Positions 1 through 64,000 of a DNA stretch of 64,000 nt are shown here, piece by piece. The notes under the pieces are model-generated. The model was not told the origin of the DNA, ran no database searches, and was given only the letters and a program-made list of their open reading frames with translations. Each line of letters begins with the position of its first letter. Positions within the stretch are counted from its first letter, which is position 1. The stretch is from NCBI GenBank assembly GCA_001599295.1, contig BCGN01000006.1, positions 1,116,001 to 1,180,000 of the forward strand. The letters run 5' to 3'. The translations under genes were made by a program, and so were the position numbers. This DNA comes from Sporopachydermia quercuum (lineage: Eukaryota).

Positions 1-304
1 TTTAATTAGCATACAAATAATAGAATTTTTAATTGCTGTAGCTTCAACAGACATAGACAGGTATGATCAACCACCCGTACTATTACATGTAAAGTGCATA
101 CTTTTTCATGCATGAATTATGCATATATTTAAGTATATGCACACCTTATTTCAGACCCTAAACACCAACTCTAATATTGGAAACTTCATTGTAAGAGCAA
201 ACCCTATTTTTATTCCTTTTATCGCGTTACGTTAACCCATGTTAACCTATGAATTATNCCTTCTAATCAATTAAATAACATCCAGTAAAATAGTGTTTAA
301 ATAT

Positions 305-528
305 GTAAGTCATGCAATNCTACTGCATAAACAAATACTGAACACGCCTTATTACTACGGCTCAAACGATTTGCAGATTCGTCTAATTCCAGCAGGTTAT
401 CTACGATTCTGGCCTTTCTTTCCCCATGTCAATCCTGTCATACCCTGTCCTAAANATTGATTAGTTAAGCAAAGTTCTTAGGTGATACAGGCTAACTTAT
501 ATATATATTTCTTTATTCTCACTCTTAG
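305..528 (+). other. Probable 5' (UTR) spliceosomal intron of the bZIP gene
   Basis: GTAAGT at 305, branch-like GCTAAC at 491-496, a pyrimidine tract, and TAG ending at 528, one base before ATG 530. The donor choice is uncertain. Confidence 0.45.
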
Positions 529-529
529 A

Positions 530-1153
530 ATGACAGGAAACACCAGGAAAAGAACTCTGCAAGATGAAGAAGAAAATAGGGAGATAGAAAACATGGATAG
601 AGCATTCGCAGCTTACTATAAAACAGGATCACTGATAACCAAACAAGTACCCGCTTTACAAGATTCAAGAGCTGATGCTTTGGCCACAGTACCATTAGGA
701 CTTCCAAACAGAAAAATGAACATTCAGGAAGCTACAATTGACTCAAGAGAAGGACCTGTTGCACCTTTGGGCGTTAATCTACTGAAAACCAACAGTTCAG
801 GCAATATTCAGAAGCGAGGCAAAGGAAGACCTGCCTCTGACCTATCACAGGAACTGAAAGTCATGAAAAGAAGGGAGCAGCTAAGGGAGGCTCAGAAAAA
901 CTACAGGAAACGGGCAGGTAAGCAAACCGAGACAAATATTAAGCTGCAGGAAGAAAATAGTAGACTGAAAGAGCTTTTAACGAGAATAAGCAAAGCACAA
1001 CTTGATTTATTCAAGGAAGAACTCAGTAGATTATCAACAGATGACGGGGACGAAAAGCAGAAATTAATAGACTCAATAGCCGATATTCAGCAGAGGATTT
1101 TAACTGAGGTTACATTAATAGAAAGTTTTGACGGGTCATCCACAGCAGCATAA
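530..1153 (+). CDS. Putative bZIP-like transcription factor with AT-hook-like motif (~207 aa from ATG 530)
   Basis: KRGKGRP AT-hook-like motif, then a basic region KRREQLREAQKNYRKR and a Leu heptad coil (LQEENSRLKELLTRI). The first ATG is at 530; the track's GTG start lies in a likely intron. Confidence 0.65.
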   Translation: MTGNTRKRTLQDEEENREIENMDRAFAAYYKTGSLITKQVPALQDSRADALATVPLGLPNRKMNIQEATIDSREGPVAPLGVNLLKTNSSGNIQKRGKGRPASDLSQELKVMKRREQLREAQKNYRKRAGKQTETNIKLQEENSRLKELLTRISKAQLDLFKEELSRLSTDDGDEKQKLIDSIADIQQRILTEVTLIESFDGSSTAA

Positions 1154-1234
1154 TTACAGTAATAGAATGAATTATGTATACATATTAACGAGCAATTAAC
1201 GAGTAATTAACAGCAATGAAGTATCTATATACTG

Positions 1235-4200
1235 TTAATAATCAATCAATCGATCCAAAATATGAAGGTTATCGATCAAAAAACTTGCGGCTTTAGAAGC
1301 AGCAACCTTTTTATTTATATCAAAAGCATAAACAACGGGCTTTTTCTCTACCAAAATCGTACATTTACAACAGAATATTTTTCCCTTCACAGGTTCATAA
1401 AGTAATTCGGCGGACTGATCTTCTTAACCCCCAAATGTGCATATAAGATATTCCTGGCATCGTTATTTATCTCCTGGTTTTCAGGTACTTACTGCTAAAT
1501 TCAGTGAATTACTAAAGGAAATATCAGAATCTGCCATGCTTTCAGAGTAATCACTATTGGAATCAAATTCATCAATATTCCCAATGGTGTCACTATGATA
1601 CTTATCTAGTGAATCCCTGTTCTCCCTCTCATTTTCTTCTATGTATGGAAGGTAAAGCTTTGATTGGTCTGAATAATCCAATAAGCTCTCTTTATAACCG
1701 AATTATACAACAGTATCAGTATCAGATTTAGCTGACATATATTTCAATAGTCTTGGAAGTTTGGCTTTATTTTTACTCTTCATATGACCAGTTCCATACT
1801 GTTCAACCTAATTGTTTGCTTTCTTTAATGCATTCATTGCTGCTCTAGTACTAGCATCTTTTATGCTATTGCCCGTACCTATTCCTATTACGTTATCATC
1901 CATTCTGCACTCAACAACAGTTGCAAGTCTCATGCCATCACCTTGAGCGACCGTTTCATATTTTGGTGCAAGGTTTGGGCATGCTATCAAGTTATATAGT
2001 CGCTGCTTGGCATGTCTTTCTAGCGGAGCCACCGAATTGATCATATCCTCATGTTCCTTAAGAATAGGACCAGTGAGAACTTCAATCCATTGTTTGATAC
2101 ACGTCAGATCGAAATTACGATCAACCGCTAAACCTCCAATGTATGCTTCAAATACATCAGCAAATATCTTCTTGGAACTGTATTCAATGGAGTTTTTGGT
2201 TATATTTGCATGAAGTTTTTTATCTAGCCCATAAAGCTGGGACCATCGTATCAACTGTTCATTACATACTAATGATGCTCGTATCATACTTAGATCTCCT
2301 TCTGAGCATTTAGGGAACCTTTCAAAGATAATAGGAGTAACAACACTACCAAGAATGGAATCCCCTATGAATTCTAACCTTTGGTTATATTTTTCGAGCT
2401 TCTCTGCATCGCTCAAGTTGATGAAAGGTGCTATCATAGAACTATGGGTGAATACTTGTTTGTAGATAGCTTTATTGGTGATTACAGGNAGATTGGGAGG
2501 GAAGCTTGTGCCTGGGTCATAGGATTCGAATCTGAATGATACTTCTGACTGTTTTGTTAGTGGATTATAGAAGATTGAACCTGTTGCAGTTTTTTTAGAG
2601 GCACTGAATAGTTGATCATTAGACATTTCAACATTATCGCTGCTATTGAGCCTGGTGAGCACCTGATGGGCAGGATTCTCAGAAATTACTTTATGGGCAT
2701 GCTCGCTATTCGATAGCTTAAACATCTTTTTAACTAATGATGATTTCTCATTAGCAGCTGTAGATAGCCATGGAAATGCATCAGCAGCAATACAAGATAA
2801 AGTGTCTTCTGGATCACCTTCAATAATCTGATTGACCCTAGTAGACAATTGTAAGATTACATGGAGCTGATCTTTGGTTACGTCTAGTCGATCCGCAAGA
2901 TGTTTGAAATACTGTGTAGAACATAATTTGGATAAGTGGTCTGGTACTAAAGGTAATTCTCTCATGATCGATAATTAATCATGAATATTCTGCATGGCAC
3001 TGGATAGTTTTGTGATGTTCTTTGCTTTCAAATTTTCAGGTGGTTTATTACTAGATGTAAATGTAGAGTTAATAGAATTTAATTTGCTGCTATAGTTATG
3101 ATTACCATTAACGATACCATTGCTATTGTTTTGATAGGTATTGGCATCCATAGAACTGGCAGAATCTCTTGATATCTTTTCCTGGTGTCTGGAATATCCT
3201 TGGGTACTGTTGCCATTGCTACTACTATTGTTATTGGAGGAAATTGTCGTTATGCTTTCTAGTGAATTAGAGATCTCTAGACTGACTGGAGAACACGACA
3301 NNAGAAATCGACGTCGGTGCTGTAGCTGTTGAGGTTTCCGCTACTGAAGAAATATTCTCTTTTGTTCTTTTCCTTATTTTCGTTTCTTTTATTGATTTGT
3401 CCATAGGAATATGCTTTGGTTTAGATTTAGAATCTGCTTGCTTCTTATCATTCGACGATGCAGCTTAGTCACTCTTATCTTTTTTACTTTCAGATGAATG
3501 TGTTTCGTTTCCTCTGTGTTTCCCGTTAGTATTGCTGTTGTTCTTCTTGGATTGATTAGCATCATCATCATCATCACTATTACTCTTCTTTATTCGTGGA
3601 CCTAGTAAATTATTGACTAAAGGAGTGAAATTTTTGAAGTTGAACATGATGTCTTTTGAGTCCTCTTTATCGCTGTGATCTGAGCTTTCCGGGCGAGATG
3701 ATTTATGCGATGACTGCGAATGATAACGTGAATTAGAACGTGAATAGGAAGACGTTGAAGTATCTAAATCACTTCGTGCATCAAAAACGTCTAATTCACC
3801 TATCAGGCTCTTCACTCGTTTAGAAGTTTTGTTCTTTTTTTTTATTTATATTTTGAACAGTTTCCTTCGAATAGGTATCTTCAATTTCTTGGTCGATTTC
3901 TTGTTGACTGTCAGAATTGTTATCTTTTTTCTTTTTTTCTATGGCTAGGGTTTTTCTTAAGGATTTTGCTAAGGCTTTCGTTAAAGCTTTCGTTATCAAT
4001 TCCTTGCTCGCTCTCTTCTTCTTCTATTTCTATAACTTCTTTATACACATTGTCATTTACAAGCTCAGGCGTAGACTCGCTTCTATTACTNGTATCAGTA
4101 TCTCTATCTTTATAGTATAAATCACTCTTAGCAACTTCTTCTAGAGATATAAGATCTTCTTCTGCACTACCAAAAAAATCATTAAACAATAGAGATACTT

Positions 4201-4641
4201 TCTCACAAATCCACTTTCAAAATTCTTTTTCTTCCTCTTACTAGAACTATGGGTATTATTATTATACTTCCTTCTCTTTTGCTGCTTTGGCCGTTCTTCT
4301 GATATTAATTTTAACCTCTGACTATCAGGTATTTCATTATTATTGTTATTACTGTCATTATCATCGTATAACAATTCACCTTTGGGGCCTTTATTATTAC
4401 TTTCACCATTATTATGCAAATCGTCAGTCTTATCAGAAAGAAAAATACTAAATGTCCGATTAGCCAAATTTATGGTAGTTGCAGCTTCGCCTGGTGAACT
4501 GTTTCTTCCATTTGAATCATTGCTGGTAAAATCAAATGGCAATTGAAATATTTTGTTGGTCGTTGTGCTGGTAGTAGAAGAGCTAGGATTATTACTGCTA
4601 GGGCTTTCCACTGAGTTAAAGGTAAAATTCAGCCGATCCAT
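1235..4641 (-). pseudogene. DCR1: Disrupted budding-yeast Dicer-type RNase III gene (low-complexity N-terminus, NTD, RNase III, dsRBD1, linker, dsRBD2)
   Basis: RNase III signatures QRLEFIGDS, LVCNEQ and KIFADVFEAYIG. dsRBD1 is HAKQRLYNLI...GTGNSIKDASTRAAMNAL. Manual translation of 1235-1490 gives a second dsRBD (NDARNILYAHLGVKKISPPNY / YEPVKGKIFCCKCTIL...YAFDINKKVAASKAASFLIDN..DY*). In-frame stops at 3465, 2975, 1808 and 1703; frameshifts near 4200, 3930, 3840, 3301, 1489 and 1400. Confidence 0.8.
1808..2965 (-). CDS. Residual open core ORF of the RNase III gene (partial NTD + RNase III + dsRBD1, 385 aa); may or may not be expressed
   Basis: Uninterrupted ORF bounded by the TAA at 2975 and the TAG at 1808. 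Catalytic-position residues E/D (LEFIGD), N (LVCNE) and K/D/E (KIFADVFE) are retained. Confidence 0.5.
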   Translation of the reverse strand: MRELPLVPDHLSKLCSTQYFKHLADRLDVTKDQLHVILQLSTRVNQIIEGDPEDTLSCIAADAFPWLSTAANEKSSLVKKMFKLSNSEHAHKVISENPAHQVLTRLNSSDNVEMSNDQLFSASKKTATGSIFYNPLTKQSEVSFRFESYDPGTSFPPNXPVITNKAIYKQVFTHSSMIAPFINLSDAEKLEKYNQRLEFIGDSILGSVVTPIIFERFPKCSEGDLSMIRASLVCNEQLIRWSQLYGLDKKLHANITKNSIEYSSKKIFADVFEAYIGGLAVDRNFDLTCIKQWIEVLTGPILKEHEDMINSVAPLERHAKQRLYNLIACPNLAPKYETVAQGDGMRLATVVECRMDDNVIGIGTGNSIKDASTRAAMNALKKANN

Positions 4642-7370
4642 ATTGTTGGGCCTGAGGGCAAAGTAGATGAAATAAACTGATCACTTACCAGGTGCTTTTC
4701 GGGCGCTTAACTGGTAAACATGCAGAAGGAACTGATAGCAATTCTTGTTGGTCGGTTCATCCGATTATCTTTGAATTGAAGAATTCCGCATAGGTGAAAA
4801 CTATGCTTCTATTATTCAATCTTTCATTCCAATCTGATTTCCTAATGGAAGGTGTTGTTTTCTGCTCGTTGATATTCTGCGTTGTATATGAGAATAGGAT
4901 GCAGGTTTCGATAGCACTTACTGACGTTTGTGTCCCAAAAATTGATAGAAATAGGCAAGAAGAAAAACAAAAACCAGTTGAAATGGAGATAATGGATAGT
5001 GGTTATCCCAGTAGTTAAACGCGCAACTACTAAATAGGTAGCGATGACCAAAAAATGAATAGCAAGCAAATAAAACCAAGTAGAGGTTATTTCAGGGGGG
5101 TTAGTTAGAACGTCTAGATAGATCTTGATCAATTGATGATAGCTGGTAAACTAAATATGTACTAAACAGTAAGCCTGCTCAATTTTATGAATAATGATTT
5201 CATTGAGTGTAAACCATGTTAGAAGTATTGTGCTTACAATGAGTCGGTGAATTAAGTAGAGGAAAGGGCCATCAAGACGAGAAGAGACAGGAAGAAAGCA
5301 CAGATTACGTTATCTGGAAAAGATAAGACCTGGTGAGTTAATGATTAGGTGATCTGAAATAGAATATGACGAGGAGATGAAGATGTGGGAAAAGAGCAGA
5401 ACATTTGTTGATGCTTCTGAAGTCCTGTGCCGGATTCAAGTGGAGTTGCAAGGAAAATGGTTATTGNATGAAGGGAGAAGGCCCAGATAGCTTGTTTGTA
5501 AGAGATATTACCGTGCGTTTAGGATGGCGAAATGTGATCTCTACAACAATTGACGTTAGAACTTAGAATTTGAACCCTTCATTGAAGGATAGTGGCTTTA
5601 GAAAGCTGGTCAGAAGATAGGATGTTTTCCTATTAAATAAAACCATCAATTGAATAGCCTGAGGTAGCCATGGAGCCCTATTCTATCTAAGCACTGGCTT
5701 CTGCCCCACTGAGACTTTCAATGATCTGTTATAACTTAGCAACTATATCTCAACAAACTACACATTGTATACTATAAACTTCCAAGCTAGTTGACATAAC
5801 CTTATCTTTCCTGACTATCAAATCTATTTACCCCATTTCTTCAAAGAAGCAATTGAGTCCAGTATCTAGTCGCCAACGGTTTCCTGCGTATCTATACGCT
5901 GATTTATGCAATGATATGCAAGGATCACCCAAAGAAGCAAAAACACCGGCCATAACCCAGCCAGGAAACTATAACCTTAAAATAGTGAACTTTAGTTTGC
6001 AGCAAGTCTTTCGTTAGGCATCACAAGATCATAACTTAGAATGTACATACAATGATAAAAAAACTTAAACTTCAACAAAACTGCAATATAATGTTTCTTG
6101 ACATAATTGTTGATAACAGCTAGTGTTTTCGGTAAATTTCTTTATTTTAAACCTGCTGTAAAGTAATCTACTTTTTAATCTGTCTATTGTTCCATGTTGA
6201 TTTTGACAAATCCTTTTACCTTAAGTTTAAACGTACAACCTTATTACATAACCTTCCTTACATCTAAATTAGCAAATCAGATAAATCCTCTTGAAACTTT
6301 GTTCAACAAACGCTCAACTATTTATTCGTTGATTAGAATAGCTATTTCTTTCGTTCTTACTTTTTTAGCGAATGTAGTCGACGTAATATTGAAGAAAATG
6401 TCTATTATAACTGTCTGTAGCATACTTGTGATTTACCAGGTATCTTGATTATCTCAGCCGCATTATTCTCTTACTTTTATACGTACATAGCTAGAATTGA
6501 TTCTTTAATTCCAGCCCTGCTGATAAAGCTATCCCACCTGAGACTTTAACCCAACTCATCAACGTCATATCCATCATCGATCGTAGTGAAAGCCATGCTA
6601 CAGGAATGAAACTTGTCATCTGGAAATGACTCTGAAAAATTGAATTGACGAAGAGTTCAGTGAGCTTCAGAGAAAATAATGATCTGAATTGATTCAAAGG
6701 TTTGGTATGATTCGCTGCGTTGTAATTGTANGTTCTGAGAATGAATTGTAGTTGGACAGCAGATAAGAAGTTCAGNTATCCTAATATGAGTGTAGTGCTA
6801 TCCTGTTAGTAATATACTATTAATACCACAGTNTTGGTGCACTTCCGAATTATAAAAAGTTATAAATGATAGCAATAGGGAACTACAAAATCCTGTTCTT
6901 CATGTCATGNGAATACAATCGATCCGAATTGAACTCATTGAATTGAACCTGTGGAACTGAATTTAACTGAATTTAACTGAATTGTACTAGTAATACTATG
7001 TCCGCAATACTACTCACGTCAATTATGGAAGGTAAACATATATCGTACCTCGTTAGACCATGCTTATTTCTATATACCAATATTTCCTATAACCTGTTGT
7101 ATACATACAACAAATGTACTATCAACTACGGCCGCGACCTTACTTGTTGCTCACTTAAAACCATTCCTTAGAAATGCTCTTCATAATCCTTGGGATCAAA
7201 TATCATGATAAGATCTACTGCAATGTCTACATTTAAACAACTTTCAATATAATATAATATAAAATAATATCAAAATAACATTATCTAACTTGAAATAGAA
7301 ACTAAAAGAAAATCAAAACCGCCAACCATTATATAAAAATTGTAAAGCAAATAAATCTATCCTTCATTCT

Positions 7371-8909
7371 TTATTTACCAACATACTTCAACTCAATGAA
7401 TCTTGTAGATAAATAACCAATTGAGGCAAAACTGAAACCAAGTTCAAATCCAATATCTCCACTGTACTCACCAATCAAATTAGCTAGGACACCGACATAC
7501 CAACTTTGAGACATACCAAGAACAACACCAGCAATTCCGCAAGCACAACCAAACAGAGAAGCATAGCCAACGGGCAAGTAGTTCTTGTCATTCCATTTAC
7601 TTGCATCGTATCCACTGAAACCTTTCTTAATGAAGAAATGATCCATAACTGCAATAGCAGTGTAAATAGATAACCAGTAAGCAATGATATTCATGAAATT
7701 GTGCATAACGCTATCGAAAGCATAGTAAGCAGGGATGGAAATACCAAGAGTGACCAAATTAGCAGCAATGGTCCAGAGGGTTCTAGGGACAAGTTGTAGC
7801 TTGGTCCATAAGGATTGAACAGTCAAACCCATAGAGTACATATTAGGAATGTTATTAGAAACAGTAGAAAGACCCAAGACAACCATACAGAATTGACCAA
7901 ATCCTCCTAATGAATCCTGAACTAAGACAGCATAGAATAAACCACCAACGGAATTCTTATCATATAATGCAGCCCAGTCAGCGTTTTGTTCGATACCAGT
8001 AGCACATGCAGCACCAAGGATCAAGGTGAACATCAATGGAATAGACAAACCAAAGAAAACGGCGAAGAAAATTCTGTAAGGACTCTTGTTAACTGGCATA
8101 TAGACGGTGTAATCAGCAGCGAAAGAAGCCCAACCAGTAGCGAAACCGTAGACAGCACAACCAAAAGATAAAACGGCACCAGCTTCAGTAGCGCCAGTTC
8201 CCATAGTTCCACTGTGGAATTGCTTGGAAATAGCCATTCTAGCAATAACGCAAATAAAGATAATTCCATTAGGAATCCACGCCCATTTTTCATAATGATG
8301 AACAATATGATAACCACAGAATGTAATAACAATAGTACAGCAAACAATGATCAAACAGGCAGCCCAAGGTGGTAAAGCTCCACCATTAACAACGTGTAAA
8401 AGTTGAGCAGCAGCAATAATATTAACAGCACCCCAACCCAAACAAGCAATACAGTTGAAAAATGCAAAGATTCTAACTCCGACGTGGCCCATCCAAAATC
8501 TCGATAACACCATTTGTCTTAAACCAAATCTACAACCAAAAGTACAGAAGAAAGCAACAGGAGTAACACCAATAATAACAAAGAAGATAATAGTAAGAAC
8601 TGAATCCCAGAATTGTAAACCAAAGACTGTAATACCTAAGCAACCAAGAGCAAAGGTAGCGATAACCAAATTAGCTCCTACCCACATAGAAGCGGCATTC
8701 CATAAACCTTCATCTGATCTTTCATCCTCTTCAACTCTAGCAATACCTCTTGTTTCAGCATTCATCTTTCTTTCGACGATGTTAAGGTAATGGAGAATGA
8801 CGTTGGTTTTTTTTTCTTCTCCAACTCCCATCTCGGAAGTCTCCTCATATTGAGACTCATCTGCGATTTTCTCAATACTTGAGTTTTGTTTTTCCAAATC
8901 GACGGACAT
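7371..8909 (-). CDS. FCY2: Purine-cytosine permease (NCS1 family, FCY2/FCY21/FCY22-like)
   Basis: About 12 hydrophobic segments with motifs AETRGIARV, FGLRQMVLSRF, GWGAVN, GWASFAADYTVY, NNIPNMYS and GDIGFEL. First ATG at 8909. Confidence 0.9.
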   Translation of the reverse strand: MSVDLEKQNSSIEKIADESQYEETSEMGVGEEKKTNVILHYLNIVERKMNAETRGIARVEEDERSDEGLWNAASMWVGANLVIATFALGCLGITVFGLQFWDSVLTIIFFVIIGVTPVAFFCTFGCRFGLRQMVLSRFWMGHVGVRIFAFFNCIACLGWGAVNIIAAAQLLHVVNGGALPPWAACLIIVCCTIVITFCGYHIVHHYEKWAWIPNGIIFICVIARMAISKQFHSGTMGTGATEAGAVLSFGCAVYGFATGWASFAADYTVYMPVNKSPYRIFFAVFFGLSIPLMFTLILGAACATGIEQNADWAALYDKNSVGGLFYAVLVQDSLGGFGQFCMVVLGLSTVSNNIPNMYSMGLTVQSLWTKLQLVPRTLWTIAANLVTLGISIPAYYAFDSVMHNFMNIIAYWLSIYTAIAVMDHFFIKKGFSGYDASKWNDKNYLPVGYASLFGCACGIAGVVLGMSQSWYVGVLANLIGEYSGDIGFELGFSFASIGYLSTRFIELKYVGK

Positions 8910-11360
8910 TTTGTTGTATTGAATTGGATTAGTGTGCAATGATACTATACTATCTTGTAGTAGAATTCAAAATATCAACAATTATACGTTGTTCTGTTAA
9001 ATAAATCCTAAGGTTCTTGATAGTAGAAGGGAAGTGTTTTTCCTGAACTCACTTAATAGAACCAATGAAGAATAATTGACGATTGATGATATAGAAGAGA
9101 AGTTTAGAATAATAGACAAATTGTATTAGAACTGTTTGACTTGAAATGAAGGACATCTACTGGTATTTATATCTGGATTCCACGGCCTTTGGTATAGATA
9201 GGATAAAAAATAATGGTTTGGAAAAAAACGTAAGCAAAGATGCTCCAGCATTTGATAGCTAGAACAGAAATTTTCTGTTTTATTTAATTTTATCGGGAAA
9301 CTGTCTTTAAACTCAAACCTTAAATAAAGTGTGAACTAAAAGAAAGAAAGTTTAAATAATAGTCAAATATTTAGAAATAAAGTTTTAAGTTCAATACATA
9401 TTAGCCTTAAGCAACCAAAAGACGTGAAGTAAAATGCCGGAAGCAGCATGCTTAACATTTTGCAGTAACAAGCCTAATGTTGTAGAAGAACAACCGATTG
9501 CATTGACTGTCAATGATGAAGGAGCAATCTTTTTAAACAGCAAACAAGGGTCAGCTAAGTTGAAGCTCAGAAAAGCGCATTTAGTATGATAGTGGCGGTA
9601 TCGTCAAAGTAAATTTACGATTCAGCGTAAGTTAAGTAGATCCATAAACTCCAGGATTAATTAATTTCATACATAATCGTTATAGCCAAAGAGTTTTTCG
9701 GGTAATACTTTACTGAAATCACACTGTGATCAGCGACGTTATGTTCATAAGGTTACCAACCAAGGGAATAGATAAAGAACTCAAATTCAATGAAAAGTCA
9801 TTATATCTCTTTCTGTTCCTTCTAGTTTAAAATCTGATACTTCGTTCCTCACCCAAAATTAAGGTTTAAGTTTATGGAAAAATCCGATGAAGCATATTCT
9901 CCCTCCATAATAAAGTTAACATTTGGCTTGGCAGATGCCCTTTGCCTGTCTTTCACTTCGATTCTGAGACGAGTTATCTCTAGAGGCTGAAGGGTGTAAC
10001 AACTTTAAACTACATATAATACATGTACAAATCACTTTTGGTATTCTATGCTACTTTTGGTTAACCAAATAAGGTAACCGTTCATTTGGTATCATTATTG
10101 ATGATAGATAGATAGGTAATGAAATTTGATTAGTATGAAGAAAACAAATATAGACTGTTTGATGGTTTGCTTTCAAAGCGTTGAAGAGGTGTGCTATGAC
10201 ACCTAGAAGCTGTTTATTGGGTGTTCAGTCTTGGAAGAGGTACAATGGATGAGATCTATCTTACAAACAGTAAAATGAAGAGTTGAAATAAAACATATAC
10301 TCATTATTGGTGCTCTTGCAATCTCTAGTTGACACCAAGAAATATAACTGCAGCCATATATGGGGTAGCTCAAAATGAAATAACAAATCAAGTCAAATGT
10401 ATATAGAAATACGTACTAATATCTTTAAACCTCCATTAATGCATTTACGTCAAATTAGTTCTATTTCATTTTCGTAATCACTGGGATCAAAACAGTGGAA
10501 TATCATTAAGTTTTCACTATTTAGTTTCGATTCACACGGTATAACACAACAACTTGTCTGGCTTTAGTTTCTTCCATAGCATCTATTGATGAAAATTGTT
10601 GTCCTCATTAGAACATGGAAATTTCCGTATATTTATTTTTTCTCGTTGTTAATTTTCTCCTAGGCTGATCCTAGGAGAAAGTGTTACAGTTAAACAATTA
10701 TAGTTTCGCTAATGAGAACTTTAATTGTCTGCCTTGGAAGTAATCNTTTCAGGGTTATTATCGGATTTTTCCATTTTTGAAGAAGCAATTATTCAGCAAT
10801 TGAGCAAGTTTACTTCGTTCAAGTATCTTAAACAATATTATAAAGAGTACAATATAAGAGAAAGTAAATGGCATTTTGACATTTAGATTCTATAAGCTTC
10901 GGAAATACTGAATAAGGTTNAATAAATACAAAGATGAGAATATATTCTTTCTCAGTTTGTTGCAATAGCTTTATCAGTAGGCATGCTGCTGCCATCATAG
11001 TCGCTATAGCTGTCTAAACTGAAGTATCGATTTCTTCTTTATCATCTAAGTAATTGAATTTGATTTCTACCTTCCTGATCTGGGAAATATACCTATCAAA
11101 GTTTGAAGGAACTAGTCTAAACTGTACTTTTCTAGTATACATGCGAAACCGTATTTGAAAACTTAATTGACTAGAAGAAAAAGGTTAGTACTGCTACATT
11201 AATTATTATTATATGGTACTTTGGTTAGTAGTCAGAAATATCGGGCAAGAAGTTGTTTACAAGTATTTTGACATTGATAGTTTCATGGAATTCAATTACA
11301 AGTTAGAAAACTGTCAAAAAAGTTCTTGGTGAAGTTGAAGGAAAGAGTACCTTTTCATTC

Positions 11361-11515
11361 GTTCTACTCATCGGAAAATTCCATTAGAACAATCAAAGAA
11401 AGGGAAAAGAACCAATTGTTTGGTTTCTACTCAACGGAAAGTTCCAGTAGAACAATCAACGGGAGAGCACTAATCCATTGTTCAACTCATCGGAAAAATC
11501 CAGTAGAGCAAATAA
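11361..11515. repeat. Three imperfect tandem copies (period 63/56 bp) of a ~36 bp quasi-palindromic core
   Basis: gttctactcatcggaaaattccattagaacaatcaa (11361), tttctactcaacggaaagttccagtagaacaatcaa (11424), gttcaactcatcggaaaaatccagtagagcaaataa (11480). Confidence 0.85.
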
Positions 11516-14500
11516 CAGATCTTAAATGCTCTGTTGTGAAAACCACAATTGAATTTAGAACAGAATAGTAAATACTATCAAGAAATGAGAAGGTTAGAGT
11601 GCAAATGAACAACTGTTTGNCTAATCTGTTTGAACATATTATCATTCAATCAAATGAAACAAAAACCTTTTTTCTTTGAAAATTGAGGACTAGAGATAAT
11701 ATGGTTTTCTAATTATGGTATTGAGATGCTGAAAACTAGTACAGTTAGAATAAAAGTAATACTTCAACATTTCTCTGGTCACGCAACAAAAGATTGTTGC
11801 GTCGATACTCAACACATTTGTGTGCTGTTTTCGATTGTAGNATCCTAATCTTTGCTCAACAATCCTAATTTCTCCTTTGTGTAAGCTATGTGTAAGAGNA
11901 GCTTCCTTTGCTGGCACAGTCATATTACATTATTCGAGCCTCTACTTCGTCAATANNAGAAATAAAATAATATTGCTTGTTTGTGGCATTAATTAAAAAA
12001 TACCTTTTTGAATTTGACTGCTATTCTTTGGCCAATGCTTCCGGTCAGCAATGTTTTCCGAGCTATAAATCATTTCCATTCCAAAATATTGTACTACCAG
12101 ATTTTCAGCCTCACAGTAAGTTTGAAATAACTCACGGGCTTCTTACTACCTGAGACCTTCTAGATTGTCATTTCACTTACAGATTTGCTATATATTCATT
12201 TCCATACATCTATTATGAAAGAGAGATTAAAGCACGGAAATTTCCTTCATAATGAAATGAGATAAAGTTATAATGTAGATTCTGACCCGAACTAAACCGA
12301 AATACTGCTTTGAACTTTAAATGTATTAGAACTTTATTGATGCATCTTCTGACACCAAATTTCAAACCGTTCTTGATTTTGGAAATTCTTTGTTATTTTA
12401 TTTCGCAAGTTAAATAAACAGGGAAATTTTGAAAATTATACTATAATAATGCCTTTAAAGTTGATTTATCAAGGATCAGTTTCTGAATGGTTGAGATTAT
12501 TATCCAACGAACTTAAATAAGGTAATCCCCACTATTGATTCTTNAGTCTGAAACTAATACCANTAGTATTATCGGAAGAGATTGAAATATAAAGATTACA
12601 GGCAGTCTCTGTCTGTTGGTATGTAAAATAATATATATTTTAAGTAGAATTATCAAGATTATCACCGGTAGGCGAAATGAAAGATCTTTTGATTCGACAC
12701 CTACTTCTAGTCGTAGAATATAGAAATGAAACTAGCAACATTATCACTCAATTGAAGACTCACTAAACACGCTAGCATTNTTTNCTTTTTGAATATATTA
12801 TACTTTGAGCTTTTACTAAAATATTTATATAATNGAAATCTGGTGTCGATTAATGTGTGTGATTTCCACTACGACGATAAAGTGAAATTTTCATTAATNG
12901 AAGTCAACAAACGAACAGCATTTCGTTACTNCNAACTAACTATAATATTCCGAGACAGCAATATATCGTTTTATCTTTTTCAATAAATATTCTTTAACTG
13001 TATCATTTTTATTTCAGTTTAAAAATTAGTTGATCTATTCGACAAATGATATTTAATGTACGAGTCGCATTCAACATCTTGTCGTGAAAAAGATTAAAGT
13101 TTACCAGTAGANAAATCATCGAAGTTTAATTGATGAACTTAAATTTAACTTGGTATTCGGTGAATGGAGAGCATCTCGATAACATATGCAGAGATACTCT
13201 ATGATTACATTGACATTTTAGAAAAAAAATACATATCAAACATTATATGAGAAGTGAAGAACAAATAAAATAATAAAATACAAGGATACAGGAAATAAGA
13301 AAAGTAATTTTTGAAAGTGAAATAACAATTCTCGAGTCCTTATTACTAACGGTTATCAATATGATTATGTTCATAGTTGAAGAAANATTCATCAGTCATA
13401 ATTATGAAATTAACTGATCTTGCTAATTCAATACTAAGGAATGATTTAACTGATTTAATAAATTTAATGTATTTGAACCAACGNCTACAAATAATCTTTG
13501 TCTTAATACACATTTATATATTCTTCCTACTAATGTTAATTAACTAAAAAAATGAACTTGTAGGTTTTTAAACTTATGGAATTACACAACTAGTTTAATG
13601 TGACACTGAATTCTTATTCTAAGAAGGACTGGGCAGCTTGATAAAATAGAATAAAGAGTTGATTTTAAGAAGTATCTCTTTAACCTATATTATATACTAA
13701 GAGAATGGAAAGAATCTATCTGTTCACTAAGAATTGACCTGAGGTGGAATTTTTTTCCACTAAGGAATAGTGAGAGAGCTTCTTAGACCATTGAAGCACA
13801 ATAGCTTGAGCTAATTTTAAAATTGGCTATAGGTCTTGAAGTCCAGATCTGAAAGAAACTTCNTATATTAATTATAACGATAGAACTATTTGTTNGAAGG
13901 ATTTAACCCGTTTACTAGTAACGTTCAAGAATCATCAACATATAAAATCTCTTTGTTGATGGTACTGTGAAGAGGATCAAAAGAGGATTTTATTCAAATC
14001 CTTGTAGGTGTACACTATTTCAGTTTTGAATCGGAGTNTCGATAAAGAAATGCATGTCCCTTGGCATCATGATTGATAAGCAAATCAAATCTTTGGGATA
14101 GTGAGATTGGAATTCTCCTAACACTATATTGCGATAAGGTTTTCATAAAGATTCCTTCTCTAAGACGTCAGGNGAAAATCTACTCCTACAACACTGTTAC
14201 TCAATTGTTACAGTTGCATCAGAGCCATCCATTCACATAGAGCAACACGATTACTTTTGTTTTATCCATCATTCAGTTGGTTGTATAACTATTAAGAATT
14301 ATTTTTACTTTCACTTCGTTTATCAGACTAACTTTTTCCTTTAACGGCGTATATGCTTTAATATTGTCTTTAGTTTCAATTTTGCGAAACCAGTTAGGTT
14401 TAAAGCGCGAATTTGCTGATCGTTTATCAGCAAATTGCGGCAGCTGAAACAAACTAAGCTGTGAAATAATTAAAATAGAACAAAAGAATTAAAATCAATT

Positions 14501-15163
14501 AATTTTATTATATTCATTATGCGCAGAAAAAAGATGTTTGCAAATTCAAGTAAAGCTGTAGATGATTGGTGTTAATATTGTTTATTTGTGAATTAACTTG
14601 CCTGATTGAAGAAGTTCTTTCTTAATAAAGTTAGAACCTTATGCTCTTTCTATATAAAGGTTCAACTTCTAAAACAGGTGAAATCATATTGGCCTTTTAA
14701 CAACATTACTAAAATCTAGGAAATTTCCGGGGATTTTATTCATTTCTGAATATTTTAGATATTCAGAAGTAAAAGCAGTAAGGAAATAAACTTATTCTGC
14801 AAACAAATCGCTGGCCATGCTTTTGTTTCGGTCAATAATACCAAGCTTCTACATGGTTTTCAAATTAAAGTTTAGCCATTTAAGCTTCCTCGGAAGCTAG
14901 ACAAACACATAGTCGGCGACCCATATATTCGACTCCCACTAAATTTAACTTTACGCCTCACCCGGTACATCAAATGAAGAACTTAAATTATGCTTTCTAA
15001 ACTTCATTTCAGGTGTCTTTGGTTCAATGTTAAGATGCTATAATTCGTCAATGCTTTTCTTCTAATGAAAATTAAAATCAATAAATCAAGCAGTAAAAGT
15101 TTTAAATATAACGAAATTTGACAGAAGCTAATTGTCGATTACAATTATTATGATTGAAACGTT

Positions 15164-16000
15164 TTACTGAACAGAATCCTGTAAACCGTACATATTCAGT
15201 TGTCGTTTCGTCAATTTAAGCACCTTGCAATAAACCATTTGAAATCCTGCCTCTTTATAAGCAAACAAGTCATTAATATTCGTTAAGCAAAAGTAATTAG
15301 GTGAAGAGAAAGCTTCTGACTGGTATGACACCAAATTGATTAAAGGAAGCATACCTTGATATAATGCAGCTAAGTCTGATGCTGACGCTGATGACACTTC
15401 TTCCATTGCATCTCCTCCATCACTCAACATTCTGAAATATTCTCGAGAAAAAGGAACAACATCTTTACTGGAAGTACTGCAAACTCTTCTTTTTTTCTTA
15501 AGAGCTTTCGTATCCTCTACATAGATCTCCCTTAGAGTATCATGCTCATTGTCATCGGTATCCATTAATACTGCCGCTTCCGACTGTAGGTCACTAACCG
15601 TCATCATACCATCCAAACCATAGAATGTGTCCATAGTAGTTCCATATACTGGAGGCATATATTCTTCCCGTATTTTAATACCCATTTCTAACCTTGAATT
15701 TTCATCTACTTTAAATCCTGACATGTCAAAAGGACAGTCCAATGGCTCAGGTGTTCTGTTAGCATACACTATTGGCGCTCGTTTTTCATTAATATCCAGG
15801 AACTGATTGCTACTGCCATTTCCAGTATCGTCTTTACCAACAAACCAAGTAAACGAATACTCCCATGACCGTATAGTGTTCAGTAGTTTCACGGTATCTT
15901 TTATTGATTTTTCGCTTTTTAAATGGTCNACATTATGTGGAACTTCAATATCAGCTATAGCCACAAGCCGCGGTGCTGCTGATTTTAGAAGAATTGACAT
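15164..16000 (-). CDS. Orphan protein, 278 aa, with a candidate NLS
   Basis: An 837 bp open frame with ATG start in AT-rich surroundings. Globular-type composition with a KKKRR motif. No family recognised. Confidence 0.7.
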   Translation of the reverse strand: MSILLKSAAPRLVAIADIEVPHNXDHLKSEKSIKDTVKLLNTIRSWEYSFTWFVGKDDTGNGSSNQFLDINEKRAPIVYANRTPEPLDCPFDMSGFKVDENSRLEMGIKIREEYMPPVYGTTMDTFYGLDGMMTVSDLQSEAAVLMDTDDNEHDTLREIYVEDTKALKKKRRVCSTSSKDVVPFSREYFRMLSDGGDAMEEVSSASASDLAALYQGMLPLINLVSYQSEAFSSPNYFCLTNINDLFAYKEAGFQMVYCKVLKLTKRQLNMYGLQDSVQ

Positions 16001-17420
16001 AATGAATTGCTCTGAAATTGAACTCTTAGTTGCTTTTTCAAAGGTGAAAGATTTTCTTTGGTTTCAGTGAATAACTATTCAAACTACTTGTTAAACTGCT
16101 GTTAACTTATTATTCTCAGGTTTTATATTATTCCATATTAATCAAAAATATCGAACAGGTGGTGAAGTGAATAAAAATTTATTATGCGGTAGTTACTTTA
16201 AATATATAAAAAAAATGATTTTCTAGTACATTTTACCCCAGACTTCAATGGGTTCATTTGAGTTATCGGATCAACTTGATTTCATTGATTTCAATGATCA
16301 AATTAGTGGAAATCTTATCTCTAATTGAATTGTCTGTTCATCAACCAGCTAAAGGGAAAATGGCACTAGAACTATGGTTATTGCAACATTCTGGAATACT
16401 GCAGTTTTACTCAGCAGTTGACCTTATGACACATGCTTTTACGTATGAACAAATGGAACACTTTCTGTATGGTTGGCTCAATATTCGCTGAACATGGAGA
16501 AAAATGTGGGGATCATAGTTAAAAAGATAGTTGAGAAATTACTAAATATAATAAGATTAAAGTCACGCTTAGGGTATTTAGTAACCCTTTGGTTTGCCTA
16601 AATATAGTGTAACAGCTAAATAGATCACTTTGCATGATGAAAACAGTAGGCAAGCAACCCTAGGAAGGATCACTGTTNATGACATAAGTACTTTTAATTG
16701 ATATGCTATTGGATGATCACGTTGCTTATGGTAACAGTAAAAGTCAGAAGGGTTCACAGAAAATATAGTTTATAAAAATTATGCGTTCTACGGTAGAGAT
16801 AGTAGTAGAATATAATGAAAAGGAATAAAAGGATTAGAAATAGTAACAAAGAAAAAGTAGCAAGTGCGTCAATTGGACCACTAGGGAATCATTTGATTGA
16901 AAAGCGGAAATGATACGATATGGGTGATGAATGTGAAGTGCTGATAAGAGTTTTGGATTACGTGATTCATAGTTACTGAATATTGGCTTCTTTGGAGGAC
17001 AGGTGTTCGGGTGATAATGTTTAGAGAAGGAAAAGAANATAAGCAAGTACCCACAAACACACATCCTTACAGACATATACATCGTAGAATATTTATTGAT
17101 AGCCATACGTACTCAAGCTATGAAACCCTTCAATGTTCGGCTTCCCCTTCAATCTCTCATGCATATACCCTGCAGTACCATGCATTTATACTGCACTTTC
17201 ATCCATCAACATAGAACCTTATCCTATATGTCACATGTACAGTACCTCCCATTTACCTCCAAAACATGTCAAATGNAAAAAATAATCGAAAACGCGTTTC
17301 CTGTCTGAAACCCCACATGAGAACCAATAATTATCATTATATTCTGATTATCTTCAGCTTTCTGAACCATANCAATCACCTTGTTTTGTTCCTATTAAAC
17401 CGTACTATTGTGCTTTGATC

Positions 17421-19988
17421 ATGGACAGAGACGACGAACGCAATGGCACACCAAAACAGACTAACGCTACTAATACCAATAATGGGTCTTCCTCTCATAA
17501 CAACACAACTGTAGGAAGTACATCCTCTAAGCCAGAACCAAATAGCAGCCTAGAATCCCAGATTTTGAAACGAGATGAAAACCTTCCACTGAAACCAGTT
17601 TTACCAGGAGAACCTGAACAATCATCATNTTCCACTTCAGTTTCTGCTTCTTCCAATGTTCCTATATGGATATCCAAGCCTACTTCTTCTCCTTCGCCAG
17701 TGGTNGATGTACCAGACATTGCTGCTACCAGGCATACCCCTATTAGCTCCAGTAACGTCAAAAAATCCAAAACCTCAACTGAATTAAAACCAGGATCTCA
17801 TAAGAAGAGTTCTGGTATTTCTGGTACGTCGCGACAGTCTCCAGCAGTTGATTCAAAAGGTAGTGCCAAGAAAAGGAAACTAGCAGTGGATCCACCAAAG
17901 AGCAGCCGTTCTGGCAGTAAATCTCCACCTATCAAGAACAAGAACAAGAGCGAAGAAACAGGATCGTATCAAGAAAGAGAAAAACCAGAATCAAGTCTTA
18001 AAAAGCATGCTCTTTCTGGCGGTGATAAACAGAACAGAGAGAAGAAACCACCTAAACCATCGAAGAAAGATGATCATCATGACTCTTTCAGCACTGGAAC
18101 TGAATCCATAGATGACACTATTAATCATAACAGTGATTTGTCAGATGTACCATATACAGCGAAGCCGAAAAAGAAGACTCGGAAATCAGAGCTGAAATCA
18201 GAGCTGAAATCAACTTCACAGCAAAGGAAGCTCAGTCCTCTAAGCAATACATCTACAGTAGTTACAGATTGCGACTTTGAAATGAAGCCAAGGAAATCAA
18301 AACTAAAAACTAAAGCAAGAAAGAAGCAGGATATGTATTATTTCGATAGCGAGGAATACTCAGAAGAAGAGCTTGACAAGCCCGCTACGAAAGGTAAATC
18401 AACTAGATCTTCAACCGTTGATAGAGATCAAGAGTCCAATTCTCAGAACACCGGTGCTGGCTATTCCAATGGTAATAACACCAATACTAACAGCAGCAAG
18501 TCCCGGAAAGACCCTGAAAAGAAAATAATCACTAATGGAATTCCAACCGATTTCACCGACCCTTTTGAAATCGCTTCTAATCCTGACGGTGCCTTGCCTG
18601 AAGAATCCTACGTCAACGACGACCAGGAAGAGGGAGAAGGAGAAGATCCAGAAGAAAACGCTGAAACATCAAATGCTCAGAAAGACGAACCCAGCGACTC
18701 AGAATACGCTACTTTTGACTTTCCTGTCAAGGAGAAAGTGTCCCCCCGGTATAAAACAATCGATGGCGAAGAACAGCAGATTTATTGCTTCTGCAACAAC
18801 GTGGACAACGGGACAGCAATGATACAGTGCGACATATGCGATGAATGGTACCATTCGGAGTGCGTGAACGTCAAACAGTATAAACATGTCTACTTATCGC
18901 ATTATGTCTGTTCTAAATGCTGTGGGAAAAATGATATTCCATCTAACGGCAAACAGGGATTTNTCGAATGGGTCTTGTATCCTGTGTGCTCATTGGAAAG
19001 ATGCGGTAATGCTATTCCTCTATCTGCTGAGGGTAAAATCCTATCGCTGTTTTGCTCTATCGACCATGCCCAGGAGTTTTACACCAGCCTATTAAAATCT
19101 ATTCCTTATGATAATAGCGAAGTTATCATTCGGGACAACAGTCTTTTAGATAGAAGACACATTAAAGGGATTGTGCAGTCGCTGAAGATCAAAAACAAAG
19201 AGTTTGATAAGGCAAAGCTAGCGTCGTTAGGAGAACCAGTACCTGTGGCTCCTGCTAAGGAATGGGAACTTCTAGATAACCACGAGAAACAGGAAGTTAT
19301 TGATCTACACAACCAAATAGAAAAACTACTGCTAGAAGCTCAGTACCATGTGCTGAAGCTGACAGCTATCGCCCGGGCTAAAAAGTTAGCAGAATTACTG
19401 TACAATTTCGATAATGGCATTGAGCCTGTTGCGTTATCGCATGAAAACACTTCCGACGATAATAATAACTCTTATGATGCCAATAAGCATTTCCATGCTC
19501 ATACAAATAAAAAGTATACCAAGAAGAAGCAGCCACCGAAGAAGAAACCAGCCTCGTACTGCGGATATCTCGATGTCGTGCGTTATCTGCCTGAAAAATG
19601 GAAAGAGTGGGTTGAGTCTCCTCTTGGGAAGAAATTTTTCCATCTGAGAGATAAGAACAAAACAGTGGTTGAAGAGGCTAACATTGATTTGAATGATATT
19701 CCATTAATCGTTTCTGATATTGACGTTTCCGACATCAATATGTTTCCTCGCCATAAGGTGGATTTGTTGGTGAATATGGTTAATTTATGTATGAAAGAGA
19801 AGTGCCCTAAGCATGTTGACTGGATGATTATGCTCTGTGACCGATGTGCTGTTCAGGTTCAAGAGATTTTCACCAAGGTGAGGAAGTTGGAGAGAAAGAA
19901 GGATAATCTGTTTGAAGCTGCTTTCAAAAGGCATATGGTGAATCGATTGAATAGCCATAATGGCAATTTGACTGTGTTATTGGATTAG
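17421..19988 (+). CDS. SPP1: COMPASS/Set1C PHD-finger subunit Spp1 (Cps40/CXXC1-like) with long low-complexity N-terminus
   Basis: PHD YCFCNN..MIQCDICDEWYHSECV..YVCSKC, then CSLERC..LFCS, YCGY and C-terminal CMKEKCPKHVDW plus coiled coil, as in Spp1. Confidence 0.8.
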   Translation: MDRDDERNGTPKQTNATNTNNGSSSHNNTTVGSTSSKPEPNSSLESQILKRDENLPLKPVLPGEPEQSSXSTSVSASSNVPIWISKPTSSPSPVXDVPDIAATRHTPISSSNVKKSKTSTELKPGSHKKSSGISGTSRQSPAVDSKGSAKKRKLAVDPPKSSRSGSKSPPIKNKNKSEETGSYQEREKPESSLKKHALSGGDKQNREKKPPKPSKKDDHHDSFSTGTESIDDTINHNSDLSDVPYTAKPKKKTRKSELKSELKSTSQQRKLSPLSNTSTVVTDCDFEMKPRKSKLKTKARKKQDMYYFDSEEYSEEELDKPATKGKSTRSSTVDRDQESNSQNTGAGYSNGNNTNTNSSKSRKDPEKKIITNGIPTDFTDPFEIASNPDGALPEESYVNDDQEEGEGEDPEENAETSNAQKDEPSDSEYATFDFPVKEKVSPRYKTIDGEEQQIYCFCNNVDNGTAMIQCDICDEWYHSECVNVKQYKHVYLSHYVCSKCCGKNDIPSNGKQGFXEWVLYPVCSLERCGNAIPLSAEGKILSLFCSIDHAQEFYTSLLKSIPYDNSEVIIRDNSLLDRRHIKGIVQSLKIKNKEFDKAKLASLGEPVPVAPAKEWELLDNHEKQEVIDLHNQIEKLLLEAQYHVLKLTAIARAKKLAELLYNFDNGIEPVALSHENTSDDNNNSYDANKHFHAHTNKKYTKKKQPPKKKPASYCGYLDVVRYLPEKWKEWVESPLGKKFFHLRDKNKTVVEEANIDLNDIPLIVSDIDVSDINMFPRHKVDLLVNMVNLCMKEKCPKHVDWMIMLCDRCAVQVQEIFTKVRKLERKKDNLFEAAFKRHMVNRLNSHNGNLTVLLD

Positions 19989-20309
19989 GAGTGAGTAGAG
20001 TAGGCATGTGAGTAATTGTAACGATAAAGGGGTCNTACGAGTAGAGAGAAAGAAGTATGGAGAAGTGTTGATATTAGAATAGTATATTAGTAAGTATACA
20101 ATAAACGTGCTAGATAAGCTACTATAAGCTACTGTAAGCTACTGGAAGCTGTTGTAAGAAAATATACCAATCAAATAGGTCCAATAGGTTGTAATGATTC
20201 ACCGATTCTTTTATTTCTTACAAATCAGCTACTTCATCAGCCGCTTCATCCGTAGNATCCTTTCCAGCTTCAGCAGCCTCAGCAGCTTCACTAGCTTGGA
20301 TTACTTCGA

Positions 20310-22384
20310 TTATTCTTTCACATCGCCTTCTCCAGCAGCTAGTTCACTATTATCGGCCACCGCTTTCAATTCCACGTCACCGTCGGCATCGACAGCAGCA
20401 GTTTCATCATTATCACCAGCAGAGCTCAGAGGAGCATTTTCCTTTTGCACGGTACCCTCGCTAGCATTGTCAGTGGCATCTACAGTATCTACAGCAGGGA
20501 CAGCACTGCTATCATTGTCAGCGGCTTCAGTATCATAATTGNTCTTCGTCTCGGTATCGGAGGGAAGCTCCTCAAAAACAGTTCTCGGCTTCCAAACCTC
20601 TAATAACGCATCTTCGGCAGCACTACCTACTAGGCCTATCAGTTCTGGGTGCCAACCGCAGTCAGTGATTCGTCCCATATGTCCGCCATGCATAAACGAT
20701 AGTTCTAGAGGGCCTTCTTCCATTTCCTCAGTGCTGTTTTCATCGTCAATCATACTAAGGTCCCAAATCAACACCCTTCTATCGTTTGAGCCTGACACAA
20801 GCATAGATGTCACATGAGGATTCCACTCGACTACCGTTACCTCAGACGTATGTCCTGATAGCGTTCTAGTGGACCCTTGAGTGTATCTTAGATCCCATAA
20901 AGCAATAGTGGAATCAGTTGATCCCGATGCCAATAAATAGTCAGTTCCTGCGTGCGGTGAGAAAGCAAGAGAGTTCACTGAATCAGTATGAGCATCAATG
21001 TATTTGATCACTGGACTGGTACTGTTTGTTCTCGTATCGAATATTTGAATGGTCAGGTCATCCGAGGTTGAAGCGAAAATAGCAGAATGTAAAGGATGGA
21101 ACTGAACATCATTAACAATTGAAGAATGAGCAGAATAGGTTCTCAGAGGTGTATATTCTTGCTTGGATTCACTGATGTTCCATAGAGCTACCTCGTTGTC
21201 GTCAGCACCCGTTAATACTTCTCCTGTGACATTGGGATTGAAAGATAATCCATAGCCTTCCTTTTTATGATAATTCAAAGTGGCAATGTAATTGGAGCCG
21301 CTNGTAAACCCGTTGGTTGATCCATTTCTATTGTAAATGTATCCCAAGCCTTTATTGCCCATGGATATTAAGATATTAGGATCCTGAGGCATATAACGTA
21401 CTTTGTTCACTTCTCCGTCGTGGACGTACTTTTCGACAACTTTGAGCCTTGGAGTGTCATAAGAATGATCAGGAATTGGTATATTTTCAGCTGAAGAGTT
21501 TGGATTCAAAGTAGCTGGAACATCGATGCTTACTACTTGGACGTAGTTTTGATCTCTGTTTGAAGTATTGGTTCCTGTGACCATATAAGCGGTAGTAATC
21601 GTACCGTCTTCAGATCTAGTAGTTGTTAGAATAATGCAGTAAATGTAAAGATAGAGTGAAGTAGTAGAAGATCGCAGAATATAATAAATATAATGAAATA
21701 TAGAATATAAGTTATTAGACAATCAGCAAGATGTTCTGTATGCTCTTATAGTATAATGTTAGAACTTACAGAGTAGTATTTGGTAGCCATTGAATAGAAA
21801 GGGTAGGATAATGAAGGGCTGTTGTTTGAACAATATCATACAGCATGGGACAAGCTTTCTTCCATAGTTTTAGTTCTAGAGGAAATTAGGTTTGTTAGTA
21901 GCTATTTGAGGTAGGTTTTACTAATTCTAATAAGTAATCGCAAATGGTGCCAGGTCAACACGAATGACCCTATAATAAAAAGAATCAATAGAAAGACCCT
22001 TCCATTCTTACACTACCATACGTATTTAACAAAGAGCTTACCTTCGTTTATCCCTTTTTCCGTCAATTGAGCTTCCTTGAATATTTTGGTTTCAGGATCT
22101 ATAAATAAATAGAAAGTTAGTGATTCATGTTCGGCTTGAAGTTCATGGATAAANACTTCCAGTCTTAATTCCCATATAAGGAGTTTAACAATATGAGAAT
22201 ACAGCTGGTATCAGGCAAGATACGCAGTAAGTTGGTAGTATATTGCTGTTACTCATGTGCTGCTGTTGCTGTTGTTGTTCACTTGCAGCTATTTTCCTGC
22301 TGCTAGTGCTATCCACCTACTATCACCGTATCACTTACTTGTTAACAAATCCTCTTTCAAAGAGCTTGAAACTGCACTGGTCAT
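20310..22384 (-). CDS. RBBP4/Hat2/Msi1-family WD40 histone-binding protein; 4 exons (22384-22339, 22098-22042, 21875-21770, 21615-20310)
   Basis: Spliced N-terminus reads EKGINEELKLWKKACPMLYD..TALHYPTLSIQWLP. Also HDGEVNKVRYMPQDP, WD repeats and FMHGGH. Donors GTAAGT/GTAAGC/GTAAGT and branches CACTAAC/TACTAAC/TTCTAAC; intron phases match. Confidence 0.9.
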
Positions 22385-23934
22385 TTTGAGAGCTCGATAA
22401 GCTTGGTAATATACAACTAACGCTTTCTGTTATACATGTAACACTTTCTGTATTTCAGAGTTTCTTTCTATCTCTATCGCGCTTATCTCTCCTTCTTCTG
22501 AATATCTTCTGTTCCTGTTCCTATTATACAATNCTGCTAGAATGTACTAAAATGATATTCGACAGAAACAACTCGCTACTTGGTTAACAAAAAACGATCC
22601 AAATAACAACCCGCACTTCCAAAAGGTGAAAAACGACAAATACCAAGCGGATTCTTCAATAAGGTTAACGGATAACTAGCCGATTTGATGCTGACAATGC
22701 TGTTGATAGTGGTGGTACATAAGCATTCGATGTGGATTATTGCAGGATTTGTAGGAAGGAATAAGGAATAAGGAATAAGTTGAATTGAGATGAGTATACC
22801 TGATATAAGACGGAAGTGGTTCTGGAGACCAAAGGGAAATGCTAGGGATTGTAATAGAAGGAGATGCAGTGTTCGTTGGATGAAAAATATGGGAAAGCAC
22901 CTTTTATGAGATGTTGGATGGCAGAGTGAAATTGGACGAAAAGGGCAATGGGCAGACTGGGGTAATAATTTCTCCAATGGGAAAGATACGAAGTAATTAT
23001 TCGTGATTTACTACATGATCTCATAATAGCNNACATTTAACTTTAGTTGATTGTGGGACGGGAGAGATGGGGTCGAAGAAAAGGATAGAAACGAAAATTC
23101 ATTAGAGAAGGGGCATAACGGGCATAATGGGCATAATGGATATAGGTATGAGCAATAAACGATGTGATCGGGCAGTTGAGTGCTATTTGGGAAAGAAATA
23201 GTGCGTATCATTTGATAGGAGAACAACCCAAACTTATGAGTTGTGCTATTACATGATCCTTTAAAGCCAGAGCGTTTCGTCCTAGAGCTTCCCAGATTGA
23301 TTTCATTGTATAGTGCCTACGATAGTTCATAGATATTCGAGACCTCAAATTAGGAAATAACCAATTAGGGATATTAGCTTCTGAGTGCGCATATACATGC
23401 ATATTTAGGATACACGAGGAATGATATAGCTAAAGGATTGATCAAGTCATAANTGCCTTTACCAGAACCATTGTATTCACACTTATAAATTTGTCCTTAA
23501 AAGATAGGAATCAAACTAATTTCCACCAATAATCCGGCTCTCATCTGAGTATACGTCTACACCATTTCCTGTACCAATCTGCAGAAACCTCAACCTTGCA
23601 TAAACACTTAGACATTAAATATTACTATATTTCCTATTTAAGCAACTATATCTCCCACTGATAACGGACAAATTTTTCACTTTCGCCGGACAGCTAATCT
23701 GAATCTCTTAACTCAATCAATCCCCGAACAATTGATTCCTTTTCTTACAGCTTGTTAATTCATGAAATTAGCACCTAAGTTGCTCAGCGTGGTCTCACAT
23801 ATATAAACAGCAATTTACCCATTTCTTCCTTGTTGCGCAGACAATTTCAAGAGATCAAATCATACTTCAGTTGCACTGACAAACGACTTCAAACAGCTTC
23901 AAGCACCTATTATCAGAGCATCTTTACATTCAAA

Positions 23935-25023
23935 ATGGGTTATCCAGAAACTTTTAGAGGTTACGCTGTTACTGATCCTAAAGAGTGGTCGAAAACTACG
24001 CTCACCGAGTTCAAGCCTAAGCCTTTTGAAGAGTTTGATATCGATATCAAGATCGATGCCTGCGGAATCTGCGCCTCAGACGTTCATACTCTCAACTCAG
24101 GATGGGGCACGGCACCAAATGTTCCATTAGTTGCAGGCCACGAAATCATTGGCAAAGTTGTTAAAGTAGGCCCCAAAGTTACCAGTGTGAAGGTAGGCGA
24201 CCGAGTTGGTGTTGGTGCTCAAGTCTGGGCTTGTTTAGAATGTGATACCTGTAAGGAAGGAAATGAGATTTACTGTCCCAAGCTCGTTCATACTTATAAC
24301 AACTTTTATCAAGATGGAACGAAAACCCAAGGTGGATACTCAAATTATATCAGATGTCACGAATACTTCACTTTCAAGATTCCCGACAGTTTGCCAACTG
24401 CACAAGCAGCTCCTATGCTATGTGCAGGTATCACCACCTATTCACCATTAGTTAGAAATGGCTGTGGACCTGGTAAGAAAGTCGGTATTGTTGGAATTGG
24501 TGGTTTGGGCCACTTTGGTATCATGTGGGCTAAAGCTTTAGGAGCTGAAGTTTGGGCGTTATCACGAACAAATTCCAAGAAAAAGGAATGTGAAGCTTTA
24601 GGGGTTGATAAGTTCATTGCCACCAAGGAAGAACCTGACTGGGCAGACAAGTACAGTCAAAAGCTGGATTTAATCCTATGTACGGCCAATTCTGTTGAGG
24701 GGTTTGATTTAAATGAATATCTTTCAATTCTACGAGTCAACGGTAGGTTTATTACTGTTGGATTACCTGAAGGTGGATCTTTCAATGTATCAGCCAGATC
24801 ATTTATCCGTAATGCCTGTTTGATGGGATCATCTCATCTTGGAAATAGAACAGAGATGCAAGATATGTTGAAATTGGCCGCTGAAAACAGTATCAAAGGT
24901 TGGGTTGAAGAAGTGCAAATTTCTGAAGAAGGAGTTGAGAAGGTCTTGAAAGGATGCAGTGCTGGATTACCAAAATTTAGATACACTTTGGTTGGATATG
25001 ATAAGGTATTTAGTGATGATTAG
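23935..25023 (+). CDS. ADH6: NADPH-dependent medium-chain (cinnamyl-type) alcohol dehydrogenase, ADH6/ADH7-like
   Basis: CGICASD, GHEIIG, structural Zn CLECDTC..C, APMLCAGIT, GIGGLG. ATG at 23935. Confidence 0.9.
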   Translation: MGYPETFRGYAVTDPKEWSKTTLTEFKPKPFEEFDIDIKIDACGICASDVHTLNSGWGTAPNVPLVAGHEIIGKVVKVGPKVTSVKVGDRVGVGAQVWACLECDTCKEGNEIYCPKLVHTYNNFYQDGTKTQGGYSNYIRCHEYFTFKIPDSLPTAQAAPMLCAGITTYSPLVRNGCGPGKKVGIVGIGGLGHFGIMWAKALGAEVWALSRTNSKKKECEALGVDKFIATKEEPDWADKYSQKLDLILCTANSVEGFDLNEYLSILRVNGRFITVGLPEGGSFNVSARSFIRNACLMGSSHLGNRTEMQDMLKLAAENSIKGWVEEVQISEEGVEKVLKGCSAGLPKFRYTLVGYDKVFSDD

Positions 25024-27885
25024 ATGATGCTTAGATAAAGTATGATAAGCTGGTATAACAGATTGATTAGAACGGTGTATCTAGATAATAAATCAATACT
25101 GTAGATAGTTCAAGATTGTAGCATAATGTTGATAAATGTGTGCTAGATGCATCTTAGTCTGTAGCTCTGTAGATTCTGGAATATCTATAGATATGCTAGC
25201 ATATATGATATTAAGTAGAAAATCTTGACCAAGTAGATGTATTGTTCGTGAAAGCCATTAAAAGCTATTAGGTATTAAGGGCTATTATAAGCAAAACTAC
25301 CATACAATTCACTGAGTATCNTACTACTAATTTGATGTCCAGCCGCCAATCGCAGCTAAGCTTTCAGCAGGGTCTTATCATTTGTTATACGAATAATTAA
25401 TAAATCTACAGTATGAATCGAATTCTCTTCAACGACGAGCGAAGCCACTCATCTATCTTCCCACTATATTCAGGGTCTTTCCTGTTATAGCCGAAGATGG
25501 GATGAGCAATGGGCATACATGTATTGGAATGTCTAACATGTTAGGTATCAGCTATCAAATGACCATTAAATAGAAGTCAGAGTTCTCCCACGAACAACCA
25601 ATCTTCTACCAACCAACAGTTCCAAATCTACCAAATATCTTCTACTTATGACCTAATTTATCTATACATATAATTAGTCCTTTTCCTATTTATCAACCTA
25701 CCATTATTTTCTTTCTTTACTCTTTTCATCTGTTACCAAGCATCGTCATTAGCCACAACCGCTCAGTATTATNGCATACATGGACAGACCCCAGGTCCCC
25801 ACAGAATAGAGTATTCTATCGTATTTTTCATGAATCTGATCACATTTATGCAATTTTAATACCAAAGGAAAGCCTATAAGCACCAACATAAAAGTTCAAG
25901 CCAATAACCGTAAATACATATATATTTTCTTATCATAAAAACATACTTAGTATTCAATTTATCAATCACACATTCCCATCATACTCCATCCTATGCATAG
26001 TGGACTTATACCGTATGCATGACACGCATATGACGCATAAGACCGACTCCGTTACCAAATTTGATCATTACGGCCGTTTCCGAGGCCTGAAACTATGAGG
26101 AAATTGGAAAAATAAACTATTGTTTTCCGGGGTACGGGAAATATTGGAATGNGTTTCTCCTACACCAATTGCAAATTTTGAGTATTCCAATAGATTCTCG
26201 AGGCTTTTATTTTCCTCATAATGACTATTCCATCGAAATTCTTGCCACAATAGATATCGAGGTTCAATCTTTCGGATGTAGGGATAGTCCGGAAGTTATT
26301 GTCTTTTCCTCCGGAACGGCATTTGACTATTAAACTTCAGTTCCGTACACAGTGGCTTTGGGCTAAATCTTTCTCCTTTCTCTCTTTACCTAGGCACTAT
26401 TTTGCCTAGTGACTGTTTGGAGCATAAACTAACCCAAAGACATTTAATCTGCTAAATGTTTATCATCCTATACAGTCAGAATAAACTGAATCTACTATAG
26501 CATTCTACACCATCTTTTACCTAATATCTCGGTGTCATCTGCTCTAGAACCACATACTCCATATACGCCCTTAAACAGCACCTTTCCAGCCCTTTTCCAA
26601 ACTCTTCCCATCCTTTCCCACCTATTTCCCCTCCCATCTCCAGAACACCCCTGGTCCTTTCCGTACACTCTTTCCTATCCTGCCTAAAATTTTAAGGTTA
26701 AGTCATTTTCACTCTCTGGGCCATTTTTACTTTTGGCTTACAGTTAGTTGACTTTTCTCTCAAATCTTCTCTTAGATGGAGAAAGTCCTTCAGTTGCCTT
26801 GATAATCACCAGGAAAAGCCGATCAAATAGCGGCAAAATACTATCACTAGTACGTAATCGTCTTATTATAGCATTCGCAAATCTACTAGCGGTGTCAGNA
26901 ACGAAATTCCCCGGTAATTCCACGCTTTTCCACTGTTTACCCTTTGCATTTCAAGCATAGGAACGGTGAATTGGGCGCTCAGCACAAGAGCTTCAAAAGA
27001 AAGAACCAAAAGAAGAGGCAAACAGTCAAACAGGAAAAAAGCAGGCTGTACGNTTAGGTTCATTTATAAGGATCTGGTGATAATTTCGATTGATTGCCAG
27101 CGCTTCATGCTACCAGGCTTTGCTCAGTGAAAACTTTGTGGCTCCACACTTGGACACTAACAGAGAGTCAATAGAGTCAACAGAGAGTCAACTAAGGTAA
27201 GAAATAGTAGGAAAAGAGAAAATATAAGGATAATAGGGTTTATAGGATTAATAGGATAAATAATAGGATCAACAAAAGGTTCTATTGCCTGTAAATACGG
27301 TGNGTTGTTAGGAGTTCTGGTGACCATAAAGTGGTAGTGGACATTGAAGCAAACTCAAGCAGCAAAGTCAGCAAAGTCAGCAAGTAAACAGCAAAAACGG
27401 CAGTAAATCAGCAAAAACAGCTACGAACTATCGAATCTGCTTTCTCCCTTAGTTCTGCTTCTTCTGCTATTCTCATATTAATTAGTATGGCGATACAAAT
27501 CTGATTGTATACAACAATCTCACACAGTCACAACAACAACCAGAGCTTCCAGCTATTTCTATGGTAGTTTGATCGTCGATAGCATAAAATCCGTCATAAC
27601 ATTTAAGACAATCAACAAACAACTTATAGGCGCTTTAATAAAATCAGCGGCTGCTATTGATGAACTACTATTGCATGTTGTTCTTATTACCCTTCATTGA
27701 ACCTGTGATGAAGAAATAGCAAGCAGTCAAGCAAAACACAGCCAGCAATAAGCAAAAAACTGCAGTCGACGTTGATTGCGCATTCACTGAATATTCAATT
27801 CACATCACATCAACAGACACTACATCACACTATAATAATACACCTACACACTTAGACAGCACACCATACAAATACCTTATACACA

Positions 27886-30705
27886 ATGGACCAGGGATCT
27901 CTTCTTAAGAAGAGCTCTGTTTCTTCTGCTTCCCAGCTGAACAGCATGTTCTCCGAAGCAATCACCTCCCATAACGCCCATAATCACCTGCCGAAGAAAC
28001 GAGAAGAATTCGAACGCAGTTCTTCCATTATCTCAGAAATGGTGGCCAAAGGAACCAATTCCAAAGCCATCGAGTCTTCCAGCACGGACCAGTTCCACAA
28101 GTCGTCGTTTGCTCTGCGCCGCACCCGGTCGCTAGGTCTACTTGATGAGTTTGTTATTCCCACGTCCAAGCTGATTGAGCAGGAGGCCAACACTGGCACG
28201 GGCACTGGTACGGGAACGAGCACCGAAGACGGTGGCGGGCTGACGAAACCCAGCTTGACCTCAAGCAAATACGCCCATCCGTCCTTCTCTAATCTTGGCA
28301 CTGGCTTGAATGTTGGCCACGAGACTTCGGCTTTGCCAACGCCAGCCCCCTCTGCCTCAACATCGCCCCATTCCACTGCCCTGACAGAAATCCCCACGTA
28401 TACTCCAGAAATGTTCAAACCGTACGGTAGTTGCAATGAACCCCCTGCCAGCAGCTACGCAGACGACATTGGCTTCCAGCTAGAACAGAACGACGAGCCC
28501 AGTGACTACCACCGCGTCCGCCTAGGCAGAAAGAAGAACCAACGGCGGTACATTCATGATGGTAAGGACAGCAGTGCCAACGGACCCAGTAGCAGCACCA
28601 GTAATGACACCACTAATCACGATAACAGCCCCAACAGCAATTTCTACAACAACTACAACGATTCGGACGCCAGCACTAACAACACAGCCTATCCGGACAA
28701 CACACCGACCTCTACAGGTGCCAAATCCAACACGTTCACCAGCAAAACAACCCTGGACCTCCACGTGCCCCAGGACGACAGCTCCTTGCAGTATGAGCCC
28801 GCAAGCCATGTAGACTATCTGTCCCACGACTGGAAGGAAAGTGACATCTCCCAGTCCTGGCGATACGTAGTCTTACGGAGGAAAGACGTGGCGAACAGCG
28901 CCCGACTGGAAAACGCATCCTGGAGAACCTGGACAAAGGCTAAGTACAACCTACCTACGGTATCGCCCGAGAGCGTGAACTGGCTGAAGGACTGCGATGT
29001 CACCTGGTTGTACGGTCCGTTATACCGAGAACCCCACCACATTTCGTTTCTGGACGATGAAAGCTCGGCCAAGAAGCCCTCTCGCTGCGAGTGCGATGGC
29101 NGAGGGTCGTTAGACGGGAACGTATTGGCTATGACCAATAGTGAAAAAGGTGTCCGGGGAAATTCCGGAAATAATAAAAATAACCCGGGTTTAAACCCCG
29201 AGTCAAAGAAATCGACCTCGACACCCATGAAGCCTATCCTCAAAAAGAGAACCGTTTCGGAAATAATGCGGTCAAACGCTTTCTCGGTTAGAGGCTCGCC
29301 GTCTCCTACATCGACTCCGAAGGACCCCCAGCACGACTCCTATTCCGATTACTTCCGACATCATAACTATAGACACCAGCCGAGGGACAACTACAATCTG
29401 GAAGACGTGCAGCGGAAAGTGAACACCCAATACACATCCATCGCCGGAACCGGAGGCGAAGACGGAAGCGGAAGCAGAACCAACTTGAAAACGGCTACAA
29501 AAGACGTTGCCGGCTTGTCACTCGATGACGCTGCGGGACCTGCCTTAGCTTTCCCACCTGGCCCCCCTAGTGCACTGGAAGACAGAAATTACGACAGCTC
29601 CTCCGGCAGAGGCCACTCGCCCGCAAGTTCCCAGAAAAGCGGCAGCCCCAGTGAACTCGCCATGAGCATCTCCATGACAAACTCTGCCACCGAAAGTGAG
29701 CCCGGGAAGAAGCTAGAACGCCATATCCACTTCAACGATAGAGTAGAGCAATGCATCGCCATTGACGACAACTACAGAGAAGAATATGGCGATTCCGACG
29801 ACGGTCAGGCAAATGGATACCAAGACCAGTTCGATCACGGCTACAGTGACAACAGATTCGCCGATTTTGCATCAAACGACGCCACCAGCCATGAAACCAG
29901 CTTGCGGATACAATCCCACGATGTACACATGGAAAGCGACTACGAGTACGACAGCGACGAGTCGGAAGACGAAGGATTCTTCCTGAACATCAGCTCCAAA
30001 CCGGGGGCTGGGCTGGGGTCCTCGCGAATCTCCCTTGCGTCATCTGAAGACAGTGCCGGGAATCTGGGCTCCGGAGCAACCAAAATCCAAACCATTGCCC
30101 CTCTGCCCGCCACGACGCTGAAAATGGAACCGGAATCCGACGATCCGGACTCCCAGGACGATTACGACGACGAAATGTCCAGTGTCAGCAACGCCATGAG
30201 CCATAATACCAATACGTTCCGGGGCTATGAATATAAATACGATTACAACACTGTTTATGGCGATAGTGACGGTAATCATGGCGATTCCGTGTCTCAGAAC
30301 GCTCCCCAGAGCGTTTATAGGCCTTATTCCGCCACTTTTCAAGTGGGGGGCAACGGAAGTAACCCCCAGGGCCTTATTGGAGACATTCCTGCCATTGATA
30401 TGAATCCGGACGACCTGGAGGAAGTAGACGTTCCCGACGGGCTGATTGCCGACGGGTTTGAAGAGCTGACACCTGACGATGAAGACAGCATTGTTGTTGA
30501 TGTGCCTGATTTCGTCACCAATGGAACATCCAGTCTGTCGGCCCCTCACAGTCCTAATTCTAGTGCCGGTTTGAACCACGACGGGAGCAATTATTTCACT
30601 CCCTCGGTGTCTTCTATGGGTTATCAAGTAGTTGGGAGCTATGCGCCTGAGCGAGATAGAGATAGAGACGGCGACAGTTCAAGAGGGAGGAAGATGTATC
30701 GGTAG
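27886..30705 (+). CDS. REG1: Glc7/PP1 regulatory subunit Reg1
   Basis: HVDYLSHDW..SWRY..SARLENASWRTW..NWLKDCDVTWLYGP, KPILKKRT, and the RVxF-type RHIHFNDRVEQCIA. Confidence 0.92.
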   Translation: MDQGSLLKKSSVSSASQLNSMFSEAITSHNAHNHLPKKREEFERSSSIISEMVAKGTNSKAIESSSTDQFHKSSFALRRTRSLGLLDEFVIPTSKLIEQEANTGTGTGTGTSTEDGGGLTKPSLTSSKYAHPSFSNLGTGLNVGHETSALPTPAPSASTSPHSTALTEIPTYTPEMFKPYGSCNEPPASSYADDIGFQLEQNDEPSDYHRVRLGRKKNQRRYIHDGKDSSANGPSSSTSNDTTNHDNSPNSNFYNNYNDSDASTNNTAYPDNTPTSTGAKSNTFTSKTTLDLHVPQDDSSLQYEPASHVDYLSHDWKESDISQSWRYVVLRRKDVANSARLENASWRTWTKAKYNLPTVSPESVNWLKDCDVTWLYGPLYREPHHISFLDDESSAKKPSRCECDGXGSLDGNVLAMTNSEKGVRGNSGNNKNNPGLNPESKKSTSTPMKPILKKRTVSEIMRSNAFSVRGSPSPTSTPKDPQHDSYSDYFRHHNYRHQPRDNYNLEDVQRKVNTQYTSIAGTGGEDGSGSRTNLKTATKDVAGLSLDDAAGPALAFPPGPPSALEDRNYDSSSGRGHSPASSQKSGSPSELAMSISMTNSATESEPGKKLERHIHFNDRVEQCIAIDDNYREEYGDSDDGQANGYQDQFDHGYSDNRFADFASNDATSHETSLRIQSHDVHMESDYEYDSDESEDEGFFLNISSKPGAGLGSSRISLASSEDSAGNLGSGATKIQTIAPLPATTLKMEPESDDPDSQDDYDDEMSSVSNAMSHNTNTFRGYEYKYDYNTVYGDSDGNHGDSVSQNAPQSVYRPYSATFQVGGNGSNPQGLIGDIPAIDMNPDDLEEVDVPDGLIADGFEELTPDDEDSIVVDVPDFVTNGTSSLSAPHSPNSSAGLNHDGSNYFTPSVSSMGYQVVGSYAPERDRDRDGDSSRGRKMYR

Positions 30706-33179
30706 GCCTTTGCTTGGGTCATATGGGAGCATAACGATAAAGGCAAAGGCAAAGACAAAGGCATTTAGGATAAAGGCCATTCAAGGTCAGTTAAAGGCGT
30801 TCATAAGGGCGTTCATAAGAAGGTTCATAGGGACATTCATTTGTGAAGCACTTCTCTATATAAAGAAGCGAATTGACCGAATAACTGAGTAACCAGAACA
30901 TTTATGGTCCCTTCTCTTCCCTTACCTTCCTTTCCTTTCCTGTTGCTATAGGCAGCTTCAGTAGTAATAAGCATTTGATTATGCTAATGATAATATAGAT
31001 CACTACATCCTACTAAAACTCCTTCCTTCTGTTATTGCTCCTGAAATTACAGTGCTTTCATCAATGTGGAGCAATACGATTAATCCTTATGGTATTGCTT
31101 GTAGTGACGAATTATTAGCAGCAGTAGGCTCGCCAGCAATTAAATTAAACCGGTATCCCTGGTAGCTTGATATTGAGAGTCATCGACATAGGCAGGAATA
31201 GTGTCGACAAGGTCGGAGATTTGAGATCTTTTCACCCAACTATGCTTCGGCACTTTGCCTGGTTTGCTTGGTTTCCTTCAAAAGAGTGGAAAATCATACT
31301 GGAATCTCTTCAGAATTCAACTTTGATGCCATCAGATGTAGATGTTACTTAACCAACAGATGCTTTCTAATCAACAATTACACCGTTGCCTTGTGCGAGA
31401 TATAGGATTCGCAGGAAACAGCTAATTTTATTGCTCGCCGCATAACAACATAACAACATAACATAACATAACATAATATGGGGACTTGTGGATACTTTTC
31501 ATTGCTGAGATATCAGCATGGATTTACTATTAATGCTAATATTTATACTAGTATTCATGCTAGTATTTATTCTAATTGTTACCATATTCCGGTCTTGTCT
31601 TGTTCTTGCTCTTGTTCTTGTTGTTTTGCTCTCGCAATCACGTGATAGCTTGCTTCACAGCTAATAGAAGATAGAACGCCTGTTTATGACATTCTAGACG
31701 TCGATTTGACGTTTAATTGTTTCAGCAGGAGAATGGTGGGGCGAATTGGATTGAATTAGCAGACTGGCTCTTATGGTTATGGCTCTTATGGTTATGATTG
31801 TTATAACCGATAGTTAAACAGTGCGTTTATTCTGCTGATACTGTTAATACTGTTATGCTGTTCTTTCATTACTACCATCAGTAAATTATGGTTATAATGT
31901 TTATAATCATGATTAATTTTTATTAAATGTATTCATGTGTGTTCATTCAATGTTTCTTCTGTTTCTTCTGTTCCTTTCTTCTTCATTCATCGTTCCTTAC
32001 TGTCGTTCGTTCCTCTTCCTTCACATCTATCATTATTGCTATCAAACTTAACATTCATTCATTACTTCTCCTTTTATTGTTATTTCTATTATTNCCAACA
32101 ATATCTTCCTTATTTCTTAACCAAAACATTCATTTCTTTCACTTTTTTTCTTTTAATTTACCTTAAACTAATTATCACTATCTGCTTTTCTTTCATGTTC
32201 CTGTGCCTTGCTATCATATTATTTTGCTCACGAATATAACGATTTATATGCATCTACGAATTATTTCATTCTACTTTTTAGTCATTGTTTATTATTTATT
32301 ATTATCAATTATAATTATCAGTATATTTTAGAAAAAAAGAACTTAGCAGCTAAAGGAGAGAACCTAAGCTGATGATAGGTTGCTGTAGTCATAGATGAGC
32401 TGTTGATACTGTAGAAGAGGATTAGCACTATCAATTTACTGTATGACTCTAACTGACAAGTTTTTCCTTTCTTTCATATCTTTTTATTCTAGTAAGTTTT
32501 AACATATTCTTATAGAAAGGATTATTAGGGATATCTTTCTTCCAATAATCCATTCATTCCTTTATTAATTCGTTCGTTCATTCATTTTGACTGACCCAAT
32601 CGTCCGGATGAATGTCATGTGATGTTAATGGCACCCTTCATTATTAGTCCTTTATCCTCTGTCCTGTCCCGGATCATATCACGTGTCTTTGGTAAAATAA
32701 AATGATGCAAATATTGATTACGGAATCCGAAATATTAACTCACACATAAACACATTGTCACATTGTATTTTGATGACTATCAACAAAGAATTGTCCGTAA
32801 CAGCTGTTTTTTGTATGGAACCATTAGATTTTATTGACCTTTTCTGTTCTGGTTTATACGCATTGGATCCGGGCGACTTTAGCTGCTTTGTATTAGCTCC
32901 AGCCCAAATTCAACCCTGCTGTAATTGATACAGCTCCTGGACATCTCCAGTTTCTCCTATCTCCCTATTGTGCTTGGTGCCAATTGACTGAGAGATCAAT
33001 GAGTAATTACATTATTTCAGGCCCTTAAAGCAATCTAAAAGCAAAAGCGACTTTTTTACGCATTTCTCAAGCTGGGATTCAAGTTTTCTTGCTAACATTC
33101 ATTGATTTGCACTTCCCTAGTCCTCACTCCTTTGCAAAGTCTTCCATCCAAGCCGACTATCACCAAATCTACATCTGCG

Positions 33180-36100
33180 ATGGATCGTCATAAAAGAAAC
33201 GACTCCATGTCGTCCTTAGGTCTTCTGTCTTCACGTTCAAGCATTGATTCCAGAAGACTTTCCATACAACTTCCTGTTATCGACAACTCCCTGGAAGCTT
33301 CTCCTCTGGGTGCCAATTCTATCTACGAGGTAGTCTATTCAGGTTCCTCTACACTGTCGGAACAGCTACATACTCCTAAAAGCAATGGCTTATTTTCCTC
33401 GCCTAAAAAGCATATAATTGGCATTCCACCACCAACTGCGACGGATATTCCACCAGTGAGCCTGTCGAAGATCAAACGGGTTAAGAAAGCTGAGATTGAG
33501 CAGAACGCCAGACATTTCCGAACTCAAGCAGAGATATTCTACTCTCGGTTAAACGAGTCCAAGAACAAAGACTCGTCCGAATCGATAGATCAACGCTTAA
33601 AAGCAATTCCAAGTTTTTATTTCCAGCAGGATTTCCGTCTAGACGACCCTAAATTGTTTGCTATGATCACCGAAGGTGATGCCGGTATTACATCTACTTC
33701 TTCCAAGGCTACTACCACGGACTCTTCTCTGCTAATGAGCGTGAACAATTCTATTCTGCAGGAAAAGCTATCCTGGTATTTAGATACGATAGAACTGAGC
33801 CTGGTAGGAGAAATCTCTAAGACGTCTTCTGGGCTTTTCTCCGTCATTGAAGAAGTGAAAGAAATAGACGACAATTCAGCGGAATGTATAGCCAGTTTAG
33901 AGAAACTGAAGGATAAGCTTTCGGCCTTGCAAACCAAGAAAACAGCCAAAGGATTGAAGCTGCTTCAGCTGATTAACAGACGGAAAAACGTTGAGATCCT
34001 AGAACGCAATTTACTGCAAACCCAACGAATCATGAACGAAGCCGACCTCAGCGAAACATATCAACAAGCAGGCGATTTTGACCATTGTTTAGCATCAATA
34101 GAAAAAGTAGAAAACCTTTTGGAAGGTGGTCAGCATGCAGAAATGTCACGGCTAGTTAATTTCAAAGGTCTCGACTGTTTTACTCGTTTACGTGAAGGCC
34201 TGTCGGAAGTAAGACTCAGTGCTTCCAAACATTATGTGGATAGATTCCCCAACATTCTTATAGAAAACCTACGGAAACATTACGAGAGTATCTCATCGAA
34301 GGAGACTCTGGACAGAATGACAGCCTCTTTTACTAAGGAGACCGGAAGATCAAGTGGTAACGTTGGTAGCTCTAAAGCCAATGGATCGTCTGTGCTGTCA
34401 CCAGATCGTATAGCTATTATACCGAAATACCAGTCATTTGACCCAGCATTCAAACAGGAGCTGCAGGCAATAACGACAATCCTGCTGAAAACAGGCAAAC
34501 TGAACGAAGCCTGCAGAATCTACGGAGAACTCGTGGTTAAAGAATTCAGAGGCATCGTGAGAATGAATCTACCCAATAACAATGACGGAGAAAGCATCTC
34601 CTCTTCCAGATCGTCTACGGGACTCCCGAGATCCTCTCTGGACACGAAAATCGAACGGACAAATAGCCTGGCCCAGAGTTTACGGACCATGACCCAGGAA
34701 AAGTTCCTGGAAATGGTCCAGGATATGTTCTGCAATTTATCCGAGGCTTCCAGAAGACTTTACTTCCAGCAGAAGCTCTTACTGGACGTAATATTCTCTT
34801 CTACGGTAGCAAATAGCGATGGAATACCCATTGAGCTGAGCACTCTGGTGAACACGGTTATCAACTCATCTCAAATCCGATTGCTCAAGGTCCTGAACGT
34901 CCGAAGAGAACAGAACGTAAAGATGTCTGTAGACGCGTTTCTGAGGTTCTACTCCCTGACGGTTATATTTATGACAGAATGCGAGTCTATCGTAGGCATT
35001 ATAGCTCCGGAAATGCAGAATTTCGTCCTGGGACAGACCAAGCAGTTTTTCGATGAACTGCACGATCAAACGATCGGCAGTATAGGCCATGCTGTTCTAC
35101 GCGATGAATGGAAAGATCACCTATTACCAAAAGACTTTGTTTATGCTGTTGAGGAGATCATGCGGACCTCCGAGAAGGTTCCTGTGCAATGGAAGGAGAT
35201 GTTTGAGACATTGCAGTTTGGCGGCATCGAGATCTCTACTGTTGCTGGCGATCCCAATGACAGCCTCACGCCCAGCAAAACAGTTATGCTTAACGATACC
35301 AAGTACCATGCTAGCAAGTCCTGTATAACTCTTGTGCTTGCTATAAGAAAGTATTTGATACTCTCAACAGGATTTCCGCAGTATACCTCGTCATTGGCCA
35401 AAGATCTCGTGGATTTTCTACTGCTTTTCAACACGAAAGCTCATGGAGCTGTTCTGGGTGCTGGAGCCACCAAAAGTACTTCTTTGAAGTATATAACTAC
35501 TAGACATCTAGCAGTATGTTCTCAGTCGTTAGATGTGTTGATAATTCTCGTTTCATACATCAGAGAGTATATTAAGAGTATAGCCCCTAAGAGTGAAGCT
35601 CATAGCAGTGGGAACAGCTATTTAGAAGCGTTTGATGATGTCAGAAGGAAGTTTTTGGCTCACCAGGAGGAAATCCTCACCAAGCTTGTTAATATAATGG
35701 GCGATAGATTGAAAGGACATTGCGAGCTTATTAGGAAGATTTCCTGGGATTACGTAAATGAGGAACATAAGGCTAATGATTATATGCTGGCGTTGGTATC
35801 AGAGACATCTAAGCTGGCTCGAGTGATTAAACGCTATTTAACAGTTCCCCAAGGAATGGTAAGTAATGATAGGATTGGATAGTATAGGATATGATAAAAG
35901 GATAAATATTACGGATAGAGTTTCAGGATGAAGTGCTGAGGATTTCCAGGTTTGAAGGATCTCCAGGTTTATTAAGGATAATATGTTACCAGATTGCTAA
36001 CAGTGTTCACAGTTTGTGATGTCCCAAGTGTTCGATTTGTATAAACGCGGGTTGATAGATGCGTATTCACAGCTGAAAGTAAACGACAATGGAAAGAAAC

Positions 36101-37847
36101 AGTAAGTATTCACTGTGGAGGTTTGGTTAACGGTTCTGAAACTGGAATAATGGAGTGATGGACAATGTAGTTCCAGCTGATGGTGATAAGAGAGAAAAGC
36201 AAACAGTGACAAACTAGAAGGAATTAGACAGAGAACAGAAACCTAAGCGGATAAGCAAAGAAGCATCTGAATATTCAACATTCATACAGTGAAAACTATT
36301 GTTTTTCTTTTTCGTTTTCCTCATTTCCTTTCTATCGAGAACCAATTATACGACATACGATATTCTTGCATACTAACTGGCTACTTTCTTTGTTTAGATT
36401 GAAGATTGACATCAATTATTTCATATCGGAGTTAGGACAAGTTGATGGGTTTGCAAATACTGGTCATACTATATATAGTACTGTTATAGAAGAGCAAGAA
36501 AAGAAGGAGAAGGAAAAGGAAAAGGAAAAGAAGGAGGAACGACAGAAGCAGAAGCAGGAAAAGAAGGAGGAGCAGCAGCAGAAACAACAAATTCAGGAAA
36601 CACAGGCGATGAAGGCAACGAAGGCAACACTAGAAAAAGAACTGCCTAATACTCTGCATGCCAGCAAAGGAAACGAAGAATCAAAAGTAGAAGCAGAATT
36701 GAAATCGGAATCGAAATCAGAATTGAAATCAGAAACGAAACCAGCACCAGAGGCAAAAGAAGCTTCAGCGACTGAAGCTGATCGTACTGATAATCTATCA
36801 GTAACTGAAGGAGACGTGGAGAAACCGAGTGTTTTATCTGATAGTCCGCAACCTTCTGATGAATCTGATTCGAATCTTCAAACAGGAGAAAACCGTGATA
36901 TTGGAGACAAAAATAAAAAGGTCGAAGATGTGACTAGTAATCAAGACGATCAAGAAGTAAAATGTACTCCTGAGAATGCTACGATAGAAACAGAAAAGCC
37001 TATAGATAGTGCTGGTGATCTTTCCAATGGTGATGATGATGGTTCTGATGGTTCTGATTCTCATAGTTCTCCAGATGGTATTCCTCCCCCCGATAACACG
37101 AATCGTATTACTACATCTCTTAATTCTGAAGCGGAGCATACGACACACCCTCAACCTGAATCAGAACATCCACAGGAATCCAAAGAAGAGGAAACAGTTA
37201 CTAATGCTGAAGTTAATGAACCCTATGAATCATGCCAGAGTTCTGTTGCTGACAATTTAGAAGAGAGCAGCTCAACTCCAGCAGCTGAAAGAGTAGAAAA
37301 TGAGACTGATAATGAGAAATTCCCAGCTGAAACAGCTGATTTGAGTGAAAAAGAAGCTCCAAAGGTAGTCAATGGCGATGATGCTGAAAAAGAAAAAGAA
37401 GATACTCAGAAAGAGTATAGTCCTTTACCGAATGAGTCTCTGAATGACCCGATTAATGAGTCTCTGAATGACCCGATTAGTGAAGGCGAACTTGTAGAAA
37501 GAACGGAGCAAATGAATTTGGAAGAAAATAATGAGAAACAGGAAAATGAACTCAATCAAGAAGAATTAGAGCCTACACCAGATGTTATACCAGATGTTAA
37601 ACCAGCTGGTGAACCAGCTGTTGAGAAACCGGTGGAAGAACANACACCAGCTGCTGTTGGAGAGAATGATGATAGTAGCAGTACCAATAATAGTAGTGTT
37701 GATGTTGCTGCTAGTGTTAATCAAAGCGAAGACAGTTTAAATACTGATAATAAAGCTGAGGATAAAGACAACAACGGTAATAGCTCCAATAACAAAGGCA
37801 AGAAGAATGGGAANAATAAGAAGAACAAACGAAGAAATAAGAAATAG
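33180..37847 (+). CDS. VPS54: GARP complex subunit Vps54; exons 33180-35858, 36013-36101, 36398-37847 (possible extra 5' exon 32773-32812 joined at 33121)
   Basis: IPSFYFQQDFRLDDP, LQEKLSWYLDTIE, VLGAGAT..LKYITTRHLA..SQSL. Introns GTAAGT 35859..GCTAAC..CAG 36012 and GTAAGT 36102..TACTAAC..TAG 36397 join the two track ORFs in frame. Confidence 0.88.
37431..37478 (+). repeat. Exact 24 bp tandem duplication in the Vps54 acidic tail (NESLNDPI x2)
   Basis: aatgagtctctgaatgacccgatt occurs twice, back to back. Confidence 0.95.
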
Positions 37848-38711
37848 ATAGCACTATATTGGTAGGTAATTGAGTGGGCTGTAAACTGATAGTTTACTAG
37901 CAGTGAATAATAGCTTTATTATGATGTTTTGAATGCTTTCAGAAAGGTTAATGAGGCAGAATTGGCCAAAAGAAATCCAATAATCCTGAATCCATGCATG
38001 TCGGTGCGTCTCTATGCAATAANAATGCAATCAGAATTAAGGTTTAATTAATTTTAACATTTCCTCCAAACGTTAACTCTGATACTGAGCATAGTAATTA
38101 AATGAGGAAGTCCTATCCAGATTGGGAAATTTGGGAATAAGGTTCTGGTTTGATTGGGAAACGTTCTCTTTCTTTAAAATCCCTTGTGGCTTTCAAATAC
38201 AAATTACCAAAAGCTCGGGCTTTTAGTAGCATTTACATTTCTAATATTTTACTTTTAAATCATCCATGTCGCATCCCGCTAGCCAGCAGTAATTCACCTC
38301 CACTCAAACTCAACATTAACTGTAGCTTTTTTGGCAATTAAGTACGATTATCCTTCCGTAGTTTGCTAATCAATTCATAACCAAATCTGGGTCACGTGTA
38401 CACTTTTCCCTCTATTATACATCTTCTCCGATATTGCCCTTCATTAATGCCGCTTTGCCAATCCATTTTCAGGCCCTTCAAAGCCTTTCTCCTACTGACG
38501 ACTAGCTATCTTATTGTATATCAACTGTTATTACAATATCATTAAACTAAACTCCTTATTTTGACTTATAGATCAACAGAAAACTCCTTTATTATTCCCA
38601 GTTGCACGCCAAACGTTTCCCTCAATTTTAGAATGACACCTTTATCTCCGTCTCTATAACCTGACAGTCAGTGTTTGTTACAGTATATCACCACTATATA
38701 CTATATTCACA

Positions 38712-40895
38712 ATGGCTAATACAGGACCTTTATATAACTCAACGTTGCTAGAGCAAGGCAACTGCTCGCTTTACATGATGCCTTACGGCACCATATTTTT
38801 TAATGGGTCGGATATTCACACTAGCGTGCGTTTGAAAGCCCCGGCGCTTCTCATGTCTGAATGTTCAGACTGGGACAAAGCAAGAGAGCTTGCTAATGAG
38901 ATCCTACTATCAAACTCGTTGATCAACACCCTGGACAGAACCTATGGCAGTGTAACAACGGTGGCGTTTGCTTTGAGCGCAGCGATAGTTACTGCTTGGA
39001 TGCTGTTTTTACTGCTTGTCATAGCCAAGAAGAGAAGACCCCTTTTAATGTGGCTAGCATGTTTATTCGTGGCTGGAGACCTCACTGTGATTCTAGTAAA
39101 GATCACCCAAGTAATAGAATACCAATATAACAGCGGCTATCAAGATGTTGCTGAGATTCAAATAAGCGTGAACGGTAGCGTTTATTACCGTGTCTTAGAA
39201 GTGATCGCTGGATTTCTTGTCTGGCTGGCCCAGCTTCAAGTAGTACTGCGACTAGTTGACTCCCGGGTGAAACAGCGATTGGCGGTTTTATTTTTCGGCT
39301 TTCTCGCTGTCAGCAACACGCTATTTTGGTGTCTGGACATGTTTTACCAGAGTTCTACTATCTGGGAAGTTTTCGCCTGCATCACGCAGATTTCCTTCCA
39401 GGTTTGCTACGTATTGGCCATCGTTGCTTACTCTATAAAAAAATGGAGATATGCTTATAACAAAAGGGCTATTCCTCTAGCTATTCTCTCTATAATTGTT
39501 ATAGTATTGCCATTTATTTTCTTCTTATTCAGTATAACGGAAAAATGGCTGAACGTATGGGCAGACTACTTCCGCTGGGTGTCCGAAGCTGGGGCTTCTG
39601 TAGTCGCCTGGGAATGGATTAACGTATCATTGAAGTTGGAAGCCGACTATCACAGGATAAGCATTTTAGGGAAAAGAATAAAAGCAGACATACTGGATGA
39701 AATGAATGAAAGCGATTTTGAAGATGATGATCGTGGACCAACCAAAGGGGGTGGTGGTGGAGGTAGTGGTAGCGGGAATAACGGTAATACAGGTGGACTG
39801 GGAAAGCATTACGGTTGCAAACTATCCAACAACATCTGCAAATCCAAAAGGAAATCATCATCAAAAGTTAAGCAATTCATCAATAAGGAACATGCTGTTT
39901 CTGATAAAGTGGGCAGCTGGTTTAATAAGCATATGTCTATGGAGAACTCTATAAGGATAATTAGCAAGAAACATCTATCGCCAGAAATTGAGCTTGAAAG
40001 ATTATCGCCGTTAGCTGAGAATGAGACCCCGAGATTCAGTCATTCGCCAGTGGAAGCTTCTATTCATTTGGTGGACGAAGACGCTGAGGATCATAATGGA
40101 GGTATCCACAGATTCCATAATATTGGCAGCCGTAGTGTTAGTTTTGACGCCAAGAATAAGAATATCAATGGTTTGAGTATAAGTACGGCCAACAATCACA
40201 CAGCTAACTCTCCAAATGGTGACCAATACTCTGCTTCTAATTCCCTTTTTCATAGAATCAATGATTCTCTTGTTGGCACACCAAAAACTGCAAAATTCAG
40301 TTCTAGCGTGTCTCTCGTTGGTGCTATAGGAAATACCCACGTGGAATTGAGGACTAGCACTCCTGATGATATTCCTGTGTTTACACATCAAGTAAGCATG
40401 CTGAATATGGGTAATTATGAAGAGAATCGACAGAGAGTGAGTAATCGTGGTCCACAGAATGCTCAACAGAGGGATAACAGCCCAAGGGTTCATAATACTG
40501 CAAGTATCTACACAGCAAGAAAAGGGCCAGCAACAGCAAGAGAGAATAGAAACAACGAAACAGTTCACACCGGTACTCCATTAGCAGCAAGTGCTGAACC
40601 AGTCCCATACTCTGTTGATGGCTATAGTGGACAGAGAAGCAACAACAATATTGATAACAGCCATGACAGCAATAATAACGAAAATGAAGAAAACGGACCA
40701 ATAATAACAGCTGCAGATCTACGGAATTCTGAAGAAGAGCTAGCTTTATATGGTGAAATTCCAGCAAGTGCTCAATCGCATATAGTGCACTTAAACGAGC
40801 ACGAAGCTGAGACGTCCGCTCATTCTGATAATCCACCAATGTTTGAAAGAATACCTGGATATAACGATGGCGATTATTGGGATGAGAAGACGTGA
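38712..40895 (+). CDS. DFG16: PalH/Rim21/Dfg16-family 7-TM ambient pH sensor (Rim101 pathway)
   Basis: About 7 TM segments with WLAQLQVVLRL and WADYFRWVSEAGASVVAWEWI, then a long disordered cytosolic tail. DFG16 versus RIM21 is uncertain. Confidence 0.75.
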   Translation: MANTGPLYNSTLLEQGNCSLYMMPYGTIFFNGSDIHTSVRLKAPALLMSECSDWDKARELANEILLSNSLINTLDRTYGSVTTVAFALSAAIVTAWMLFLLLVIAKKRRPLLMWLACLFVAGDLTVILVKITQVIEYQYNSGYQDVAEIQISVNGSVYYRVLEVIAGFLVWLAQLQVVLRLVDSRVKQRLAVLFFGFLAVSNTLFWCLDMFYQSSTIWEVFACITQISFQVCYVLAIVAYSIKKWRYAYNKRAIPLAILSIIVIVLPFIFFLFSITEKWLNVWADYFRWVSEAGASVVAWEWINVSLKLEADYHRISILGKRIKADILDEMNESDFEDDDRGPTKGGGGGGSGSGNNGNTGGLGKHYGCKLSNNICKSKRKSSSKVKQFINKEHAVSDKVGSWFNKHMSMENSIRIISKKHLSPEIELERLSPLAENETPRFSHSPVEASIHLVDEDAEDHNGGIHRFHNIGSRSVSFDAKNKNINGLSISTANNHTANSPNGDQYSASNSLFHRINDSLVGTPKTAKFSSSVSLVGAIGNTHVELRTSTPDDIPVFTHQVSMLNMGNYEENRQRVSNRGPQNAQQRDNSPRVHNTASIYTARKGPATARENRNNETVHTGTPLAASAEPVPYSVDGYSGQRSNNNIDNSHDSNNNENEENGPIITAADLRNSEEELALYGEIPASAQSHIVHLNEHEAETSAHSDNPPMFERIPGYNDGDYWDEKT

Positions 40896-41912
40896 CTAAT
40901 AGATGTTGATTAAGCACTTTTTATGTACTATAAGATTTAGAATTCACGATTTATATGACGATACTCTGAGCATTGCCATATGATAGGTTCTACCGGAGAG
41001 ATGGAATTGGTTAAGATATGTTGATGGGAATTGGTAATAAATAGCCTGGGGAAGGAAGAGACTACGGGCATCAAGAATGGTTAATAAAATGGTCTTTTTG
41101 GTGTGAAAATGGGTATTTTGGATGGTTTTATACCTAGAATATGGATTATAGTAATGAGTGATATGTAAAGTATGTACATGTGAAGTATGACTAAGGTCTG
41201 CGGGAGTGCATAATAGTGTATAATAGTGCAGATTTGTAGTAAGGCAATGGAAAATATGCATAGCTATAAGAATAGATAGCGTATTATACTTCTATCCACG
41301 ATTAAGTAGTATTTGCCAATTTTAGTTCCAGTGACTGACGTTCTGTACTATATTGATATTGATATTTTGTTGTAGAAAGTCCAGATGGTTGCAGGCAAAC
41401 AAGAGTTACTGCCATTGGTATGTCCGATAAGGTTCGTCTTAAGTAGGCTTTAAATGAAAACCATATGATGTAACTATGGAAGAGCTATGCAAAAGCTACG
41501 CAGAATAATGAGCGCACTATGTAAAAGACACCTTTATATAAAATTCCCTGTATTAAATCTACCAAATAGCAGAATTTTGTATTTGTATTTTTATTTTTAC
41601 TTCTTAACGTCAAAACTTAGCTCATACAACAATACTTTCATCTTACCAGACAAATTTAAGATTTTGAACTTAATTCCAAGAATGTATGTAATATGCACGA
41701 TTATGCATAATATCTTTACCTTCGCATGTCTCATACAACCTTATATCAACATCTGGTTTCTCTCTTCTCTTCTTTTTTTTCTAATCTTTTCTACTATTTA
41801 CACTAATTATCATCATCTGTTGTGCTTCACCGTCAGAATCAAGCACTTAGAATTTTTTATGAGCTAATTATAGTCTATTTTACTGAACTATGAACTTGCC
41901 TGAATATTCACT

Positions 41913-43064
41913 ATGACTGATAGTCCCAATGATGATAATCAACCATTAGACTCACCTCCTCCTAATCATCATCATCATGATTCATATAGCGATAATGACA
42001 ATGAAGACGAACCAGAGGATGATGATTATATGTCAATGGTAATAGGAGTTTCTGATAATACAGTTGAGCATTCTGCAATCAAGTTTCGCCATGAAAAACG
42101 TGAGATTCCTTCTGGTCCTTCTGGCAGGAAGGCCAAGAAACAGAAGCTGTTTGGTGAAATAAGCGATTCCGATGATGAGGATGAAGAAGAAGAGCTGGCA
42201 AATAATAAAAGAAAAAGACTAGCAAAGAGTGTCGGCTTGGGAATTATGGAGAAAATGGGCTATAAAAGGGGCACCAGATTGGGTCAAGATAATTCAAAAG
42301 GTTTACTGAATCCTATTATAGTGAAGAAGAGGAAAGGAAGATTAGGACTAGGAGCATCAGAAGTTGAAGCTGATATTGCAACTAATGATAATGATAATGA
42401 TGGAAATTCCCATGGAAGAGACAAAATTCTCAGTTATGAAGAATACGATGAACCAGAAAATACTACCAAAGATGACAGTGATGACGCTGACAAAGAAGAA
42501 CTGGAATTAAAGCTGTATAGGCAGCGAATAAGCCAGGAGAAACATCAGGAGAAATTAAAACGATTTATAACGAAAATGCAGTATTTATGTTTAAAATTCA
42601 GCGAGGATAGTGCTGGAGATGAAAGTAACTTGGACGGTCCTGCTGATAAAACGGAAAATCCTGTTGATGTTAGAACTGTTAATGTACTATGGAGGAGAGT
42701 TCTCCTGCCGAAGGAAGACAGTGAATCAACTATACAATACCCAGTTTTACAGCAAGCTTTCAGTGGATATTCTGACATTGAAGAAGTGTACAAAAGTAAT
42801 AATGAAGTTTTGGATACTTCCATAGCTGTAAACAGTAATAGAAGTACGCCCGGAGAGCAAGACAGTGAAGCGGAAGATGAATCAGAGGAGGTTGACAGAG
42901 AGCTAGAACAGTTTGAAGCCCTGCCTCTAGAAAATCAATCGGATCAAATAAACACATTTCTACGAGATAATTATTACTATTGTTTTTGGTGTGGCTGTAA
43001 ATATAACGATGAGGATGATTTGAAGAGCGGCTGTCCTGGTGCAAACGAAGAGGATCATGAATAA
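41913..43064 (+). CDS. CMG1: G-patch protein with C-terminal DUF4187 (GPATCH11 / yeast Cmg1-like)
   Basis: EDDDYMSM, G-patch GLGIMEKMGYKRGTRLG..GRLGLG, and C-terminal FLRDNYYYCFWCGCKY..CPG. Confidence 0.8.
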   Translation: MTDSPNDDNQPLDSPPPNHHHHDSYSDNDNEDEPEDDDYMSMVIGVSDNTVEHSAIKFRHEKREIPSGPSGRKAKKQKLFGEISDSDDEDEEEELANNKRKRLAKSVGLGIMEKMGYKRGTRLGQDNSKGLLNPIIVKKRKGRLGLGASEVEADIATNDNDNDGNSHGRDKILSYEEYDEPENTTKDDSDDADKEELELKLYRQRISQEKHQEKLKRFITKMQYLCLKFSEDSAGDESNLDGPADKTENPVDVRTVNVLWRRVLLPKEDSESTIQYPVLQQAFSGYSDIEEVYKSNNEVLDTSIAVNSNRSTPGEQDSEAEDESEEVDRELEQFEALPLENQSDQINTFLRDNYYYCFWCGCKYNDEDDLKSGCPGANEEDHE

Positions 43065-44509
43065 ATTGTGTGGTGTTCAGGTTGAGATAATAGCTATTAG
43101 GACATTGGAACACTGGAAGGTCGTTCAAAGATAATGGTGTATAGTAGGAAACACGTTATTCTATTTTCAATGCGGACAAGCATTTTCTTGGAGACATTTG
43201 GAAAGCTTGGTGTGCTTTTGCTCATATGCGTGTTCTGTTTACGATGGTATTGTTGGTGTGTTGTTAAGCTGTAAAACAAATTGATGAAATTCCTATGGAA
43301 AATCCTTTATTAAACTACTTGATAGCACGTTTCCTCAATGAATATTCCTACCAGTTTTCATAGTAACTGGAACATGAGTCTAGCTAATATAATCAGTCGT
43401 TTTACGACTATATGAACTTCGAACCGAGATATTGCAAGGCAGAACTGTGACTATGTTTCGGGAGCTTGATGATGGTTACGAGGTTGTACGAAGCATTAAA
43501 CCTGTTTTTAGGTGATAATAATCACTGTTACTAGGAATATCACTAGCAGTAGCGGTATATTGTATACTGCCCTGATATATCCAGGCTGTACATACTATTA
43601 CGGGTATTACTACTAAACATGGTCTCTATATTAACAAAATTCTCTGCCTATTATCAGTTTCTTTCCAAGTGTGTGAGTTCCAACGTTTTATCCCATGTAT
43701 ATTTATCTGATATATACTATGCTATTAATGCTATTATACGAATGCCATCAATGGTACTATTACTTCTAACACAAGGCACTCTCAACGCAGTTTACAGTCC
43801 TTTCCGGCCACTGCCCTAAATCACATAAAGAAGCCCCGATTATACATTTTCCAGCAATTTCTTTTTATTTCCACCTATTATAATTCTACCATATTCATCC
43901 AATCCTTCATTATTGTCCGGGATACTGTCCCATTATATCACATGACTATATCAATTTCGTATATTGTCTCTTCTCAAGTATCTGTCCTTATCTCTTTGCG
44001 GACATTTTTTTGGTACAAATCTCCTTATCTTTAAGCTGCTTATCTCAATTGCACATTTCATTCATATACAACATTCTTCTTCCTCATTTTTACTACGATG
44101 AAAGAGGTTCATGATAAACAGTGAGAAATCACAAAATCAGCTGCTGATTGTAAGCTTGTTATAACTTGTTTATGCTGAACTATGTATCGAAACTGAGATT
44201 TGAATATTGGTATTGATATGCAATAATTCAGTATATATTATTCGTCTAAATTATGACATATATCATCTGACTATGAGGTGTGTGATTGACTGTTCTTCAA
44301 TACTATTACTATTTACATGATCTATTTGTATTTCAGGGCAGGAATCAGCTAATTTTCCTTAAAAGGCACTGTTTCTATGGATATTACTATCAACAACATT
44401 TAGCCAAGCTACTTTACCTTATATTATACCTTACTTTCCATCATAGTATTTAACTTTATCCTGATCCTCTCCAGATCCTCTCCTGATTCTACCGTAATCA
44501 GATCCACAA

Positions 44510-46624
44510 ATGGGCGAAGAAATCTCACATTATTCATTGGTGTTTGATATTCTAAACTGTGAAGTGTTTATCGACTACATTTTCCAACGCAATCAACAAC
44601 CAGACAATCTATTACAGAAATATTTAACAACAGCGCTTATAAAGGACTCTCAAAACGTTTGGGTTCAGGAAATAGCATCAAGCTTCAGATTCATTCCAGG
44701 AGAAGGATTCAATTCTCAGCTATCGGAATCTGCTGCAATTGACTCCATTACGAAAAAACTTTTGACAACTGATCTTTGGAAGGAGAAAGTGCTGAAAACT
44801 CAAGACATTTTTACGTCGATTACCAAAGAAGATCTAGCACAGCTGTCAGTATCAAAAGCTGAGCAGGAAGCGGTTGCTGGGTACTTGTCGTTGTTGATAG
44901 ATAACTATAAACAAAGTATAGAGATAGAACACGAAACTGAAGGTGTTGATAATTCTTCTTCTTCTAACACTTCTACTACTCCTTTTATTGATTGGAGATT
45001 CAACTCTGTCTTAGTTTCTGGTGCTGATATGCAGTCCTCTGGCTATAGGACTCTAAAGTCCAAGTTTCTAGGCTTCGGGGTTATAAGACTATATAAAGAC
45101 AGTGAACCTGGAACTCGAGATAAGATCAACAAAACTTCTCAAGCTGAAAACGAATTCGCTGTCAATGATAAAGAACCTGTGCTGTGTATCCTTGCTGTTC
45201 CCAGCTACTTTACGGTCACTGACCTTCTAGGATTTATAGGAGATTCTACTCTGGATAGTATCTCTCATATCCGTATGATCCAAGGGGATGCTCCCAATAG
45301 ATACACAGTTTTAATGAAATTGAAAAACTACGAACTGTCAAAGGAACTGTATATGGAGCTGAATAATAAAGCTTTCAGTTCAGTAGAACCCGAGAAATGC
45401 CGGGTGATCTACATACGTTCAATTATATTCCGTGAAACGGCAAAACTGGCCCGAGAATTCCCTTACCTTCTGGAAGAACCCAACCATCTATTGGCTACAA
45501 CCACAAGAAATAAAGATGGGGCATTATCGGTCGAGATTCCACCTCCACCAACGCCTGAATTGCAAGAACTGCCGACGTGTCCCGTGTGTTTAGAGCGGAT
45601 GGACGCCTCTGTGTCCGGACTGATTACTAGTGCTTGCCAGCACACTTTCCATTGCCGCTGTTTGTCTCAGTGGGAAGACGAAAGTTGTCCGGTTTGCAGG
45701 TTTTCCACCGGGAAGAACAAAAACAGGAATTTCGCCCGGGATGCTAGCAAGAAAAACCAGCAATGTGGGACCTGCCATCAAACAAATAATCTATGGGTTT
45801 GTTTAATATGTGGAAATATAGGCTGTGGAAGATACGATTCCGGACATGCCATTACCCATTTTGCGAAAACCGGACATGATTATGCTATGGAACTAGAAAC
45901 ACAGCGCGTTTGGGACTATTTAAATGATTCCTATGTACATAGAATACTTTCTAGTGGATCTGATGGAGATTTGATTGAACTGCCGGAAGATGTTAAAGGT
46001 TTGAGTATAAATAGTTCATCAGAAGCTATCAGTATCAATTCTAGTGATCATATACATAATGTCTATGATGATACTTCAGCTGGGGAAGAAAAAAAGAAGG
46101 ACGACATTTCTATGGAGTATATGTATATGTTATCATCAGGGCTTGAAGACCAGAGGACATATTTCCAGGAGCAATTGTCAGGATCAGCAGATAAGATCAA
46201 AAATCTGTCGACGATCAATCAGACGTTGAAATCGGACTTTAACAAGGCGTTGGAAACAATCGACGAACTGAAGAAGGAAAAAGAAGATTGTATGAAGAAA
46301 CTACAATCAGTTGAGGATAAAGTAGACGTGTTAAAGAAGGAAAAGGATACGTTAGCTGCTCTATGTAAAAGCTTGAGTAAGAAGTCAAAGGATGAGACAG
46401 TGTTGTCAGAGAAGCTCAGTGAGAATTTGAAAACGCTGAAAGAGGATCGTGATGCCAAAGTCGAGGAGATTGCAGCTTTGAAGGAGGAAGTGAGTGATTT
46501 GATGGCGCATTTCACCCTTCAAAGCAAAATACAGACAATGAGTAGTGAGGATCAACAGGAAGTTGGGGAAGGAAGTATTGGTGTCATTCAAAAGAGTAAT
46601 AACAGGAGAAAGAAGAAGAAATGA
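44510..46624 (+). CDS. ETP1: BRAP2/Etp1 RING-H2 + ZnF-UBP E3 ligase
   Basis: BRAP2 region (ILAVPSYF..DLLGF), ELPTCPVCLERMD..CQHTFHCRCL..CPVCR, LWVCLICGNIGCGRY..QRVWDY, C-terminal coiled coil. Confidence 0.92.
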   Translation: MGEEISHYSLVFDILNCEVFIDYIFQRNQQPDNLLQKYLTTALIKDSQNVWVQEIASSFRFIPGEGFNSQLSESAAIDSITKKLLTTDLWKEKVLKTQDIFTSITKEDLAQLSVSKAEQEAVAGYLSLLIDNYKQSIEIEHETEGVDNSSSSNTSTTPFIDWRFNSVLVSGADMQSSGYRTLKSKFLGFGVIRLYKDSEPGTRDKINKTSQAENEFAVNDKEPVLCILAVPSYFTVTDLLGFIGDSTLDSISHIRMIQGDAPNRYTVLMKLKNYELSKELYMELNNKAFSSVEPEKCRVIYIRSIIFRETAKLAREFPYLLEEPNHLLATTTRNKDGALSVEIPPPPTPELQELPTCPVCLERMDASVSGLITSACQHTFHCRCLSQWEDESCPVCRFSTGKNKNRNFARDASKKNQQCGTCHQTNNLWVCLICGNIGCGRYDSGHAITHFAKTGHDYAMELETQRVWDYLNDSYVHRILSSGSDGDLIELPEDVKGLSINSSSEAISINSSDHIHNVYDDTSAGEEKKKDDISMEYMYMLSSGLEDQRTYFQEQLSGSADKIKNLSTINQTLKSDFNKALETIDELKKEKEDCMKKLQSVEDKVDVLKKEKDTLAALCKSLSKKSKDETVLSEKLSENLKTLKEDRDAKVEEIAALKEEVSDLMAHFTLQSKIQTMSSEDQQEVGEGSIGVIQKSNNRRKKKK

Positions 46625-47978
46625 GTACATGGATAGGATGTCACACATTATGTTGAGATAACTGATATTTGTCTGCCAAATGCTAGTTATCTTAGATCTC
46701 TGATGATCATGTCTTCTACCATAACAATAACTATATAAGAGAATGCATTTTTCATTCCAAAGATCTGAAAGCACACCAAATGTGCCAACTGATAAAACGA
46801 ATATCTGCGACTATCGTTATCGTTATCGTCGCTCGTATTCTCTTGCTTTATTTGCCAATAACAACGGTTATGCTTGGATTCCTTGTAGCTTAACAATAGT
46901 AGAAATTTGAATTGGTGGTGTCTTGTTCAACTTATTTATCAATGTCGGTGAGTTTGATAGTCCAATGCGACAGCCATTCTTTGATTCGTCTGCACAACAT
47001 ATGTCTACTTTGGTATATACGTTTTTCATAGCAAAATGTCAAACAAAATGTTCAATTTATGCTCGATTTTATTTGGTTCTCTGCAAAGCTTCAAATCAAT
47101 TGCTTACCATCCTTAACTTTCATTTATTAACAAGTTACGTAATCTACAGTAAAAGCTTTAGGATATGCAATCACCATCCCCAGCTTTCCATTCATTAATT
47201 TCCTCTAACAAGAGNCAATTCTATTAACTTCATTCCAGCTTTCTACTGCACCACAATAATAAATAATCTTTATATTTTTTAGTTAAAACTTATATTTTCG
47301 TCCCCTCTTCCTGTTTCCTCTTTTTCCTCTATTTCCTTCGCTTCCTCCGTAGATTTACTATATCTTCCCATCCCCCTTCCCTTTCCAGTCTTCTGAACAC
47401 CCTCTTTCATACATTTATCAGTCTCACGTCTTTCTCCTTCTACTTTCCTTCAATTGCTCTTCCTTCTGTTTCCTCCTCCTGTTTAAAGACACATCCATCA
47501 GCGTGGGAAAGTAAAGTTTTGTATGTAAGTATCTAACAAAATTTTTCTGCTCGGCTACCGTCGAATCTGGGGGAATGAATGGTTGATTTACTTGCTGTTA
47601 TATATGGATATAATGAGTAAGACAAGAGCGGACAGGAAATAAAAGAGCTCTATTCATAAAAAATATTTATGTTGGATAAAAGGAATCCAATATCGTGGGA
47701 GAAATAAGTGTTAAACAATCAGCTGGGGACCTAGGCATTTTGAAGGTACAGAACAGATTGAGAGGTATATAGATAGTAGGATAAGAAGAAATATAGAAGA
47801 TAACAGGAGTTGTACTTTATAAGCTGTGTATTATTTACCAATTTGAATCAAGGAAGGAAAACTAAGTGAGAACAGTGGACAATTCTTGCTATTGATCAAA
47901 TAACCAAGCAACAAACACAGTAAGCGGCTAAGCAATCACCTCATATCACCATTAGCAAGCAAGACAACTATTACAACC

Positions 47979-48941
47979 ATGTCAACAAATTCAATCAAGC
48001 TACTAGCGGGAAACTCTCATAGAGAGTTGGCAGAACTAGTCGCAGAAAGGTTAGGGATGAAACTGTGTAAAGTAAACACAAGTGCTGATCCAAACGGGGA
48101 AATCTCTGTTGCTATTGGAGAATCCATTCGTGATGAAGACGTCTACGTTATAACTCAGATTGGTAGTGGGCTCGTCAACGACAAAGTCCTTGAACTGTTG
48201 ATTATGATTAATGCTTGTAAAACAGCATCAGCAAGAAGAATTACTGCAGTGATACCAAATTTCCCTTACGCTAGACAGGATAGAAAGGATAAATCAAGGG
48301 CACCTATTACTGCAAAATTAATGGCTGAGATGCTCCAGACTGCTGGTTGTCATCATATAATAACAATGGATCTACACGCATCTCAAATCCAGGGGTTTTT
48401 CGACATTCCTGTTGATAATCTGTACGCGGAAGCAAGTGTTGTTCAATTCATCCGAGAAAACGTGAAATATGATGAATCAATCATTATTTCTCCTGACGCA
48501 GGTGGAGCCAAGAGAGCGGCTGCTTTGGCTGACCGATTGGACTTGAATTTCGCCTTAATCCATAAGGAAAGAGCCCGTGCCAATGAAATCTCAAGAATGG
48601 TTCTAGTTGGCGATGTCACTGGCAAAGTTTGCATTATTGTTGATGATATGGCTGATACCTGTGGAACTCTGGCAAAAGCTGCTGATGTTCTATTGGATAA
48701 CAAGGCAAAATCAGTCATTGCTATTGTCACTCATGGTGTTTTAAGTGGTAAAGCTGTTCCCAATATTACTAATAGCAAGCTTGACAAGTTGATTTGCACT
48801 AACACTGTACCGTTATCTGATGATGCGAAGGCTTGTCCGAAGATTGATACTATTGACATCAGTGCTGTACTTGCTGAGAGTATCAGACGTTTGCATAACG
48901 GAGAGAGTATTTCTTATTTGTTTAGAAATGCTCCTCTATAA
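47979..48941 (+). CDS. PRS3: Ribose-phosphate pyrophosphokinase
   Basis: [52 protein letters not shown]; 320 aa with no NHR insertion. Confidence 0.93.
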
Positions 48942-49510
48942 AGATTGACAATAGATGAGAAGGAGATTAAGGCGAGATTGGGATGAGATACGATGTGATA
49001 GGATAAAGAGAAGTTACATAATGTATATACATGTGGTTTATATATTGTATATACAAGTTCATTGCAGTGGTTTGGTTATTACACATATTTCGGAAGATTC
49101 CACAATTAGAAGGTTATTCATTATTATCTAAATTGTATACTTATATTTATTATATTTATATGTCTATTCTTAATTATCATACATATGTATTGTTTTCTTC
49201 TTTGTTTACCTTTTTTTCAACAGCATTTATTACTCCACTCTATGCTGGTGTTCCATCCCTTTCGTCGTCGTGCTTCTTGTCATTCCTGAAAAGCTATTTC
49301 TTCCTATTTCTACATATTTGTTATATACAAATGTTCACATATAAATATCAAGCATTGGGTTACATTCAATTTCATATTCGGGGTTTTATCTACTGTTCCC
49401 ATTCATTACTCTATTCATGTTTTATCCACATTCTAAATATCCAATATGTTCAATGGCTCGCCATGCCAGTAAGTGGATAAATCTTACAATTGATTCACCA
49501 CAATAGTCCA

Positions 49511-50729
49511 TCATAATAAACCATATTTTTCCTTATCAAAATGTTCTAATGACTGTAGAATCTCCCCTCTATCAGCAATAATCGCATGTTCCTCACCATT
49601 AAGAGCTTTCAAGGCTCCTTCGTGAGGNACCCATATAACTGTGCAGCCTGCTAGCTTTCCTGCTTCTACTCCGGCGACGCCATCTTCAAATACTAAGCAT
49701 TCTTCAGGTTCTATGGTTTCTAAGCCAAGCTCCTGAATTTCTTTATTCAGACTTTCCAACGCAGCAAACCAAATATCAGGAAATGGTTTTCCTCGACCTC
49801 TAGGTACCCTTGGGTCGTCTCCTACAACTATATGCTCACCAAAGAGATTGAATCCATGCTTCAAATGAGCTGTTTTTAGGTCAAAGTTTCTTTTCTGGGA
49901 GGACGTTGCTAAAGCAAATGGAATACCCTTTTCTTTCAGGTAAGTTAGCAGTTCCAAAGCACCAGGAAGAAATTCGACGTTTGACCAGATCTCAGTCTAT
50001 AAAATGAGAGTCTTTTGTTAGTAAGAGCGGAAGAACAGGATAGGTTGTTTAACATTATAATAACATACCTGTATTTTAGTAGTCCTTGCAAATAGTTCAA
50101 GAGGATCTAAAGGCAGGTCATATGATTCAATCAGCACTTTAGTAGCCTGAAGAAAAGTTAGTATATGGAACTCCAGGTAGTGGTAGCATGTAAAGCACTG
50201 GTCTTTCATTCTGCTTTAATCAGCAGCAATTGGTTGATCCATATTGGCAGAAAATGGTTCCTTTTTCAAATAGTTCAATTCGTACCTCTGGTCCTGGTCT
50301 TCCTTGCAGTTTGATTTTGACGTCCCAAGATAAAGGACCCTTTCCATACTCTTTCAGTACTTCATTGGTGGCCATTGTATACATCTCCTCAGAGTTGATC
50401 AAGAGACCATCCATGTCTATATCAGAAAATAGGTGTTAGATATTGGGTGGGGCTTATTATAGGAACATATCCATAAAATTAGCTAAAATATGGTAAAACA
50501 TACCAAAAAGACAGGCTTTTATTTGTCTATACACGTGTTAGTTATGTTTAATGGCAAGGCATAGCAAAGACAAAGTTGCTATTACTAGCGACAAGATAAT
50601 GATAATAGGATCAAAGTATGGGGACTATTGGGAATACAGAACTCGATGTTGAATGTTTAGTGAATAACTAAATACATATAAATGTATTATGATCCCAGAT
50701 TGTTTGTTTTATACATACTTTGTAACCAT
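49511..50729 (-). CDS. HAD-superfamily pseudouridine-5'-phosphatase (YKL033W-A/HDHD1-like); 5 exons (50729-50719, 50526-50504, 50416-50286, 50146-50069, 49996-49511)
   Basis: Spliced product MVTKQIKACLFDMDGLLINSE..LQGRPGPEA..FLPGALELL..ATSS..GKPFPDIW..VFEDG. All four introns have GT..branch..AG with consistent phases. Confidence 0.9.
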
Positions 50730-51364
50730 GGTGAGCAGCAAAAGAATCGAGCTGTACCAATTAAGCAAGATCAATAATCAGTATTGTAGCCCGTGAATCA
50801 ATCATGAAACTCTACTTTTAACTCTACTTTCTAGTGATCATAAGCAGTAACAAGCTGAGTGCTTCATCTCCAATATCATCAATAGTTAACTCGCTCAATA
50901 TCTGAATAGTTCTGATCTATTAAATTTACTCAACGGAGAAAGATCAAACTGAGTGTCATAAGAATAATAACGAATCCTTGGATTTCTAATGCCCGATTAA
51001 GAAGCGAACGGTCACGTGGAGTGTTTCCCAATTTGGATGTAAGTCCCATATGAGGGGTGAGATGATAATATACTTATTATTGGCATCGATAACATCCGCT
51101 AGATGGTACAGGTATTCATCGTATTGGTACTATGTAGTATCCAACTATTGATTGCTGTCAAATATTGTCATAATCGTATATTGAGTCTCATGAAGTGGTA
51201 TTTAAATGGTATATAAGTGTGCATAGGAGTGTGTATATGAGTCTAAGCATGAGTATTAGGGTAAGTATAGGTTGGAATGACCTGGTAATCAGTTATAGCT
51301 GACACCTTCCCCCCTAGAGTAACATAATACTTTGCTGTCCTCCCTACGATTTCCTTTCATTAGA

Positions 51365-53983
51365 TTATAGAGGAGGTAATGGAGTTCTGCACACAGGACA
51401 TTGAAGTTTATACTTCATCCAAGCCTCTAAGCATTCAGTATGGAAGATATGACGGCACGGAGCAACCATATAATGACGTCTTGCTAAAACGTTTGTTGCC
51501 AAGTCAGGATTGATTAGGGATGTTGACTCATCTTCTGTAATTGATGTAGCATAAGGATTTGATGATACTGATTCTCTGTCGTGGGTATGACCATGGTGGT
51601 GGTCAGCATTATTTGAAGATACCACAACCAGGTTCACTTGGTTCATACAAATAGGACAATCCACTTGATATTTCCCAGTAATCCTATCCCGCTTCACTTG
51701 GGTTCCTCCTGTGAGTTCTCCAGGTTGATTTACCCCGTCTGTCTTATCGTTCTCCTGTGTATTGATTGAAGTGTTATCAAGTTTCATAGTATCCTTATCT
51801 GTACCTGTATTGCTGTCACTGAATTCTATGCCAAAGCCGTTCTTAAGATCGTCCTCTGTTAAAACCGGATGGTAGTCGTAGGACTTGGGTAATAATGTAT
51901 CAGGCAAGAAGAATCTAGGTCCGAAAATTTCTTGCAATGCCAACACTGTTATTTGAGCAGTATACAAAAATACAATCAATACTGCCATATAAACATCCCT
52001 TCTATGTGATAGAGAGTTGTGAATATCTAAACAAAGATACAGGATAATGCTTGTACGGATAATACTAGTACCGAGAATGAACTCCCATCGGAATGATCTT
52101 CGGCTTCCTCGTTTAGAGTTGCGGCAGATCTGGGGAATCCATATGGAGTTGAGAATGATCATCATCACGTACTCATAGAAGTATCTAGCTGCTTTGGGCC
52201 ATGTTAAAACATTGAGTAGAATAAAAATATTCACTATCAGAGCAAAGTTGAATCTGGAATAAACTGTTCCTGCCATTTGTTGCTCGTCAATAATTGGAGG
52301 CCCTTGGTTAACTGGCGCAGGAGTGAAAGCATTTGTTGTATTGCCTGTTCCGTCAGCAGTATCATTGTTGTTATTGTCAGCATTGTTGTCAGTATTCATA
52401 GCTCTCTCTACAGCATTTAGAGCTTCATTGGCTTCTGCTGAACGTTCATTCAGTTGAGCAGTACTGACAAGAATCATGTATCTCATTTCAAACACTGAAG
52501 CAAGAGTAAAACATAAAAATGCTCCAGCAATCAAAGGAATGAACATTCTATCAAAGAATATAGACGATAGTAGCAACATTATGCATAACGAGCCATCAAC
52601 AAAGGAAATGAGAATCAAAGTCCAGAAGCTAAGCCTCGACATGCTTGACTGGGTATTAGCATCATTCATCTGTCTAATAAACAGAAATATTTGTCCCAAA
52701 ATCAGTATTAAAAATAAAAGCATGCTGTTTGATGCTTGATTCCAAAATACCTCTGATCTTAGGCCTTCTGCTATATCTATATTGACGACAATCCCACAAT
52801 CTGGGGAATAAAGCACCCCTGACAGTGTGATTGGGGGCATTTTAGTATGAGGTCTTCCTAGAGGAAGTTCAAGTTCATCGTCAATCTGTTGCATTTCGCT
52901 GTTGGTGATATTTGCTGCGTAGGTATGTAGAAACGCGATATATTCGCATTTCTGGCTGTCTTTCATTGCTGCAGCCAAATCGTCCCTCGTAATTTCCCTC
53001 TCCATTTTATCAAGTGTTCTGTTCAGTCTTGAAACAAACAGTTGCTGAGATAACTCAAAATTATGTTCACTAAGGGTGAAATGGGGCAGTCCATAGACGC
53101 CAGCAAACTTCAGGGAGGATGTCGTTGCTATTATATTGCCATTCTCATGAAAATGTATTCCTTGGAAGCCAAGCCTATGCGTGTAGATCTCATGTTCATC
53201 CGTAATTGTGATTTCAATTCCAATGTATGAAGCATCTTTCTTGATGCTGCTTATTGGCGATACAGCACTTGACCCACCGCCAGGTTCAGCATCAGAATCT
53301 TTGGGCTTTAAATCCAAAGGTGAATAAATGTCGTATAAATCAATTTTGACGTTTCCATTTTGCTCGGTAATGTTCCCTACTTTAAATTTCATTCCACCCC
53401 AATCGTCATCGTCGTCTTCTTCATCATCGCCTCCATCATTCTTATCACCATTTAAGCCTCCTAACATCAATCTTTCTTGGATGAAAAAATCAGGGTCGTT
53501 CATTGGTATCACAGTGAAATTTTCCTGGCTTAATTCCCACTTACCTTTAATTGTACCCGTTATATTTTTGAAGAAAGAATGCTCTGGTTCTTTTTTATGT
53601 TTTTCAGCAATCCTGAGTGAATCGCTGTCTCTGATCTCTTTAACTATATCATTTTCCAGTTCAAATACATCATGTGCCAATTCCTGGACCTCTTCAGGTA
53701 GTAGATCTAGCTTTCCAAGCTGTTTAGAGCCATCAAACTTCTCAGTATCATTTTGACCATTTAGGGCATCGTCATAACTTAGTCGAAATCCAGTTAGATT
53801 TCCATAACCTGTTTGGTATGTGGAATTCATTAAAATATCTCTTTGATAGTTCTCTAGTTCCATGAATTTTTTCACTTGTCTTTGTTCTCTGACAGTTCCA
53901 CCAACTGAATCTGTCACAGGAACTGGTAACATGAACGTGATTAGGAAAATGAGCAGTATAACTGTCCCTCTGTTGATTTCCAT
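51365..53983 (-). CDS. TUL1: Dsc complex transmembrane RING E3 ligase Tul1
   Basis: Signal peptide, lumenal domain (YGNLTGFRLSY, LYSPDCG), about 7 TMs (WIPQI, FGPRFFLP..YDYHP), and C-terminal RING-H2 CPICM..PCRHIFHTECLEAWMKYKLQCPVCR. Confidence 0.93.
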   Translation of the reverse strand: MEINRGTVILLIFLITFMLPVPVTDSVGGTVREQRQVKKFMELENYQRDILMNSTYQTGYGNLTGFRLSYDDALNGQNDTEKFDGSKQLGKLDLLPEEVQELAHDVFELENDIVKEIRDSDSLRIAEKHKKEPEHSFFKNITGTIKGKWELSQENFTVIPMNDPDFFIQERLMLGGLNGDKNDGGDDEEDDDDDWGGMKFKVGNITEQNGNVKIDLYDIYSPLDLKPKDSDAEPGGGSSAVSPISSIKKDASYIGIEITITDEHEIYTHRLGFQGIHFHENGNIIATTSSLKFAGVYGLPHFTLSEHNFELSQQLFVSRLNRTLDKMEREITRDDLAAAMKDSQKCEYIAFLHTYAANITNSEMQQIDDELELPLGRPHTKMPPITLSGVLYSPDCGIVVNIDIAEGLRSEVFWNQASNSMLLFLILILGQIFLFIRQMNDANTQSSMSRLSFWTLILISFVDGSLCIMLLLSSIFFDRMFIPLIAGAFLCFTLASVFEMRYMILVSTAQLNERSAEANEALNAVERAMNTDNNADNNNNDTADGTGNTTNAFTPAPVNQGPPIIDEQQMAGTVYSRFNFALIVNIFILLNVLTWPKAARYFYEYVMMIILNSIWIPQICRNSKRGSRRSFRWEFILGTSIIRTSIILYLCLDIHNSLSHRRDVYMAVLIVFLYTAQITVLALQEIFGPRFFLPDTLLPKSYDYHPVLTEDDLKNGFGIEFSDSNTGTDKDTMKLDNTSINTQENDKTDGVNQPGELTGGTQVKRDRITGKYQVDCPICMNQVNLVVVSSNNADHHHGHTHDRESVSSNPYATSITEDESTSLINPDLATNVLARRHYMVAPCRHIFHTECLEAWMKYKLQCPVCRTPLPPL

Positions 53984-55649
53984 TTTGATATCTTTATGAT
54001 TTATACAGCGTAAGGAGTTATAATGTATACATGTTTGTGTTATAAGAAATATGGGTAACGGGATAATGTTATGTCTGTATTGTTGGGATTATTCTTGTCG
54101 TTGTAATTCTTCTGGAAAGCTGGCCATAGATCAATTATTATATACTATGCGGAGCACAGGAAGAGGTAATTCTTGAGAAAGAGGAATGACCTGATATAAA
54201 AGAAACAAAAGCTTCGACTATTTTTTTTTCTCTATTTCCTGTCACACGTTATCTATCACTTGCTATAATGTTGATTATAAAAAATAATCTCTAGACTCAG
54301 TCTGATTGGCTTTCTTATCGTCGTTCGCCTTCTTGGATTCCTTACCTCTATCTCATGTAATCGTGCAAACTTCTATCAAACTGACTGCTCTATCTATATG
54401 ATTTGGTCATTCACAGATCCTTTTCTCTACCTCTCAGTAATTATATATCAAACAAGCAACTGCTACAAGGTGTATAACTAGATGTGTCGTAAGTTATAAT
54501 TATATGAGATGTTGTTCTGTGAACATGAAGAGAAGACTAACACAAACATTAACTTGTTTTGTCATTAAATATCAGGACATATGCTCAACGGAACGAGATA
54601 TGAGGTATGCAAGAAAAACTGCCCAAATGATGATTTAGCGGGAACTCTGTTGAGGCCTTAGATAGGTGAATTGAATTTCATTTTCGATAATATATAATAT
54701 GAAGAATTTATTTTGATTCATTTATACCGGTTAGTCAGTTGGTTGCTTAAATAGAGAGAAAAAAGATGGGTTGCTTGAGTAAGAATTGCAACTCTGATCT
54801 TACAGCAGAGTTTGAGTTTACTTCAGGTGTAACGCTCAAGCTGTGACGAAAGCTGTAGATAATTATTATAAGAATACAGAGAGGTATCTTGCCAAGTAGA
54901 CGAGATATCAGTTGCGAAGTTGCAATGCCAGTCATCTACGTAGGTTCAATGCCAATATCATTGAAGTAAAGCTGATGTAATGATCAGCGTGGGAAAAATG
55001 GCAACAATGTAAGTTATCAGATCCCAATAACAATAAATCAAGTACATCCAACATTGTTGCAACTTTTTCATTTCTCAGAATGACATGAACAATCACATCC
55101 GTCTAATGATCACTCAATTAGTCTTTCGACTGTTTAGATAGTCCGCTGAGCATGTTGTGTATCCATCTTTTATTGTGTTTGTTCATTCACGTTTACTTAC
55201 ACGCAGACCACACATCATTTAACTTCCTGCTTATATTAAAACACCAGAATTATATTATATCAAACGATTAATAAAACCAAAGGGAACCCAAAATACAATT
55301 CAAAAACTAACCCATATCCTTAGTGATTATGATTATGATTATAATGACAACGACAACAACAATAGCAAACAACAAATAACTAGCAATAACAATAATAATA
55401 ATAAAGATGTATCAATCAATTGAAGATTCAATCATTATACAAAGCAACTTTTCTCATCACCCATTATTTCTGTATTCTCGGCAGTCGTAAATACTAATAC
55501 TAGATTAAATTTAATCATCACTTTTAACGTCAGCGAAAAGTATCAATTCACATAGCAAGCAGGAGACATGACATGAAGAAAGAATTATCAAAATTCATTC
55601 AGTCTTCTACTATATTATAAGATTACTGTAATAAACCATGGTTAGATTC

Positions 55650-56594
55650 TTACAGATTCTTCTTCTGAGATTGAGCTGCTCTGGCAGCTCTCTTGGCGGC
55701 TTTAGCCTTCATTCTTTCTTCTCTTTCTTTCTTGGCTTCAGGGCCAGCTTCAGTATCTAAAACATAATCCCACCATCTGAATGAAGAGGCATAGTTGCCA
55801 ATGAAGTAGTGATGATGTAAATCGTGATGATCGGCACCAGCCCAGAAAGGAATGAAATGGTGTAAAGACCATGGGAATTCATAGCCAGAGTGAGCATCAA
55901 CTGCTTGGAATAATCTTCCAGCAACCCATAGGCACACAGTGACCAAATGCAAGTTCTTTGAGAAATAACCATAAACAATTGGTAAACCGACAGTGCCAAA
56001 ACCTAAGGCAGCAACTTCAACAGGATGTGCGTATTCAGCAGTCATACCAAAAGGAGCGGCATACTTATGATGTTGCTTATGGATATATTTGTAAAAGGGT
56101 CCATAGTGGAAAAGACGATGAAAAGCATAATGCCAGGCATCTTCCAAAACGAAAAACAAAGCAATTTGTAGAGCAACAGTGGTCCAGGCCGGGAAAGGAA
56201 CACCAACTTGTATACCAACGACATTACAAATTGGATGGAACAACCAAATAGGAACAGCTTCAACAAGAAAATGTGACTTCAAAACTTCAACAAGACATTC
56301 AAGTTGTTCGGCATCAGAAATGACCTTGTTAGCTTGAATCTTATACTTTCTAAAATAAGGCATGTGATCAATAATGTACCATGGTAAAGATCTTCCAAAG
56401 TACAAGACTTCATGGAAAATGAAGAACATGATACCTGTTGCCAGTATATCATTGCTCATATAAGCATAATAGGAAGCCCAAAGTTGCTCGAAAACGTTTA
56501 GCTGAGATTGTGTCGTCACAACATTTTGGTATGTCTCCATAAATGTTGGAGCAGCGATGTTGGTCGCGTTGAACACAGCAGTTGGGGATTCCAT
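55650..56594 (-). CDS. ERG25: C-4 methylsterol oxidase
   Basis: His boxes [14 protein letters not shown] and [24 protein letters not shown]-terminal KKxx ER-retrieval signal (KKNL). Confidence 0.96.
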
Positions 56595-57440
56595 GATGAA
56601 CGAGTGAAAAAAGCTGAGCTTCTGGGAATCGTTTATAATGTATATTTAATCAAATCTAGGATGACAATCTATCTTCACTTGCAAAAACTTATCACCACTA
56701 TTATTAGTAGTTCTGATGGAATTCTATAGTGCGCAAATTAAGTCTATATGAATAACGCTTCACGAACCGCAACAAACAGAAAACAATGCCAGAGCTTTTT
56801 GTGATTCCAAGATACAAGTCTACAAGTCTTGAAGAAATATATAACTTGGTGAGAGTATCTGCAATCCCTTAATCCAACCTTGTTGTTCTCTATATTTTCT
56901 ATCTATATCTATAAGGCATCAAGGTTTTTCAACAATAAATGCAAGTATCGAAATCAGAAGGGGTACTACTTGTTTTAAATAACGTATTGAAGGATTCCTA
57001 CCAGGTTGGCCCATATAAAAAATAATCTCACCATACTTTAAATAAACGCCTCGAAATAAAGTTTGGACTTTCAGCCATTTGGGGATTTAGGTTTATACTA
57101 TAACAGAAAATATAAATAGTTCTACAATGATTGTTGATGGATGTAACTGAATAGATGAATGGAAAATGATGACTTGAAGGTAAATAAATAAGCGACTTAT
57201 AGTAATTAGATATAAATTCTGGGGATTATTGGTTAATAGTTTCAACGGTACTAAGAAAACGATTCTATCAACAGTCCAGCAGGCTCATGTGAGCTTCCCG
57301 TGGATAAGGTGAAAATGAGCCTACACTATGGGCAGAGCCTCGCATAATTCTGCATTAGATTGTAGGCAATTGTATTGCCTCATTACCTTTTTCTAACCAG
57401 AGGCTGCATGAATCAAACATAAAATGTGCAGTAAACACGG

Positions 57441-57590
57441 TCGTATTTGTCGTTTAATAACAAAGTTGGTGTGGTAATCTGTTTTCGGATATAATAATCG
57501 AACCACAGTAAGGGTTACGGGTGTAGCATCTCAACCCGTACGACGTATACGAGGCCCTCAGCAATATGAATGATTCCGTTTGCTCGTATG
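57441..57590. promoter_or_regulatory. Cluster of Upc2/Ecm22-type sterol response element-like motifs upstream of ERG25
   Basis: TCGTATA on the minus strand at 57546-57552, with variants TCGTATT (57441), TCGTTTA (57450) and TCGTATG (57584). Confidence 0.5.
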
Positions 57591-57827
57591 TTACTGAAAT
57601 TAACTGTGACAAGATAATGAGGTGCTAGTTATGTAGATATATAAAGTGAGGACGAGGATGAGGATGAGGAGATGATGCTTTTAATTTCAGGACAGGTGAA
57701 TGATGTAATTATTATCTAAAAGCTATATTAAATATATTAACAATTCTGTTTGATTTATCGAATTACTATGTATAGAAGATGTGTAGCATCAGTATTCAAG
57801 GTAAGGATAGTGTATGTCTCAAAGTGG

Positions 57828-58606
57828 TGACTCAGATGTGCAATATCAGAGATTAGATGAATGATAGCCTTTCTTAAAATCACAGGGTAGATGATAAGGA
57901 AACTATGAAATTCACGTGATTTTGGTCGGTAGTTTACCTCATTATGGCTGTTGCTGAATAGAATATCAAAATACGTAGTTTCCGTAGATAAACAAATCGT
58001 CAAATTGTTCAAAGCGCTCTAATGAAAGTTATTTTAAAACAAAATAAATACAATAAGCTATTAGAATAAAATTCCAGTGGTCATTGCTTGAAGCATAAAT
58101 TATCCTTGTTGTATCGTAAAGATACGAGAACGATGTTTGTAGTAGTTAGTTCTTTGTTGCTAGTTATTCTTTGAATCAATGGAAGTTTATATCAACAAAC
58201 GGCATCATAACTCTATATTTAAATATTTTCTGTTGATATTCTAAAAAGAAATTGAGTTAACTAGTAGAAATTTCCCTCGTTGTTAATCCTATCTACATGC
58301 TAATCCTCTAATCACCAATCAAAGCCCTAGGTGTAACAATGACATAAGGTAAAACCGGTTCACGTGAGCGATCACATGAACAAGAAATGCTATAAGGATT
58401 TGCTTATTAATAGCTACCTTTCTATTGGATGTCAGAGATATGAACCACGTGATCGTATTACCCAAAGAGGATATAGTCGACTCATCTCATCTGGATTGGT
58501 AGCGATGAGATGTTAAATAAGATAAATGAATTATTATAAATATGTTCAAATATATCCAGTTAGTACCAGAGAGAAAGGTGGTATAAATATATATATGCAT
58601 TTGCTC
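57828..58606. promoter_or_regulatory. Candidate TF sites upstream of the metallothionein gene
   Basis: TGACTCA at 57828; TCACGTGA at 57912 and 58360; CACGTG at 58446; TATAAA boxes near 58535 and 58582; TTTGCTC at 58600. Confidence 0.4.
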
Positions 58607-58744
58607 TTGAGGCTTTGAATCATCTTGGATTATCTCATTTTCATGCACAATCTTGGCAATAATCAACTGATTGATCCATTAACATAACAACAGATCACAT
58701 ATAAATAACCAAATCAAATCGTTATCTCAATTCTAATAGTAACA

Positions 58745-58981
58745 ATGGCTGGAACTGAATGTTGCAATAAATCTACTGCTAATACTTGCGTGTGTGCTCG
58801 AGAAGCTAAATGTTCATGCGGGGCCCAAGCCGCTCAGCATTGCACTTGCGAAAAGGCTCCTGTTGAAAACGTGAAACCTCAAGGAAAGTCATGTTCATGT
58901 GGTATGCGAAATGCCAATGAATGTACTTGCTCCCGAGCTGCTGAAGAAAATACTGAAATAGATTTCACATACTCTAAATAA
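58745..58981 (+). CDS. CRD2: Crd2-type fungal metallothionein (78 aa)
   Basis: CVC, CSCG, CTC, CSCG and CTC motifs with a VEN linker and EIDFT C-terminus, matching the Candida Crd2 pattern. Confidence 0.85.
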   Translation: MAGTECCNKSTANTCVCAREAKCSCGAQAAQHCTCEKAPVENVKPQGKSCSCGMRNANECTCSRAAEENTEIDFTYSK

Positions 58982-60246
58982 TTTGTCATTCATCACATTT
59001 GATTACTTGAACTAATAATAATGTGCTAGCCGTTGCTAGTTGAATGTTTCAGTGTTGAAGTTGAAGGATGATCTCTGATTTAAATGAGGAGAGTCAGGAT
59101 CATCAGTGTACTATAGTTGTTTTTGCGTCCTCTAATGTATCGTGTGTATTCAAAACATATGAACATCAAAATTGAGATTATTTTGTCTTTACAGTCATTT
59201 AGAGATCGGGAGTTTGAATATGTAGGATGAAACTGGTTATCCGATAGCGTTACTCTGTCTATACGTTTGTTCACTTTGAAGTACACATCTGGGGTATGAT
59301 AGGCTGCCCATTTCCTGTGCATATAAAAATGATCTCCTACCTATTATTCACTCACTGAAATAGAGAACATCCTCGATATAAGAAGTCCAGATATAGTACA
59401 TTTAATTTCCTTTAAAAATGTTTGATACTCCTGTCAGTAGGAGCAATTACTCATCGGCATCATTTTTCAAATAAAGTTACATATTTGCTCAACTTTTACC
59501 AAATACTCTCATAGCAAGCCTTTGATATTTTCATCATTGATTCATTCTTATAAGAAATTTCAAATCTCTTGGTTCTTGATGTGTAGCATCTTACCTTTAG
59601 AAAGAAATGCTCAGTGCCTGATCCAAAATGCTATTCATAACAATGGCGATATTGATACGAAAGACCTTATCTACCAGCACTGATTTATTTCTCTTCCGTA
59701 CTCCCCCAACCACTATAAAGAAACTCAAAAATCAATCAGATCCCCTGTTTTGGTACTCTATCTCCTTTCTCCATCCTTTTCCGTTCACGTCATCTTAATT
59801 AACTCAAATCCCTTATCTCCAATAGCTCCGAGACAGCAGTTCCGCCGTTTTCTCATATGAAAATGAGATCGATGAGCCATCCACAATAATGTTATTATTC
59901 TTACATTGAGTTTTCAGTGGCGTTACATGATATTCTATTTATTCATGAAGAATAAAGAGGCTTAGGAGATGTCGTGATGTAGGAAGAATTCAAATAGTGG
60001 CGACAAGTTTACTTTTAGTATTTATTATCTATAGATGCCATCTCAAATGGCTTAAGTGTTGGAGAAACCATAATTTGGTGTTTTTGGTTCAATGATCTGT
60101 AGATCGTACCTTTTATTGACTCAAGGACTTACTGAAACGGTTGAAAACATATAAAAATTTAGATTTATCAGTGTTTAATTGAGAATAGTAGAAATCTGTT
60201 GAGGTAAAAATAACTCAGCCCATGCGTTTAAGTATAAACCGTCGAG

Positions 60247-61617
60247 ATGACAAAAGTCAGTGAAAAGAATGTCGATAATCTATCAGAAGCTGTTGACACA
60301 GTTGAACATGGCACAAGATTACCGCCACTAACCTTCAAAGAATCGCTTAATGAATGGTTCAAAGGCTCATCTTTAGCTACAGCTGAAGAGCAAGTGTTAT
60401 CAATTCTTCCGTTTTATCCTGATCCTGACAGTACCAGAAAAGCATCGTTGCTCAAGGTTGATATTGGTGATAAAAACTGGATCAATGAGTTTTGTATCGA
60501 GAATACTGATGCTCCTTCAGGTGAGCTGAATGGTTGTAAAGATTTAGTCATGCTTCATGGATATGGAGCCGCCCTTGGTTTCTTTGTAAGAAACTTAGAT
60601 GATTTGTCTTCAACTAAAGGTANTGTTGTTCATGCACTAGATATGCTCGGGTATGGTTTATCGGCTAGACCTAAGCTGAGTGTACCAACTGTAGCAACGC
60701 CGCCGATAAACATTATTTCGGCGAAAGGTGATCCTAAAAGCAGATCGGAATCACCTGATGATGCTCTATTGCAATTTGATGTTAAAAAGTTCAAGAGCAT
60801 GAGAAAAGACACTTTAACAATGGTGACAGAAACTGAAAACTTTTTCATTGATTCTATTGAGAAATGGAGAGAGGAACGTGGAATTCAGAAATTTAACCTT
60901 TTAGGCCATTCAATGGGAGGTTATTTGTCTGTCGCATATGCATTAAAATACCCTGAACGAGTTGATAAGCTAATATTGGTTTCTCCCGTTGGCGTTGAAA
61001 GAAGTTTCCTATCCATAAATTCACCTTATATGAATGGAAAAGGTGACAATAATGAAGATAAAGATGGCATTGTTACTATAAAACCAAGTGCAGACCCTTC
61101 TAGCTATAATTTCACTGGCAGATACCTGTCTGCTCCTGGATGGTTTAACAAAGCATGGGATAAACATATGTCTCCATTCACTTTATTAAGGTTAATGGGT
61201 CCTTGGGGACCCAAATTTGTTAGCCGATGGTCGCATTATCGTTTTGGTAGAAATTTGGATGAAATTGAAGATCTGAAGGAAGTTAAGATTTTACATCATT
61301 ATTCGTATAAATCTTTCATATCTAAGAGTTCTGGTGAGTATGGAATTTCTAGACTATTAGCACCTGGTTTATTAGCTAGGAATCCGATACTAGATAGAAT
61401 AAATGGGTTGAGAATACCAACTCTATGGCTTTATGGAGATGATGATTGGATGAATGCAGGAGCTGGTGAATCTGCTGTCAGGCAGTTAAATTCAAGAGAA
61501 GGTTTGGGTTATGGTAAAGCTTCATTTGCTTTAGTTAGCAATGCTGGTCATAATTTATTTCTAGATAATGCTAGAAGATTTAATGGGTTGGTTTTGAAAT
61601 TTCTTGGATGGAGGTGA
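60247..61617 (+). CDS. Alpha/beta-hydrolase of the ABHD4/5-Ict1/Ecm18/Cld1 family (lipase/LPA acyltransferase)
   Basis: HGYGAALG, DMLGYGLSARP, GHSMGG nucleophile elbow, YGDDDWM, and AGHNLFLDN (HX4D). Confidence 0.85.
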   Translation: MTKVSEKNVDNLSEAVDTVEHGTRLPPLTFKESLNEWFKGSSLATAEEQVLSILPFYPDPDSTRKASLLKVDIGDKNWINEFCIENTDAPSGELNGCKDLVMLHGYGAALGFFVRNLDDLSSTKGXVVHALDMLGYGLSARPKLSVPTVATPPINIISAKGDPKSRSESPDDALLQFDVKKFKSMRKDTLTMVTETENFFIDSIEKWREERGIQKFNLLGHSMGGYLSVAYALKYPERVDKLILVSPVGVERSFLSINSPYMNGKGDNNEDKDGIVTIKPSADPSSYNFTGRYLSAPGWFNKAWDKHMSPFTLLRLMGPWGPKFVSRWSHYRFGRNLDEIEDLKEVKILHHYSYKSFISKSSGEYGISRLLAPGLLARNPILDRINGLRIPTLWLYGDDDWMNAGAGESAVRQLNSREGLGYGKASFALVSNAGHNLFLDNARRFNGLVLKFLGWR

Positions 61618-61960
61618 TTACACTTGAATTTTATTAGTTCATGATGGAAGTGAAGTGTGTTTAAATACAGTATAATGATTTAATTTAATTGTTGGATAGA
61701 TACTTAATGCATACTGCACGATACATAGATTGTTAGATTGTTTTTTTTATATAACATAGCGATGCAACAGAATACAACGGAACACAACAGAATATGAGGG
61801 TTTCATTCTTCTGGCAGTTCTTTGTAGTTGGAGAATCAGTTTTTGATCTTTCTGTTCTGCAACTTCCAACAGTCAATCTATAAGATAATGATATATTATG
61901 AAATATAGTGATCTAATACTATTCTCAACAGCTTTTTTTATAAAACAGTGCTACATCTAC

Positions 61961-62868
61961 TTACTCAGGTCTCTTATAAATATGAGAAGCTGAAGCTTGG
62001 TGACTGGGGAAAACCAATGTTTCAGCAATAACAGTATTTTCTCGTCTTGAAGTAGCGAAGACAATGATTTCAGCAATGTCTTGACCAATAAGAGGCTCAG
62101 ATCCTTTATATACATTGGCAGCAGCATTTTTATCTCCTCTGAATCTGACAATGGAAAATTCAGTTTCAACTGCGCCAGGGTCAACCTCAATGACTCTAAT
62201 TCTTGTATCAATCAGTTCTTTTCTCAATGAATGAGAAAATGATCTTACTGCTGCTTTAGTTGCACAGTAAATACCTCCACCAGGGTAAGGATCTCTGCCT
62301 GCAATTGAGCCCAAGTTAACGATATCTCCTCTGTTACGCTTCTTCATTCCTGGCAAAACAGCTTGGGTAGCTGCAATTAATCCTCGGACATTAGTATTAA
62401 ACATAATGTCAATATCATCCTGGGAGATATCACCTATTTTCTCAACGCCATGGACCATTCCACTAGATTTCAATCATAGTCAGTATACACTCATCAAATC
62501 AAGAAAAATCATTCAAACGTAAATTTACTCTTGCTTAGCAACAATCCATATTACACTTACGCATTGTTAATGAGAATATCAATTTCCTTGAATTCTTCTG
62601 GTAAATCCTCAACAAATTTAGTAACTTCACTGGCTTTTGAAACATCCAATTTAGCTGCCAACACTTTGATGTCCTTATACTTCGATTCCAAGTCAGCTTT
62701 AGTCTCTTCCAGTCTTTCAACTCTTCTGGCGGTTAAAATAAATTTAACCTGTCCATTTGATGCAGCGGCAAACTCGTAAACTGTGTCTTTTCCAATTCCT
62801 GCTGAAGCTCCAGTGACCAAAATGGTTTTGCCAGCTAATCTCTCGGCGGCTCTTGATCCATATGACAT
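61961..62868 (-). CDS. NADP-dependent 3-hydroxy acid dehydrogenase SDR (YMR226C/YdfG-like); exons 62868-62561 and 62462-61961; possible upstream in-frame ATG at 63183
   Basis: MSYGSRAAERLAGKTILVTGASAGIG; NNA|G spliced via GTAAGT 62560..TACTGAC..TAG 62463; YCATK; VETEFSIVRF. Confidence 0.92.
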
Positions 62869-64000
62869 TTCCGATGGATTTCTAGCTCTAGTACTACGTA
62901 TGCTACTAGTTGATGAACCTCGTTTGGAGAAACCTGTTGATATCCAACGAATCGACTGAATTGAATTCAATTGACAGGTTTTATTTTCACAATTATTGTA
63001 GTTATTGCAAATATTTATACCTTTATTTCCAATTCTTTGTTTATTGCTTTTCTCTCCTGAAATGAATAGATTAAACTTGGGGAGTCCCTGTGTTATAAAT
63101 GTCCTTTTTGATAGTAATTGATAGTCGAAGCTTATTTTTGCTCTATTTAAGCAACGGCGAATCTTCCCGACAGACTGGAACATTTTCCTGTTGTTCAGTA
63201 TTATACAGAAGGTGGTTTGCAAATGAGATGATAGTTGGAATTGACGATATTGTAATAGGATATTGAATAATGACTCTAGAGAATATGTAATAGATAAAGA
63301 AAGAGTTTACGAATAGGTTGTTACTAGGTGAGCTTTAGTTCTAGGGTTAAACAAAAGGAAAGAAAAGGAAAGGAAAGGGCTCTGAGAAGAAGAAAGCAGA
63401 TGGTATAGAATGGGAACTGGGAATGGGAATGTTCCAGCTACGCTCTATACAGATGATTTGGGATAGGAGGTTGAATGATTGACAAGAAACGATGATTTAT
63501 ATTTTCAGACTGTAGACGAGAAATAAATCGGTTTCTGGTTTCCACATCTTTAGTAGATAGAATAGAGAAAATACAGTATAATATACTATTGAATCAAATA
63601 TATATAAGTAGATCTTTCAAGCCACAGTTTGTTCCTGATAAGCAAAGTGTCAATTGAGTGCCATAGTATCAGGATTTATCTGGTTTGAATAGAAGTCAAT
63701 TGGCTTGAAATTAACCAGCTTGAGGATGAAACATTGTAACTACTGGATTGATCAACGTAGATCTCATAGAGTAATGCATATTTTGTTCGTTGATTAGCTC
63801 ATTCATTCAATCAACTGCTCAATAGATGGGGAGATTATATGGGGAATCGATTGCTGCCATATACAGTACATTACTCGCAAGCGCATACTAAATCTAGTAA
63901 CTGATTAAGGTGAAGCAGAAAGTGTACGGAAGAACTGGGTAATTAATGATTATTTGAACCAAGTTTGAAAGAAGCACCCGTCGCAATCCGTCGGGAGATT

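What the first reader, a model, noticed from the sequence alone, without database searches (positions are those of the whole stretch)
1235..4641. Budding-yeast Dicer caught in decay: candidate recent loss of RNAi
Seen in sequence: five separate minus-strand track ORFs plus unannotated pieces form one reading frame of roughly 1,130 codons. It is interrupted by 4 in-frame stops (TAA 3465, TAA 2975, TAG 1808, TAA 1703) and about 6 frameshifts (near 4200, 3930, 3840, the NN at 3301, 1489, 1400). The 2.5-2.8 kb ORFs elsewhere in the window have no such breaks, which argues against general assembly error. Established: budding-yeast Dcr1 has NTD + RNase III + two dsRBDs, S. cerevisiae Rnt1 has one dsRBD, and RNAi has been lost repeatedly in budding yeasts. 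Inference: this is a young DCR1-type pseudogene, recording RNAi loss in progress.
Basis: partly seen in the sequence, partly recalled or inferred. Interest (0 to 1): 0.85.

Follow-up and report, generated by a model that had tools for sequence, protein, structure and literature searches.

The report
Yeast RNase III losing its Dicer tail
A budding-yeast RNase III gene of the two-dsRBD (Dicer-like) type has its catalytic core intact, but its second RNA-binding domain and a long upstream coding stretch are broken, so it looks like a truncated enzyme rather than a simply dead Dicer gene.

Summary
There are four in-frame stops and six frameshift zones on the minus strand between 4641 and 1235. Contigs of three read sets from two studies (23-97x) carry them.

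The lesions are not spread evenly. A 385-codon ORF (2965-1808) is unbroken and covers a helical N-terminal region, the RNase III domain and dsRBD1. It keeps 43 of 44 strongly conserved family columns, including the four metal-site acids. A lesion-free core under uniform decay has P of about 0.02.

Two things are destroyed:
- The C-terminal part: the conserved segment after dsRBD1, the linker, and a second dsRBD that is still recognisable in two different frames.
- 1.67 kb of upstream sequence that looks coding but has no detectable relative.

My best reading (about 0.5) is a natural truncation of a two-dsRBD Rnt1/Dcr1-type enzyme, resembling the engineered C. albicans dcr1-RNAi allele. A wholly dead paralogue remains possible (about 0.33).

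Trees cannot assign the gene to DCR1 or RNT1. The rest of the genome could not be searched, so AGO1 status and RNAi loss are untested.

The parts
1808..2965 (-). Intact 385-codon ORF (ATG 2965, TAG 1808-1810). It holds an N-terminal helical region, the RNase III domain and dsRBD1.
   Evidence: Searches give the ORF. One search gives the Pfam hits; 43 of 44 columns conserved at >=80% are kept. AF2 pLDDT is above 90 from about residue 150 to 385.
2645..2917 (-). N-terminal helical region (residues 17-107), at the place of the Rnt1/Dcr1 N-terminal domain.
   Evidence: five helices at pLDDT 50-74; no PF18497 hit at E<=1, although the relatives P0025, P0027, P0028 and P0060 all hit it.
2117..2383 (-). 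RNase III catalytic domain. The signature reads NQRLEFIGD, and the four metal-site acids are present.
   Evidence: PF00636 3.1e-19, PF14622 5.4e-16; catalytic columns E, D, D, E are intact. The only change is E to Q at the first signature glutamate, shared with six other rows, among them the Ascoidea enzyme P0095.
1820..2008 (-). First dsRNA-binding domain (dsRBD1).
   Evidence: PF00035 6.5e-8. Foldseek to Rnt1p 4oog_C, TM (target) 0.81, rmsd 2.3 A.
1808..1810 (-). TAG stop three codons after dsRBD1. It falls just before the family-wide conserved segment that follows dsRBD1.
   Evidence: alignment. Present in all three read sets.
1706..1807 (-). Piece H, 34 codons in frame with the core. It still shows the conserved pattern after dsRBD1 (..EQY..KLPR against the family's IEKY..R..PR).
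   Evidence: alignment; 0.42 bits per codon.
1703..1705 (-). In-frame TAA.
1484..1702 (-). Piece I, the acidic/Ser-rich linker (73 codons), in frame with the core. It ends at TGA 1481-1483.
   Evidence: 0.41 bits per codon.
1390..1488 (-). Piece J, the N-terminal half of the second dsRBD (helix 1 and the P-x-Y motif), one base out of frame with I and K.
   Evidence: 16.0 bits, E 0.0011 against all 1422 six-frame pieces of the window, using a profile of 41 homologue tails.
1238..1423 (-). Piece K, the C-terminal half of the second dsRBD (strands plus the KKxAxxxAA helix). The native-looking stop is TAA 1235-1237.
   Evidence: 30.4 bits, E 4.2e-8; tblastn hits from P0007, P0032 and P0057 (P0047 and P0050 hit the adjoining 1390-1536 stretch).
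2975..4641 (-). Upstream coding-like wreck, pieces A-F, about 555 codons from ATG 4641. It is rich in Ser, Asn, Asp, Glu and Lys. It has three frameshifts, one frameshift at or near NN 3301-3302, TAA 3465-3467, and it ends at TAA 2975-2977, 7 nt before ATG 2965.
   Evidence: 0.31-0.48 bits per codon. No relatives found. X3 carries an extra TGA and an extra frameshift in piece A.

Best explanation
**What it was.** The locus is a member of the budding-yeast Rnt1/Dcr1 family of single-domain RNase III enzymes. Its ancestor had the two-dsRBD ('non-canonical Dicer') architecture, about 576 codons from ATG 2965 to TAA 1235.

**What happened.** A TAG at 1808 now ends translation three residues after dsRBD1. 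Everything behind it has since picked up a second stop and two opposite 1-nt frameshifts. That includes the conserved segment after dsRBD1, the linker and dsRBD2.

**What is left.** The remaining 385-codon ORF (helical N-terminal region, RNase III domain, dsRBD1) is intact and is most likely still under selection. I infer that it still makes a dimeric dsRNA endonuclease.

**Likely consequence (inferred, not shown).** The enzyme keeps housekeeping, Rnt1-like RNA processing. It has lost the module that non-canonical yeast Dicers need for RNAi in vivo.

**The upstream stretch.** The 1.67 kb upstream is recently decayed coding sequence of unknown identity. It is either a lineage-specific N-terminal extension or a separate dead gene. 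I cannot tell which.
For: **Shown.**
- The ORF and its domains.
- 43 of 44 columns conserved at >=80% among 142 relatives are kept. That is 1 mismatch against a median of 3 over the 143 rows.
- All four metal-site acids are intact. The one change, E to Q, also occurs in six other rows, five of them with all four acids intact, among them Ascoidea P0095.
- The AF2 core has pLDDT above 90. The best structural match is Rnt1p (TM 0.75-0.81, rmsd 2.3-2.8 A), followed by P. stipitis Dicer.
- The dsRBD2 relic is significant in two frames, in the right order (30.4 and 16.0 bits; the next best of the 1422 pieces scores 9.1).
- Lesion placement: all 4 stops and 5-6 frameshifts fall outside the core, P 0.018-0.027 under uniform decay. 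Using the tail alone against the core gives 0.017. The core itself holds homopolymer runs of 5-7 bases.
- Extra disabling changes in X3 lie only in the upstream wreck.
- 85 of the 157 relatives that blastp aligned have tails of >=90 aa after dsRBD1, mostly 115-140 aa, so two dsRBDs is the common state outside Saccharomycetaceae Rnt1.

**From papers.**
- In C. albicans, a stop after Pro512 that removes dsRBD2 gives a viable, slower-growing strain with 21-23-nt sRNAs dramatically reduced. DCR1 itself could not be deleted (PMC11047096, passages).
- Bernstein et al. proposed that loss of a dsRBD could turn a bifunctional enzyme into an Rnt1 type (PMC3579876, whole text).
Against: - The TAG falls before a segment (IEKY..R..PR) that is conserved in all 54 aligned relatives, including single-dsRBD Rnt1-clade proteins. 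The truncated protein therefore lacks something that every relative keeps. From recall, in Rnt1p this region forms a third helix that supports dsRBD binding. The review read here says only that the C-terminal portion next to the dsRBD binds Gar1p (PMC3867540, passages).
- The N-terminal region gives no PF18497 hit.
- The terminal branch is long: 1.53 against a median of 0.6.
- P of about 0.02 is not negligible, and the core's boundaries are partly defined by the lesions themselves.
- There is no expression data. No promoter is evident, because the ORF is preceded within 7 nt by the end of an open frame.
- Whether another RNase III exists in the genome is unknown.
- All read sets may come from one strain.
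Confidence: 0.5

Rival explanations
1. The whole locus is a young unitary or duplicate pseudogene. A dedicated Dicer-type or redundant RNase III paralogue has lost all function, the core is lesion-free only by chance, and another RNase III elsewhere does the essential processing.
For: - There are nine to ten disabling lesions in 3.4 kb, all confirmed in reads.
- The TAG removes a segment conserved in every relative.
- Codon signal is equally strong in the broken pieces, so the decay is recent and a clean core is conceivable.
- Second RNase III paralogues are common in budding yeasts: two in Spathaspora passalidarum, and long and short forms in Wickerhamomyces.
- The terminal branch is long.
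- RNAi has been lost at least five times in Saccharomycetaceae (PMC4629796, passages).
Against: - P is about 0.02 for no lesion in 1158 nt, given the density in the flanks.
- The core is more conservative than the median relative.
- It keeps all the catalytic acids, unlike degenerate paralogues such as P0072, P0139 and P0073.
- An ATG sits right at the family-typical N-terminus.
Confidence: 0.33
2. The lesions are assembly or sequencing artefacts and the gene is intact in the organism.
For: - The window carries 65 N letters.
- One frameshift zone holds an NN.
- Three zones lie at A6-A9 runs, and the A9 run differs by one base between read sets.
Against: - Three contig sets at 23-97x agree on every stop and on frame-changing lengths everywhere except 3834 and 4308, and neither difference restores a frame.
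- Four of the lesions are substitutions to stop codons.
- Long ORFs elsewhere are clean.
Confidence: 0.03
3. The full-length protein is still made through introns, stop read-through or programmed frameshifting.
For: A GTAAGT lies at the I/J boundary. Removing 19 nt there would join the frames. This is my own reading of the sequence.
Against: - A 19-nt intron is far below yeast intron sizes (established knowledge).
- No branch-point-like TACTAAC is seen.
- Four separate events would be needed in the tail alone.
- TAG and TAA both act as ordinary stops of the other ORFs.
Confidence: 0.02

Closest known systems
Candida albicans Dcr1 (CaDcr1) and 'Dicer from Pichia stipitis' (PDB 7DEY): bifunctional Rnt1/Dcr1-type RNase III of CTG-clade yeasts
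   Same: - The ancestral architecture is the same: N-terminal region, one RNase III domain and two dsRBDs.
- The core scores 163.8 bits to 7dey.
- The nearest named relatives at 42-45% identity are CTG-clade, Babjeviella and Pachysolen proteins.
   Different: - Here the second dsRBD is broken and the ORF stops right after dsRBD1.
- Orthology is unresolved.
- Function and the Argonaute partner are untested.
Engineered C. albicans dcr1-RNAi allele (stop after Pro512, dsRBD2 removed; Iracane et al. 2024, PMC11047096)
   Same: A premature stop removes dsRBD2 while leaving the RNase III domain and dsRBD1. In the laboratory allele this separates the essential Rnt1-like function from RNAi (passages).
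   Different: - This case is natural, not engineered.
- Here the stop lies earlier and also removes the conserved segment behind dsRBD1.
- The phenotype is unknown.
Saccharomyces cerevisiae Rnt1p (PDB 4OOG, 5T16)
   Same: - It is the best sequence and structure match of the surviving core: 167.7 bits, TM 0.75-0.81, 40-41% identity.
- The surviving ORF has the same single-dsRBD layout.
   Different: - Rnt1-clade proteins keep 37-124 residues after dsRBD1, including the conserved IEKY..R..PR segment. This ORF keeps three.
- The N-terminal domain is not recognised by PF18497.
- A dsRBD2 relic follows the gene.
Saccharomycetaceae Dcr1 (N. castellii, K. polysporus 3RV0, Torulaspora, Kazachstania)
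   Same: One RNase III domain and two dsRBDs. RNAi has been lost repeatedly in that family.
   Different: - Similarity is lower: 113.9 bits to 3rv0.
- That clade is separate with 100/100 support, and the query lies outside it in the free tree. Forcing it in is not rejected (p 0.42).
Cdl1 (Candida Dicer-like 1) and the short Wickerhamomyces paralogues
   Same: They are second RNase III copies with a reduced role. The Wickerhamomyces forms have short tails of 40-45 aa.
   Different: Those carry substitutions at metal-site residues: P0072 D to N, and P0139 D to T plus E to K. Cdl1 is described the same way in PMC3579876. The ORF here keeps all four acids.
RNAi gene pseudogenes of Cryptococcus deuterogattii (Feretzaki et al. 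2016, PMC4778953)
   Same: It is a fungal precedent for loss of the RNAi pathway in a lineage. I saw only the search listing and the start of the abstract, which does not itself mention pseudogenes.
   Different: It is a basidiomycete with canonical Dicers, and I did not read its details.

Membership tests
RNase III, yeast Rnt1/Dcr1 family (single nuclease domain plus dsRBD) | RNase III signature motif with the four metal-binding acidic residues | tested here: met
   PF00636 3.1e-19. The E, D, D, E columns are intact. The only change is E to Q at the first signature glutamate, which five other rows with otherwise intact sites also carry.
RNase III, yeast Rnt1/Dcr1 family (single nuclease domain plus dsRBD) | dsRBD directly after the nuclease domain | tested here: met
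   PF00035 6.5e-8 at residues 323-385 of the 388-aa translation. The modelled fold superposes on Rnt1p.
RNase III, yeast Rnt1/Dcr1 family (single nuclease domain plus dsRBD) | N-terminal dimerisation domain (Pfam RNase_3_N, PF18497) | tested here: inconclusive
   There is no PF18497 hit at E<=1, while 4 of 4 relatives tested hit it. The AF2 model shows five helices at residues 17-107, but only at pLDDT 50-74.
Budding-yeast non-canonical Dicer (Dcr1 type) | Second, C-terminal dsRBD: was it present in the ancestor of this gene? | tested here: met
   The two halves were found in adjacent pieces J and K (16.0 and 30.4 bits; background maximum 9.1 among 1422 pieces).
Budding-yeast non-canonical Dicer (Dcr1 type) | Second dsRBD intact and in frame with the enzyme today | tested here: not met
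   TAG 1808, TAA 1703 and two frameshifts separate it from the core. All are confirmed in three read sets.
Budding-yeast non-canonical Dicer (Dcr1 type) | Groups with characterised Dcr1 proteins in a tree | tested here: inconclusive
   The query sits in a polytomy in the careful tree. The AU test does not reject grouping with the Saccharomycetaceae Dcr1 clade (p 0.42).
Budding-yeast non-canonical Dicer (Dcr1 type) | Argonaute in the same genome, and 22-23-nt siRNAs | not testable with these tools
   No genome is held. No RNA run is listed. No Argonaute-family Pfam hit among the 16 long ORFs of the window that were scanned.
Rnt1 (single-dsRBD processing RNase III) | Groups with the Rnt1 clade | tested here: inconclusive
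   The query is not inside the Rnt1 clade (99/98 support) in the free tree. The constrained tree is slightly better than the free one, AU p 0.59.
Rnt1 (single-dsRBD processing RNase III) | Conserved C-terminal segment after the dsRBD is retained | tested here: not met
   The ORF ends three residues after dsRBD1. The conserved IEKY..R..PR segment lies behind the TAG, in piece H.
Cdl1-like catalytically dead paralogue | Substitutions at metal-binding residues | tested here: not met
   All four acids are present.
Pseudogene (whole gene) | Disabling lesions within the conserved catalytic core | tested here: not met
   There is no stop or frameshift in 1811-2965. 43 of 44 conserved columns are kept.

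The most novel reading that the evidence does not exclude
This is the organism's only active RNase III, caught midway in turning from a bifunctional two-dsRBD Rnt1/Dcr1 enzyme into a single-dsRBD, Rnt1-only enzyme through a natural stop codon. The relic of dsRBD2 is still legible. That would make it a living intermediate for the 'loss of a dsRBD' route in Model 2 of Bernstein, Vyas and Fink (2012), and a natural counterpart of the engineered RNAi-specific dcr1 allele. It would imply a very recent loss of RNAi in this lineage.
Probability: 0.3. Interest if true: 0.7.

Novelty: new variant of a known kind. Interest (0 to 1): 0.45.

Why it matters
**The open question.** How budding yeasts came to have Rnt1 alone, Rnt1 plus Dcr1, or one bifunctional enzyme is unresolved. 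Bernstein et al. could not choose between two models.

**What is known.** RNAi loss in yeasts is known so far from presence or absence of whole genes. In the passages I saw of Wolfe 2015, and in the listings of two literature searches, no relic of a budding-yeast Dicer-type gene is described. Full texts were mostly not read, so this is not proof that none is in print.

**What this locus could offer.** The Dicer-specific dsRBD2 is freshly broken while the catalytic core stays pristine. That would give a dated, natural separation-of-function allele. It would show that the essential and the RNAi functions can be uncoupled in nature by one stop codon, and it would point to a lineage where RNAi was lost recently enough to study what followed (transposons, dsRNA viruses).

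**If it is only a dead paralogue.** Then it is an ordinary pseudogene of modest interest.

Tried and rejected
- **Whole-genome search for AGO1 and other RNase III genes.** No genome is held for this window, so this was not possible.
- **RNA evidence.** No RNA holder was listed.
- **Earlier notes of this scan.** Nothing for this genome, this sequence or these words.
- **Exact look-up of four window proteins.** None is in the collection.
- **Naming the organism.** VPS54 has its best hit at only 31% (Komagataella). PRS3 is 79-80% identical to Wickerhamomyces, Pachysolen and Lachancea alike, and 72-75% to Lipomyces, Saccharomycopsis and Geotrichum. It is a budding yeast without a close annotated relative, and I can place it no further. 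There are no tRNA genes in the window.
- **Identity of the upstream pieces A-F.**
  - Pfam gave only a weak, below-threshold Vac7 hit (17.4 bits, cutoff 28.7), which I take as low-complexity noise.
  - tblastn with 171 relatives gave one weak hit, E 0.006.
  - A profile of 91 homologue heads gave nothing.
  - The ESM Atlas gave no usable hit for pieces A and D.
- **Phylogenetic assignment to DCR1 or RNT1.** Unresolved.
- **Intron rescue of the I/J shift.** Rejected, because the candidate intron is only 19 nt.
- **N letters as a guide to constraint.** 11 of 65 lie in long ORFs and 6 of those 11 at third codon positions. Only one lies in the core, which is too few to use.
- **A second RNase III copy in the window.** None. 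0 of 187 tblastn HSPs lie outside 1-5000.
- **Weinberg 2011 (PMC3169304).** Not held. Its statement on dsRBD2 is cited only through PMC11047096.
Full report
**Observation**

The minus strand between 4641 and 1235 is tiled by eleven open pieces (A-K).
- The six frame changes are there too, near 4200, 3930, 3840, within 3270-3340 around the NN, near 1489 and near 1400.
- G, H, I and K share one frame and J is one base off, so the two shifts in the tail are of opposite sign.

The pieces are former coding sequence, not chance open frames. On a codon-usage model trained on 14 intact ORFs of the window, each piece scores 0.30-0.48 bits per codon in its own frame. Real coding windows score 0.32 +/- 0.14. 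The 358 intergenic windows have a mean of -0.29 and a maximum of 0.27.

**Are the lesions real?**

One search for sequencing runs found three DNA data sets of the same coded organism: X1 and X2 from one sample, and X3 from a second study.
- Laid on 1150-4750, each gives one contig across the whole stretch, at word depths 97.5, 22.8 and 33.
- The only differences are an extra T behind 3834 (X2, X3; the A9 run on the minus strand), and in X3 alone an extra T behind 4308 and A>C at 4313.
- By my reading of the frames, neither indel restores a frame. The two X3 changes turn a TTA of piece A into TGA and add a frameshift.
- No second, diverged allele contig was laid.

These runs may be the source of the window and may all be one strain. 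They rule out low-coverage error but are not an independent isolate. Elsewhere in the window, six ORFs of 704-939 codons are clean. A scan for other coding-like multi-piece wrecks found none. The decay is therefore specific to this locus.

**What the gene is**

Piece G holds PF00636 (3.1e-19), PF14622 (5.4e-16) and one dsrm domain (6.5e-8).
- A full HMMER scan of 1.84 billion representatives found 11,661 relatives with E <= 0.001. The best is only 42% identical over all matched stretches; blastp gives it 45.9%.
- Named nearest relatives are RNase III proteins of Babjeviella, Pachysolen, Australozyma, [Candida] railenensis, [Candida] subhashii and Spathaspora.
- Against solved structures, the core scores 167.7 bits to S. 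cerevisiae Rnt1p, 163.8 to 7DEY and 113.9 to K. polysporus Dcr1. Foldseek titles 7DEY 'Dicer from Pichia stipitis'.
- An AlphaFold model built on 52 sequences has pLDDT above 90 from about residue 150 to 385. It superposes best on Rnt1p (TM 0.75-0.81, rmsd 2.3-2.8 A).

**The second dsRBD**
- Of 157 relatives that blastp aligned, 85 carry 90 or more residues behind dsRBD1, typically 115-140. Pfam finds two dsrm stretches in P0025 and P0027.
- I ran a profile of 41 such tails against all 1422 six-frame pieces of the window. It hits piece K (1238-1423) at 30.4 bits (E 4.2e-8) and piece J (1390-1488) at 16.0 bits (E 0.0011).
- The best unrelated piece scores 9.1 bits. The cross-hit on dsRBD1 scores 37.3.
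- J carries helix 1 and the P-x-Y motif. K carries the strands and the KKxAxxxAA helix.

The ancestor therefore had the two-dsRBD architecture that Bernstein, Vyas and Fink give as the mark of non-canonical yeast Dicers as against Rnt1 (PMC3579876, read whole). From ATG 2965 to TAA 1235 the gene measures about 576 codons, within the 505-603 range of its nearest relatives.

**The core is not decaying**

Piece G contains a complete ORF: ATG 2965 to TAG 1808, 385 codons.
- Of the 44 alignment columns conserved at 80% or more among 142 relatives, it keeps 43. That is one mismatch, where the median row has three.
- The four metal-site acids are present.
- The single change is E to Q at the first glutamate of the signature. 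Six other rows also have Q there, five of them with all four acids intact: Ascoidea rubescens P0095, P0112, and the long proteins P0155 and P0157 among them. Naming that position after Aquifex E37 is from recall.
- By contrast the short Wickerhamomyces paralogues, and several other rows, have replaced metal-site residues. Cdl1 is described the same way in PMC3579876.

I asked how likely it is that all lesions miss the core if the whole 3.4 kb were decaying uniformly.
- By nonsense target size, P is 0.21 for the four stops.
- By length, P is 0.13-0.086 for five or six frameshifts.
- Together that is 0.018-0.027. Using the tail alone against the core gives 0.017.
- The core has homopolymer runs of 5-7 bases, so it is not short of slippage sites.

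This is moderately strong evidence that the core is, or until very recently was, under selection. It is not decisive, because the core's limits are set by the lesions themselves.

**What speaks against a working truncated enzyme**
- The TAG lies three residues after dsRBD1. It falls in front of a segment (IEKY..R..PR) conserved in all 54 aligned relatives, including Rnt1-clade proteins with one dsRBD. Piece H still shows that pattern.
- The truncated protein would thus lack something every relative keeps.
- The N-terminal region is not recognised by PF18497, although four of four relatives tested are. It is modelled as five helices at only pLDDT 50-74.
- There is no expression evidence.

**Dcr1 or Rnt1?**

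A quick tree of 143 rows and a careful tree of 65 rows (LG+C20) both leave the query on a long branch in an unresolved part of the Saccharomycotina radiation.
- It lies outside the Saccharomycetaceae Dcr1 clade (100/100 support; Torulaspora and Kazachstania named).
- It also lies outside the clade of Saccharomycetaceae Rnt1 plus long Phaffomycetaceae enzymes (99/98 support).
- AU tests reject neither forced grouping: p 0.42 with Dcr1 and p 0.59 with Rnt1, where the constrained tree was slightly better than the free one.

Orthology is therefore open, as it was for CaDcr1 in Bernstein et al.

**The upstream 1.67 kb**

Pieces A-F are rich in Ser, Asn, Asp, Glu and Lys and have no detectable relative.
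- For one ancestral ORF: F is in frame with G and ends 7 nt before ATG 2965, and some relatives have N-terminal extensions of 250-400 residues.
- For a separate dead gene: the RNase III gene already has family-typical length and an N-terminus at ATG 2965.

I leave this open at roughly even odds. Either way this part is dead, since X3 carries further disabling changes in it.

**Mechanism proposed**

The facts shown are an intact core, a broken tail and a family-typical ancestor.

My inference is that a stop codon cut a two-dsRBD Rnt1/Dcr1-type enzyme behind dsRBD1, and that the tail then decayed neutrally while the core stayed selected for RNA processing.

The closest experimental parallel is the C. 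albicans dcr1-RNAi allele.
- A stop after Pro512 removes dsRBD2.
- The strain is viable but slower growing.
- 21-23-nt 5'-U sRNAs are dramatically reduced.
- Full deletion of DCR1 could not be obtained (PMC11047096, passages).

If the same holds here, the lineage lost Dicer function while keeping the essential function. That is the 'loss of a dsRBD' step that Bernstein et al. considered under their Model 2.

**What remains untested**

Whether RNAi is gone, whether AGO1 exists, and whether another RNase III is present could not be tested. No genome is held for this window and no RNA run was listed. The window itself holds no second RNase III, and no Argonaute-family Pfam hit turned up among the 16 long ORFs scanned.

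**Verdict**

My odds are:
- truncated but still selected RNase III: about 0.5;
- wholly dead paralogue: about 0.33;
- artefact or recoding: about 0.05;
- the rest unassigned.

It is a new variant of a known kind. Interest is moderate, and would rise to about 0.7 if this proves to be the sole RNase III of the genome.

Noticed in passing
window 8950-15100: About 6 kb with no coding-like ORF. GC is 29-34% in the 2-kb windows of 10-16 kb (29-32% in 10-14 kb), and 22 of the window's 65 N letters lie there. It could be a large intergenic, pericentromeric or repeat-poor AT-rich region.
   Followed up: no
window, all N letters: The 65 N letters (62 sites) are mostly single bases. 54 of them lie outside the long ORFs, although ORFs make up 44% of the window. 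Of the 11 inside ORFs, 6 are at third codon positions. They look like masked polymorphic or ambiguous sites rather than gaps.
   Followed up: partly
window 4308-4313 and 3834: Read set X3 differs from the window by an inserted base and a substitution 5 bp apart in piece A, which together create a TGA and a frameshift. X2 and X3 have one more base in the A9 run at 3834. This is either strain polymorphism in dead sequence or local consensus error.
   Followed up: partly
window 530-1153 (+) and 1184-1217: A 207-codon ORF with a basic-region/coiled-coil look and no Pfam family above threshold converges on the RNase III gene. Only 81 nt separate the two stop codons. That spacer holds a 3.2-copy 11-nt tandem repeat, ATTAACGAGCA.
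   Followed up: no
window 58709-58978 (+): A 90-codon open frame rich in Cys (C-x-C and CC motifs) that looks like a metallothionein.
   Followed up: no
window 49514-49996 (-): A 161-codon coding-like open frame with an HAD-phosphatase-like sequence. It was not in the ATG-started ORF list of >=150 aa, so it may have a later start or an intron.
   Followed up: no
proteins P0072, P0083, P0139 (Wickerhamomyces and a Logan relative): Phaffomycetaceae carry a short second RNase III (417-434 aa, 40-45 residues after dsRBD1). P0072 has D to N at a metal site, and P0139 has D to T and E to K. These look like Cdl1-type dead paralogues outside the CTG clade, alongside a long two-dsRBD enzyme (P0071, P0009).
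   Followed up: partly
protein P0095 (Ascoidea rubescens) against the window ORF: Both have Q instead of E at the first glutamate of the RNase III signature (NQRLEF), with the rest of the site intact. The quick tree loosely joined them (86 SH-aLRT) but the careful tree did not.
   Followed up: partly
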